A stretch of 64,000 bases of DNA. Source: Elsinoe ampelina. Lineage: Eukaryota. The notes beneath the pieces were generated by a model. That model ran no database searches, was not told where the DNA came from, and saw only the letters and a list, made by a program, of their open reading frames with translations. Positions 1 through 64,000 of this stretch are shown here, piece after piece (position 1 is the stretch's first letter; the number at the start of each line of letters is the position of its first letter). The stretch spans positions 182,832 to 246,831 of the forward strand of contig ML992506.1 of NCBI GenBank assembly GCA_010093995.1, in the 5' to 3' direction. A program made the translations under genes and the position numbers.

Positions 1-3000
1 GATCTAGAAGTTATAGCTTATAAGTGTTTCTAACTATTAAACCTATTATCTATTAAGAACCTTAGTTGTTATCTAATATAGAAGGTTCTTATAGTCGGTA
101 TAGACTTATATAGGTAAGGTTATCTCTTCTAAGTATACTTTCTATTTATAGAATACTTCTATAATTGTAAGTAATTCCTTATCGTATATGTCGTAGTTAA
201 GTTTAGGTCTAGTTATTTTTTGTAAGTAGTATACAATTAGGTAGCGTTATTCTTCTACACTCTTCTACGCTAGATACGCTTCTATTATAAAGTCCAAGGT
301 ATCCGTTTCTAGTAGTACTTATCAGTCTAGGTCGAAGAGTACTAAGACAGGTACTATTATAAGTCTAAGCTTTAGCTTCTTAAAGGCCTACCTATATCTC
401 TTATTAAAGATAAAGCTAGTTTTCTTTTTCGTAAGGTTAGATATTAGCGTAGCTACCTTAGAAAATCCTTTAATAAACTTATAATAGTAGTTAAAGAACT
501 CTAGTAGCGCTTAAACCTCCTTAACTGTTGTAGGTTCTAGCTAGTCGTTTACTAACTTAATTTTCTTCGGATCGGGTCTAATACTATTAGTAGATATAAC
601 ATAGCCTAGAAATTATATCTTATGTTTATAGAACTTATACTTAGAGAGTTTTACTAGTAGGTCTTTTTCTTTTAGTTTCTATAGCACTTTATAAATATAT
701 CCTACATGTTTGTTATATATCTTTAAAAAGATAATAATATTATCTAAATATACTAAGATAAAATTGTTAAGGTATTCTTATAGAGTATTATTAATTAACT
801 CTTAGAAGGTTATAGGAGCGTTAGTTAACCTAAAGAGTATAACGAGGTACTTATATAGACTCTATTACGTTCTAAAAGCTATCTTCTACTCCTTACTCTT
901 CTTTATTTATACTTAATAATAGGCATCTCTAATATTAATTACAGTAAACTATTTAGCTCTAAGTAGTTAGTCTTAAAGTTTGTTAATCCTTAGTAGAGAA
1001 TAGTAATTCTTTCTAGTAAGTGTATTAAGTTTCTAGTAATTAATATATATTTGTAATATCCTATCCTTTTTTAGTATAAAAAGTACTCTATACGTAATAG
1101 GTAATTTTAATAGTTATATAAATTCTTTAAGTAAGTACTTATCGATATAGTTCTTAAGGATATTCTCCTCTTATTTCGATAGTAGTATAAGACCTTAATA
1201 GTATATTAGGGATTTACCTTCTTCGAAAGGTATTTCGTAATTCTATAGTTTATGTTAGGGTAAGGCTATAATGCCTTCTCTTTCTTTAAATAAGTCCTTA
1301 AAGTCTTTATATTCTAGCGGAAGTACTTAATTACTTACGCTAGTAATAGCTCTAACTATTAGTTATACCTATACTATTCTTATAGTTAGTATCTATAGAG
1401 CTAATTATACTTCCTATGTCCTATAATTGTACTTAGGGAATTTAAGTGTTTCTTTAATCTAGTCTATATCTAGATTATGTTATTAAAGCTAGTCTATGCT
1501 AAGTACTATGTTATACTATATATTAACTATATTAATTAATTATTTTTCCGTGTATGTTTCGATTTAGATTATAACGTTTTATAGTTCCTAAGTAACTTTC
1601 CTATTCTTCTCTATAGAGGTTCTATCCGCTATAGTAAGTAGATAAGGTAACTCCTTCTAGTGTTAATAAGGTTTAAGCTAATTAGTAACTATTATAGAGA
1701 CGTAGCTATAGTTAGCTCCTAAATCTATTATTGCTCTTACCTTACTCTCTTATATTTTAACTTCTAGTATAAAGTAGTTTAACGTATAGATCTTTATTAT
1801 ATTAAGGCTTTAGCTAGTGTTATTATCTTACCTTATTAGGTAACAACTAGCTAGTTTTTTGTCATTATAGCTCCTTAGATAAGTAGCTAATTCCTTCCTA
1901 TACGTATCTACTATTAGTACTGTATCTATTAGGCAAGTTGTGTTTTATCGCTATTTAATATAGTAAGGTAAACTTCTAGCGCCTAAGTCCCTTAGTAACT
2001 ATAAAGTCTAATAATTCTCTACTAGTTATACTAAGTAGTATTATATACCTATATAGGTATAACTATTCCTTCTAGGTGTAGCTAGGTATTAGTATTAAAG
2101 ACAAAAACAAGTTATATAGATTTATCTTATTACGTTCTATTCTAGTAGTAGGTGTATATTATTATATAATTCCTCTATATCTCTATAAGGTATGCTTTAA
2201 GTTGTTTGCCTAATAGTAGTATATCGTTGTTATTATTGTTAGATAAGTTCTTATCTATATTATTATATTGTAGTTATTTAGTATATTCTTTGTTATATTT
2301 CTCTTTATCGCTACTACCCCTAGTATAGTTATAGTTAGTAAGGCTATACTAAGTATATTCTTTTACTTAGCTATAAGGAATAGTACTACCTATCTCGATT
2401 ACTAAGAAGTCTATAGTGTATTTAAGACTAATAGTGTCTTCTCTAAGCATATCGTATAAGTAGATAGTATAGTACTATTTATAATTTAGATTTATACATT
2501 TCTAGAGCAATATATAATATGCCTTTCCTTATAGTTCGCTATAAGAGCTAAAGGTAAGGCTACTATATTATTACATAGCACTTACGTCCTAATACTTTAT
2601 CTTAATAATCGTATATTAGTAATTATTACTAACTACCTTCTAAGGTTAGTTAATGTTACTACTAATTATAGAGAGCCTTTCTAGGTTAAGCCCCTAGTCT
2701 AGCTGTTTTATTAGTTACCTATACTTAGATAGCTTATATAGGAACTAACTAGATTCTTACTTATCTAATAAGTAAATATAATAAGAGTTATTGTAATATG
2801 CTATCTATAATAGCGTTACGTTTTAGCTTTATTATTCGCTATTAGTCGTAGAGATATTAAGTATAATATCCGGAGAGGATTCTATTACCTCTCGAGTTGT
2901 CGTAGATCTCTTCTATATTTCCTTATCTATACTAAAGGTTATTAGGTCTTCTATAGTAGTATTAGCCTTTTTTTCTACTAGCCTAGTAACTATTATATAT

Positions 3001-4353
3001 AATCTATTAGCTAGCGCCTCTTATTAGTAGTCCCTAGCTCGATGCCTAAGTCTTTTATACTTAAAATATAAATTATCTCGTCTATACTTTTCTCTCTCTT
3101 TTCTACTAAGGAACTTTCCTCTACGACTATAGCCTTATACCTATAAGAGGCAGCCTTCGTATATAGTATTAAGTTCTATAGGGTCTCTATAGTTTCGGGA
3201 GGAACGTATATATCTAGTATTTACCTTATATCCCCTATAACGTTCTATATGTCGTTTATAAAGTCTATTATTAATAGTAATTATAGTATCTACTAGTTCC
3301 TAAAGACTATCGGGCAGCTCGAGTATTATTTAGTCTTTAACTAAGTCGCTTAGTCCTTAATAGAATACTAAGTGTTTAGTACTATCGTTCTAGTCTAGGT
3401 ATATTACGAGTTATTAGAACTAGGAATAGTACTAGGCTATAGACCTACGTTGTTATAATTATTAAATCTTTGTTATAGTAACGCGTTCCTTGTTAGATAT
3501 GTTAAAGACTTACTTAATCTTTACCTAGAAGATACTAAAGCTCTTAAAGATAGCCTTTGTATCTAGGCCTAGTTATCTATCTAGGTAGCTACTTATATAA
3601 GGCTTAAACTACCTAAAGGTAGCGCTCTTAAGGTATATCCCGGTATAGAGAACCTTTACTACGTCGTTATTATACTTATCTCTCTCTAGAGCGAAGAAGG
3701 CTTTAAGTTAAATAAGGAAGCGCCTTAAGTAGGCGTAGTCTCTATAGAAGAGTTTTACCTCTAACTTAGGCCTACTTCGTTCTTCTATACTAAAAGACCT
3801 TCTATATTTGCCCGAGGTTAAACTAGTAGTAGATATATTATTAATAGTAAGCTTTTCTAGCTTACTAGCGATTAAAGATGCTAATAGTAACTTAGAGCGA
3901 GAGTTACTTATTAACCTCGTAGCGTGCTATACTATAGTAAGGGTAGTTAAAATGTTACGAACTGTCTAAATATAGCCTATACTAGTAGTCTAAGCTAAGC
4001 TAGGAACGAGATAGTTCTACTTCTATAGTAGTATAGTACTAAGGTAAGAGTCGGAGAAGGTATGTCTTATAGATAATAAAGTACAATTAGATAGTATTAT
4101 AAAGGCTAGCCTTAGCAATACTAGTGTTCGCTATCTAGACAAGGTTAACTATAGTACTTATATAAGGTAAGGACTATTCCTATATATATATATTCTCTAT
4201 TACGTTCTCTATATACTCTATATACTCCATAGCGAGAGTTAGAGGTAATATAGAGTATACGTCCGCTAGTAACCTATATACTTTATAGTTTTAGAGGTAG
4301 AGCTACTAGAGAAGATAGAGAACTAAGTAAACGTCGGGCTAAGTTACGTAATA
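1..4353 (-). mobile_element. Ty3/gypsy LTR retrotransposon A, RIP-inactivated, 3' part outside window (gag-PR-RT-RNaseH visible)
   Basis: Minus-strand translation with RIP stops: gag-like KVLYTGIYLKSATFR*FKPY (~3600-3660); CCHC knuckle relic Y-F-K-Y-K-R-L-R-H-R-A-R-D-Y (C->Y, ~3028-3069); protease RAIIDLGA (~1715-1737); RT YLDNII (YLDD, 739-750); RNase H FDLD*..LLETD (~300-335). Extreme TpA excess. Confidence 0.9.
3953..4353 (-). repeat. 5' LTR of gypsy element A (~401 bp)
   Basis: Bounded by TGTTACG (3953) and CGTAATA (4347-4353), i.e. a TG...CA inverted terminus with one CA->TA RIP change; lies directly upstream of gag on the minus strand. Confidence 0.75.
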
Positions 4354-4591
4354 ATCTTAGTAGCTTAATTAGTCCTAACGTCCTTATATTCTAGCTGTCC
4401 TACTAGTTCGTAATAAAGGAATAGAGATATATTACACTCGAAGGAAGACTCTAATCTACGCTAGATACTATTACTATATAAAGTGCTAGATTAGCATATT
4501 ATTAATAAACTAAATCCAGGTCGCATCCGAACTAGATTACTAATCTAAGCTAAACTAGGATCTAGTTTAGCATCTAGTTCGTAAACTAGTT

Positions 4592-4664
4592 TACTACCTA
4601 TTTTACCTTCTATTTTACCTTCTATTTCGCTACCTATTTCGCTACCTATTTCGCTACCTATTTC
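4592..4664 (+). repeat. ~6 copies of a 12-bp tandem repeat (CTATTTCGCTAC-like) in the pol linker of element B
   Basis: Directly visible: ctattttacctt x2, then ctatttcgctac x3 plus partial copies. Confidence 0.8.
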
Positions 4665-6263
4665 GGCTTGTAAGCTAGGCACCTATATAGTACCTATCTC
4701 TACTATAGAAGAGCCTTTACTCCTTTTTAATAAAGTAGCTAAAGCTAACTTATAAGACTCTAACTTCGAGACAGTTTATAGCATCTACTATATAATAGAA
4801 GCCTTTTTAACGAGGAAATAGTTACTATCGACCGATATTACAATCGAGAAGGGGATACTATATACCGCTAGCCGATTAATTATGCCTTTCTCTATAGCTA
4901 CGAAAGTTATCTAAGAGGTCTATATATTAAAGAATTACACATATAGAGGAGCTACTAAGACAGCTACTATAATTAAGTCTACTTTCTATATCCCTAGGTA
5001 CAATTCTAACATTAAGAGGTTTATTACTAACTATTATAACTATAAGCGCTTAAAGGCTTACTATAGCTTACTAGCTAGCCTTCTATTACTATTACCTATT
5101 CTAGTAAGACCTTAGTAATATATTACTATAGACTTCGTTACTAGCTTACCTCTAGTAGATAGCTATAATATAGTACTATATGTTATTAATCGCTTATCTA
5201 AGAAGCGACACTTAATCTCTTACTTCTAGAGAGAAAAAGAGACTTCTACGTTTAAGACAGCTAAGCTATTATTCTTCTACGTATAGAAACTATATAGTCT
5301 ACTAGATAGTATTACCTCTAACTATAGCTCTTAGTTCGTTAGCGATATATAGAAGAGGCTCTACTAGATCCTAAAGATTATAGCTAAGCTATCTACCGCT
5401 AGCTACCCTTAAATAGATAGCTAATTAGAAGTTATAAACTAAGAGTTTAAATAAGTTATTTAGTCCTATATAACATAGTTTAGTAATTAGATCCTTGTCC
5501 TACTAGTTATAGAGTTCTCTACTAATACTAACCCCTTAGAAAGTACTAAGCTATTACTATTTAAGGTTATAAGAGAATATAAGCTAAGGCTAAGCTTCTA
5601 GCCCCCTTTCGATGTACTATTAACAAGAGCTAAGCTTAATAAGGCCGACATTCGCGCGCTTACTAAACAACTAGAAGAAGCCCTTACTATTACTAAAGCT
5701 AACCTTACTATTACTTAGTTATAAATAGTAAAGTAAGCTAATAAACACCGCTAGCTAATAGAGTTCGAAGCTAGCGATTTAGTGTAGTTATCGACGAAGA
5801 ACCTCTAGCTATAGGGCAATCTAAAGCTGCTACTAAAGTATGTTAGTCCTTATAAGATTCTTAAAAAGTAGTTACTATTAGTATATAAGCTCGATCTACT
5901 AGCTATACTATAAAGAATTTACCTTATGTTCTATACTAACCTCCTTACTAAGTATCTAAATAACTCTTTACTAGGCTAAGCCTTTAAGAAACTACCTCCG
6001 GTAGAGGTCGATAGTAAGGAAGAGTATAAGGTAGATAATATAATTAATATACATATACTATAAGGGAAGCTAGTTACTTATATAAGCTAGAAGAGCTATC
6101 TAGAGAATCTTACCTAGTAGCTAATTAATAACCTTAAAGGAGCAGCTAATATGCTATATAACTATCTAGATTCTTACACGAATAAGTCTTATTTAAGCTA
6201 GATTAACAAGGAACAAACTATATAATAGCGTTTAAGGGTAAACACGTTTAAGAGGGGGAGTAG

Positions 6264-6504
6264 TAATACGAGATAGATATAAACTAAATTTAGTTAAGAT
6301 ATAGTTTAGATTAGTTACGTAATCTTAGTATTATAGCCTAGGCTTCTAGCTGCTCTACTCTCGATATTACGCATGCTTTATATACTAGTTTTCTTCTTCT
6401 TTTTCTAAGTCTTAATATCTTAACGAATAGACGTAATTAACCTCTTATCTTACTAGTTGTAATTAGATATTAAGAACTACATCTCCTGCCTAGAAGGCGT
6501 ATTA
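6264..6504 (+). repeat. 3' LTR of gypsy element B (~241 bp)
   Basis: Starts 3 nt after the PPT with TAATACG and ends with the exact inverse CGTATTA (6498-6504), consistent with RIPped TG...CA ends; copia RT sequence begins immediately after it. Confidence 0.75.
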
Positions 6505-9460
6505 ATTCCTAGTAAATAGAACAAGCTTATTATTCTTATAAAGGGCTTATATAGGCTTAAATAAGCTACTACCCTCTAGTATAATACTATAGTTAAGGCA
6601 CTACTATTACTTAGTTTTATTAGATTCTATAGTAATACCTATCTCTTTATTAANNNNNNNNNNNNNNNNNNNNNNNNNNNNNNNNNNNNNNNNNNNNNNN
6701 NNNNNNNNNNNNNNNNNNNNNNNNNNNNNNNNNNNNNNNNNNNNNNNNNNNNNNNNNNNNNNNNNNNNNNNNNNNNNNNNNNNNNNNNNNNNNNNNNNNN
6801 NNNNNNNNNNNNNNNNNNNNNNNNNNNNNNNNNNNNNNNNNNNNNNNNNNNNNNNNNNNNNNNNNNNNNNNNNNNNNNNNNNNNNNNNNNNNNNNNNNNN
6901 NNNNNNNNNNNNNNNNNNNNNNNNNNNNNNNNNNNNNNNNNNNNNNNNNNNNNNNNNNNNNNNNNNNNNNNNNNNNNNNNNNNNNNNNNNNNNNNNNNNN
7001 NNNNNNNNNNNNNNNNNNNNNNNNNNNNNNNNNNNNNNNNNNNNNNNNNNNNNNNNNNNNNNNNNNNNNNNNNNNNNNNNNNNNNNNNNNNNNNNNNNNN
7101 NNNNNNNNNNNNNNNNNNNNNNNNNNNNNNNNNNNNNNNNNNNNNNNNNNNNNNNNNNNNNNNNNNNNNNNNNNNNNNNNNNNNNNNNNNNNNNNNNNNN
7201 NNNNNNNNNNNNNNNNNNNNNNNNNNNNNNNNNNNNNNNNNNNNNNNNNNNNNNNNNNNNNNNNNNNNNNNNNNNNNNNNNNNNNNNNNNNNNNNNNNNN
7301 NNNNNNNNNNNNNNNNNNNNNNNNNNNNNNNNNNNNNNNNNNNNNNNNNNNNNNNNNNNNNNNNNNNNNNNNNNNNNNNNNNNNNNNNNNNNNNNNNNNN
7401 NNNNNNNNNNNNNNNNNNNNNNNNNNNNNNNNNNNNNNNNNNNNNNNAATTATTACTATAGAGAGTAGTATAAACTTAAAGTAATTAAGCTTAAGTATAT
7501 TAATATAACTTAGTAATTAGCTAATATACTTATAAAGCCTAAATCTCCTAATAAGATCCTTAATTAATTAGTAAAGGCTAATTACTTAGTATATATCTAC
7601 ACTATATACTTATTTAGATTTTATATATATTATAATTTTAAGTATATTAGTTATACTACTACTACTTATTAAGCTATCTTATTTGTCTAAAGCTTAAAGT
7701 AAATTACTTTATTATTAAGAAGAGAGAAAGAAAAAGCTATTATAACTCTATTACTAGCTACTTATACCTAAGCTATATCTACTACTTAGTACTATTATTA
7801 CTTTTAATAACTCTTATCTATCCCCTACCTTAAATTACTTCTTTATAGAAGGAAAACCTCTTCTCTTATTACTACTAGTAGACCTTATAGAAGTATTAGA
7901 TCTAGACCTACTATACCTTATTAGTACTAGGCCTAGTATAAAAGCATAAATAGAAGAAAGCTAACTAGAGTAGCTAGTAGCTATAATCCTTATAAGCTCT
8001 ACTATATAGTTTATTACTATAGTAGCTAAGTTATAAACCTTAGTAGTAGTTAGGTTAGTAAGATCTATAAAGTTTATAGAGACTACTATAAAGTAGTAAG
8101 AGTTAGTATAAGTTATTAAGGTGTTAACTATACCTAATAATATCTCTAGCATATAGGCCCTTAGTAAGAACCTCTAAGGTAAAGTACTACTAAAAGAGAT
8201 AGACCTAGAGAGCTCTATTAGTAGGTGTATTAGGCTATATAGAATAGACTAAGTAATAACCCTTAAGCTACTTAGGGTCCTTATAGGTTTAGGAGAGCTA
8301 ATAGGCCTTAGAGTTAGAGTATAGTTAGCTAAGGAATATCTAGTATATTAGTTACTATAAGTATAGCAAGTATAGGCCTTATTAAGCTAACTAGGTAAAG
8401 TAATATACTTACTAAACTTACTACCTCTACTCTTACTCTAATTATTACTAAGGTTAGATCCCTAATACTTAGTATAGCAATTAGTGCTATAGTAGACTAC
8501 TCTACTAGTAGCACTAGAAGCTATTAAAGNNNNNNNNNNNNNNNNNNNNNNNNNNNNNNNNNNNNNNNNNNNNNNNNNNNNNNNNNNNNNNNNNNNNNNN
8601 NNNNNNNNNNNNNNNNNNNNNNNNNNNNNNNNNNNNNNNNNNNNNNNNNNNNNNNNNNNNNNNNNNNNNNNNNNNNNNNNNNNNNNNNNNNNNNNNNNNN
8701 NNNNNNNNNNNNNNNNNNNNNNNNNNNNNNNNNNNNNNNNNNNNNNNNNNNNNNNNNNNNNNNNNNNNNNNNNNNNNNNNNNNNNNNNNNNNNNNNNNNN
8801 NNNNNNNNNNNNNNNNNNNNNNNNNNNNNNNNNNNNNNNNNNAAGTAATTAGTCTTATAGTAGTATTATAATTAACATTAGAAGTACTAGGTAACCTTAA
8901 TAGAGGATTTCTCTTCTTACTACTACCTCTACTACCTAGTAAACTACTTAGAGTACTAGCACTAGTAGTAATACTACTAATGCCTAGCTATTACTATACT
9001 ATAGTGCTTATATTATAAGTGTTATTAATGTAGTATAGTAAGAAAGTAAAAGTGTTATATAAAAGAAAAGGCTACTACTATAAGTATAATAAAGAAAGAA
9101 GAAATTATAAAGAGGCTAGTTAGATACTTATATCTCTTTAATTAAGACTTATAAGCTAGTCTATTTACATAAACAATGGCTGCCTAGCTATTATTAATAG
9201 TTACTATTAACACTAACAATTATAAGCAATTATAAAGAGATAAAGTAATAAGCTAATTACTTTACTTACATGTAATAGAATAGTTCTCTAGCTTTAATAA
9301 TCTATACTAGAGGGGGAGTGTTATAATAGAAGGCTAGTACAGCTTCTCTAGTACTAAAGAACTAGCACTGATAAGTCAGCGCACGTACAGTAGATAAATC
9401 GGTTATTGTAACTCTCTGAATGAAATACACGTCTCTCGATCCGATTTGCCAGTAACAACA
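6505..9460 (+). mobile_element. Ty1/copia retrotransposon 3' part (RT, RNase H, long 3' region, PPT, LTR), RIP-inactivated, spans two assembly gaps
   Basis: 6505-6652 reads LIILIKGLYRLK*ATTL*YN...FIRFYSNTYLF (copia RT LKKxLYGLKQAxxxW...SDxCLF). ~7450-7545 reads YYYRE*YKLKVIKLKYI...**LANILIKP (copia RNase H ...EQLADILTKP). PPT AGGGGGAG at 9311-9318. Continuity across the gaps is assumed. Confidence 0.8.
9319..9460 (+). repeat. Short 3' LTR of the copia element (~142 bp)
   Basis: TGTTAT (RIPped TGTTGT) directly after the PPT; ACAACA at 9455-9460 (alternative end GTAACA at 9457). Confidence 0.65.
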
Positions 9461-9590
9461 TTTTCTCTATGACATCAGCTACCCCACATGCCTTTGTTGA
9501 TGGAGCTACCACTGAAAGGCAATTCCACTCGGTCAGAGCTCTTCTTGCGGTGACGGCCCCAGCTGCGGTGTGCTGCTCATGTAATCCATT

Positions 9591-10662
9591 ATGCGTGTCT
9601 TGAATCCATCCACGATCTCCAGCCGAACCTTCTCTTCCTTTCGCATCCCAACAGCACGATCAATTGCTTGCATACCAAAACTTCGAAGTCGAATTGAAGC
9701 TCGACGTCCTACTCAGCCAGCTCGCATTGCTTTCTCGACAACAGCAACCACATATAAAAACATGTCCCAATCTCATGCCTGCTGTTCCGTTCCCCCAGTC
9801 GTTGCCGAGGGCTACGATGGCAAGGGCGAATACATCACTGTAGACGGTCTCAAGACCTACGCCACGGGCACCAGTGGAGCAAAGACTGGCATCCTTGTGG
9901 TGTACGACATCTTCGGCTTCTTCCCTCAAACCATTCAGGGCGCAGATATCCTCGCGACTGGTGACAAGGAGCGCCAGTACCAGGTCTTCATGCCAGGTTC
10001 GACTTGCACTCCCCAAAATAACACCAGCACTCCTGACCAGAGCAGACTTCTTTGACGGCAAGCCAGTCCCAGTAGACTACTACCCACCAGACAACGCAAG
10101 TATATCTTCTTGACCCGACACAAACACGACTGACCTTTTCTGCAGGAAGAGAAGAAAAAGTTCGTCGGCAACTTCTTCCAAACCACCGCCGCCCCACCCA
10201 AGACGCTCGAACGCATCCCCAAGATCCTCAAAGAGATCCAAAGCAAAAACTCCAGCATCACCCAATGGGCAATCGTCGGGTTCTGCTGGGGCGGCAAGAT
10301 CGTCAATCTGTCCTCGCAAAAGGACACCCTTTTCAAGGCCGCAGCCGCTGTGCACCCGGCCATGGTCGACGCAAACGATGCACCGGGCGTGTCGATTCCG
10401 TATATCATGCTGCCGTCCAAGGGCGAGGATAAGGGGGACGTGGAGAAGTGGCAGCAGGGTGTCAAGGTGAAGAATCAGGTTGAGTGGTTCTCTGATCAGG
10501 AGCATGGATTTATGGCTGCTAGGTAGGTGTTCCAAACACCGGGGCTGGGACGATGTGCTGACGTGGTGTAGGGGTGATCTGAAGGATCCGAACGTCAAGA
10601 AGGCGTACGAGCGCGGTTACGGCTTGTTGCTCAACTTTTTCCATGAGAATATCTCTGCGTAA
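9591..10662 (+). CDS. Dienelactone hydrolase family protein (4 exons; alternative start 9762)
   Basis: SHACC N-terminus, YDIFG, nucleophile motif GFCWGG, HPA, QEHGFMAARG. Introns 9997-10045, 10096-10145 (GC-AG), 10523-10571; stop 10660-10662. Confidence 0.92.
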
Positions 10663-11019
10663 GTGCCCAATGGTGGATGAGGGGGGGGTTTCATGCACGG
10701 GGTAAGCTCGATCCGGTCCTATGGTTGTATACCGTTTCAGATACGGCGGGTGGAAGAGATGCTGACAGGACTATAGACATGGCTCCAAGATCTAGACGAC
10801 GATGCGACGGATATAGCAGTACATAGGTCATGCACCGGAACGAATCAACGTACACATTACCACCTCAGCATGTGTCACCATTGTACATACCGCATGCGAA
10901 GGTAAAAGCATCTTCCTCGTCATTGCTGTCCATCACATGGCATTCGTTCCCAAGAAGACTCAAGCACATCATCGGCAAAATCACTCGCATTCTAACTCTA
11001 TATCCCCCTTTCCTTATAC

Positions 11020-12601
11020 CTACAACTTCGCCTTCCCCTCCCCCTTCACCATCGCCTCCTTCACCAACCTCCTCTGCACCTTGCCCGTCGCCGTCTTCGG
11101 CATAACTTTGGTGAACCACACCCTCCTCGGCACCTTAAACTTGGCCACCCGCCCCGCCATCCACGTCCTCAGCTCCTCGGCCTCCAGCCTCAGCCCATCC
11201 CTCAACACGATCGCCACCCCGACGTCCTGCCCATACATCTCGTCTTCGATGGCGAAACTCACGGCCTCTGCCACTGCGGGGTGTTGCGAGACGACATTAT
11301 CCAGTTCAATCGGGGAGATCTTTTCGCCGCCTTTGTTGATGAGCTCTTTGATGCGGCCGGTGATGTAGACGTAGCCGTCCTTGTCTTTCTTGCCTTGGTC
11401 GCCTGTGCGGAAGAAGCCCGAGCTGGTGAAGCTGGACGCTTTGGCTGAGGGGTTGTTGAGGTAGCCCTTTGTCACGTTGGGGCCGCGGATGGAGATCTCG
11501 CCTTCGTTGCCTTGGGGTACTTCTTGTCCGGCCGAGTCGAGGATGCGGATCTCGACGCCTTGGCCCAGGCCGACGGAGCCGGGGCGGTGAGGGCCGATGG
11601 AGGGGAGCGGGTTGGAGGTCATTTGGTGGGCGGCTTCGGTCATGGCGTAGGCTTCGAGGACGGGGGCGGAGAGGGTTCGTTCGAGGTCGTGGAGGGTCTT
11701 TGGGGCGAGTGGGGAGGAGCAAGAGCGGATGAAGCGGATGTTGGGGATGGGGGAGGGAAGAGGGGATTTGAGGAGGATTTGGTGGATGGTGGGGACGGCG
11801 GTGTACCAGTTTGCTGAGTGACTTGTGAAGTCGCGCCAGAAGTCAGAGGCAGAGAATTTCGGAGGAACGATGACGGAGCCGCTTGAATGGAGAGGAGCGA
11901 GGAATCCAGCGAGAAGGCCGTGGACGTGGAATAGAGGCATGACGAGCATGGTACGATCGGCGGGTGTGAGTTGATAGGTCTGCTTGATGTTGGCCATGGT
12001 GGTGGTGAGGTTCTTGTGTGAAAGGGGCACAGCCTAAAAAACATCAGCAAGAGTTCGAAATCTGAAGTGGAGATGGTACCTTTGGTCGACCTGTGGTGCC
12101 ACTGGTGTGCAGGACGAGAGCAGTGTCATCTGGCTGCGCCGTCTCGACCTGGGCATTGCCTTGACCCTTGAGCTTGCCTGGATTCTTTACATCCAGGACG
12201 ACTTCCTTGCCGTTCCAGTAGCATTCTGCTACGGCAGCATTGTACTTTTCAGCTGCCTTCACAGCAGGGCCATTGGCTTGCCCCTGAGGAATGAGTACGA
12301 TATGTGAACTTAGATCATCGATGTAGAATTCAAATTCTGATTGCTTGTAGGCCGGGTTTAACGGTGCAGCTATCGCTCGCTGCCATGCCGCTGCTAAGAA
12401 AGCGACTATGAAAGGATAGGAGTTTGGAAGTGCAATTGATACAGCTGCTCCAGGGGTAATCCCTATTGCTGCAAGTTTCTTCTGGAATGCAGCAATGTCC
12501 GCCCCGAGCTGAGAGAAAGAAATGTCCAATGCCGGGCTCCCTGGTACAATTATAGCAGTCGTACTCGAATTTGTTGGAAATGATGTTGCGAGGGTAGCCA
12601 T
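11020..12601 (-). CDS. PCS60: Peroxisomal acyl-CoA (oxalyl-CoA-type) ligase, Pcs60/Fat2-like
   Basis: AMP-binding LHTSGTTGRPK, MPLFHVHGL, EAYAMTEAAHQM, FFRTGDQG, PKTATGKVQRR; C-terminal PTS1 AKL; intron 12034-12079. Confidence 0.92.
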
Positions 12602-13091
12602 ATTGCTACAGATATGTTGATAGGACCGCCAGCGATATCGGAAGTTTGACTCGTTCCAGGAGGAGGGGCAAGACCCTATTTCTATTCGAACAGGAATTCG
12701 ATGTTCTACGATCTATACAAGAAATGGATGTTGCACGATGAACAAGGTCAACGAGGATTATTCGGCCAGGATGAGGAACTTGGTGTGATGAAATCTAAAA
12801 TGGTACATTGGGACTTTTTTTTCTCGTTAGGCTAAGATAACAACCAATTGCATCATTCCGAGGAGACGTCGTCCGGACCGATCGTTCAGCGGCTCAAAAA
12901 ACAGATTGCCAAGACCGAGGCAGAACTCCGCGATCATCTACAACCCTTGTCTTTGAGCTCCAGCTCCGAGTCTTTCTCTCAAGCGCATGTGAAGCCATCC
13001 CCGTCGACTACCCCTCTTTGCTGCTTGGCTACACCTTCCGACAGTCACGGTAGTCGTCGTAGTTACCTCGACCATCGGAGGAAATCGCATC

Positions 13092-15003
13092 ATGCCGTCG
13101 CTGTACGCCAATCTTCTCGACCCGAAGATCAAGAATGCGGCCACCATCTCTGGCGAACCGGTGAAATATGAGTTCAAGAAGCAGGAGGAGCCGCAGGAAG
13201 AGAAGAAGAAGCAAGACGGTAGCTAGTTACCCGGCATGCGCTCATGAGAATGGCGAAACTCACTTGAACCTCCACCATTAGCCGCTCTACGCTTTCAACC
13301 AGTAAAGCGACCAGCAGTCACTCAGAAGTCAAAGCCGAGACCGTCTGCGGCATCCACATTCTCAAGCGCAAAGTCACCGGACAATGTTGACTCTACGAAG
13401 AACACAACTCCTCAGCCGACATCTGAGGGCGGGCAGAAGGTCACACTGGATCAATTCATCACAAAAGATGATGACGACGAAGGAGACCCTTTCGCCGCCG
13501 AGTACAATCGCCGCATGGAAGAGGCACGGCGGGCAAACAGACGTGGCGGAAGGAAGAAGAAAAAGAATCAGCGGGCAGGTGATTCGAGATGGGTCGACTG
13601 GGATGCGATTTATGACCCGGCCAAACCCACACGTCTGGACCTGTACAAGGGAAGCGATGAGCAATCTCAGGCTATTCATGACTGGAAGATGCGACTACAT
13701 GCTCACCATTTGAAGGACAAGCCGCGTCATGATCCCTCCAGTGACGAGGAGGATGAGTACTCTCGAAGACCGAAACGTACACTTTACCATTTTTGGACGA
13801 AGGGGACATTTGCTGACATTCATGTAGAAGCTTTCGCCCCTCCTCCAGCTATGTTTGCGCCACCTCCTTCGTATGACACACCTCAAGCGAAAGACACGGA
13901 ATCTCCGCGACCGCCTTCGCCTCCACGAGAAATCGAAGAGCCATACGTCCCACCAGCTCCAGCTGCAGATGTACCGAACGACGCATCTGGAGAAGATGCA
14001 TACACGCGCCGCCTGCGTCTTAGCGGTATGGCTCCGGCTCCGGCATCGCAGAGCCCTCCAGCACCACCACCTTCACACTCGACGGTCTCTCAGCCAACCC
14101 CAGCTCCAGTTTCGTCGCAACAACCTCCACCTCCTCCTCCGCCAATAGATCAAACCTTCCAACCTCCAATCCCAAGTATGCCTCTACCCCAAACCGCTCC
14201 AGAACCAGGCACCGATCCTTCCCCGCCACCTCGCCAGCCCCCCTCAACAACCAGCACCACCCTCTCCTCCGCCCCAGTAATGTACTCCGCCCCCCCTCAA
14301 CTTTCCAACCCCACCCAACCCCCGCCTCCCACCTCCAACGCCCCCTCCCCTCCTGGGGCAGACCTCGAAGACGATGAACCCCGCTCCTCCCGCCCCGGCC
14401 AGCGCGGCTTCGCCAAACGCCTCCTCCAAAAATACGGCTGGCAAGAAGGCCAAGGCCTCGGCGCGTCCGGCGACGGCATCACGACCATCCTGCGCCACCA
14501 GCCTGAAAAGCGCAAGAAACGACCCGACGCAGAGGGGGGCGGCTTCATCGGTCCGTCGGGCGGCATGGCGCGCATCGTGGGCGGGAAGAGGCAGAAGACT
14601 TCCACTTCTTCTGAGGGCCAGGACGCGGGCGACGGAGGGGAGTGGTCCGTCGTCGCGGTGTTCCGGGGGATGCTCAAGGGGGTGGACGTGCAGAGGGAGA
14701 TGGCGGAGGGGACGTTGATGCAGGATATTGGGGAGAGGATGGGCGAGTATGGTGTTGTGGAGAGATTGTTCCTCGAGAGGTCAGGGGAGGATGAAGGGAG
14801 GGGTACCAGGGTGTTTGTCAAGTTTACGAGCGCGCTGAGCGCGTACCGGGTAGGTTATGCTTTGGTCCGGGGTGCCAGGGCGATGTGCTGATTGAGGCTA
14901 GGTTGTGCAGGCGAGTAATGGGAAGGACTTTTTGGGGAATGGGAGGGTGGTGGAGTCGGGATTCTTTGACGCGGAGAGGTTTGATGAGGGGAGGTATGAT
15001 TGA
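13092..15003 (+). CDS. G-patch + UHM/RRM splicing factor, SPF45/RBM17-like (multi-exon)
   Basis: MPSLYANLL start, LRFQP, WDAIYDPAKPT, SGEDAYTRRLRLSG, G-patch GFAKRLLQKYGWQEGQGLG, C-terminal RRM YGVVERLF...VFVKFTSALSA; last exon ends TGA at 15001-15003. Confidence 0.85.
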
Positions 15004-15465
15004 GATCTCAGCCCGACAAGGGGCAAGAGGTGCTGAGGGGAAAGGTGTGCTCAGCAGTGCATCCACGCCCTCGTGGCCTCCCGAATGATGGTGTGGTCAA
15101 GTCACGGCAAGGCATCAAGATAGGAAAACACGAACAGGATACCCATTACTAGTTTCAGTCCGTCAAAGAATCAAAAAAAAGTCAATTCAACTCCCCAAAC
15201 CATCGCCAGAGGGTATCTAACATACAATCTTGATTCACACCCATCCCAGAGCGCCATGTGACCCATGTCCGCATCCCCTTTACCACAAGTCTTTGACCCA
15301 TGAACGATCTAGAAAGCCAGTTCGGACTGGCTGACTGATTATGCGCTACCCTGTCCATCGTGGTGAATCCCGCTTTTTGATCCCCTGTACTCCTCCGCTA
15401 TGCTATTCGTGGTCGACGTGCAACATGGTGATCCCAGACCCTTCGCACATGTCGTTGTGGTCATG

Positions 15466-18033
15466 CTATGCCGCTCTTGGACTTGGTTTCCTTCCATTCA
15501 TGCCGGGACTCTCCATGCCAGAGGGGCCGAAGTGAGAGGCTTGGAAACGCATGGTCTCGGCCAAAGGTGGTGGGGGCTTTGCTGGCAACGATGGCGCCGC
15601 GAACTTGGCGATACTGCTCTCTCGTGGTAGACTGCCATTCTGAGGGGATGGCGTAGCCTTGTCCTTGTTGGCATGCTGGTTCATACTTGGCTGTGGTCCA
15701 TTCGGTGTGTAGACTGGCTGAGGCAGAGGATGGGTCAGATTCTGAGGATTCGGCTGTACCAGGGTGTGATGTGGTGAACTATTCACATTCGACTGCGAAG
15801 AATGCTGACGCTGCAGGTGCTGAGGAGTGCTGTGTGAGGCGCTGGCATGAGACATGGCCGGAGAGTATGGTGCCGCGAAAGGGGGCCGGTAAGGCGAAGT
15901 GCTCTGAGTTGGAACGAATGATTGGCTTTGCGGGTTGAAGTACTGCCTGTTGAAGCTTCCTGGCAGAGGATGATTAGGATTTTGCCGCTTACCACTTCCA
16001 TTGCTGTGACCGGGAAGCATACCGTAAGCGTACGGCTGTTGGACCATCTGGTACGGCTGCCCTGTCTGGTACGAATGACCATTTTGATATGGCTGTGGTG
16101 GGAATGGACCAGAATATGGCTCCGCGTAGCCCTGCGGCATTGTTGGGTATGCTGGATAGGCTTGCATTTGGTTAGGCGATCCATACTGCGGGGAGTGACC
16201 TTGTGCCATTGGATTGACGTATCCGGGCATCATGTTAGGTTGCTGGATCGACATGTTTTGCATCTGATTGGCCAAGTAGTACTGCCCGTATTGATCCTGA
16301 GACCACGTTTGGGGCATTTGAGGCGGCTCCACGTAGTACTGCTGAGGCTGCCAGTGGTGTTGCGCCTGATTTGGGTCCATGTGTGGTGCGTAACCATTTC
16401 CGTATGGCGACGGTATGTACTGGGGATGCTGACCATGTTGACCAGGATGCGCAGGGACGTTTTCGACATGCTGGTATGGTTGCGCTTTCGAAATTTGCGC
16501 GACGCTGCCGGGTGCGTACATGCTATAAGCGGACCTAGCCTCGAATCCGTCCTCACTATCGGTGCGCTGCTTCCTGTTGTTCTTCTTCTTGCCGACTACA
16601 GAATTCGAGGTAGAGTCATCCTTGTCTTTGGTCGGAGCGGCGATGGCAGCAGCTTCTTCTGCAGGTTTGGCGGATCCAAGAATTCGTAGGCGAGCGGCTT
16701 CGTAGCGGGCTTCACGCTCTTCACGGGTTGCAGGGAATTTGTTCTTACCTACATCTGATCCACTATCACCATCCACAACGCCCTCGCGGGAGCTAGGTCT
16801 CGTCCCATTCTCGCTTCGCCTCAAGATTTTCATCTGTGGCATTGGTGGTGGCGGCGTGCTAGCAGCCGTTGACGGGTTTGTAAGGTCCGATAGACGTGGT
16901 GGACTGTGATCATTAGCCGATGACTCGTAGCAGTCAAACTTGAGACTCACATCCGACTGCTGGGTATCTTCCACAACCGGACGGTCGCCGATGACGTGTC
17001 CAGAGTATGCCCAAGGAGGTAGTAATCTGCCATCTTGTGTGCAAGCATGCGGTAAAACGAATTGCATTGTGGAAGGTCGAACATCTGAGCGCTGTGATCG
17101 GGGTCAGTCAAAGGTCCATTTATTCAAGATAGTCGGTGACACTTACGAAGGATCTTTGACAAAGTCTGTGATATCTTGCTCCAACTTGAGTACCCACACA
17201 CGGTCGCGGACACTGCTTAGAGCTTCAATCAATTTCTCGTCAGGTGGGAAGCTCAAACTGTTTGGATCCCGGTTTAGCGTTACCGAAACGCCGTTCAGGG
17301 CATCCGGAACAGGGATTGGTGAAGGATTGTACAATACATCTGGATTGGGTGCGCTTGTCGAGTTCATGCGTACCAATGGACCTGGTTGTCTTGAAGCAGG
17401 ACCCATGATCGAAATCTCCCTGAGCTGTTCGCTGAAAGCTCGTGCGCCAGAGTCCGATCCAATCCGAGACGAAGGTTGTGTTGAGCCACGACCATCATCC
17501 TCCTCTCCAGCTTGGACGCTTGCGCTATCGTCTGGTCGCAATGATTCCTTCTCGTCCAATGGAAAGGTTGTCCCAGAGGTAGTGCTTTTCGCATCAAAGC
17601 TCATGGACGAAGGCGGTGGTCTCATGGAAGGGATTTTCTCCACATTCTCTTCTGACACTGGCTCCGCACCGGAAGTCTTGAGCATATTATCGGCAGTCAT
17701 GGCGTGCATTGCTGTGAGCGGTTGAGCACTCGTAAAGGTGCTGGCGAGGGCAGATTTCGTCTGCCGTGGAGTGAACTTGTCCATGTCCAATCCGCTCTCA
17801 ATCTGATCTGTTGCTTTCGCGGCGTCATCGCTCTTTGGTACCTCGAGCACCTTGGGCGATAGGGAATGAACCGGGGCTGGTGGGTTCGCGCTTCCTCGTG
17901 CAATGGCAGGCGGCTTCACATTCCCAGATGCCGCAACCTGGGATCGATCAGCATGGTCCAATCCACGGTCTTGTGTCTCTCCAGCCCGCACCTTTGCAAA
18001 CGTAAGTTTGGGTTTTGTAGCGTCTGTAGACAT
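15466..18033 (-). CDS. R3H and SUZ domain RNA-binding protein (multi-exon)
   Basis: DRVWVLKLEQDITDFV, then spliced LPQCNSFYRMLAHKMADYYLLGH (R3H), MKILRR...TREEREARYEAARLRILG (SUZ), Q/P/Y-rich tail. Confidence 0.85.
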
Positions 18034-18614
18034 TATTGTCGTTTATCGTCAAGTTTACTAGGTCGAAAAAGAGGGTCGTGTAAAAACGGTGTGTGCTGAC
18101 CGGTTCCAGTGGAAGAAATCAAGTCGTCGCAAGAAGTGAGGATATCAAAGGACCAGTCGCTCAAGGAGAAGTGAGAATGTTTGTGAGGAAGCGCCAGGCA
18201 TGGTGCATGATGATCCGCTCCTCTCTGCTTGCGCCTTGCTCTTTGTGACACCGAATGAATGCCTGAATTCCTGGCTGTGGTTCTCAGATGGTCGTCAGCT
18301 AAATAGTCGTGCTGCAGATTGTCGATTGGATCTTGTCGCAGTGTCTCGCTGCTATCCAGTCTGAGAACTGGAGGATTCCAGCTTGCGATGTGGCAGTATG
18401 GAAAGGTGACACAGGTGAAGTTGAATTCGGAGATCTGAAGTTGCGGAATTCAATGCCAAGAGTGCGGCTCCTGCCCTCTGTTCATCAAACTCTATGCTGC
18501 ACCTGAAGCATTTACGGTCACTTGCACACACATGGTGTCATTGATTTTACACGTGTGATTAGTGTTGTCATGTGCTGTTATCCACTATGTACATCTATAG
18601 CACGAGATTGGTGA

Positions 18615-21404
18615 CTAAAGTGGTGCTCCCGCAGCTTGATCTTCCGCCTCAATCAACGGCCAGCTCACATATAAAGCTTCCTCATCAGCATCTCTACGCT
18701 TGGGCTCTTCCTGACGAGCCGCTAATCCATCTTGAACCCGGTATTGCTTCCTCAGCCGCAGTAGCTGTGTCCTCATGTTCTCCCCCTTTTCGTTATTCCA
18801 GCAACCGTGCTCGATCATCTTGTCCACACACCATAGAGCTGCGTCAATATCGTGCACCCGCTTGTACGCGTACAACATTGAGATCCAATGCCTGTGATCA
18901 ATGTCCTGATTGTGAGCCAGCATCTGCTCGAGCACACGCTCAGCGTGCTGAATGTGATCGTTCGTTGGCTTTGCGTGCCGGCAAAGGAAAAAATGAAGAA
19001 TGCTGAGCGTTGTTCTCGTGGGAGGCGAGAAGCCAGTGGGCTTTCCACGAATAGGATTCTTGGTCCTCGAGCCGTCCGTGGACTGCTGTTTCTCACTGAC
19101 CAAGGTTTCGTCTGCCGTGACAGATTCATCCGGACTTGGACCACCTTGCGAAAGGACTGGTTCCCAGGCGTCTTCCTCCATATTCCGAACCACCTCGGTA
19201 ACCCATTGAATGCCATTCATATGCGTAGCGAACCAGGCAATGAATTCATTCGACAAATGATCGGATTGCAAAAGCTCTCTGAAAGGGCTACGGCCTAGCT
19301 TAGCAAGATGTCTGATCAGACGGTAACGAAGCAAGACGTCCCGGACCCTCGGCTGCCCATGAGACAGCCATGCTCGTATGACTATGCCAAGAGGTGGTGC
19401 TTCGGCAGGCATGATCGTCTTTGGTTGTGTCGTCTGCTGTTGTGGTACCATCTCTAGTGCCATAAGGCAATCGTTGTTGAAGAGCTGATTGTATGACTCT
19501 ACAATCAGCTTGAATGTGTCCGGACGTTCGACCTTCTTGTGGTGGCGGTACAACGCATCCAGCACTTCAGTGGCGACGAATTTCGATGTCAAAAGAACGC
19601 CCATTCGGAGAGCTGTCTCAATCACGGCAGCCAAACGTTCACCTTCCTCAGGAGCAAGCTTACAGGCCCGGATCAAAGCGACGAAGAGGTACTTGTCGGG
19701 CTCGACTTTGTTCTCCAGAATCATGTTGTAGACACGGAAAGCCAAATTCGCATCTCGCGACCGTACCGCATTCAGCATGACAATCGTGCAGACCTGGACA
19801 TTCAGGTTGATGCCGGAACTGACGAGATGACCCAGAGCCTCGACACAAAGCTGACCACCGTCTTTCCGTCGCATCGCGCGGTGCATGATTGTGAAGCAAG
19901 CCTTTCTGATCAACTCATGATTGAACGTTGGAGTCTCGCCAATCTTTCCAAGCTGCTGGATCGCTGCTTCCAAGGTGTCTTCCTGGCTCGCCAGCTTCTG
20001 TATCACGTGCAGCCGAGTGTTGAGCGGTAGTTTGAACTCTGCCTTTTCAAGAGCTTCCAGGATCAGTATCGTGGTTGGCCCAGTACAAGTCTTGAACAGC
20101 CATGCCAGATGCGATCCGTCGACATGAAGTGGGTCGTACTGAGGACGTCTCGAGACATGAGCAATGCACTTGCCAATGTTGACTTTCAGCTCCTGGTCAT
20201 CCAGATGAGGGGCTGTTGTGGCTCTGAGAATTAAATACTCGAGAGCTTGTCCAACCATATACTGAGGGGGAAGGGGTCTGACATGAGACTTGCGCAGGAA
20301 GAAGAAGGCGTCATCAGGCGAATGCTGCAAGATCCAAAGAAGAGCCTCTTCCCAAACACGATGTCTGCGTTCAGACACAGAACTCAAATCTGCTTGAATG
20401 TGCCTGGCTCTCTTTTGGCCAAAGAGAACGTCATGGGCCCATTTCTGGGCTGCAGGATCCAATTCGCCAGGTTCCTTGAATGATTGAGGTTGCAGCCCCG
20501 TGAAGTATGGTCGTTTCAATCTTGCCATCCAGCGCAGCCATTTCCAGGAGAAGTCTCCAAATAGGTAATGGAAATCAGTTTCGCTGTCCGTCGGCTTCGT
20601 GTGGTCGAGCTTCCACCATCTTCGGCCAAGTCTAATCGTCAGAGTATGCTCACTGATGGACACATCTCGGAGGTATCGCTTCCTCCTGGCCGTCGCTTTC
20701 CTAGCCTGGAATCTCTCAAGAGCCTCCTGGTAAGTGCTCCTCTTCCTCGTCTTGATGAAGGACATGCGGAAGCGTCGCCCACGAGGTTCTCGCTGACTTA
20801 TTACCTTGACTGTGCCCTTTTTGAACCATCTTCTCCGTCGTACCAGTCCAGCTCGCTTAGGATCTTTTATTCCTTTAGCATCAGTGTTTGGAATGTCACG
20901 CTTCCCAGTCTGCTGATCCAATCCAAGAATTGCTTCGTACCATTCGTCAGCACGATTCCGGGGTGTTTTGTTAACGACATGGTTGGGATTCCAAAAGTCC
21001 TTATCCGAAAGCTCTGGTGCCTTGTACTGGTCGAACACTTTGATGATCTTTGGACACGACGTGATGTCCTCTTTCTTCTTGTCCTTTCGCTTGTCCCGCC
21101 ACATGTAAGTCGTCACGGAAAACTTTGTCCTGTCCTCGATCGCGCACGTAGTCCCCGCTCCTGGTCTTCTCGTTGGCGTGCTTTCCGGGGCTTCGATGTG
21201 CTGTACACGGGGCTTTTGAGTGTCGCAGGAAGAAATCCGTCCATTATCACTAGTGCTACGGCCATCTTGACGAGTCGCAGCACTCGCGTGCCTCCTTCCA
21301 GTGAACTCGGGCCAAGGTTGAAACACTCTCGGAGCTAGCCAGGGTAAAAGAGGTCGCGCCGGGTCATCGATGAGGCATTGGATCTGTCGACGCCATAGTG
21401 TCAT
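18615..21404 (-). CDS. Pentatricopeptide-repeat (PPR) protein, probably mitochondrial
   Basis: 929-aa ORF with PPR-like helical repeats (VCTIVMLNAVRSRDANLAFRVYNMILENKVEPDKYLFVALIRAC; HWISMLYAYKRVHDIDAALWCVDKM) and a basic N-terminus. Confidence 0.8.
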   Translation of the reverse strand: MTLWRRQIQCLIDDPARPLLPWLAPRVFQPWPEFTGRRHASAATRQDGRSTSDNGRISSCDTQKPRVQHIEAPESTPTRRPGAGTTCAIEDRTKFSVTTYMWRDKRKDKKKEDITSCPKIIKVFDQYKAPELSDKDFWNPNHVVNKTPRNRADEWYEAILGLDQQTGKRDIPNTDAKGIKDPKRAGLVRRRRWFKKGTVKVISQREPRGRRFRMSFIKTRKRSTYQEALERFQARKATARRKRYLRDVSISEHTLTIRLGRRWWKLDHTKPTDSETDFHYLFGDFSWKWLRWMARLKRPYFTGLQPQSFKEPGELDPAAQKWAHDVLFGQKRARHIQADLSSVSERRHRVWEEALLWILQHSPDDAFFFLRKSHVRPLPPQYMVGQALEYLILRATTAPHLDDQELKVNIGKCIAHVSRRPQYDPLHVDGSHLAWLFKTCTGPTTILILEALEKAEFKLPLNTRLHVIQKLASQEDTLEAAIQQLGKIGETPTFNHELIRKACFTIMHRAMRRKDGGQLCVEALGHLVSSGINLNVQVCTIVMLNAVRSRDANLAFRVYNMILENKVEPDKYLFVALIRACKLAPEEGERLAAVIETALRMGVLLTSKFVATEVLDALYRHHKKVERPDTFKLIVESYNQLFNNDCLMALEMVPQQQTTQPKTIMPAEAPPLGIVIRAWLSHGQPRVRDVLLRYRLIRHLAKLGRSPFRELLQSDHLSNEFIAWFATHMNGIQWVTEVVRNMEEDAWEPVLSQGGPSPDESVTADETLVSEKQQSTDGSRTKNPIRGKPTGFSPPTRTTLSILHFFLCRHAKPTNDHIQHAERVLEQMLAHNQDIDHRHWISMLYAYKRVHDIDAALWCVDKMIEHGCWNNEKGENMRTQLLRLRKQYRVQDGLAARQEEPKRRDADEEALYVSWPLIEAEDQAAGAPL

Positions 21405-21673
21405 ACGTGAAGTTCCCAGAGGCGACTGTCACATATTCGGACGTGATCCGACATGTACGTGCTGAGAAGAAGCAGAGTGAAGTCGGGCAATCTCCATAGA
21501 AATAATTTCACGCAGGCCCGTGCTCACCTCCGACAAAGTCCGCATATCGAAGAGCCCTTCTTCACTTCTCACACTATATACGCATTCGGATTTTACATCT
21601 TCCCCCCCAGGCTACCCGCCGCCGCTTTGCAGGACTCCACGATCCATCGACACATCCTCGACCAACCTCCATC

Positions 21674-22342
21674 ATGTCAACCACCACCCTCTCCGCCGCG
21701 TCCTCCGACCGCAAAGCCCGCCTCGCCCAACTCAAATCCCTCAAACGCAAAGAACCCCCCTCAGACACCCCCCTCGACGCCCCCGAGGACGACTCCTCTC
21801 CCCGACCCGCCAAGTCCCCACGCACCTCCCCCTCCCCCGAACCAACCCCCAACCCCCACCTCTCAGGCCGAAACTTCGACCCCCTCACCCGCGGCCCCAA
21901 ACTCGGCTTCTCCCTGGCCCCGACCGCCCTCTCCAACACCACAACCCTCGAATCGCGCGCCTCCGCCCTAGCAGCCGAATCCAAAGCCGCTCAAGAAGCG
22001 GAAAAGGCCGCCCAAGCATCGGGCCAAGACGCGCCCCTCGACCTCTTCAAGTTACAGCCCAAGAAGCCGAATTGGGATCTGAAGAGGGAGTTGGAGAGGA
22101 GGATGCAGCCGCTTGAAGTCAGGATGGAGAATGCGATTGCGAGGTTGGTGAGGGAGAGGGTGGAGGGGCAGAAGAAGGCGGCTGTTGCGAAGGGAGAGGC
22201 AGTGGGTGGGGATGGGGAAGGGCAGGAGGAGGTGGGGATGGAGGGGAATGTGCTTGTTGAGGCGACGAAGGAGAGGGAGAGGGAGGAGGTCGAGGAGAGG
22301 GGGAGGGAGAGGGAGTTGGAGGCCGAGTTGGAGGCGCCTTGA
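21674..22342 (+). CDS. cwf18: Cwf18/CCDC12 pre-mRNA splicing factor
   Basis: DRKARLAQLKSLKRK, LSGRNFD, LDLFKLQPKKPNWDLKRELERRM..LEVRMENAIARLVRER. Confidence 0.92.
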   Translation: MSTTTLSAASSDRKARLAQLKSLKRKEPPSDTPLDAPEDDSSPRPAKSPRTSPSPEPTPNPHLSGRNFDPLTRGPKLGFSLAPTALSNTTTLESRASALAAESKAAQEAEKAAQASGQDAPLDLFKLQPKKPNWDLKRELERRMQPLEVRMENAIARLVRERVEGQKKAAVAKGEAVGGDGEGQEEVGMEGNVLVEATKEREREEVEERGRERELEAELEAP

Positions 22343-22812
22343 GGTTGGAGGGGGTGGGTGTATGTGCTGGATTGTCGGATTCGAAATCAGTCTCATTGAA
22401 GAGGCTGAGGTATGCCGTCTCCTCGGCAGAAACAATGTCGCTTGCCCCCCAGAGTAGATGGGCTGAGCATGTCGCCACTATGCAGAATCATAGCAGCATC
22501 TGGTCCAGCGTCACGGCCGGGCTGAAATGGTTAGTGTGGCAGAGAGAAGTGGGCAACCCGCCAATGGTGAGCACTTGAACTGCTAGCGGATCTAAACGCA
22601 GGAGAAGATGATCAAAGACTATTGGTATTCAATACATTGACATCATCCAACATACCTATTAAACACCTAATCAATTCGCACCTTGGGTATCGTGAACGCT
22701 CTATTACGCCTCGCAAAGCAGACCACGCGCTCATGTCCCAAGTTGCCTCGACAGCTCCATATATCCAGCGCCTCGCGGCAAATATATACTCATCTCATCG
22801 AATCGCCCCCAA

Positions 22813-25520
22813 TCACGTCACAGTCCAAGCCACCAACCCCCCACTCCCCACCGCAACCGTACATAGCATCACCCCAGCCGCCGCCCAAACCCAGCCCCTC
22901 AAATGCTCCCCGCTCCTATACAGACTCACCGTCCCCACAATCGCGAAACACAAACTCACAGCCACAGCGAACAAAACCCCCGCGTCCACCTCTCTACTCA
23001 ATTTCTTCCTCCCCGTCGCCGCCAGCACAAAAGCCACGAGCAGAATACTCACGCTGGCAGCGAAGCACGTCCCGCTGAAACGAGGCACGGAGGCCAAAGC
23101 GCGTTGAGTGGCCGTCTCGGTGTCCAGTCCAAGGCCGACACCGGATGAAGGACCATAGATGCGGGAGATGCGGTAGTTGAGAATCTCTTCGTCGTCGGAG
23201 GATTCGTAGTCTTCTCCTTCGCCCGAGGCTTGGGAGGAGAGGTCAGGGGAGTAAAGCAGAGGTTTGGTCTCCGGGTTCTTGTTGCGGCGGTTGTCGAAGA
23301 TGGATTTGACGTTGACCCAGATGCGGTCGAAGATGGTCTTTTCGTTGGGGTCGAGATAGATGACGTAGGCATCGTCGTCGTCAGTGGCGTCTGGGTCGTC
23401 GTACTCGGAGTAGTAGCGTTGGTTGATGAGTTTGGAGCCTTTGACGGGAGCGTAGGAGTTTTGACGGGAGCGAGTGATGGCCCGGTGGGGGCCTTCAAAG
23501 ACTGGAGAGGTGCGAGCCTTCTCTCGTGATTGCCTGGCTTTGAGTGTTGGGCGCTGCTCTAATGGCGGCATACCTGCTTCTGATGAAGTCGCAGTCGACA
23601 TCTGAGGTGTGGTTGATTGAGAACCGAACTCCTGGCTAGCCTTGTGTAATGAAGATGGTTTCGGCTGTGGGACCTTGCGAAGGTCTTGCGAAAGAAGTGG
23701 CAGCCAGAGCGGTGGGCTTACATCGCTCAGTTGGGTGGCTTGCCATATCGCATGATGTTCGAGGGAGAAGCCAGGAACACGCTCGACCTGGAAGTTAGTT
23801 AGCGTGGCCACTTGTTTCTCGTAAGAATTTCCTTACAAGATGACTGCTGTTCAGGATCTCAGACAGATCGATTGCCTGAGATCCTTCCTGACGCACGCGC
23901 AACACTCCATGTGGAAAAGTCGCAGTGGCGTTACCATCAGTCTCTGAAGCTGCGCCAGATTGGAACTGGATGTTGTGATCGAGAGCAGCAAGGAGTACAC
24001 CAGTGGTGTTGGTCGACACATTGAAGAACCGCGCACGCTGTGACGAGACGGTGGTGATCGGCCTAACATCAGGATGTGATTTTAACCATTGCTGAAGATG
24101 CTCGACCGAGTCCGAAGAGGTCGCCGCAGACCCTCCGAACGGAAAGTGCTGGATCGCTGCCTTTTGCGATGGTAATCGTCCTTTTCGATCTACCAATGAC
24201 TCTGTGAATTTGCGCTTCACTGCACAGCTGTCGAGCTGAGTTGCGCCGCTCTGATCATCCTTCTTCCATGCAAGTAATGCTACGTCGTCTTTTGTGTTGC
24301 AGCGAGCATGTAAGGCTGCCTTTTGTATCGGTGCGTCCCGTTGTACTTCGACTTCACTGACCGTCTCTGAACCCAGCTGCGTCAAGAAACGTTTTGGCTC
24401 ATCTGCTATGATGTCGAAGGTATCTGCGAGTAGGAAGGAAGATTGTGTTAGGCTGGGTGAGTTTTGCCCTGATGGTGCTGACGATACAGATGGCTGCCTA
24501 CAGCAGGCATTGAAAGATCGAGTGTACTGAGATAGCAAGACTTGGAGTTCGACAATGTTTTCTGGGTGGACCCAATACACAGCATTCTTGCCCTGGTCGC
24601 CTAGTTTGAGGGTGGCTATGAGGTGGTCAAAGTCAACACGTTTGCCCTGGTCGAGCACAAGCCGGACATTAGCAAATTGTGCAGCTGCTGCAGAGGCCCG
24701 ATCTGGCCATGTGCGATTTGGTGTCTTTGGTCTTGCTTGTTTCTTACTCTGGCTTTGCTCGTATAATGATCGAATGGTATGAAGCAGCTCTTCGTAGCGA
24801 TCCAGGAACGGTTTCAGATCTGTAGCCGTAAACGTTGATCGTCGGTGCTTGATCTCCTCATCGAAGCGGTATCCCAATTCTGAAGACCCCGTCCACTTCC
24901 TGTACTTCTTGATCAGTTTGCGAAAAGCCTCCTGTTGCACGCCAATGAATCGCGAAAGAGCCTGGATCTCCTCTCCGACTCTGCAACTTGTCAGTCACGG
25001 TCTATGATGTAGCTGCGCTGTCATACTTGAGTATGTCCGACTCCACCCTGCCATATCTTTCCAGTCGCTTGACGGACACCCTGCCGACCGGAAGATCACC
25101 TGGCTGTCCTCCAAGTCTCGCAATCTGTTGTTTGAGGTGGGCTATCTCATATCAGCCTGTGTGCCATTTTCCACGAGTTGCCTGATTTACCTAGCCTGCT
25201 CTGGATCTCACCAACCTTGCTCCGTACAAACCAGGTTATCCGTTCATCCTGCTCCTTCAGAATTGAAAAAAGCTTGTCCTCAAATTCGGCAGCAGTGGTG
25301 TCTGTAGAACCAGGTATGGCGACAGCTTTGCCTTTGCCTGGGCTTGTGTTGATTTTTATAAAGTGTTTAATGTCCTTGTAGTCGATGTTGTCTGCGAGTG
25401 GGTCAACATACATGCATCTTTCACATGCAGAGCAGGAACTCCGCCGGAAGATGTTGGTGAAGCCTTACGGGTCTGCCATGCTGGGATTGATCTCTGGTTG
25501 AGCGTCTCTCCGTATTTCAT
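22813..25520 (-). CDS. SPX-domain protein with degenerate VTC-like middle and C-terminal membrane helices (multi-exon)
   Basis: MKYGETL..RSIPAW / NIDYKDIKHFIK / FVRSKVGEIQSRL / QQEAFRKLIKKYRKWTGS (SPX); YWVHPENIVELQVLL; VERVPGFSLEHHAIW; three hydrophobic segments at the C-terminus. Confidence 0.85.
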
Positions 25521-27011
25521 GATGTTCACTCCGATTCTGCGTTGCTATTCGTCGGGTACCTCTACAATTGTACAGAATTGACATCAAAGTGACATCAAAG
25601 GCGTGTTTGGTTGTTTTCTGCCGACATGCGCGGGGTGCTGAGGTTAAAAAAAAAGTCGAGAGGATTGCTTGTAGCTGAACATGAACATGACAGCGCATAG
25701 ATGCCAATCCTGGAGGGAAATGAAGGAGGAATTGCTACCAGGAAGGTCGAGCCCAAGGATAGGAAGAACGTTGGCAGCGATTGTTATCGACGATTGAAGA
25801 GACGGGCAGGTCGAGTCGCCAGCCGTATCAAAGTTTGGTACGAGCTGCAGCACTAAAGATTGCTCGTTTTGACTGCCGGCGGCGGGGCTGTCCTAGTGGC
25901 CCTTTTTGGGTGAAAATGCCATCATGCCCTGTTGGCCATGACTTGGTGTTCCCATGCGTTCCATGATTTTGCCCTCCTGGTTGGCCAAACATTGCCCCGG
26001 AAGCTCCGGAACCTGCCAACTTGGCCATGCTCCACCTAATAACTGGCTATAGGGTTTCTTGCTATACGCAGCCGCCATGGCAAATGACTTGGACGTTGAG
26101 CGTTAGATCTAGGCCAAACAGAGCAATTGCTCACACGAGCACTTTTGCTGGGCGTTATCTCCGCGGGTTATGGTACAATCTTAGCTCACCATGATATGCT
26201 TTTTCGGCAATATCAGCAAATCCTGCGACGGAGTGGTCTATGATGGAGTTCAGATTATTTACCGTCGTAATGTCCACATCGGAAGCTCAACCATTCAGGC
26301 TGATCAAAGAGATCCCCTCACCGTTGTTGAAGCGATCGAGGCTCCTAGAGTGGGGCCGAGGTCTGTTCTGTCAGAAATTTGATGGTTCGTTCCTCCGCTA
26401 AAACTTCTCAACCTCAAAAAGCTGCACCTCGATCATGGTACAAGCCCTGGCCAATCTGTCAATTCCCGACCTGCCATGAACTTTGCTCATCGAATTTGGC
26501 CGTCTCCGTCCGATTAACATTGCTTGCTATAACCAGGCTAAGGTAGCTCTGGTGGAGACGTCAAGGAGCTACGGTCACCTTGAGTTATCGAACATGTCCG
26601 GCTGCGGATCCATGTCAGATCACTGCATGCCACCGCTCCGCCCAGGAATCCAAGCATTTCTTGATACATTTGTCTGTGCTACGGATTTCCGGCACATTAT
26701 CAGCCACTCTATATATTATACATGCAGCTTCATCTGCTGTTCGCGCTAGCTGGAGTGCGCAATCGACGTGGCGGTCTGTCGGTGAAGCTGGTGGTGCTTT
26801 CCTGCACATGCCCAAAAACCAGCTCTGCTCTGGTAGTATTTCGTGCGACAAACTACCACAACCTCTGTGTTGTCCTCTGACCCGGTCTGCTCCTGTTCTC
26901 ATGAGCCTGGTAGTACACTTGCCGTATCCTCAACACTTTGTGTGCCCAGATCGTGACTCGCTCGAGCTACGTATCCATGCTGGTAGTATGTTCTCCAAGC
27001 ATCCTCCCAGC

Positions 27012-27903
27012 TCACTTCTTCATATCTTGACTCATAGCCATGCGCTTGCTGAACGGACTCAAGCTACGCTGACGACCTTGGGCCTTTCCATCTCCAGCTC
27101 CATCGTAACTGTAGGTGCCTCGGCCGTAACCCCTGTCTCTCCCGTTTCTAGACCTCGATCTGGAGTTGGAGAAGTGCGCGCTTCCGGAACCGCGGCGTCT
27201 ACGCCTGCCGCGTTCCTGAGGAGACACCGATCTCATCCTATGCCTGGTATTACGGTCTCCGTATCTTCCGTTCTTGTCCTCGATACCATCCATGCCATCC
27301 TCCGACGGGCTACTAGTCCCGCGAGCACGCTTGATACCACTGGAGCGCCTGGACTCGTCGAAGGCTTCCTTTGCACCAGCTTGAGCGTCGTCGTTGGGTT
27401 TGCTGTTTCGTGCAATCGGAGAGCGCGAGCGGTTGGTGGATATGCTGGAGACGGAATCGGAATCGTCGAATGATTTGGAGCGGTTCCTTTTGCGTGGCAC
27501 CATGTCCTCGTCGCGGTCGATGCTGCGTTTGCGACGACGCTCCTCAGCCTTTTCCGCCAGTATCTTGTCTGCGAGCCCCTTTCTGCACGTTGCTTAGAAC
27601 CTGGCTCTCTTATTGGTATTGTGAATTCTTACTTGTCCACAAGGTGCGCTGGTTCTTCTGGCGCCTGATTCGTGAGCTGGGTTTTGAGGCGTGGGTTCAT
27701 CAATTGCGCGGAGCGTGAGGGACGCGAGGTGTAAGGGCGTTCTTGGACCGCCGACTTGCATTCATAGCTGTAGTGACCTTTGCCGGTGTCAGTGGGCTTG
27801 CTGCGACTATGAGAGGTGGATCCTTCTTACCCTTCTTGAGACACTTCTGGCAGGTTGTGTTTGCGGACGCCTTGGAAGCGCCGCGCGCACTATTATAGCT
27901 CAT
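27012..27903 (-). CDS. Zinc-knuckle (ZCCHC10-like) protein with RS-rich tail (3 exons)
   Basis: CQKCLKKG|HYSYECK...ERPYTSRPSRSAQLMNP after splicing; KGLADKIL; RS/RG-rich tail ending RQRSLSPFSKRMAMSQ. Confidence 0.85.
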
Positions 27904-28108
27904 GTTTCTCTGCAGATACGCTGTCAGTAACGGGAACTACTGGTTGCGAAAGTCTCGCAGCCAGCAGCAGCAGCGACAGGTGATGTTGAGCAGTTGTCGA
28001 ATGATGTAAGGTGAGTCGAATTTCTGATTGGCAAAAATCACTTTGGCAACCTCAGCTTTCAACAAACGGCCGGCCAAAAAGAGGCCGACCCGACCCCGAT
28101 GGAGGGGC

Positions 28109-29743
28109 CAAGGGTCGGTGAATTAGGAGGTTGCCGGGGTAAATTGCTTACTTTTGTATACAACTTCTACCCCCTTATTCTTCAAAAATTCATAACTTTA
28201 CTAACACTCATCCAAATGGCACGAATAAATAGCTAAATTGATTGTTAGACTATGCGCTTTACGTCACTAGAGCGCAGTTTAACAAAAAAGCGATATAAAT
28301 GACAAAATAAGGACTAAGAGCTAGTACGTAAATGGCTAACTTCTACACGCGTGTGTATTAAGACCTTATTCGAGAGCGGCACCTTACGCACTAAGATAAA
28401 AAGGATTACTAACGTGCCTATCTAGACATAGCGCTTATAGACAATCTAGCTAGACTATTAGCCTAGTAAAATACGTAAAGGGCTGTCTAAATTAATTAAC
28501 TTAAGGACCCTCCGCTACATGATCTACTACGTTACTAAATCCTTTAAGGATTGCTAAACTACGTAGGTATAGCTTACTAAACTCTTTATAAATAGAGTTT
28601 ATCCTTGTATAGTAAAGAACGCTATAAACGAAGCTAGATATTACAAGTGTAAGGCTTGTTAGAAGAGCTAGTTACGGCTAGAGAACGTTACTACAAGGGT
28701 GGCCTTTTGCTGTTAGTACTAATACTACTCCTAGAGGTTCTAGAAGTTAGTACGCTTTATAGATAAAGTTTACTTCTTAGTGGATTTACAACGTGTAGCA
28801 CTTGTCATTTAGAACAATTAGGAGCGTAACTACGAGACTTATATCTAGTTTAATAAGAGGTTAAAGGGCAGCTAATTACACTACTAGGCTATAGTTAGTT
28901 ATAGCTATAAGTTAGAGATAGTGTTCTTCGACTCCAACGATAAGTCTAAGAGCACTGCCTTTATCTACAACTATATTAACACCGAAGGAATATTACTAGA
29001 GCTAGTAGTAGAGACAGAGAAAGAGAAGTGCTAGTTACTTAGCGACGTAAGGCCTTTAATATATAAGCACTGCTATTACAATAAAGAGGTATATAAGCAT
29101 GCTTGCTACAAGCTAGATTATTGTCCTTTAAAGGCCGTAGGTAACCTTACTTAGATATAGTACCTTACGAAGATCCTCTACTTTTATATCGAGCTAGCGT
29201 AGCTTAAGGCTAAGGGTAAGTACTATCTCTTTACTCTCCTCGAGGACAATGACGGCAGCTATAGTACTAGATCCAAGAACAACGTTATAGCGAGATATAA
29301 GGCTTATCTAGAGAGGCAGGGTAGCTTTTACTAGTATACTAACTACGCTTAGTTACCTAACTTTAACATTATTAAGAACGTGTAGAGGATCCTTAAATAG
29401 TGTATTAAGAACTACTACTATACTACTATCGAGCAGCTAAAGGAGGCTATTAAGTTTGAATAGGAGCGCATTAGTTAGGACGAGATAAATAAGCTAGTAA
29501 AGACAATACTAGAGTATATAAAGAAGAGCGTAAGGAGAAGAGAGCTATATACACCTTACTAAGCACTACAAATTGGCTAAAAGCATTAAATAATAACACC
29601 TTTTTTCAGCTTCATCTTTTTGAATTAATCAGATTACTTAAATGCTTATGAATCCTAATTATTCACCAAAAAATTGGTGTGAATCCGGGCTCAAAAAGTG
29701 CCAAGAAACGGGGGGCGGCAGTCTCCAAATTCACCGTCCCTTG
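28109..29743 (+). mobile_element. Tc1-like (IS630/Tc1/mariner) DNA transposon, RIP-inactivated, 28-bp imperfect TIRs
   Basis: TIRs CAAGGGTCGGTGAATTAGGAGGTTGCCG (28109-28136) and inverse at 29716-29743 (24/28 match). One frame ~28252-29562 with many TAG/TAA stops reads VRFIDK (FTDE), LLEDNDGS, *LPNFNIIKNV* (SPDFNxIENVW). AT-rich island. Confidence 0.9.
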
Positions 29744-29802
29744 GGCAATGCACGGGCTTCGCGGGGTAACGTGTCCCTGTTCAATTCAACTACATTCTCT
29801 AT

Positions 29803-31654
29803 CTATCCCTGCTTGATTATGATGTCTGAAAAGTCTGCTGGATCCAGCACAGGCTCAGAGTCGCCCGAGGAGTATATTCCGAACATGATCCCACAAAACG
29901 ATCCTCCAACAGGTGGCATTAAGGTAAGCTGAGAGGCCGCAACCTCCACAGCATGCACCAGCGTACCCTCGATGTGTGCCTGAAGCAGGTACGAAGTCGT
30001 CGACGCATGAATAGACAGGTCCAATGTCTTCGAGGCTTGATCTGAGGAGAGGCTTCTAACCTCTCGCTATCAGGTGGTTAGCATCTTTTTTTGTCAAAGA
30101 AGCAGGGACTTACTGCATGCACTCCTGCTTCTCCTGACGGACTTTCGCTTGCGATGACCAACTCGGACGGGTCCATCGTTCCCCTGAGCTTCGTCAAGCC
30201 AATGGTGGCATACGAGAATTGGTTCCACCACAGCACGACTCCAGCTTCGTATCCGGGTCTAGAGGGGCTAAATTGCATCTTTGCGTGGAAAGAATCAGTG
30301 TACTCAGACTGCTTCCTCAGCAGCATCGCAGGTGCTTCCGGACTCGACAGGCCATAGCAATTGCCATACATGCGCAGGTATCCTGGTCTTGCTTCAAGAT
30401 CGTAGCACTGCTTCAGTGGCGTCCCTGAAATCGGAGTCAGCGCTCGGTCCTACCACATATACACCTCACTTGACCTTTCTGATACCACCCCAACTCCAGC
30501 TCACCACCGCTCATATCCGCCCGCCACTTCGCCTCCCCCTTCCGCACCCTCTCAATCTCCTGCCTCACCTCCCCCCTCCCCTCCGTCTCCAACGTCACGT
30601 TCCTTCCCCCATTAAAAACAGGCCAACCATCCCTCCACTCCACCTTGACCAAAAACGTCTCCCTCCCCAATTGCGGCTCCAACCACTTTCCCCCCTCCTT
30701 CACCGGTCTCACCCCAAGGAACACACCCCACCACTCCCCCTCCCCATCCTGAAACACATCCGCGTGCCCGGTCCTCTGCACTTCCTCCTCAGGCCCATTA
30801 TACCACAACCCCTTCCCCTGCCCCTCCCATGGGCCCAATGGTCCATCACGGCTGCGGAACACCCATTCCTGGTGACCAGCCTCGGTCCCCCCTTCCGCGG
30901 TGAAGAGGTAGTACCACCCCTCGCGCTTGATGATGTGGGATCCCTCCGCTACTCCGAAGGGAGACTGGCGAAGGACCACGGGCGGTGTCAGGGTGCGGCC
31001 AGAGGGGAGGTCGATCTCGGAGATGTGGATGGCGAAGTCTTTGAGTTTGCTGGCTGGATCGCGGTCGGCCATGCGGACCGTGGTGGAGAGGTAGACTTTG
31101 TCGTTGTCGTCCCAGAAGAGCTTGGTGGGTCGGTCATGAGCTATGTGGCGGGAAGGGAAGGGGACTCACGTCTTGGTCAAACCCGGGGTTGTCGAAGTAG
31201 ATGGGGTCGGACCAGGTGGTGGAGTCGTAGATGTTGTCGGTGTGGACGTAGAAGCCGCGGGGGAAGATTCGTTCCTGGTAGAGGTCTTAGTCGATGTACT
31301 TGATAATGAGAAGTACGTGGGTTGTGCTACATCTGATGAAGGTCTGTAGCGTTGGAAGACGCCAGTGGTCAGATACCATCGCTTTTCCTTGATGCGGTAG
31401 CGGAGTGTGCTCGCCCAAGCACCTGCTCCTGGCTCTACCGTTCGCAGCTCAATCTGGCTACGGCGAGTGAGTGCATGGCCGATCAGTCGCCAGTTGATCA
31501 AATCTGTAGACGAGTAGATAGGACAGCCGGGAAAGTACTCGAACGTGGAAGTGGAGAGGAAATAGGTCGTGGGTGTGTCACCGCCGTCTCCGGGCACTAC
31601 ACAGACTGTGGGATCTGGGTTGAAGCCCCTGATGACAGGGTTTTTGAATGACAT
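29803..31654 (-). CDS. GH43 beta-xylosidase/arabinofuranosidase, intracellular (multi-exon)
   Basis: NPVIRGFNPDPTVC, STFEYFPG, GAWASTLRY, GFDQD|LFWD, AEGSHI..WYYLFTAEGGT, GHAD, LGRETFL, C-terminal beta-sandwich YEAGVVLWWNQ; no signal peptide. Confidence 0.9.
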
Positions 31655-32007
31655 CGTAGGCTTGACAGGGATACAGCCGACTTAGAGGCGCCATGTTGAA
31701 ATACTTCACGTGCATGAATGAGACAAGGTTGAGTTTCTCCGCCGGAGAAATGCCATGTTTGGGACGATCTTCCTCTACGTGAATATCGTGTGAGGATATA
31801 AGCAATCAATCTGAGCACTGACAGTGAGAACAGCGTACTTGGGAGTGTCAAAATTGAACATGATAGAATGTAGAGTCAAGATTTTGTTGCCACATGTGGC
31901 TACCACCGCTGAGGTAGCACTACTACGCAAGTATGTTCCTGAAGAAAATATACAATGAATCTGAACAACCATTTTGAACGACCATTACGATGCTCACCTG
32001 TTTCAGT

Positions 32008-33217
32008 ATGTGCTGTCCCACCACGTTGCACTGTTTTGCGCGTCCCTGCTTACCGTTGGGGTCGCTGATGCTCAGCCTCTATCCGATTCAGCAACTCCAC
32101 GCAAGCTAGAAAAGCGTGCCACTTGCACAGTCTCCTCTGATGGAACAGCCTCATTCGACGATGGCCCAGCTATAGCCAAAGCAGTCAAATACTGTGGCAA
32201 CGGTGGTGTCATCGTTCTCTCTGCTGGTACTCAATACATGCTCAGGTCGCCACTCGACTTGACCAGATGTTCAGGCTGCGACGTTCAGCTCGAAGGTACT
32301 ATCAAGGCTTCTGACGACGTTGCATGTTGGAATGGAAAGGAATTCATGATTCGCATCAACGGCTGGTCGAATGGCAAGTTTCGTAGTCTGGCAATGGGCA
32401 AGCAGCATGGGACGCATTTGCCAAGGACACGACTATCAAAAGACCTACCCTGGTAGTCATTACTGGTGCTAGTAACACCGTCATGGACAAAGTACAAGTC
32501 AAGAATTCACAGAATGTCTTCTTCACTGTTCAAGGCAAAAGTACCGGCATCACCCTTTCCAACCTCGATCTCAAAGCTATCAGCAGGTCAAGCGCTCCCC
32601 CAAAGAACACCGACGGCTCCGACATTGGTCTCTCCTCTTGGGTGACTTTGTCAAACACCAAAGTGCTAAACGGTGATGATTGCGTTGCTTTCAAGCCTGG
32701 TAGCAATTACGTCCACGTCAAGGCATCACCTGCACCGGCCCTCATGGCGTCTCCGTCGGCTCACTTGGAAAGGCTTCTGGATCGACAGACTCTGTTACCA
32801 ACGACCTTGTGGGGAGCGCCGTGATGATCAAGTCGACAAAAGCAGCAGGCATCAAAGTGTACCGTGGTGGTAGCAGCCACGGCTCATCCATCGTGCGTAA
32901 CGTCACCTGGGATGGAGTAAATGTGCAGAACAGCGACTACGCTTTCACGATAGAACCATGGTATGACGGAACCGCGGCATACTGCAAGGCCAATGGAGCC
33001 TCGAGCACAATCTCGGGAATCTACGTGAAAAACTGCAAGGGTACAACATCAAAGAAGTGCGCTCCCACAACCGGTGAGGTGTTCTGCCCAGTCAAGGGGT
33101 TAGCATGCGACGTTCACGTCAAGTGGGTGGAATGTCCAAGCCACTGGAGCAGCAGGAAAGGTCCTCTGCAATAACATTGACGAAACCACATTGGGACAAG
33201 CATGCACGCGTCTCTAA
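32008..33217 (+). pseudogene. GH28 polygalacturonase-like pseudogene
   Basis: Signal peptide and KR pro-site, DDGPAI..CGNGG, GNGQAAWD, NTDGSD, NGDDCVAFK and GITCTGPHGVSVGSLG lie in different frames (shifts near 32390 and 32720) with no intron signals and apparent small deletions. Start approximate. Confidence 0.75.
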
Positions 33218-33306
33218 CCCATTTTGATGATAATAGCGTTTTCACTTTTCACTTGTCAATATATTATCACATATCAATCCTACATCTTTTCCCTACATGA
33301 TCTCAT

Positions 33307-35573
33307 CTAAGGAAGACCAAGGAACACATCCCTCAATCTCCCATAATCTGCACTACCAAGACCAGAAACTGGATCCCATCCCTGCGTCGCCAGGAAACCA
33401 GGCGTGCCACAACCAGGATTACTACCAGTCGTCACATCGTTGAACGCCTCAGGGTGGGCGTACACAACAGGGTTGACGAAACCAACCGGGCTCTTACCGA
33501 GGGCGATTCTGTCCTCGTTGATCCTAACCAGGATGGAAGCGAAAAGCGGCGCCGAAGCGGATGTACCGCCGATGAGGAGCGGGCGAAGATTGCCAACGAT
33601 AGCGACTGCGAGTGTCAGCACACAGCCCCTAATCGCTTGATGCCCTAGATGGAAATGGAAGAAGACTCACTCTTATCCCCCAACCCAGCAACATCCGGAT
33701 ACCCTCTGCCAGCACGGTTGTAGATCCCCCCATCCTCGTTGAAACTCGAATTATCCACGCTCTCATAGAAGGGGTAATCGACGAGGTTCTTCGCAAAGTA
33801 CCCCTCCACAGCCTCGATCTGCCACGTAGCCTGCTCCTCACGGCCGTAGATATTGGAGAAACCTCCTCCTGAACCGAATCGGGTGGTCGGGACCTCGTTG
33901 CCGGGGACGAAGGCGGTGCCGTTCTGGATGACGGTGGAGCCGACGGCGGTGACTGCTCACGTCAGCCAATTCCCTCTGCCGAAAGCCCCCGCAGGCGCAG
34001 GAGAGGGCAAAGGGGGGAGAAGGGGAAGGGAAGCAAGAAACTCACTATAAGGACAAGTCGCCGGGAACTGCGGCGCGAACACATCCTGGTTCTCTCCCAG
34101 ACAATTACTCGGCGTCGGATCACCTCCCCTTCCCTCGACGCCAGAGTCACCGGACGAATTGATCACCGAGATGCCCCTCAGTCCCAACTTCATGATCTCG
34201 TCGCACTGTCTCCGCTGGTAACTAATCGGCAGATCCGCCTCGGCGCCGCCGTAGCTGATCGAGATGACGTTGGTGGGCTCGTACACCCCGCACTGCAACT
34301 CGCCTTTGTATGCGCCCGTCGCGTTGCTGGGGTTGGGGTAGGGTGGGTCGAGAGGGGAGTTGCCCGTCTCTCCGTAGGCGGAAAAGGAGCAGTAGCTGCC
34401 GTCGATGGCGTCGAAGAAGTTGTTCAAGAAGCCGTTGAAGATGTAGTTGTTCTCGTAGACTGGGTCGTCGGTCTGGAAGAGGACAGAGTTCTGGGGGTTG
34501 ATGATCGGGTAGGAGATCTGGAAGTCGAGGGCGGATTCGAGGCCTGCTTGGGCTGGGGGGACAGGGGCGACGGCGCCGTCGATGAGGCGGAGGATGGGAG
34601 AGGTGCCGTTGGGGAGTTCGGGGTAGTAGAGTGTGAAGAAGGCGTCGAGGTCTTCCTGGCTGTAGACGTCGCCGAGGTCTTCGAAGATGCCGAGCTCGTT
34701 GCCAGGTGTGGCGGTGGTGCCGGCGGTGAAGTTGTAGAGGGAGGCGATGCAGGCGGGGGTCACGATGGAGCTGCATTTGGAGAGGTCGTCGGTGGCGGCG
34801 AGGGATTTGAAGCGGCCGGTGGGGATGGAGGCGGGCATGGGCATGGTAAGAGGGGGGCGGGAGAAGCGTACGTTGCCCACGCCGCGCTTTCGGAGGAGGC
34901 TGGTAGGCGCGGGAAGGCCGGAGTGCTGAGTAAGTTTGATGCCGGGGGTGATGTAGTCGATGTGGGCTTGCACGTCCTTTGGCACGTGGTATCTGTTCCT
35001 TGTCAGCACCTCGATATTCATTTCTTGTTCAGATTGGAATGCTTACTCGTCACAAGCAATGTTTGTCTTGCCGGATGCGGCATGCTGGTAGGCATGGTAT
35101 TCGGTCTTGAGCAGCTTCTCGGCCTCTTCGGTCTTTGCATCAAACTGGATCCACTGCTTGTTGGCTGATTGGCCGATCCTCTCTGCAGAGATACCGGCTG
35201 ATACCAGCCATGAGCGGACAGCGTCCACAGTTTCGGCTGAAGGTGCGAAGAAATCGGTGACCTCTTCTGCGGTCCAGTGCTTGCCGTACTGTGCAGAACC
35301 GTGGTGCGCTCTATCAAAGGGTCAGCGCCGTTTCACTCGATCGCTTCTGGGCAAGACTTACACTTCCATCAGCTTCGAGTGTCCCTGGTCCAGATTTGAC
35401 TGTGTCAGCCCAATTCTCATGGGCAGAATGGTCCGCTTGTCGAGTCTGTCAATCTTGTTCCATGCCATTGGCGACGTTTCCCGACGCTCGTGCACGACAT
35501 GTCCTGACGGCGCAGGTGCGGCCAGCGCAGAGCCGATGGCTGCTGTGAGTAAAGCGACCTCCTTGAACAGCAT
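33307..35573 (-). CDS. Secreted S53 sedolisin (tripeptidyl peptidase/aorsin-like) with propeptide (multi-exon)
   Basis: Signal peptide, HVVHERR, LPMRIGLTQSNL pro-domain, HIDYITPG, ESALD, VISISYG, SSGDSG, FPATCPY, GSGGGFSN, RGYPDV, GGTSASAP, GWDPVSGLG. Confidence 0.92.
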
Positions 35574-36476
35574 CTTGACACGGGGATTCTAGGGTATGGC
35601 AGAGTGTGGAAGAGGACACGGAATCGGTCGCCTTCTTAGACTTACCTCTTATCCCAGCATGACGGGCAACGACGGCACGAAAGGAAACATGACGATTGCT
35701 CATGAACGACCTACCAGGGAAGGTGGATGATCGCACTGGCGTGTCAAAGCCGCTAAACGAGGTAGAGAGATTGGTTGATCTTGAAATTGAAAGGGCGATT
35801 GTTGAACTGTGGGGTGGAAGATCAAGCTCACCAAGAGAAAACAAGAGAAAACAAGCCTCAGATCGGCGTTCATGGCACGATCTCCTTCCCTTCATGGTCA
35901 AGACTTGTGGTTTGTCACTATCAAAGCTTTGAGTGAAAAGGCTTGATGGTTGATCGAAGGAAGGCCTGTGATGCTTGCATCTCTTTGTGTGTTGCCGGCA
36001 TCCGCGATAGATGATAGATGGGTCGGACACCGATGTGCGTGGTATCGTCAGGGACATGATAATGCTTATCAGTAGAGATTACACAAATGGGTAAGCTTGA
36101 TGTTGAGAATGACAATGTTAAAGAGTGGCTCCCTGTCATGACAGATGAGATCTGTTCACGAAGGACCGTTCGATGAAACTTCGTTCCTGACAGGGATCCA
36201 TGGTGGTGAACCCTGCTGTTCTCGCACTTTTCGCCGGACCCCTCGCAAACATCCATAAGCTTTTGTTTCCCCTCTTCGCTTGCGACCCCAGCTCATCTCG
36301 TCATTAGGGCAGTGGCACCAAAGACGCTGTTCGTGTGGAACAATTCAAACAGTGTTTGATTGGCGGAATCACAACATCCGCGTGAAACTGTGCACACCTG
36401 ACCATGTATCCTCAGTGTAATGGCTTCAAAGTATGTAAGTCCAGCATGGTACGCTCTACAGGTTGGTATGATCAAA

Positions 36477-38047
36477 ATGTTGCTCACTCGACTTGCTCTC
36501 ATCATCGCCGGCGTCACTGCTGCTGTTCCGCAGCGACCAGTCCTGACGGTGGGTCCAAAGACCTTGGCTACTCCTTTCCCTGCTAGTCCCGCCAGAAATG
36601 CTAGCAAAGTGTGTACAGTCGCTGCCAGTAGCACAGATGCATCTCCAAGCATTCTCCAAGCGGCACAAGCATGCAACAATGGAGGGACTGTAGTCTTTCC
36701 AGCTGGTCAGACCTTCGTCATTGGTAGCCCATTAGACTTGACTTTTCTCAAGCATGTCGACATTTTCATCCTCGGGACTGTGGCACTCAAGGACGATCCT
36801 GCCTATTGGAAAAGTCATCTCTTTGTGTATGCATTCCAGGATTCAAGGCTGGCGTGGCGTTTCGGAGGAGAGGATGTAAACATCTACGGACTAGGTCAAG
36901 GGACCATTGACGGTCGGTGATTCCTTTGAGGGTGTGACAGTCTGCTGACATTTTCAAGGACGAGGGCAGACTTGGTGGACTGCATGGCATGCTGATTCGT
37001 CCATCCTGCGCCCTCACCTGTTTGGCACCGATGGCTTAAAAGGGGGCTCAATTTCCGGCCTCAAGATGATCAACTCGCCGAATTGGTTCAACTTGATTGC
37101 CAACTCGAGCGACGTCCTGATTACGGGGATGAACTTGAATGTCGTTTCGGATCCAGCTTCTCCAGCAAAGGTATGTACGTTCGGAACTTTGACGAAGAGG
37201 GGCTGACTCCATTGAAGAATACTGACGGCTGGGACACCTACCGCAGCTCAAATATCGTCATCCAGGACTCGGTCATCAATAACACAGACGGTCAGACCAC
37301 AGCTGGTTGACGGCCCGCAAATGCTGACTTGCCTCAGACTGTATCTCGTTCAAGCCCAACTCAACCCAGATCATCATTCAAAATTTGAAATGCAATGGTT
37401 CGCACGGCATCTCGGTCGGAAGCCTGGGACAGTACCTTGGTCAGACAGACATCGTCCAGGACGTCTATGTTTATAACACTACCATGAGCAATGCTTCTGA
37501 CGGCGCGCGCATCAAAGTCTGGCCTGGCGCTGCCCCAGGATCAGATGGCAAGAGCGGCGGCGGCCTGGGCAGAGTCCAGAATGTGACCTACGATACCTTC
37601 AGTGTCTCGAATGTTGATTGTAAGTCGCTGTTATGCAGCCAAAATATCGTTGCTGACGGTCACTCAGACGCAATTGAGCTAACCCAATGCTACTCGGCAA
37701 AGAGTCAGTCACTCTGCCAGCAGTATCCCGTGAGTCACTAGTATCTGTCCATGAGCTTTGACATGCTGACAGTCTGGTAGGCCTCCTTGATCATCGAGGA
37801 TATCGTGTTCAAGAACTTTTCGGGCACCACTTCGGCCAAGTACGACCCAATTTCAGGATCTTTGGTTTGCAGCAGTGCTAATGTAAGTGACAACCTTACC
37901 TTTAAGTCGTCAGCACATTCATCTAATGATCAGGTCTGCATGAACATCCGAGGACAGAATATCAACGTGAAGCCGAGGAGTGGCAAGACGGCAAAGTGGA
38001 CGTGCACTAACATAGACAAGAGTCTGATAGGTGTTGCTTGTGCGTAG
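36477..38047 (+). CDS. Secreted GH28 exo-polygalacturonase-like enzyme (multi-exon)
   Basis: Signal peptide, [65 protein letters not shown]; canonical introns; stop 38045-38047. Start may be 36468. Confidence 0.9.
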
Positions 38048-38294
38048 ACATTGAGATCGATAGCTTGTAACAACATTGTTTCTTCCAAACAATGAAGGAG
38101 GACTCATCATGGAAGCTGTCGACCGAGGCGGCATCAATTATATTAGGGGACGACCGTAGGGTTAGGGTTTCACATAGAATCCAAAAATTTCCATCTTCAG
38201 AATCCCCAATTTGCCCGCAACAACTAGACATGTCTTGGTAGTTCTAAGCTCGATCAGTCCCTGGAGATCAACGTACGGGAGTGACTCGTCCGAC

Positions 38295-40517
38295 ATGGCA
38301 GCCGTCACGCTACCGACGACACTCTCATCTCACCCCGAGGCCTTCCTCGCTCCCTCCACCCCACTTCATGGATCCTCACTCTCCTACATCTCCTCTGTCC
38401 TTTCGCCGCTAGCGTCACAGATTTATGATGTTCATGCGCAACGGACTGCTGAAACTCGTGCATCCAAGAAGCGGAAGCGCGGTCAGGACGATCCTTCGAG
38501 TACGACAGACTCACGAAAAGACCTAAGGCCATGGAACGAGAAGGATGCCCTGAAGCTGAGCGGGGTGCACACAGAAGGCTTTGGCGTGGATCAGGTGTGG
38601 GAGCAGGTCAGACGGGTAGTCGGTGCTGTAGAGAGGGAGGTGAAAAGAGACTTGGAAGCAAGGGAGGAGAGAGAGTTGGGGGAAGACAGCGAGGATGAGC
38701 TTAGTGGATCGGAAGCTGCAGGTGGCAGCGATCTTGGAGAGGAAGGACTTGATTATGAGATCGAGGGGGTCGACGACGACGAGAATGCGAGACCAAGCGA
38801 CGACGATGACCTGGACGAGATGGACGAGGACGAAGACGAAGACGAAGACGATCTGAATGTGGAAGACGAGGACATGGTTGATGTAGATGGCGAAGATGAA
38901 GAGGAGGAAGAGAATGACAAGGGAGCCGACACGCCAGCGACCGAGTACGTGGAAGATCCGAATGGTCTGAATGACGGCTTCTTCTCCATCGACGACTTCA
39001 ACAAACGATCGGACTTTCTCGAACGAGTTGACGAGCGAGGAGACGACGACGGAGCGGCCAGCGACGAAGAAGAGGTTGACTGGAATCTGGATCCTCTGGC
39101 TGATGCTGCACCAAGCAAGACCAAGCGTAAACCTGCTAAGGATGATGATGCCTCCGACGAGGATGGTCCTACCTTTGGTGACATGGACATCAACGCTCCC
39201 GAGGGTGCAAGTGACGACGAGGAAGAGCTCGAGGGTGGTGAGATGGACGACATGGACGATTTGACCAACGCCAACAACATCACCTACAAGGACTTTTTTG
39301 CACCACCAGCCAAAAAGGTACGCAAGAACAAAAAAGGACGACCTCATCCACACAATTTCCCAGCCAAAGCAAAAGCACCGTCACCCGAGGCAGCAGAAGA
39401 CGAAGAGGCCCCCATGGACCCGGAAGCAGAGTACAACGAGACAGCCCTCACGCGCATCCACCGCGACCTCTTCTCCGACGAAGACCTGTCCGCCTCCGAA
39501 TCTGAAGGCGGCGACGACGACCCCGCCTCCCGCCCCTCCCAAGCCAACCTCTCGACGCACGAACGCCGCCGCCTCGCCCTCACCAAAGAGATCTCCGCCC
39601 TCGAATCCACTCTCATATCCGCCAAACCCTGGGCCCTCTCAGGCGAAGCCACCTCCGCCTCTCGACCCCTCAACTCTCTCCTCGAAGAAGACCTCGCCTT
39701 CGAACGCACAGGCAAGCCCGTCCCCGTCATCACCGCCGAAGTGTCCACCTCGCTCGAAGAACTCATCAAATCCCGCATCCTCTCCCGCTCCTTCGAGGAC
39801 ATCTACCGACGCCGACCCGACGACCTCGCCGTGCCCCGCGGCTCAAAGGACAAGTACGACCTGCCCGACAGCAAGAGTAAAAAGTCACTCGCGGAGCTGT
39901 ACGAGGAGGACCACCTGCGCTCCACCACCGGCAGCGGGAAGGACGCCGAGCTGACCGACGCGGAAAGGAAAGAGCAAGCTTCCATCCTCAACCTCTGGAA
40001 CCAAGTCCGGGCCGATCTGGACTCGTTGAGTAATTTCACCCTGCGACCGAAAGCGCAGCAGACGAGTCTGGAGATCAGGACGGACGTGGCGGTGGCGAGG
40101 ATGGAGGACGCGAGGCCGAATGCCGTGTCCGCGGCCGAGGGGGGCACGGTGGAGACGGCGAGGTTGGCGCCGGGCGAGGTGTTTCGGATTGATGAGGGGG
40201 AGAGGGGGGAAGGGGAGATGTTGGCTGGTGGGAGGAAGGGGGAGGTTGTTGGGGTGGAGGAGAGGGAGAGGGGGGAGGGGAGGAGGGCGAGGAGGAGGGC
40301 AAAGGACAGGGCGAGGAAGAGGAAGGAGGGGATGCCGGTGGATGTTGGCAAGGGGGTGGGGAAGGAGGCGAGGAAGAGGGAGGGGGAGAAGGAGGTGATG
40401 GGGCAGTTGAAGAAGGGTGGGGTGAGGGTTATTGGGAAGAAGGGGGAGTTGACCGACGTGGAGGGGAGGAAAGTGAGCGAGGTAAAAGCTGTTGGAGCAG
40501 GGGCGTACAAGTTGTAG
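38295..40517 (+). CDS. MPP10: U3 snoRNP protein Mpp10
   Basis: GFGVDQVWEQ, acidic tract, GLNDGFFSIDDFN, YKDFF, LSTHERR, KPWALSGE...RPLNSLLEEDL.FERTGKPVPVIT, KSKKSLAELYE, LAPGEV; ends YKL. Confidence 0.95.
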   Translation: MAAVTLPTTLSSHPEAFLAPSTPLHGSSLSYISSVLSPLASQIYDVHAQRTAETRASKKRKRGQDDPSSTTDSRKDLRPWNEKDALKLSGVHTEGFGVDQVWEQVRRVVGAVEREVKRDLEAREERELGEDSEDELSGSEAAGGSDLGEEGLDYEIEGVDDDENARPSDDDDLDEMDEDEDEDEDDLNVEDEDMVDVDGEDEEEEENDKGADTPATEYVEDPNGLNDGFFSIDDFNKRSDFLERVDERGDDDGAASDEEEVDWNLDPLADAAPSKTKRKPAKDDDASDEDGPTFGDMDINAPEGASDDEEELEGGEMDDMDDLTNANNITYKDFFAPPAKKVRKNKKGRPHPHNFPAKAKAPSPEAAEDEEAPMDPEAEYNETALTRIHRDLFSDEDLSASESEGGDDDPASRPSQANLSTHERRRLALTKEISALESTLISAKPWALSGEATSASRPLNSLLEEDLAFERTGKPVPVITAEVSTSLEELIKSRILSRSFEDIYRRRPDDLAVPRGSKDKYDLPDSKSKKSLAELYEEDHLRSTTGSGKDAELTDAERKEQASILNLWNQVRADLDSLSNFTLRPKAQQTSLEIRTDVAVARMEDARPNAVSAAEGGTVETARLAPGEVFRIDEGERGEGEMLAGGRKGEVVGVEERERGEGRRARRRAKDRARKRKEGMPVDVGKGVGKEARKREGEKEVMGQLKKGGVRVIGKKGELTDVEGRKVSEVKAVGAGAYKL

Positions 40518-40639
40518 GAGATGATGAATGGCATTGCATTGTTCCCTTGCCATGTCCTGTCCATGTTCCTAGGGCCCGTCACTCAGGATTTACCCACTGC
40601 CCTTCGCATGACACACTGTCCTCCTTCCCCCCTGTCAGT

Positions 40640-41287
40640 CTAAGCCAACTTCCTCTCCCCAAGCACATCATCCACAAACCCCCTCCAAACCCTCCCCAAC
40701 CCCTCCTCCCCCTTGACCTTGACCTCCTCGACCGTCCCCCTCACCCTCTCCCTCCCCCCCTCCACCACTTCACCAGCCATACTCCCCACCCCCTCCAGCA
40801 CCTTTTCAAAATCAATCTCCACGGCCGAGTTATCACTGACCTCACTCATCGGGCTGACCAAACTGTCCAAACTGCTGGAGCTGATCACCGCCCGCATGAC
40901 AGGCTGGACATCCTCTTCCGCCTGGTTGTTCTGGCGGGCGAAATCGGCGCGGATGATGGGCACGCGGGACAGGTGCGTGTCCGCCCCGACGTCCGACCCC
41001 GGGGCTAAACTGGTCATGTTGGAGGGGAGAAAGGCAAAGTCGATGGTGGAGGAGTCGTTGTTGGCTTTGAGGGCGCGGGAGGTGTTGAAGGTGCGGCCGG
41101 TGGAGGTGCGGGTGGTTGGTTCGGGGGAGGAGGAGACGGGGCGTGGGATCGGGGTGCGGGTGGTGAGGATTGGGGTCGAGTCGCGCGGGATGGTCATGTG
41201 GAGGGCGCGGCGGTGGCGGGGGAGGTGAGGGGTGAGAGAGGAGAGTTGGCGCAGGGGGAGGAATTGGGTGATGCGTGGGGCGGACAT
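40640..41287 (-). CDS. Fungal hypothetical protein, probably mitochondrial
   Basis: 215-aa ORF; Arg-rich, acid-free presequence-like N-terminus; FNTSRALKANNDSSTIDFAFLP and SPMSEVSDN motifs recalled from fungal hypothetical proteins. Confidence 0.7.
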   Translation of the reverse strand: MSAPRITQFLPLRQLSSLTPHLPRHRRALHMTIPRDSTPILTTRTPIPRPVSSSPEPTTRTSTGRTFNTSRALKANNDSSTIDFAFLPSNMTSLAPGSDVGADTHLSRVPIIRADFARQNNQAEEDVQPVMRAVISSSSLDSLVSPMSEVSDNSAVEIDFEKVLEGVGSMAGEVVEGGRERVRGTVEEVKVKGEEGLGRVWRGFVDDVLGERKLA

Positions 41288-42314
41288 GTTGGTTGTTGAA
41301 TAGGTCGGTGTGGTTGTAGGTCTTGGGTGTGTGATTGGAGTGCGGGGATGTTGAAGCTGTCTTCAGGTATGAAGCTCTGTGTTAGGGATAGAGTCCCGAT
41401 GAAATGGTTGATGAGGAACGAAAAGTCAATGAAAGTGGGAGGGCACACTTATGTATCGTCAAGTCACGCAGGGGTACATGCAGTCGAACAACAATCGTAT
41501 CATGCGATAAGCAATGGCCGCTGACTGACCTCGGTGAAGACGCAGGCGTGGGAGCTGTCGTGTGCCGGGAGGGTGGCTTGTTCCTGCCAACGCGACAGCT
41601 CGACCTTCAAGCTGCAGTTGAGAACCGTAGAGCTACGGATTGTCCCGGGCGGTGCAGCGATCGACGGTCACTTCTATTTCGGGTCTTGTTGAGCGGACAT
41701 TTGCTTTCCATTCCTGCTCGTCCTGTATACGTGTGGTCGGTCATTGCGGTCTTGTCGGGTTACGTGTGCTCGACTCGGCGTCTCATATCTGACTCGTTCG
41801 GACAATCGTACCACTTCCGTCAAAAAATGGGTTGGAATAATGAACCTGAACAGTGCATCTGCAGCAGTTCAGCGGTGAAACTTGTCAACGAAAATGAGCA
41901 GCCTCTTGATTGGTCGACGGCATCATGGGGGTGTTGCTCTAAGTTATCTTTTGAGATGCGGGGGAAGCTCGATTTACAGACTGTTTGCTGACCGTCACGC
42001 AGATTGGAGCTGTCGGAATAGCTGGATGTGATCTAGCGCCGTGGATGATTGATTGCAGAGCAGAAACAGTCCTGTGATCGTACTCTGGTACAATGGGATA
42101 TCAATAGGGTTGCCAATGCTGGACCAATGGCTATACCATGACCACTATGAAGCTTGGTATCACTTCGCCATCCGCTTGTCCTTCTTCCTCATGCCCGGCA
42201 TATCTCGTGTCCTCCGTCCCTCCGTCATCATTGCTTGCCTCGTAAATATACATCATAATCCATACACCTCGTAACGCCGTGCTGGACAGCCAATTCGTCA
42301 AACAAAAAATATAC

Positions 42315-43751
42315 TCAGCTCAAGAATGAATTGCCCGTTAGAACCCCAACAAAGCCACTCTTCTTCTTGCCTCCACCTCTCGCCTGCTTCATCTCGAGAT
42401 ACAGAGCCGGGTTGATGCCCTTCTTCTCGAGTTTCTTGATCTTCTCAGGGCTCAAAGCGCTAATGTCGACCTCGCTGCCTCTCCAGTCTTCACTGTTGAG
42501 CGAGCTGGAAGAGTTGGACGAAACATGACTAGGTCTGGGCATGCCATTGGTGCCGTTGCTACTGTTGAATCGGGATGCATTTGAAGACAGTGCGGTCGGT
42601 CGTCTGCTATTGTTTGGACGGTTCGCCTGGTCTGTTGCATTCGACCCGGATCTCGCGAGCTGACCGGGAGCGCCATTAACTGGAGCATGCAGGCTGCCTT
42701 TTCTTTCTGCCGCTGCCTCGAAGATGTCTCTGTGAGCCTTGCGTGTAATCGGGGCGCTGTTGGACTGTGCATTGGCGTGGGCATAAGAGTGAGCAGTGAC
42801 GTTGGAACCCACGTCAGATCGAACATTGGCATGATAGTCGTGACGGTCGTCGACATGACTATTCGATACTCCGGGTCGCTCGTTGGATCCGCGAGTTGTG
42901 GCCGTCCCATTACTACTGTCGCTCAGCCAGCTCTCTCGATTGCTACTAGTGGTCGCGTGACCATTGCTCTGCGTGCCGCGAGTGCGATAATCGTCCCTAT
43001 CCCTATAGCCAGTGTTCGGATTGAATGATCTCTGCCTCTCCTCTTGCGGTGGTCTGACCACCGGAGCGGCCCATCTCTGTCGTTCTCGCTCGGCTTGACT
43101 TGGTCTCTGTGTGGGGTTCCAGCCCATTCGCCCATCAAAAGCAAAATCCGAAGCTTCACTGTATCCTGTCGTTGTGCTCTCCGCTATTGAATCCGTATCG
43201 TTCGTCGTCATCGTCTCTTCCGACATGGTTGAGTCTGCGTCCGAGTCGCGGCTCGACACAACGCTGTCCGCATATGGTTTGTAGATCCATGTTTGCGGGT
43301 TGTTCGATTGGAGGTTGAAGGGAAGCTCTTGTCGGTCTGCATAAGTTCGTATCACTGGGAAAGGTGCTGCATCATCGTCGTCGTCGTAGGACTGATTGTC
43401 CGTGTCATATCTCGCCGGCGGTGTCTTGTCACCATCCCGCGACTCATGGTCTCGATCGCGCGACTCGTGCGACGATTGCGACTGGTATGTCTGGTTGATC
43501 CGTAGTTGAGGTCGAAAGGCGTGATCAATAAACGGACTATTCTCAAAGGTCGGACTCTTTTCCAGCGTCGGCGAAGCAAGTGCGCTGGGTGGATTGGACG
43601 TGGATGGGGAGAATAATTGCCGTGGACGTGAGAAGTTGACCGTCCTTCGGCCCTCCATTGACCCTTCAGATCTCGGATAATCTGACGCTAGAGGGCTCAC
43701 GGGCTCTCTAGATTCCTCTGGGACCTCTGGAATTTGCGCGAGAGAAGGCAT
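42315..43751 (-). CDS. Hypothetical low-complexity protein
   Basis: Open frame from ATG 43751 (MPSLAQIPEV), VNFSRP, S/T/N-rich body, C-terminal KLEKKGINPALYLEMKQAR. Confidence 0.7.
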   Translation of the reverse strand: MPSLAQIPEVPEESREPVSPLASDYPRSEGSMEGRRTVNFSRPRQLFSPSTSNPPSALASPTLEKSPTFENSPFIDHAFRPQLRINQTYQSQSSHESRDRDHESRDGDKTPPARYDTDNQSYDDDDDAAPFPVIRTYADRQELPFNLQSNNPQTWIYKPYADSVVSSRDSDADSTMSEETMTTNDTDSIAESTTTGYSEASDFAFDGRMGWNPTQRPSQAERERQRWAAPVVRPPQEERQRSFNPNTGYRDRDDYRTRGTQSNGHATTSSNRESWLSDSSNGTATTRGSNERPGVSNSHVDDRHDYHANVRSDVGSNVTAHSYAHANAQSNSAPITRKAHRDIFEAAAERKGSLHAPVNGAPGQLARSGSNATDQANRPNNSRRPTALSSNASRFNSSNGTNGMPRPSHVSSNSSSSLNSEDWRGSEVDISALSPEKIKKLEKKGINPALYLEMKQARGGGKKKSGFVGVLTGNSFLS

Positions 43752-44817
43752 GTCGGCGGTATATAAAGTGAAGGCGCTACATGCGGGAGGTGGTTGTACA
43801 GAGTCTCGTGGTACCTGACCCGGCGAGACAGAGAGCTTCGCTTGTGCGCAGAGGGTCGAGGACGAAGGATGAGAAGAGAATGACGGTGATTGGCGACCTT
43901 GTTGGTGGTGTCGACGGGCGTGCAGATCTGTTCTTGTCCGACTGTTCACAAAGAGCAACGTCCAAGGTCCGGTCCAAGACCTCGGGAGACGAGGCGCTTT
44001 CACCAACGTCATTTGGGGGGCTGGCCGCCCGACTTTTCTCCTCTGATCTTGCGAACCCCTGTTCAGGCACTTTAGAGCATCTCCCCTGCAACCTCTCTCG
44101 GAGATCGGGTCTGTTTCGATTCATCTTGCCCGGCTTCTTCGCTAGCTCATCTTGTGTTACACTAGCGATAACCGAACGGGGCTGCAAGAGTACAGAACCA
44201 GCTGTCAACCTGACCACGGCTGCCAGCACACCATTACAGCTCGGTGGGACAGCCACCCGTCCCGTACCTCGATCCTAGCGTGTGAAAATTGACTCGAGAA
44301 AAGCTGTGGGAAAAAGCCACGACGTTTTTGTATCTTCGGACTTGGATGCGCTCCCTTCTCTGACCTCAACATGCATGCAAAGCATCAAAGCAAGCTTTGA
44401 GCTAGGCGAAGTAGTTTCACGAGGCGGTCGGTGAGTTAGGGATGGATTGATAACATAGTCAACGATGTTATGGCCTTGATTTGGGAGTTGGAGGCACCTC
44501 TTGCTTTGGATGAGGTATTAGGTGCATGGAGGGCAATGCATAGGACGCTGACTTTCACTACTTGCGGCTGAAATGGGCATCCTCGATTCTGCGGTTTATA
44601 CTTTGGTAATTTGACCCAAACTTTCCACGGTAGTTGTACGAAAGCTGCGACATCGTATGTCATGAGTCTGGTGTAGTGACATTAATAAGTAGCACGCAAA
44701 AGCGCAAGACTCTTGTCCCGTTTATGCTGACTCTCGACGATTAGTCTTGTGCCAGTCGTGTGTACAGCACAGTCGCATAGATGCGCCTGAACTCCGACCG
44801 CCTTCCTAGAGAGTATT

Positions 44818-45953
44818 TCAGCAAGTTGCATACAGACTCCGCACCTCCCGAAAAGCCTGTATCAAGCCAGCATAATGTGCAAGACCAGCAACAAAGACCA
44901 AGCAGTGGAAAAGTTGGTGACTAGCCCCGACCAAGTCGAAACGATAAGGATATTTGATCTCCGGAAACTACAGCGGTCAGCACGTAAATGACGAGTGGCT
45001 TCATCTGTTGACTCACCCTCGACGCATAGAAAGCAGCGCCTGCTTTGGCAGCAGCCATTGCGATCATCCAAGACAGTGCGAGTCGCTTCTTCTGAACATC
45101 GTAACCATACAGGATGATACTATGCGTGACGAAGACTATGGCAAAAAGACCAAGGCTGGCGTACATGGTTGCTCTAGCGGCCCGAAATTTAGGCCCGGCG
45201 AACTGGGGAAACAGAGTGAAGGTAATGCAGCCAATCGCACTCGACGACAACTGGATCTGGAATTAGCCGTGAGTCACGTCTGTCGAGCTATCAATACGTA
45301 ACAAGGATCCAGTGGACATTGCGCAGACGGTTACTGCAGATGAATGCGAAATGTATCGAGGCGATACTTGCACCCCACATAAGCAGGACGATGCCCACAA
45401 AGTCCAATCTGTTGCCCATGCTCGCCACTGAAGGGCTGTGATTCCAGATTACATGACATCTGGACTTGATTCAGTAAAATCATTAGTGACTAGTCACTGG
45501 TTCCTCACAGTGCCGAGCAGACGAAGCAGATCGAGACTCCCGCGAAATAGACGAGGAAGACGAGCAGATCAGTCGGCTGCGCTGTCTCGACGTGGTTGTA
45601 AATGGTGTAATAGAAGTGAGCTGGCAACAGTGCAAAGATGATGGCGCCACCGACGTGAGAATTGATATTGACTGGCACAGTGAGCTCGCAACAGGTAAAT
45701 GGGATGAGAGAGGCCGTTGATCACCTGTCTCGTTGTGCCATTCAAGAATGCTCTCCATAGAAACCCGCCAGGAGTTTGAAGTCGGTCGATAGCCAGACAA
45801 AAGATGTTCGTTATCTCTGCAGACCGTTAGAGCCCAGGCCCCTTGCTTGCACACATGCCTTCACTTTTGCCAATGAGCTGTGTCTTGTAAGCAAAACCGT
45901 ATAGGGATGCTATGCCGGCGGTCCACCAGATTTTGACTCACGAATTTCATCAT
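44818..45953 (-). CDS. PAQR/hemolysin-III (Izh-type) membrane protein (6 exons)
   Basis: Spliced reading: HWQK|DNEHLLSGYR, WHNET|VNINSH, CSAL|CHVIWNHS, NRLDFVGI, RAARATMY, YASR|FPE..PYRFDLVGASHQLFH; all PAQR motifs present. Confidence 0.82.
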
Positions 45954-46069
45954 ACTGGAGCAGATTTGTTTGGAGCCGAGGGGTTGACTTCATCTTACCT
46001 AGGCTATGATGCCGGCGCCTTATATCGTGTTCCCCAACGCCCGACATCGTCGAGCGGAGAGCGCTACGA

Positions 46070-47155
46070 ATGCGAAATGATTCAGAGGATCCATATTCGA
46101 GATTTCACAGGATATATGCCTTTGACTTCGAGAGTTCCTTCGATTCGAAAACTCCCCCTTTTGCGAGCGGAATTTCCACATCTGACCCCCAAGGGTGTCA
46201 AGCTCCTTGCGTTGTGTGGTCACCTCTCGACCTTCCCGTAATGTTACTGGAAGTCATGGTAGTTGGACACGTCCTCTGCGCTCTCGTGATCACAGCACTT
46301 TGGTGGAGCAAGCCAAGGATGGTGGAAGAGCCGACCATTCTGCGAGGCGAGTGGACGACATGCTTCGCAGCATCCATGATGACATGTAGCCGTCTTGGAC
46401 TGGTCGAGCCGCGAAGGCTACCCGGTTACCGCATGCTGGAAAAGAAGGCCGAGATAAGTGGTCTTGAAGTCATACTAGAACCACCAGAGACTGACGTAGA
46501 GAATGGAGACGAGCTAACGCCTGCTGCTCCTAGGACCAGCGTGACTGATCAGGTTTCTATACGCTCCAAGTCGGATACACCGCGCCAAGGTGCGAGAGAC
46601 TCGGCCTACGATACTACCATCTTCAAATCGTCAGATCGAGAGCGCCTTATGCAGACGAGATGGCAGCTCACTGGTTCCGTCCTGCAACGGTACCCGAGCA
46701 CGCGGTATCTGCTTCATGATCCACTCGCGGCCGAGGACGACAAGTACGACACCGCGCTTACGAGTTATCCAGAAATGCCGAAGAAATGCAGAAAGCGTGA
46801 TACAGAGGTCCTCTGGGTTGTCAGCATCGGATTCAGCGGCGTGCACGTTGCTGCTTGGAACTCCAGCTTTCCTTCGGCTGTCGAAGAATTCTCTTGGCAC
46901 TTCTCGTCTGTTTATATTGGAGTCTCAGGTCTGCTGTGGGCGACCCTACATATACTTGCAGAGCACTGGGCAGCATTCTGGTGGGCATGGTACGATTTCA
47001 TGATTGGAGATGTCCCGAAAGTACTTACACTCGCGGTCAACACCATCTGCGGTATCTGTGGTCTAGCGTACGTCCTAGCTAGGGCATACCTGATCATTGA
47101 AGGGTTCGTCGAGCTGCGGGCGTTACCCGCAGCAGCCTACATAGTCCCTCAATAA
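46070..47155 (+). pseudogene. 5'-truncated fungal multi-pass membrane protein relic
   Basis: LPVMLLEVMVVGHVLCALVITALWWSKP, GVHVAAWNSSFPSAVE, LARAYLIIEGFVELRALP are recognisable as the C-terminal half of a fungal membrane family; no room for the N-terminal half before the PAQR start. Confidence 0.55.
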
Positions 47156-47392
47156 ATGGGCCCTTGTAGTGCCGCATATTTATTTCATAGGTGAGCATCG
47201 CGAAGGTGGAGGATGTTCAAAGTGGAGCTTGCGTAGTTTTTACTCAGGGGACATACATGTATTTTAAAGCAGTCGCTACAGAATTGTACAAGTGTTCTAG
47301 TTTAGGTATTTACTAGTAATGGACTATGTTCTCACAAAGACGATCTCTGACGTCTCTTGGTCTTGGATAAATCCAATACTGATGTCTGGTCG

Positions 47393-48140
47393 TCAGTGGC
47401 CCCTCTTGTATTTGTTCATCTCGGGGATCACATACTTGGCCATCGACATTATCGAAGTGACGTTTACTTCCAGCCCGCGTGCCCAGTCGTCCTTGTCTGT
47501 CGAGACTGCGGTGCCAGTAGCGCCTCCTATGCCGACGTTTTTCACGAGGATATCGAGACGGCCGAAAGCTTTGATAGTGCGTTGGATTGCAGAGCGACAT
47601 TGCGCTTCGTCTGTCACGCCGATTCGTAGGGCTAGAGCTGCACCGCCCTCGTCCTGGTAGGTCCGCTTCAGATGCTAGGTGCTAGGTATTCCCAGATGAG
47701 CACAGGAGAAGGCCGATGCGGGTAAGTATATCGTATTACCTCCTCCTCTTCCTTTCCCTCCTCTTCACTTCCGATTCTTCTCTCCTTCATCTCCCTCCAC
47801 CACGTCCTCCCTCCCCCCGTTAATCACGTCCCCCCTCTCTCCTCCTCCTCTTCCTCCACTCATGAGCAGCACAAGAAGCCCCATCCCCATCACATCCGCA
47901 CACAGAAACCTCCAGACCACAACACCAAGGAAAGGAGAAAGAAGCACCTACCTCAACCATCCCCCTCGTCCTCCCCCCGTCCTCCAAGCTGACATCAACA
48001 CAAACAACCCTACTCCCCGCCTCGGCCAGCAACAAAGCAGCCGCTCTCCCGTTACCGACACCTTCGCCTGCTGAACCGGCGCCTGTGATCAAACTCACCG
48101 TCCCGGCGAGGGACCGGGTCGGGCGAGGGGACGGTGGCAT
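47393..48140 (-). pseudogene. Short-chain dehydrogenase, 3'-truncated
   Basis: ITGAGSAGEGVGNGRAAA Rossmann motif, probable ~290-nt intron, FGRLDILVKNVGI, WARGLEVNVTS, then stop before the YxxxK catalytic motif. Confidence 0.65.
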
Positions 48141-48982
48141 TGCTTCTTTCTTCTCTGTGTGACTATGGGGGACACAGCACAATGATACACAAGGCTTGTG
48201 TCCCGTGCCAAATGGACAATCTGGTGGTGAAGATATCGGTCGTGGTTCGATGACCCCTCGTCGAGCGGGGTAGGCGTGCAGTAGCCGAGAGATTCTTGCA
48301 TTCAGACTTACGCTTGGGAGCTGCTGGTAGTCGACTAGAAACTCGATAGTGTCAAGAAGCATGGTCACGTGGTTTTCACAACTTTGAATGGTTGGTGGAG
48401 TGGTAAAAGTCATCATCATTCATCCCTATGACATTCTCATATCAATGGCAGTCTGCGTATCGATCTGCTCGATCCCGATCTGCTCCCGTTCTTCCAACTC
48501 TCCTCCTCTTCGTTCTATCCTGCATTTCCATACAGTCGGGGGTTGGCGGGCAGACCCGGAGGACTCAGCTTGCCGCTACCATTCTAAAAAGGCGAGAAGC
48601 GATGGCCGAATCCAACTCGTCTGATTTGATAGATGCAGGGACGCAGCTGACTGGTCCAGCTTAGATGTCGTCGTCCACCAAAATGCCCAACCAAGTCAGA
48701 CACGAGTCTGCTCCTCCACGTGACTATTCATCTCCATCATCCGCCTCTTGTAAACGCCGGTCCCTGAAGTAAATGGTGATATCAATCCGGAAAATGCTCG
48801 CTTCGTGACTACCAAATGTGATATGCCAAACAAAAAAAAAAGTGGGTAATGTGAGAAGAAGAAAAGAAGATTATTCGTGGCGACATTGACGGATATCATA
48901 ACCATCCTTGTCCAGACGTGTGAATTTTGCCGGGCTCGGATTGAGCCTGCACCGGTGAAATGCAAGACTAATGTTCTGACAT

Positions 48983-50143
48983 TCAAGGCATCGACTCGGT
49001 GTCCTTGAAGGTTTGACTCTTTTTCCGCATCGGCTTCCATGAACTCAGCCGGCTGAACTTTTTCCATGTGCCACTTTCCCGGCTGTTTGTTGGGCTAAGT
49101 GCCATGTCGCTTTCTGGAGGACTCATTGGTGGAGTCATTATGCTTTCGTTCGTATGCGATGAGGTGTAGCCAGAGTCGTCTGTGAGACCAGGTGCCGATG
49201 CTGGCTCGACGGATCCGGCAGAGGTGACTGGTTGTGCGTTGTTGGTTGAGCTGGTAGGACTTAGCTTTGTAGAAAGGCGGTGTCTGTGAAGAGCGGTTGT
49301 CAGAGATTGGGGTGCTGATTTGCGGCTGTTGTGCATGGTAGGAGGGGGGAAGCTCATGGCTGATGATTCTGTCGTGGGTGACATGGAAGGGGGGCTGTAC
49401 CGGCTGAATCTGCTTTTCCTGAAACCTGCCGACTTTGGCTCTCTCGGGCTGGTAGGGCTGTTCTCGTCCGATCTGCAATCGCATCCGTTCGATGGTGGTG
49501 ACTGTGTCGTCCTTGGTGACATGCTGTTCAAGAATGGGACGAGGACAGACTCCTCCATCAACTCATAGACTTTGGCGACCGCAATATCGAGCGCCTCGGG
49601 TGGTGGTGGGTTCATCGAGTAGTCGAAGTTCAGGATAGGATCCCTGACTTCCGAGGGAATATTGATCTCTCTTGATCCGTTAGGTCGAATGTAGGCCTCT
49701 ATTAGACGCTGCCAGAGGATCTTGATGTTGGCCGCCTCTTTACTTTGTGGTGCAAGACCTTTTTCTGCGTGCTTTGCCATAATTTTGGCATAATGCTTCT
49801 TATACCGTGTCGCATCCATTGTGAATTCGAGAGTTTCGAGACAGTGGTTGTTCGACAGGTATGCCATGAAGGCTGTAAGAGTCCATGGCTGGGGTGATGA
49901 ATTCGATAGTATTTCTTTTAATGTCGGTCGTTTCGTTTGATAATGTGAAGAACAAGCGGACGAGTGCCGCGGTGGCACTGCGATAGTCATCGGTCGGACG
50001 GAGGCAGCCTCATCTCCTGACATGGTGCTCCGTTCGAACTCGTCGTCCGCGTCCCAGTCGCCTGGAGTAGGACTGCGCGACCTCGAGGATGATGAGATGG
50101 AAGAGGTAGGTGAAAAGGTCACTGATGTCTTCCTACTCAGCAT
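48983..50143 (-). CDS. rgsA: Regulator of G-protein signalling, RgsA/Rgs2-type
   Basis: RPTLKEILSN..PWTLTAFMAYLSNNHCLETLEFTMDA, LWQRLIEAYIRPNGSREINIP, VYELMEESVLVPFLNS; first in-frame ATG is 50143. Confidence 0.85.
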   Translation of the reverse strand: MLSRKTSVTFSPTSSISSSSRSRSPTPGDWDADDEFERSTMSGDEAASVRPMTIAVPPRHSSACSSHYQTKRPTLKEILSNSSPQPWTLTAFMAYLSNNHCLETLEFTMDATRYKKHYAKIMAKHAEKGLAPQSKEAANIKILWQRLIEAYIRPNGSREINIPSEVRDPILNFDYSMNPPPPEALDIAVAKVYELMEESVLVPFLNSMSPRTTQSPPSNGCDCRSDENSPTSPREPKSAGFRKSRFSRYSPPSMSPTTESSAMSFPPPTMHNSRKSAPQSLTTALHRHRLSTKLSPTSSTNNAQPVTSAGSVEPASAPGLTDDSGYTSSHTNESIMTPPMSPPESDMALSPTNSRESGTWKKFSRLSSWKPMRKKSQTFKDTESMP

Positions 50144-53100
50144 GCCGCTCAGGAAACTCTTTCTTTTCCCAGCAACGGCCCTGTCCTTTACCAGGATTGG
50201 TGATGGACTAGAGGACAGCGGCCGTAATGACGCATAAAAAGACGCCAGCTTGACAGCGGGCGACACGGCCGTGCCCGAGGTTTGTAGTTGTGAAGGTCGA
50301 GGTCTTGTCAGGATCCCCTTCCTCCTTCTTCGATCTTTTTGGTCTGGCTCAAACGACGTTTTCAAGACAGTGGTATGCGCGGTAGCCTCATTATAGGGTC
50401 TGAACTCTGTCGGGCAGGAGGACAGTCGCTGTACTGGGTGCTGTACTGCGATACTTTGCGTTTTGGAGGTTTGGTGTATATTTGATTGCGGTCAAACGGT
50501 GGGTTGCGCAAATGACTTGGAACGGTATGAGAAGGTTGCGCTGCCGGTGAACAAGGCTGACAAAGTGTTCGGTCCAGAAGAGTAGGAATCTTCGTCTTGA
50601 AGAATGTGTCCGTGGCTGAGACTGGATCTGACTAGGCTGCGGCTTGCCTTGCGGGATGAAAGCACGGCCTGTAGGGCTGCGGATGACTGTGGATCTTGAT
50701 GGGGGAGTGTCCGATGATGAATGAAGACGGGTGATGGCTATTAGTGAGGTTCCGGAAGTAATGATTGGTATTACAGATTGCTGAAGGCAGTCCTCTGCGG
50801 GAAAATGTCAGATTCGGTGGCTTGGTAAGACCGTACTCGTGATGCCGTACAAAAGACGCTGTGCTGGATTGAGATGCAAGAATTGAAGTCGAAAAGGATG
50901 TTGGAAGGCGAATCGATCGTGTGAGGAAGTCAGCACGGTTTAGAGACACAGTCGAGATCGGCAGCTGCGAGACAGAGCGAGCAGACGAGAGACAGAGTCG
51001 GTGGTGTAGGGACGACAGGCCGCGAGGGTAAGTGAGCGAGAGGGACGGCGTTCCGGGCTGGCTAGACGAGACAGGCAAGAGCGGTGCAAGAGCGGTTGGG
51101 CACTGGCGGGCACTGGACGGGCACTGGCTTTCTTTGGCTGCCACCAGCTGCCACCAGCTCTGCAACGGTTTCACACGCACCGCGCTAGACAGCTAGCGCC
51201 TTTCTGGAAGAAAATCATCCTTCAAAAGGCGCCCCACACCTTCAACCTTGGAAGGCGCAATGAATCATACGGCGAGCTTAATTTTTTTTGTTTTCTCGCC
51301 TACTGCCTCTTCCCGACAAACGGTTCTGTCAAGCAGATGATCCTTGGTTGTCACAACGCATGGCTCTCAAGAATTTGTAGTTCGTCCACTTCAAGAGCAA
51401 TGATCAATCAGAAAGTAATCAAATAAATCCTTCTTGACCCTATGACGAGGATCCGTCGGTACGGGTAGAACGAGAAAAAATTCTGGAATGTCCATCTCCT
51501 GTGGTACTGGTTCGACGGGACGCCGTGTGTGTGGTTGAGATTGCTCACTCGCGTCCGATGTGTGAGAAAGAGTCTGCCCGAATGTGGGTTTTTTTTCTTT
51601 CCTTCACCGTGACCCCTTTTCTCGTGTCACACGGCATTATTCTTTCACCAGGCAAAAGGAAATATCCGCCTGCAGGAAACGTCACGAGGCAGAGGCGATC
51701 ACAGGAGATCTGCAGGACGACCGCGAGATACAGGCGATAGCGCGATGTGCAGCGCTGGTAGGTCATGTCGATCAATCCTGCCCAAACACTTTCCCCGATG
51801 CTTGAATCCCCGCTCTCCGACTCGACATATCAATACTTGATACCCTGCTGTAGATACTTGTGGGCATACCAAGGATACTCCAAGGCTATATCGGCAAGGA
51901 GTCCGTCCATGTACTGGAGTAAATCTCCTTGTCCATCTATCCCATCCCAATGTAGCAATGCCGACCGGAGATCCTCTTCTCTGTTTCTACGTTACATCGT
52001 TTGGTTGTCCTAAGGCGTGATTCAAGGCAAGGAACAAAATGCCAACGCTACATCGTTGCAATCACCTGGCCCGCGCTCGCAGATTATCTTTCAGGATGCC
52101 GCCTGTTCGCATCCGATAGGAATGTCGTCGGCCAGCCATGGCAATTAAGCAATCAATGATCGACCACGCTAGAAGAATTCTAGAAGACGGCCCAGCGAAC
52201 GTGGCTGCTTCTGCGCGTTTCAACCGCGAGAAACTACTTTCGTATTTTCCCCTTTTTCTCATGCACGTGCCTTGGTCGTGGTAGTAGTATACGCTTGTCC
52301 AATGCAGTAGTTGGTCTGTATCTTTCCATCTTCAATATTAATCTATGCCACTAGACGACCTGTCACTTTGACCGGACTGTTTGGGCCGCATCGTTTTGTC
52401 TCGCTCACGCTTATTCTTGCTAAGCGCTGGTCATTTGTCTTGCACTGTCTCTGTAGGCAGGCCTTTCGGTTGCCAACCCGTAGCCCTCATCCTAGGCTAG
52501 ACATGCTTTGCCTGCTGGCGCTGCTTCATCTCTGGTAAGTATAGGGTTGTGTCGTTGTGCCATGAACGTCTGCATTCAACCAGAGGACATATAACGGTCG
52601 CAGTAGGGAAACTCGGAAGCCTCGCAACACTATTCCCATGATCAGTAAACTCGACGATGGAGATTTCCACTGATGCAAGAATATGATGATGTTTCATACC
52701 ATTGCCCTCTGTCAATTTGACAGAGTTTACATACCACCTCGCACCTCAACAGCACATCTCGGCTCCATGACCACGAGACCCCACACGATACCGCCACACG
52801 ACAAGCGACACAATACAACTGTTCATCGGCTCACGGTCTCCCCGCAATTGCTGCTGTAGTAATTCCATTCGCTCTTGTCCGAACCAATGAGACGAAGGAC
52901 CCATCGTCGAAGGCCTAGACAGGACCATCTCAAGCCCGAAAACCGTTACATAAAACGGTCTCCAAGAGAAATCCCATACCCGATCCGGGTCATCTTACTG
53001 CTCTGCCGACATGGGAATCGCTTTGATGAGTATACAAAACTGTATCCGCTTTCATCATGGCATCGTTGTTGCTGGTAGGGCATATGGCTGAATACGTACC

Positions 53101-53243
53101 CGCCCGGTAACAGATCGTGGTTGATCTGAGGTCATTGACATCGATAGCAGATCTTGACCCTTTGCAAGATCTCATCTGCCGTGACAAGATTTGAGATGGT
53201 GGCTGATATGTTACTTGTCGGTAGTCGGACCCGCATACGGGTA

Positions 53244-54782
53244 TCACACTCTCGCGAACCTGATCCCCCTCCTCGTCTCCAATGCACCCGTTTTGAGATC
53301 CCATCCGGCTTCCTCTAGCCGGCTCATCAAGGTAGGGAACTCTCCGTCCACATACTCTTGTGCTGCCCTCAGCAACCCGGACGCGGTGGCTTGTCCTACC
53401 AGACCATTGGCATCCGTCATCGACTTTCCCTTGACTTCCTGATTACCATCTCCATACTCCACCGGAATTCCCCGCCCGAGCAGTTGCAGCGCTCGATAGG
53501 CCGTGAACCACGCATGTAATTGGTCCCGAACCACACTTGATTTCTCCAGCGCGATGAAGCAATGACGACTGCCAATGTCGAGATGAATGAGATATCGTCG
53601 TTGCGAGCCCTCATTGCCACTCCCAATACCATCGATGACAGACCGTCCAATATCGAAAGCATGTTGACCCTGCCCTCTGGGCATACCGACCCTGCCCAAG
53701 AACTCGTCAAACGACAATCCGATGCTCGCCCACCCCAGTACCCTCCCATTCAACCCTCTGACCACCCCATCCCGCTCAAACACCCTCTCCCTCCCCCTCA
53801 CCTCCTCCGGGCCCAACACCCTCCCCCCCTCTGTCCATCCCCCAAACACCACCCCAGCCCTCTGCCTATTCAACGTCCCCAACCTCACACTCCTCACCGC
53901 CATCCAATTCAACCACAAATGCGCCCCCAACAACCCCAACAGCACCACCCACGTCGCCACCCCCTCCCTCACATACCCCACCACCGCCCCACCCACCAAC
54001 ATGCCCACAAGACTAATCACCGTCTCCTGACTACTATCCTTGGCATTGAGTTCCGCCAAATTCCCCCACCGCGCAAAATGCGCCGACAAACTCGCCTTGC
54101 TACTCCCCGCGGCGACGCCACACAAGGCCTTGAGCGCCGACGCCCCGGCCAACACCGCCACCCTGCCCGTCCGCGGGAACGCAGGGGACAAACACTCCAG
54201 CACCATCGCCACGTCATTGAACACGTCCGCCGCCAGACGGTAGAGTTTACACTCGGGCTCCAGCGCGTTCCCCAGGCGATGCGCGAAGAGGATGGTGGTG
54301 ACTCGACCCAGCGAGTCTTGCAGGATGGATAGTAGGATGGCGAGGGTCGGGGAGGCGGAAGCGTCGCCTACGCCTAGGGTGGAGAGGACGGCGCGGGAGG
54401 AGAGGAGCGAGGCGATGGATGAGGTGAAGGCTTGGAGGGAGTCGTAGGTTTGGTACGGGAGGTAGTCCGGGGTTACGGAGTGGGGGTAGCCGGTGGGCAG
54501 GAAGAGGTGGAGGAGGCGCGTGGGGAGGGAGAGGAGGGTGGAGGGGGGCCGCTGGGGGGTGTGGTCAGTGGGCGAGTCGAGGGCGGAGTAGAAGTACAAG
54601 GGGTGGGGACTGGATGGAAAAACAGATGTTGGTGAGGAGGAGGGGGAGCTCACTATCACGTCTACGCGGACTTGATCGTCCGTGGACTTTCCATCTCGCT
54701 TGGTGGCATCTCTTGGGACGAATGTGGCGAGGATATTGCCTGCTTCGTCGGTGGAGACGATTCGAGGGAGCAATGAAGCCAT
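53244..54782 (-). CDS. DUF647/RUS1 (RUSF1) family protein
   Basis: FLPTGYPHSVTPDYLPYQTYDSLQAF, GVGD, EPECKLYRLAADVFND, HFARWGNLAELNAKDSSQETVISLVG, TLNRQR. Confidence 0.92.
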   Translation of the reverse strand: MASLLPRIVSTDEAGNILATFVPRDATKRDGKSTDDQVRVDVIVSSPSSSPTSVFPSSPHPLYFYSALDSPTDHTPQRPPSTLLSLPTRLLHLFLPTGYPHSVTPDYLPYQTYDSLQAFTSSIASLLSSRAVLSTLGVGDASASPTLAILLSILQDSLGRVTTILFAHRLGNALEPECKLYRLAADVFNDVAMVLECLSPAFPRTGRVAVLAGASALKALCGVAAGSSKASLSAHFARWGNLAELNAKDSSQETVISLVGMLVGGAVVGYVREGVATWVVLLGLLGAHLWLNWMAVRSVRLGTLNRQRAGVVFGGWTEGGRVLGPEEVRGRERVFERDGVVRGLNGRVLGWASIGLSFDEFLGRVGMPRGQGQHAFDIGRSVIDGIGSGNEGSQRRYLIHLDIGSRHCFIALEKSSVVRDQLHAWFTAYRALQLLGRGIPVEYGDGNQEVKGKSMTDANGLVGQATASGLLRAAQEYVDGEFPTLMSRLEEAGWDLKTGALETRRGIRFARV

Positions 54783-54998
54783 TGTCTTTGTTCGATCACC
54801 CTTGGGCTGGTTTGAAGGTGGGTGTGATGGGTTTGCTGGTCACAGCTTGTCTTGAGGACGTTGTGAACTCGACGTACGGCACCGGTAACGTCGAATCACG
54901 GCATGTACTGTAGTTGAGTGGGTGGGTCTTTTCAATCGAAGCAAAAATCACAATTTGTAGACTTCTGAGACTCGACACAGCATGTAGTCTGTTTGCTA

Positions 54999-55712
54999 TC
55001 ATCCCTCGGGTCCTATCTCATTGTACCATTTGTACTTGGGTGCCTCGGCGGGTACTTGACCGTCCCTCAACTCCTCGACCTGCGAAGCATCGGCCACGAA
55101 CGTCGCATTGTACTCCTTCATAATTTCAATCTTCTCCTCCATATCCATGGCCATTCTAACTCTACCAAAGTCGCGTGGTACTTCACGCTCATTTGCAAAC
55201 CTCAAAACCCATACCCCGACGCCATCTGATGGCCATCCGTATACCATGACCTTGATACCCACCTCTGCTATGCCATAGATCTGTCCTCTCCCCCTGAAAT
55301 GTGACTCCTTACTAGCCCATAACGTGGCTCCGGTCCGTCGCAGAAGGCGACAGAATTCATCTTCCTCGTCAGTGTTGTTGGAGCGATAGGAGACCTTGGT
55401 ACGCGGTAGCGAAAGGAAAAGCATGTCAAGAGGATCAGCCGGTTTAATCAGCACCCCGCCAGTAGAGGGATAACCGTAAATTGTACATCCTCCTGTGCCG
55501 AACGCAGTTCGATCTGTTGTTGGGAGAGGCGGCTTCTGAGGACAGGAAAACGTAGGTCGATCATCCGTCGACGTTGGTGGATCTGTCGATGATGGTCGGC
55601 GAATGAAAGGAAGAGAGTCAACATCAATAGGTCGAATACGTCCAAATGTCTGTTCCCAAAGTGAAGCTAGTATGGGGTGGGCCATAGCAAAGAAGAGGAT
55701 GGTGGTCCTCAT
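54999..55712 (-). CDS. Hypothetical 237-aa protein with signal-peptide-like N-terminus
   Basis: ATG 55712 MRTTILFFAMAHPILA; globular-looking body (CTIYGYPSTGGVLIK, FCRLLRRTGA, VMVYGWP..GVWVLR); no family recognised. Confidence 0.6.
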   Translation of the reverse strand: MRTTILFFAMAHPILASLWEQTFGRIRPIDVDSLPFIRRPSSTDPPTSTDDRPTFSCPQKPPLPTTDRTAFGTGGCTIYGYPSTGGVLIKPADPLDMLFLSLPRTKVSYRSNNTDEEDEFCRLLRRTGATLWASKESHFRGRGQIYGIAEVGIKVMVYGWPSDGVGVWVLRFANEREVPRDFGRVRMAMDMEEKIEIMKEYNATFVADASQVEELRDGQVPAEAPKYKWYNEIGPEG

Positions 55713-55910
55713 ATCGGGCGCAAAGCAAAAGCTGTGGTCTCCTCGTCTTTCCCAAGATCGACTCTTAAGCATTACTACATGTTTGAGATAAGTAACCGTC
55801 CTTGCCCTATAGTTCCGGAATGGTTGCTGCCTGAATCCGGGAAAGCAAAGCACGGGGCGTCAATAGTTCTTCGAGGCACAGCCAACGGTGCCGCAGACGA
55901 CGGTAGATAT

Positions 55911-56360
55911 TTGTGACCCTTGTATCAAAACGTGAAATGGCCAAAATCTTAGCTGGAAAGGGAATAGCGCATTTTGTGCGTCTTAGCAAACCTACGGTAC
56001 TTCAGATTTATTAACGATTTTCGTCATGACGAGCTTACTACGGTAGACTATACTTACTACGGTGAGCGAGATTGATAGCTTAGCAATTCTTAGCGATCTT
56101 ACTACGGTAGGCTTAATCTCTAGTTATACTAGAATCCGGGGAAATCTTGGCGAAGAACAATATTTTGATTTTTTGCCCGGACTAGTTATATAAGTTTATC
56201 TCTCGATATATAGCTTCTATCTATAATTTGACGTATATTACTAAGAGTTATATACTCTCTATATAACGTAGCAGCCTTAAAGCACTTAAAATCGCAAAAT
56301 TGGGCTACTTTCCGAATGCGGAAGCGCACGAAGTTGCTTATTTTGATACAAGGGTCACAA
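55911..56360. mobile_element. MITE-like non-autonomous element (~450 bp)
   Basis: Perfect 20-bp TIRs TTGTGACCCTTGTATCAAAA (55911-55930) and TTTTGATACAAGGGTCACAA (56341-56360); TpA-rich interior; three copies of CTTACTACGGT (~56034, ~56053, ~56098); TSD ambiguous. Confidence 0.8.
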
Positions 56361-56885
56361 TTTACCACCATACAGACGGGGAAATTCGATCCGCCGCGCC
56401 GAGGTTGTACCAAGCTCGGCGTCAGCAGAACGTCGAACTACACAAACAGTTTTGGCTGACAGAAATCAGATCTCGACTTCGTTGTCTTTCAAGTGCGATC
56501 ATATCACTTTTCTCGTCGTAATTGCTGAGCATGAGACAGAAGCGCTTTCCTGCTGCCAATTCATACAGTCCGGACCTGTAAGCTGCTGAAGATTCGGTAT
56601 GACTGTGCCACCATGCCACCCACCCGCAAATTTGACCGACTTTTCTCGGACCACATTTGCACACTGCATGCAACTTCACAGCTGCCTAAGTAGAGCATCT
56701 TATCGTCTACCATGTGGCACAGTCTCATGGCGTCAGTTCTGGTGCGCTGTCTGCAATTTCCGGTCCGGCGGTGGCGTGGGCCATGGAGATAGTCGAGTGA
56801 TAAGTCACTTCCGGACCAAATGGTATATGAAGCGTACAGAGCGGCAAGTCTCTCAGCTGTCACAAGATCGTGCGGCTCGTCCAAC

Positions 56886-59800
56886 ATGGCTCTCCTTCAA
56901 GCTCTAACAACTTCCTTCTTACTTCTCCAGTGTGCATTGGCACAACAAGTCTCTGTGCCCCCTGGTTTTCCGGGTGAAGAGGCCCCTTATCAAGTCAATC
57001 CGGATGGCATAACGCCTGCAAACCGACTGGGTACATGGCTCTATGGCTACACTGAATGCAAAAAGCGATTTGGCGACGGCGCCAAAGGCAAGATTGATGA
57101 TGCCTATTACGATGCCTGGCTCATCTCCAAGTGGGTCCGCTTCTTATTGCCCTCGGAATGCATATGTTAGGCGCTGGCTTCAGCTCGACATGGACATTCT
57201 CCTCCCTTCTTCTTGGCAAATTGCGGGCATGAAGCCGGACTGACACCCCTTAGCACCGCAGGAGTAAGGTCCAATATAGATTGGAACAACGCAGCAGCAT
57301 TGGAGTTCCTGGGTGCCCCCGGGCTGAATACCGACAAGCAATCCCAAATTCAAGCAGTGTTTGCCAATACGGCAACGGTCATATACAGCTACGTCAATCC
57401 ACTCACCAACTATATCAAGGTCCGTTGCGATGATCCGAATTTGCTATGCGACGCCGTGTGCAGGTACTGTCTCCCTAAACTCTATTCGATGCACGGCTCA
57501 TCGACCGGTCAACTAAAACAATCCAGTCCTGGCGGAACCCCAATCACCTCGACAGCATATGCATATGCTGGCAACAGGGACTCAGTCGATACCGATTATC
57601 CGATGATCAACTTCTGTCCAGCCTTCTTCCAACAGAGAAGTCTCAGTGATGCCGTCACGCGCGGCATGGCTTTGACCAAGCCTTTCAGTTTGGACCTAGA
57701 TGAATATGAAAACCGGGCACTGACATTCTTGGTAAACGATCGCAAACTCTGATTTCTCTGCCGTGCTGACCATAGCGACTAGCACGAGTTGTTCCATCTG
57801 GATCTCGCAGCTGACTCTAAAGACAACAAGCCCAATCCCCGAATTTACGATCTCACCATTGACATTTTCACTGGGCCAAATTCCCCTCCGATTTCGGAAG
57901 CAGCGTACACTTCTGAACTCGCAAAGATACTGGCTCGTTATCAAGGCGGCAGCGGAGGCTCGACAGGTTACTGGGTGCAGCGCAACTCCGAGAATTTGGC
58001 ATTATATGCTATGGCCAAATACGTCATGACGAAGAACGGCAACATCTATCCTCATCTGCCCATCGTCACAGATACCATAGTGGGAGCTCCGCATAGGTTC
58101 CTGTTGCCGTTTGTAAATTCAGGCACCGATTTTTATCTGAACGTCTCCGATCCCGTTGGAGCGCTAGGATCTTCCACATCAAAGCGGAAATGTCCCGACA
58201 ACACCGGTGGAGCTAACGGAAAAGTGACCATCGACGGATTTGCCCCTCAGAGTGCCTATCCAGATGCATACAACTCGCAGTTGGCGACATGGATGCAAGA
58301 CTTGGTCGCCACCCCAGATACTGGTTCCGGAGACAACGAGGGCAGCAGTGGCCAGCAAATTGCTGTCGCATCGTATACTAATCCTCTTGGAGACCCGGCT
58401 GCTTGGTCGCGGCTAATCTCCTATGACACGAACAAGGTCAGCGTTTTGGTTGCGAACGTCTTAAATGGTCCGGACTACATAGTTGACTCGTCCTGGGCTT
58501 CAGTGATCCAACAGGCAGCTGCCTCCGGCAAGACTGTTATCGGCTATGTTCGGACTGGTTATCTAGGCGTTAGTCAACAAAGATTCAAGACTAGACTAGG
58601 CTCTAGTAACCTCGCAGACTGGGCTTCACAGATCGAACAAGACGTAGATAAGTGGTTTGAACTATATCCCGGCGGTATTAGTGGCATCTTCTTCGACGAA
58701 GGATGGCCTGAATGTGGACCTAACAACATCTACTCTGACCTATACGCTCATATCAATGCTTACACGAAACGGAAGCATCCCGGTGCCTATACGGTACTTA
58801 ATCCCGGCTCTCCTATGGCCCAATGCTTCGAAGATACAATGGATACATTATTGACGTTCGAAAGCAGTTACGAAACCTATACTACGTCATTTGTTCCTAA
58901 CGACTGGACTCCAAAGGACGATCGTAAGATATGGCACATTATTTACAGAGTTCCACAGGATAAGATCGAAGAGGTCGCTACACTTGCTCGCTCGCGTCAC
59001 GCAGGATATGTCGAGATCACTGATGATGATAATCCAAATCCATACGACAACGTCCCGAGCGATGCGTACATGCAGGCCGTAATGGCTACTGTACAGGGTG
59101 GCAATGTTGGTATTGCAGTACCGAAAGAACTTGGGGGCTCGTATGTTGCAGGCTTACCGGGAGATACAACGATTACAGCATCGGATTATACCTCGGTAAC
59201 TATCGTCTGGTCGCCGGTAGCTAATGCTCTTGGCTACGCTGTATATCAGAACAGCCAACTTGTGCTCGAAATGCCCGCTACTCTAACTCGAGCTACGATA
59301 GGCATGCTGCAGCCCGGATCAGCCGGCCTTATCTTTGAGGTTAGGACCGTCTTGTCCTCGGGTGCTAGCGGAACCTCAAGAACAGTCTCCGGGACTACTA
59401 AGAAGCTTGACAGCGGCGGCTCAATCACAAATGTCAAGTACACGAGGAGCGGAGATACTGTCATTTATACGGCTGATGTCTTAGTCCCCTATGCCTTCGT
59501 ACGACTGTTCATTGGTGGACCACATAAAGGCAGTTGGTCCTGCAGTAGGTTGGCCTATTGACGCCGGTATCAACGCCGACACAGGCATGGGACAATGGAA
59601 ACTAGCCAACTACTTGGTGGAGGGCAACGACTTTTACTCTGGATTCTACAAATACAGTGGCTCATGGATCGAAGCCGGTACCAGCAACGCGGATTGGACC
59701 TGGACACCGCAAGGCACAGCGCCTCAGACACAATCGGGATATACGTACACCTGGAACGTTCCTATTGGCGGGACTGACGCGGTGCTCGACGATTACGCTA

Positions 59801-60297
59801 TCCAAGGCCAGGGCTATGCTTCGATCTCAAACGTATTTGGTGGTTCTCTACGCAGCTACAAGTGCGACGGTGATCCATGCGATGACAATCCAGACTACGA
59901 CTGTAAGGGTTCCACCCTCTGCTGGACCCCAAACCTGCTCAAGTGGTGTGACCTGGCCGTGAACAACCTCTCACGCACGGATGCCTTGTCCTATGCGACC
60001 TTGTAAGTCTCCCACCTTTACCCGTTCTTTTCTCAAAGATGGTTCTGACCTTGTATTGCCAGTGGCGGCCAAAAGACTGGCAATTGCTGGGGCGATGGTG
60101 CGAGCTCTGGATGTGGCGTCTTCATTCAAGGCAGCAATTGCCAAATCAGTGGCAATGATATCTGGCACGACTACCAGAACATACGCGATCTCGGGGGTTG
60201 CAAGAGATGCGGATCTTACTACCGTGAGGACGGCTGTAGGGTTGCCATTGACTTTGTGTCAACTTGTGATCTCAACACAGGAGGAACACTTTTTTAA
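56886..60297 (+). CDS. Secreted modular protein: HExxH metalloprotease-like + Spherulin-4/GH135 + FN3 + beta-rich domain + KP4-like domain; one frameshift near 59525
   Basis: Signal peptide MALLQALTTSFLLLQCALA. Introns 57131-57253, 57464-57526 (probable, in-frame), 57732-57782, 60003-60062. Motifs INFCPAFF, FL|HELFH, ENLALY; IGYVRTGY, GIFFDE, VLNPG, LLTFE; SVTIVWSP..GYAVY; CKGSTLC...GCKRCGS...VAIDFVSTC. Stop 60295-60297. Confidence 0.82.
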
Positions 60298-60593
60298 CAC
60301 TCAAGTATCTTGAGATCTGATACAAAGAGTCTACATTGGATACAGGTATATGATAAAAGTAATCTCTAGCTAGAGCAGTTGTTGGCATTAAGCATGTACA
60401 TTTCCTTCACCAGTGAGCACAACACAGATTGATCATGGGTATTATTCCCGTCTTGCCGTAGTCTACGGAAGTCGAGTCGAGTATTCCAATGGTCTGCATA
60501 GTTGTTGCTCGACATTTATTCATGTTCGCATGTTACCTGATTTGTTCATAACTCATCCATCGCCATGCAATAACTCTTCCCTCATCCAGAGCC

Positions 60594-62759
60594 TCATCTA
60601 TGACCAAACAGCTCAAACTCCTCCCTCCCCTCTCCCGCCTCCTCCTCGCCTTCCTCCTCTCCTTCACTACCAGATTCGCTTTCACTCTCCCCTTCCTCGC
60701 TCCCTTCCTCAGTACCCTCTTCGCTCCCTTCTTCCTCCTCACCACCCCAGAAACCCATGTCCCTTTCTCCATCGCCCTCCCCATCCCCACTACTAGCCCG
60801 CCGCTTCCTACCTCGTTTCTCTTCCTCCCGCTGTCCTTCATTCCGCCAGTATGTCTCCCATCTCTCCATCCCTTCTGCCACGTCACGACGACTCCATCTC
60901 CCTCCTTCGGTGAGGCCGGCCATGACTTCTCCCATCCTCTCACCGGCTTTGCCCACTCGTTCTCGGGCATCGCGGTCGAGTGATTCCAGGTAGTGTCGCA
61001 TGGGGCTCAGACTGCGTCCGACTTTCTGCAGAAAGTCAAAGGGAGAAACGCCGAATCGTTCGAGAAAGTCGGGAGGAGAAATGTTGAGTCGTGCTAGGAA
61101 TTCGCTAGGGGAGATGCCGACCCGTGCAAGAAATTCGGAAGGCGCAACGCCAAAGCGGTCGAGGCGAGCCATGGCTAGGGTGAGGTAGTCGCTCTCGGTC
61201 TCTCGCGGAGGAGCATCCGGGTCCGAGGAGGTTGTGGATGAGCGGAGCCCAGTGAGGCGGGTAGGAGATAGTGAAGATGCCCATGAGCGAGGACTGGGTG
61301 CGCTAGGTGCCGAAGAAGGAGAGGAAGAGAGGAAGTAGCTGCGGGAGGGTGTCGAGGGATTGAGGTGGTTCGAACGAGTTGGAGACTGTGCGGCGAGCAG
61401 GTCAGATCGGGGCTGCTCTGCTGCCGTGGCAAGATCAGGGTCATCAAAAGAACGTAGGACGGTTGCTCCAGTAAAGTCATGCTGTCGCTGTAGGGCAGTC
61501 TCAGGTAATCCTGGAATAAATCGTGTATCTGAAGAACCGGTAGGGGTAAGCTGATTAGTGTTGTAGCCGTCGCACACAGGACATTTGAGACCGAGCCAAT
61601 GGAAAGGGGTCCATCCTCTACCACCACAATCATTGCAGCCTACCCAGACCCGGCGAGGCAGACGACGACGCTGCGATGGAGATCGAGTAGTCAAGCATAA
61701 ATTACGCAGCCCTGCTGACAGTCGAGAATCGGTCGCCTCCATGGAATCAGCAGTCGAAGGCCTCGTGTCCACGAACTCATCCTCAAAGTCCTCTTCTGGC
61801 ATGGGTTGCATCCTGATCTCGTCATCCAGTTTTCGCCACTGTAGCTCCATATTGACCGCGCTCTTGTTGCATACTGGACAGCGATACGTGACATTCATAA
61901 GATCCTTGTAGCATGCGGAATGCATGTAGTGTCCGCAAAGAAGGCTGACAACAGGCGTGGACGACGAGAAAAGGTACTCCAGACATAGTGGACAGTCGCA
62001 GTCTGTCGCTCGCTCGATGCACGGATGCGTACTCGAAGTCGATATTGATATGCAAACATTACACCTCTTGCAGTGGACAAAGTCTTTTCCCAGCCCCTCT
62101 CCCTTTCTGCAGATACCGCAGTCATCGCAGTGATAGATTCGCTTTGTGCTGTCATTGTCCCAAAGCTTACACTTGGGGCAATAGTAGTATGCTGCTTCTG
62201 TACCACAAGATATACAAATGTCCGAAGCTGCCTGCGCCGTCTTACACACCATGCAAAGCATATGCTGTGTCTTCCTCCTGTTCAGCTGGTGGTGCCATGG
62301 TAAGTCCAGACTGGCATCGTGACAGAATCGACAAGGAAACCACATCTTGCAATCGAAGCACTGGACCTTGACATTGCGCTTGTAGTGTTTGCACCCCAGT
62401 ATTGGCTCAGTCTCTTGGTCCAGCAGCTCGTCGAGCTCATCCTGAACATTCGTGTCTGGGTGGTAGGATGGGTCCTTGTCCTGATCCGTGAGATGAAATT
62501 CCACAGTGGTGGGAGCGTTCTCTTGCGTAGCTTTCGGCACTGAAGATCTTGTAGGGAGTGGCTTGTTTCTTGACTGATATGTTTCCACCATCAAATCATG
62601 CATCCTCTTGGCCGTCTCTTCAGTCGATAGGGCGAGCTCCCTTATCTCATGCATCTTCTCCCGCAGATCCCGCATGCCGTCATTCTCGGGCAGACCCCGC
62701 TCCGGAACTGTAGCATGGCCTTCAAGGGTTGTCGCTTGATCTGCTCGTTCGTGTGGCAT
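60594..62759 (-). CDS. CHY zinc finger/RING E3 ligase (Pirh2/RCHY1-like)
   Basis: LGCKHYKRNVKVQCFDC..CRFCHD, YYCPKCKLWD, HCDDCGICR, RING CPLCLEYLF..CGHYMHSAC..YRCPVC, zinc ribbon CNDC..FHWLGLKCPVCDGYNT; start may lie further upstream. Confidence 0.9.
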   Translation of the reverse strand: MPHERADQATTLEGHATVPERGLPENDGMRDLREKMHEIRELALSTEETAKRMHDLMVETYQSRNKPLPTRSSVPKATQENAPTTVEFHLTDQDKDPSYHPDTNVQDELDELLDQETEPILGCKHYKRNVKVQCFDCKMWFPCRFCHDASLDLPWHHQLNRRKTQHMLCMVCKTAQAASDICISCGTEAAYYYCPKCKLWDNDSTKRIYHCDDCGICRKGEGLGKDFVHCKRCNVCISISTSSTHPCIERATDCDCPLCLEYLFSSSTPVVSLLCGHYMHSACYKDLMNVTYRCPVCNKSAVNMELQWRKLDDEIRMQPMPEEDFEDEFVDTRPSTADSMEATDSRLSAGLRNLCLTTRSPSQRRRLPRRVWVGCNDCGGRGWTPFHWLGLKCPVCDGYNTNQLTPTGSSDTRFIPGLPETALQRQHDFTGATVLRSFDDPDLATAAEQPRSDLLAAQSPTRSNHLNPSTPSRSYFLSSSPSSAPSAPSPRSWASSLSPTRLTGLRSSTTSSDPDAPPRETESDYLTLAMARLDRFGVAPSEFLARVGISPSEFLARLNISPPDFLERFGVSPFDFLQKVGRSLSPMRHYLESLDRDARERVGKAGERMGEVMAGLTEGGRWSRRDVAEGMERWETYWRNEGQREEEKRGRKRRASSGDGEGDGERDMGFWGGEEEEGSEEGTEEGSEEGESESESGSEGEEEGEEEAGEGREEFELFGHR

Positions 62760-63157
62760 GGCGCAAGCTGCTCAGCTGGTGGGTTGCAGGTGACGGATTC
62801 GTCTCGTAGCACTGAGGTCTGGTCGGGTGGTGTTAGGATGTCGCTACATATCCCTTGGACCCAGGGCTAGCTCGAAAAGTGAGAAGCAAAGGAAAATACA
62901 ATAGAGATGCAAGATGACATGGCGAAAAGCGGAGAAAGGGTGGAGACGAATGCAGGTGCAGGCTGATCAAGGTTGCAGGATTCTGGACCCACACATGTGC
63001 AGAGATGTTGCAGATCAAGCATGTGATCCTTGGCAGTGACCAGGCATAAAATTGATCTACATACGAGCAATTGTAGATCATATTTCCAACGCAATCTATC
63101 ATGATATCAAAACTCCGCGCTGTGAATCAAATATGTTCAGATCGACCTCCGAGGTTA

Positions 63158-64000
63158 TCAAAGAATGCTCGTCTGTACACCGAATGCCCCCTTCAACGCC
63201 AACCATCCCTCATACGCTCGCAATTTGATCCGCACCCTTTGGAAAGCAGACCAAGCTGTTATCAAGTGCCATAGATTCCTCGGATTTGCGAGACTACCTT
63301 TGAGATTGTCCAGTTGCTCCTCGTATACCGTCCTTGCAGCATATCTGGCCAGAATGAGGAATGTTCGGATCGGTCCTTGCTGGGTCTTCAAGTTCTCGTC
63401 AAGACTTCTGGTCAGGTCGTTCGTCTTCAGAATGAGGAGCATTACCCTAGGCACCTGACCGAGAAGCGATATTAGATCCTCCAGTAATCCATCCCCCAGG
63501 GCGTCAGATATCGTCTGCTTCTCTTCGGAGCTTCGTGGCTTTGCAATGCTAGATGTGACCACACTGTAGTCGCGACCAGTGATTGCACTTGCGAATAGCG
63601 GGAATTGCTCGTCTGTAATACCTGCAACAGCATGGGCATACTTTCGCATCCTCTTCTCATCTGCGTCAATTACTGCCAGCCAAAGCTTCGCATAGTTACG
63701 ACGAAGATCCAAAGGTGGGTTCCGGTACAGACCGTGGTCGTATAGGACGATGTCAAAGTTGTGAGGTGCACGCCGAGACTCGTTGAGTCGTACTGCGATG
63801 TTGCCACCGTGTGGATCACAATGTAGGGGTGCGCCACGACCGAAGATCATCTCGTTGAAAACTCTGGCCAGCGCCGCAGAAACCTCATCTCGTGAGATGT
63901 TATTCGAATCCAGATACTCAAGATCATCCGGTCTATGTCCGGTGATGTACTCCATGACCAGTATACGTCGCTGTGCCCACATTACTTCCGGAATGATGAC
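63158..64000 (-). CDS. ABC1/ADCK1-type atypical kinase (Mcp2-like), 3' part; 5' end outside window
   Basis: RRILVMEYI, FNEMIF..LHCDPHGGNI, IVLYDHGLY, YAKLWLAV, PLFASAITGR, LLILKTNDLTRSLDE. Confidence 0.9.
   Translation of the reverse strand, partial: VIIPEVMWAQRRILVMEYITGHRPDDLEYLDSNNISRDEVSAALARVFNEMIFGRGAPLHCDPHGGNIAVRLNESRRAPHNFDIVLYDHGLYRNPPLDLRRNYAKLWLAVIDADEKRMRKYAHAVAGITDEQFPLFASAITGRDYSVVTSSIAKPRSSEEKQTISDALGDGLLEDLISLLGQVPRVMLLILKTNDLTRSLDENLKTQQGPIRTFLILARYAARTVYEEQLDNLKGSLANPRNLWHLITAWSAFQRVRIKLRAYEGWLALKGAFGVQTSIL

Follow-up and report, generated by a model that had tools for sequence, protein, structure and literature searches.

The gene at positions 56886 to 60297 of the window, the 64,000-nucleotide stretch of the Elsinoe ampelina genome analyzed here, is probably interrupted within its coding region. 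We regard the locus as probably a gene that is transcribed, is spliced correctly and specifies a secreted protein of several modules, with one extra base shifting its reading frame, so that the predicted product is an 812-residue protease-GH135-FN3 protein. The full set of modules would comprise, in this order, a signal peptide, an M35/aspzincin-fold zinc protease, a GH135 glycosidase, an FN3 domain, a beta-rich domain, and a KP4-fold MU117 domain. As judged from the sequence, the predicted 812-residue product probably has neither the KP4-like domain nor the greater part of the beta domain, and the E. ampelina gene is best viewed as a likely recent truncation or early pseudogene.

Gene structure and transcription

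The gene consists of the following features:

56886..57130, + strand: exon 1, with the ATG at 56886, a signal-peptide-like N-terminus (by eye) and the start of the M35-like module
57131..57253, + strand: intron 1, 123 nt, GT..AG; joint in one X3 contig (side 30)
57254..57463, + strand: exon 2, M35-like module (translation and contigs)
57464..57526, + strand: intron 2, 63 nt, GT..AG; joints in X3 and X4
57527..57731, + strand: exon 3, with the conserved INFCP of the M35-like module (translation and contigs)
57732..57782, + strand: intron 3, 51 nt, GT..AG; joint in X3
57783..58352, + strand: second half of the M35-like module (HELFH at 57783-57797; Asp, Tyr, and Lys downstream), non-conserved KR, G/S/D linker
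58356..59084, + strand: GH135/Spherulin4 domain; PF12138 match with GIFFDE, NPG, and TFE motifs
59157..59390, + strand: FN3-like domain; weak Pfam match below the cut-off, which homologs pass
59391..59895, + strand: aromatic beta-rich domain of no family, split by the frame shift; 57 homologs
59526..59531, + strand: frame-shift site, with one base more than the intact homologs
59559..59561, + strand: stop codon in frame with the ATG, ending the 812-residue product
59896..60002, + strand: beginning of the MU117 (KP4-fold) domain, not in the start-codon frame; MU117 profile positions 1-30
60003..60062, + strand: intron 4, 60 nt, GT..AG; joints in X3 and X4
60063..60297, + strand: remainder of the MU117 (KP4-fold) domain, up to the TAA that ends the shifted frame; PF15474 match

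An earlier note on this DNA had placed the HELFH motif (57783-57797) immediately 3' of an intron, and both this assignment and an ATG at 56886, where the note's interval begins, agree with the translation; in addition, residue 1 of the homolog P0048 aligns to 56886. Contigs of run X3 contain all four predicted introns as GT..AG joints, including the joint 57130>57254 between exons 1 and 2, and those of run X4 contain two. Intron 1 is also spanned by an unspliced X3 contig (record 3). The runs X3, X4, and X6 are likely RNA, a label that is a guess, no matching run being recorded as RNA; the spliced joints in the contigs point to a cDNA origin of the likely-RNA runs.

A frame shift truncates the predicted product

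The earlier note had expected one protein of ~1,040 amino acids after splicing, which our analysis contradicts. Relative to all four intact homologs compared, the gene carries one extra base within 59526-59531, and when these four are aligned to the window, each of them switches from frame 3 to frame 1 at 59527/59528. The frame opened by the ATG encodes 812 residues and closes with the stop codon at 59559-59561. The X1 DNA contig has the same letters at the shift site, as do contigs of the three likely-RNA runs, X3, X4, and X6, which come from two further studies. X3 record 4 is continuous over positions 57782 to 60002, X4 record 12 and X6 record 15 likewise span the site, and all three show 0 differences; no contig of X1, X3, X4, or X6 has a splice joint there.

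Several ways of restoring the frame were considered and rejected. An intron at 59499-59545 (47 nt, GT..AG) leads into the wrong frame and hits a stop (by eye), and candidates of 31 nt and 19 nt are too short (by eye); none of these has a contig joint. Programmed frameshifting at the site was rejected because all four homologs read straight through. The public annotation bridges the shift with a 19-nt intron that has no contig support, and its gene model leaves out the protease module.

The shifted frame stays open for 235 codons and contains 12 Cys overall. Ten of these lie inside the MU117 domain (read from P0194) and match the 10 invariant or near-invariant Cys columns of alignment A2. That the frame is still open and the MU117 cysteines are kept argues for a recent shift.

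The same intactness over 235 codons would also fit a frame shift confined to one sequenced strain or laboratory line, in which case the species would normally make the full five-module protein. In favor of this explanation, the site is read through in P0211, a relative annotated as Elsinoe batatas, and in P0195, which is 87% identical. Moreover, every run carries one organism label and shows 0 differences, so that the runs may represent a single strain and other members of the species may have an intact allele; contigs also lose rare variants. We nevertheless consider a strain-specific shift improbable: the contigs of three studies agree, and one X4 contig lacks a further 4 letters at 59970, where the sequence is out of frame; at a depth of 3.1 this may be an error, but if real it fits decay of this region. 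A truncation or early pseudogene in E. ampelina remains our preferred reading.

The N-terminal module resembles M35 zinc proteases

The translation contains the zinc-protease-like domain, including INFCPAFF and ENLALY, that had been noticed earlier, and the M35/aspzincin-like fold expected for it is supported by structural comparison. The fold model (pLDDT 73.4) was made on P0048, whose identity with the window is 53% over the half used as query. Its top Foldseek match was deuterolysin 1eb6 (E 2e-5; VIA Z 15.8); the alignment takes in 173 of 177 residues at an rmsd of 2.4, and the next unrelated entry reached Z 4.2. Among M35 structures, 1g12 (Z 15.1) and AsaP1 (2x3b, Z 15.5) showed similar likeness, as did Candida Pra1 (9n47) with Z 13.6.

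The module search returned 146 representatives at E<=1e-3. The HExxH residues are conserved in the family alignment (H 35/36, E 36/36, H 36/36), and so are the downstream residues D247 (36/36), Y264 (33/36), and K270 (36/36); the window has all of these residues too (HExxH, Asp, Tyr, and Lys, each found in 33-36 of the 36 sequences). F187 and C188 of the INFCP motif each occur in 33 of the 36 sequences of alignment A1. Pfam assigned no peptidase family to any of 24 relatives scanned (E<=0.01) or to the exons of the window (E<=1). Together with the structural model, this suggests that the module probably belongs to an M35/aspzincin-fold zinc protease family without a Pfam model.

HExxH with its invariant Glu is common to this family and the M35 aspzincins. 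In M35 enzymes, the Asp that acts as third zinc ligand and the Tyr stand in a contiguous GTxDxxYG motif. This motif is absent from the window family, in which the invariant D247 is separated from Y264-G265 by 17 residues in the family alignment, a geometry that is taken from sequence spacing only. The module is also larger, with ~400 residues against 167-177 in mature M35 enzymes. Downstream of it, the translation contains the G/S/D linker described earlier and, near 58182, the KR pair. The pair is there, but it does not hold as a conserved processing site, as none of 13 relatives has a dibasic pair in the 75 amino acids upstream of the GH135 start.

The GH135 domain is a remote relative of Sph3

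The Spherulin4 domain was confirmed by its match to PF12138 (E 6.8e-37, 127.7 bits against a gathering score of 30.2). Aspergillus Sph3 (GH135; chains 5c5g and 5d6t) belongs to the same Pfam family, and in the phmmer alignment the three motifs GIFFDE, NPG, and FE are in register with both chains. The Asp of the FFDE motif is presumably D166 of Sph3. The published catalytic variant of Sph3 is described as D166A (10.1101/113696). Despite the common motifs, Sph3 and the window domain are remote in sequence (E 0.002). The closest non-fungal GH135 relatives are actinomycete proteins, to which the window domain is nearer (45-54% identity) than to Sph3.

The two also differ in setting. Sph3 is reported to carry a transmembrane domain close to the N terminus, and its gene to lie inside the GAG gene cluster (PMC11356417); in contrast to this membrane-linked, cluster-encoded enzyme, the window domain is part of a secreted multi-module protein with housekeeping neighbors. 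By analogy with Sph3 alone, the substrate may be a GalNAc-rich polymer, and since Sph3 is distant and the nearest non-fungal relatives are actinomycete, the specificity may differ. A paper on Elsinoe secretomes contains one GH135 as a table entry only (PMC11609419).

FN3 and beta-rich domains

An FN3 domain had been proposed between GH135 and the C-terminal part. Its position was upheld, but the score of the window itself (15.4 bits, E 0.023) is below the cut-off of 25, whereas PF00041 matches at the same place in the homologs P0006, P0016, P0030, and P0012 reach 29.2-34.0 bits (P0016, 34.0; P0006, 29.3). The aromatic beta-rich domain that follows is present as described, but split by the frame shift. 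It has 57 homologs; its sole Pfam match is a weak one to DUF7604 (E 0.063), and an ESM Atlas search reached no more than 0.76, a score at noise level.

The C-terminal domain is MU117, with a predicted KP4 fold

The Cys-rich C-terminal domain recognized earlier corresponds to Pfam MU117 (PF15474). Exon 6 alone matches with E 1.7e-12 (48.4 bits against a gathering score of 30.4), and P0194, identical to the window there, matches the full profile (positions 1-105) with 71.3 bits.

The likeness of this domain to KP4 was sustained for the fold and not for the Pfam family. The fold model is that of an Aspergillus relative, P0250, which is 67% identical to the domain of the window. It superposes on 1kpt, KP4 of Ustilago maydis virus P4, with Z 11.0, rmsd 2.5, 99 of 105 residues, and 22% identity. 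Among 48,161 chains, 1kpt was the top match (Z 10.8) and the sole chain at Z>=8; Zt-KP4 (8acx) shares the fold with Z 7.6, and the ten Cys conserved in the MU117 alignment are a further likeness to KP4 and Zt-KP4. By sequence, however, the window domain is MU117 and KP4 is Pfam Kp4 (PF09044). The latter had no match in the exons of the window at E<=1 or in P0194 at E<=10, and scored 14.2 bits (E 0.049) in P0250, below the cut-off of 27.8; a phmmer search with P0250 retrieved no relative among PDB sequences. That PF15474 has the KP4 fold has already been published, with the PF15474 representative kcl38-A placed in KP4-fold Group 3 (PMC12382754). KP4 is a free toxin of 105 residues, whereas MU117 here forms the C-terminal domain of an enzyme of ~1,000 residues.

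The architecture is widespread in other fungi

The earlier note, which knew of no described protein with this architecture, has to be revised as regards the core: the GH135-FN3-beta-MU117 core is widespread, as uncharacterized proteins, in Aspergillus, Penicillium, and Helotiales proteomes. PF12138 and PF15474 occur together in 29 of 47 long homologs. Proteins named 'fibronectin type III domain / Spherulation-specific family 4' (P0012, P0043, P0003) share this core with 43-76% identity. They differ from the window gene in that they are encoded in a single frame and that their N-terminus is an SGNH esterase or unassigned rather than an M35-like protease. The N-terminal module varies among the long homologs, with an SGNH domain in 9/47 and a subtilase in 1/47. 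The Cys-rich tail was found in none of 14 M35-like-GH135 relatives examined (0-2 Cys in the last 130 residues), ten of which end shortly after the beta domain. Literature searches found no paper describing the GH135 and KP4-fold fusion.

Possible functions of the intact proteins

The intact relatives would work extracellularly, attacking GalNAc-rich exopolysaccharide or wall material, with GH135 as the core enzyme. The N-terminal module would then be a second hydrolase that can be exchanged (SGNH esterase, M35-like protease, subtilase, or unknown), and the C-terminal domains would be binding or toxic modules.

MU117 may be a lectin-like targeting module and not a toxin, which we rate as possible but doubtful. 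FN3, the beta domain, and MU117 would then keep the enzyme on its substrate, and the family would, with equally modest likelihood, remodel or scavenge GalNAc-rich polymers, including the matrix of the producer itself. Sugar-binding proteins share the fold, among them Y3 (Z 5.6), Gnk2 with mannose (Z 5.1), DUF26 PDLPs, and the L. decastes alpha-galactosyl lectin (Z 4.7). The family of the latter, Fungal_lectin_2, sits after the M35-like module in P0070 and P0086, and the bacterial GH135 homologs P0038, P0041, P0042, and P0044 carry ricin-type lectin domains. The structural ranking speaks against a lectin, as KP4 and Zt-KP4 (Z 11.0 and 7.6) are clearly above every lectin (<=5.6).

That ranking favors the proposal of antifungal weapons, in which GH135 would digest the galactosaminogalactan-like matrix of a competitor and the tethered or released KP4-like domain would poison the competitor in the way that KP4 does: KP4 is the closest solved fold, well above the same-fold lectins (Z 4.7-5.6). 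The sub-threshold Pfam Kp4 match on P0250 (E 0.049) points the same way. GAG-synthesis families are absent from the 20 large window ORFs scanned, in line with what had been noted before, and Zt-KP4 proteins are described as inhibiting fungal growth (PMC12382754). A precedent is offered by the C-II GH18 chitinases that bear Hce2, a combination of wall-polymer glycosidase and KP4-fold domain (Group 2) proposed to be antifungal (10.1101/2024.10.25.620242; PMC12382754); according to the preprint, A. nidulans without ChiC2-2 kills other fungi less (10.1101/2024.10.25.620242).

We nevertheless judge antifungal weapons to be unlikely. The KP4-like domain is out of frame in the E. ampelina genome, a conserved processing site is missing (KR absent in 13/13 relatives), and all 14 M35-like-GH135 relatives examined do without the tail. 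A common fold does not prove toxicity, and toxicity or channel activity was not reported for any PF15474 protein in the literature found. The likeness of the window gene to the Hce2 chitinases and to the zymocin alpha/beta chitinase is in logic only: these are GH18 enzymes, whereas the window has GH135 and no GH18 match in any exon, lacks LysM or chitin-binding modules, and carries the MU117 instead of the Hce2 subfamily of the KP4 fold. No toxin or immunity genes were found among the window neighbors scanned. The neighbors of the gene in the window are housekeeping genes.

Significance

Glycosidase-KP4-fold fusions are known in GH18/Hce2 proteins, and those with GH135 are widely distributed among Aspergillus, Penicillium, and plant-associated ascomycetes. 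For E. ampelina, the practical point is that the public gene model masks a real frame shift and lacks the protease module, so that the five-module protein should not count in the secretome of this strain as annotated. If the MU117 domain is a lectin, it would represent a new carbohydrate-binding module. Should the C-terminal domain prove toxic, the family would tie the degradation of galactosaminogalactan-type biofilms to fungal antagonism and would be a source of anti-biofilm or antifungal proteins. By analogy with zymocin and the Hce2 chitinases, which they would parallel, the intact members could, although we think it rather unlikely, form a second class of fungal 'killer enzymes', one built on GH135, in which a swappable N-terminal hydrolase (protease or esterase) and the GalNAc-polymer glycosidase would open the matrix of a competitor, which the KP4-fold domain would then poison. 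If this were true, the window would hold such a weapon lately lost in one plant pathogen.

Transcription, Splicing and a Frame Shift

The gene is transcribed from the + strand, with its start codon at 56886 and its terminal TAA at 60295-60297. Contigs from X3, one of the likely-RNA runs, contain exactly four of the four predicted splice joints, and contigs from X4, another such run, contain two of the four. A contig of the DNA run X1 covers the whole stretch without splicing.

Predicted introns of the gene (window positions)
57131-57253, + strand: intron 1, GT..AG, 123 nt; joint in X3 contig
57464-57526, + strand: intron 2, GT..AG, 63 nt; joint in X3 contig
57732-57782, + strand: intron 3, GT..AG, 51 nt; joint in X3 contig
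60003-60062, + strand: intron 4, GT..AG, 60 nt; joint in X3 contig

All four intron lengths (56886-60062) are divisible by three; exons 1-4 thus lie in one common frame, and tblastn could therefore run through the introns as a single alignment. X3 record 4 terminates at 60406, so the transcript extends to a normal 3' end. At 57101-57283, X3 holds both the spliced intron 1 joint and an unspliced contig (record 3) over the same intron, which may reflect intron retention or pre-mRNA.

An earlier note, made from the sequence alone, had described one protein of about 1,040 residues after splicing. The motifs it listed were all found, namely HELFH (57783-57797, directly 3' of intron 3), INFCPAFF, ENLALY, KR near 58182, GIFFDE, NPG and TFE, and so was the splicing, but the single frame was not. 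The frame opened at 56886 meets a stop at 59559-59561 after 812 residues, and the beta-rich and Cys-rich parts sit in a different frame that is open for 235 codons until the TAA. The intact homologs P0001, P0003, P0195 and P0211 are uninterrupted across this junction. In tblastn, all four follow window frame 3 as far as 59528 and frame 1 starting at 59461-59527; because all four change frame here, the window must carry one surplus base within 59526-59531.

X3 record 4 is continuous over 57782-60002 with no other letters and no gaps. The shift site is also covered without differences by X4 record 12 (59426-59802) and by record 15 of the third likely-RNA run, X6 (59479-59738), and no contig examined has a splice joint there. 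An assembly error in the window was ruled out as the source of the shift by these identical letters in X3, X4 and X6 and in the X1 DNA contig, runs that together come from three studies but share one organism label and possibly one strain. The lesion looks recent, since the shifted frame stays open and the ten cysteines of the MU117 domain are kept. One X4 contig of depth 3.1 has a 4-letter deletion at 59970, within the out-of-frame MU117 part; this could be an error, or another sample may carry a second lesion there.

The public gene model P0194 (source label Elsinoe ampelina) is 100% identical to the last two exons and spans 58293-60297. It begins at an internal Met, misses the whole M35-like protease module and drops six residues at the shift site as a 19-nt GT..AG 'intron' (59515-59533), for which none of the contigs of the examined runs gave support.

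The N-terminal Module Has a Deuterolysin-Like Fold

Searched against Pfam, the first three exons gave no significant match (exon 1, weak DUF3903, E 0.22; exons 2 and 3, none). A full HMMER scan, queried with the 190 residues that follow intron 3, retrieved 146 representatives with E<=1e-3, including 63 with E<=1e-10. Among 24 representatives scanned, none carried a peptidase Pfam family at E<=0.01 and 13 carried no family at all; partner domains were Spherulin4 (4), LysM14_C (3), Fungal_lectin_2 (2), GH18 (2) and MU117 (1). An alignment of 36 sequences retains HExxH (H 35/36, E 36/36, H 36/36), an invariant Asp 16 residues downstream of it, Tyr (33/36) and Lys (36/36).

The AlphaFold model of the member P0048 (label Aspergillus avenaceus; mean pLDDT 73.4, pTM 0.76) matched deuterolysin 1eb6 (E 2e-5), AsaP1, the Grifola Lys-specific peptidase and Candida Pra1 in Foldseek against PDB. 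VIA-align gave 1eb6 a Z of 15.8 (rmsd 2.4, 173/177 residues, 22% identity), the next unrelated entry having Z 4.2. Given these matches to 1eb6, the proposed M35/aspzincin assignment is correct at the fold level, but by sequence the module is a separate family without a Pfam model. The UniRef name of the member P0070 is 'Lysine-specific metallo-endopeptidase domain-containing protein'. In other fungi the module recurs beside GH18 chitinase, LysM14_C, Fungal_lectin_2 and MU117 (P0101, P0163, P0103, P0146, P0070, P0086, P0153). This pattern suggests that it is shuffled among secreted proteins directed at the wall.

GH135 and FN3 Domains

The Spherulin4/GH135 domain was correctly recognized (PF12138, E 6.8e-37). 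GIFFDE, NPG and FE align in register with Sph3 (5c5g, 5d6t) by phmmer, yet only at E 0.002; Sph3 D166 presumably lies in the FFDE motif. D166A is the published inactive variant of Sph3 (10.1101/113696). The nearest relatives outside fungi are actinomycete, for example Lentzea P0014 (54% identical across 73% of the query length). Ten actinomycete or metagenomic proteins (P0014, P0035, P0036, P0038-P0044) are 45-54% identical to the GH135-FN3 part and thus far nearer to it than fungal Sph3. This GH135 clade is thus separate from Sph3, and the closeness of the actinomycete proteins may point to one common clade or to transfer between actinomycetes and ascomycetes. FN3 passes the Pfam threshold in homologs, but the window copy stays below it at 15.4 bits.

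In line with the earlier statement that no GAG-synthesis genes are visible in the window, no GAG-cluster family occurred in the twenty large ORFs scanned (of 105 listed at >=130 aa). The families in them were housekeeping: G-patch, SUZ, PPR, VTC, Mpp10, RGS, UVB_sens, CHY/RING, ABC1 and AMP-binding. A run of ~793 N at 6655-7447 with very AT-rich flanks, an assembly gap or masked stretch, accounts for six spurious open frames in the list.

Flanking genes (window positions)
53244-54839, - strand: UVB_sens (RUS-like) protein, ordinary housekeeping
60594-62771, - strand: CHY/RING zinc-finger protein, ordinary housekeeping

Architecture Across Homologs

Spherulin4 and MU117 occur together in 29 of the 47 homologs longer than 1,001 residues. 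Within these 47, an SGNH/GDSL esterase stands in front in nine and a subtilase in one, and several bacterial members carry ricin-type lectins. Pfam scans of eight long homologs upheld the order N-terminal module, Spherulin4, FN3, MU117. The HMM of the M35-like module matches further GH135 proteins, for example P0219 (935 aa, Aspergillus carlsbadensis) and P0221 (938 aa, Bisporella). All 14 M35-like plus GH135 proteins examined have 0-2 Cys within the last 130 residues and therefore lack MU117; ten end soon after the beta domain. The partial model P0211 (label Elsinoe batatas) contains the M35-like part, is continuous over the shift site and stops just before the Cys-rich domain. The exact five-module set in one frame was not found among the homologs retrieved. 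The KR site is present but not conserved: none of 13 relatives has a dibasic site within the 75 residues upstream of its GH135 domain.

The earlier note knew of no described protein with this architecture. Our search of the literature on MU117/PF15474, GH135/Sph3/spherulin and PF12138/Spherulin4, supplements aside, found no description of a GH135-MU117 fusion, but this core is widespread.

The C-terminal Domain and Its Possible Roles

By sequence, the C-terminal domain is Pfam MU117 (PF15474; exon 6 alone, E 1.7e-12; P0194, 71.3 bits over the full profile) and not Kp4. The homolog P0250 (169 residues, label Aspergillus terreus, 67% identity to exon 6) has a weak Kp4 match below the cut-off (E 0.049). 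Its fold, modeled from a 40-row alignment, is confident over domain residues 50-169 (overall pLDDT 70.1). KP4 (1kpt) was the sole PDB match in Foldseek at E<=0.001 (E 5.2e-4, TM 0.67 on target), and VIA-align gave it Z 11.0 (rmsd 2.5, 99/105 residues, 22% identity), ahead of Zt-KP4 8acx (Z 7.6) and of sugar-binding proteins of the same fold (Z 4.7-5.6). A Foldseek-independent search of 48,161 representative chains again placed 1kpt on top (Z 10.8), alone at Z>=8. The KP4-like call therefore stands for the fold but not for the Pfam family. This agrees with PMC12382754, which counts a PF15474 representative as KP4-fold in a group separate from KP4 proper and Hce2.

That the tail could act as a poison in intact relatives has a real precedent by analogy: Hce2, a KP4-fold domain, is reported in C-II GH18 chitinases tied to fungal antagonism (10.1101/2024.10.25.620242). 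In the model, moreover, KP4 is clearly the nearest fold. A sugar-binding role of the tail is also supported, by the sugar-binding members of this fold, by a lectin of the fold that in other proteins stands downstream of the M35-like module, and by bacterial GH135 proteins with lectin partners. Since it is out of frame, the tail can serve neither role in this strain. Of the earlier note, the observation is confirmed in part and the interpretation is supported in part.

Domain identities, transcription, splicing and the frame shift are established by these data, whereas the substrate of this GH135 clade is what we infer: intact family members would be secreted enzymes for extracellular polymers rich in GalNAc, in which the second hydrolase can be swapped and the C-terminal modules bind or poison. 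The gene itself belongs, in frame-shifted form, to a family that is widespread but uncharacterised and that represents, with GH135, a variation on the known theme of a glycosidase joined to a KP4-fold domain.
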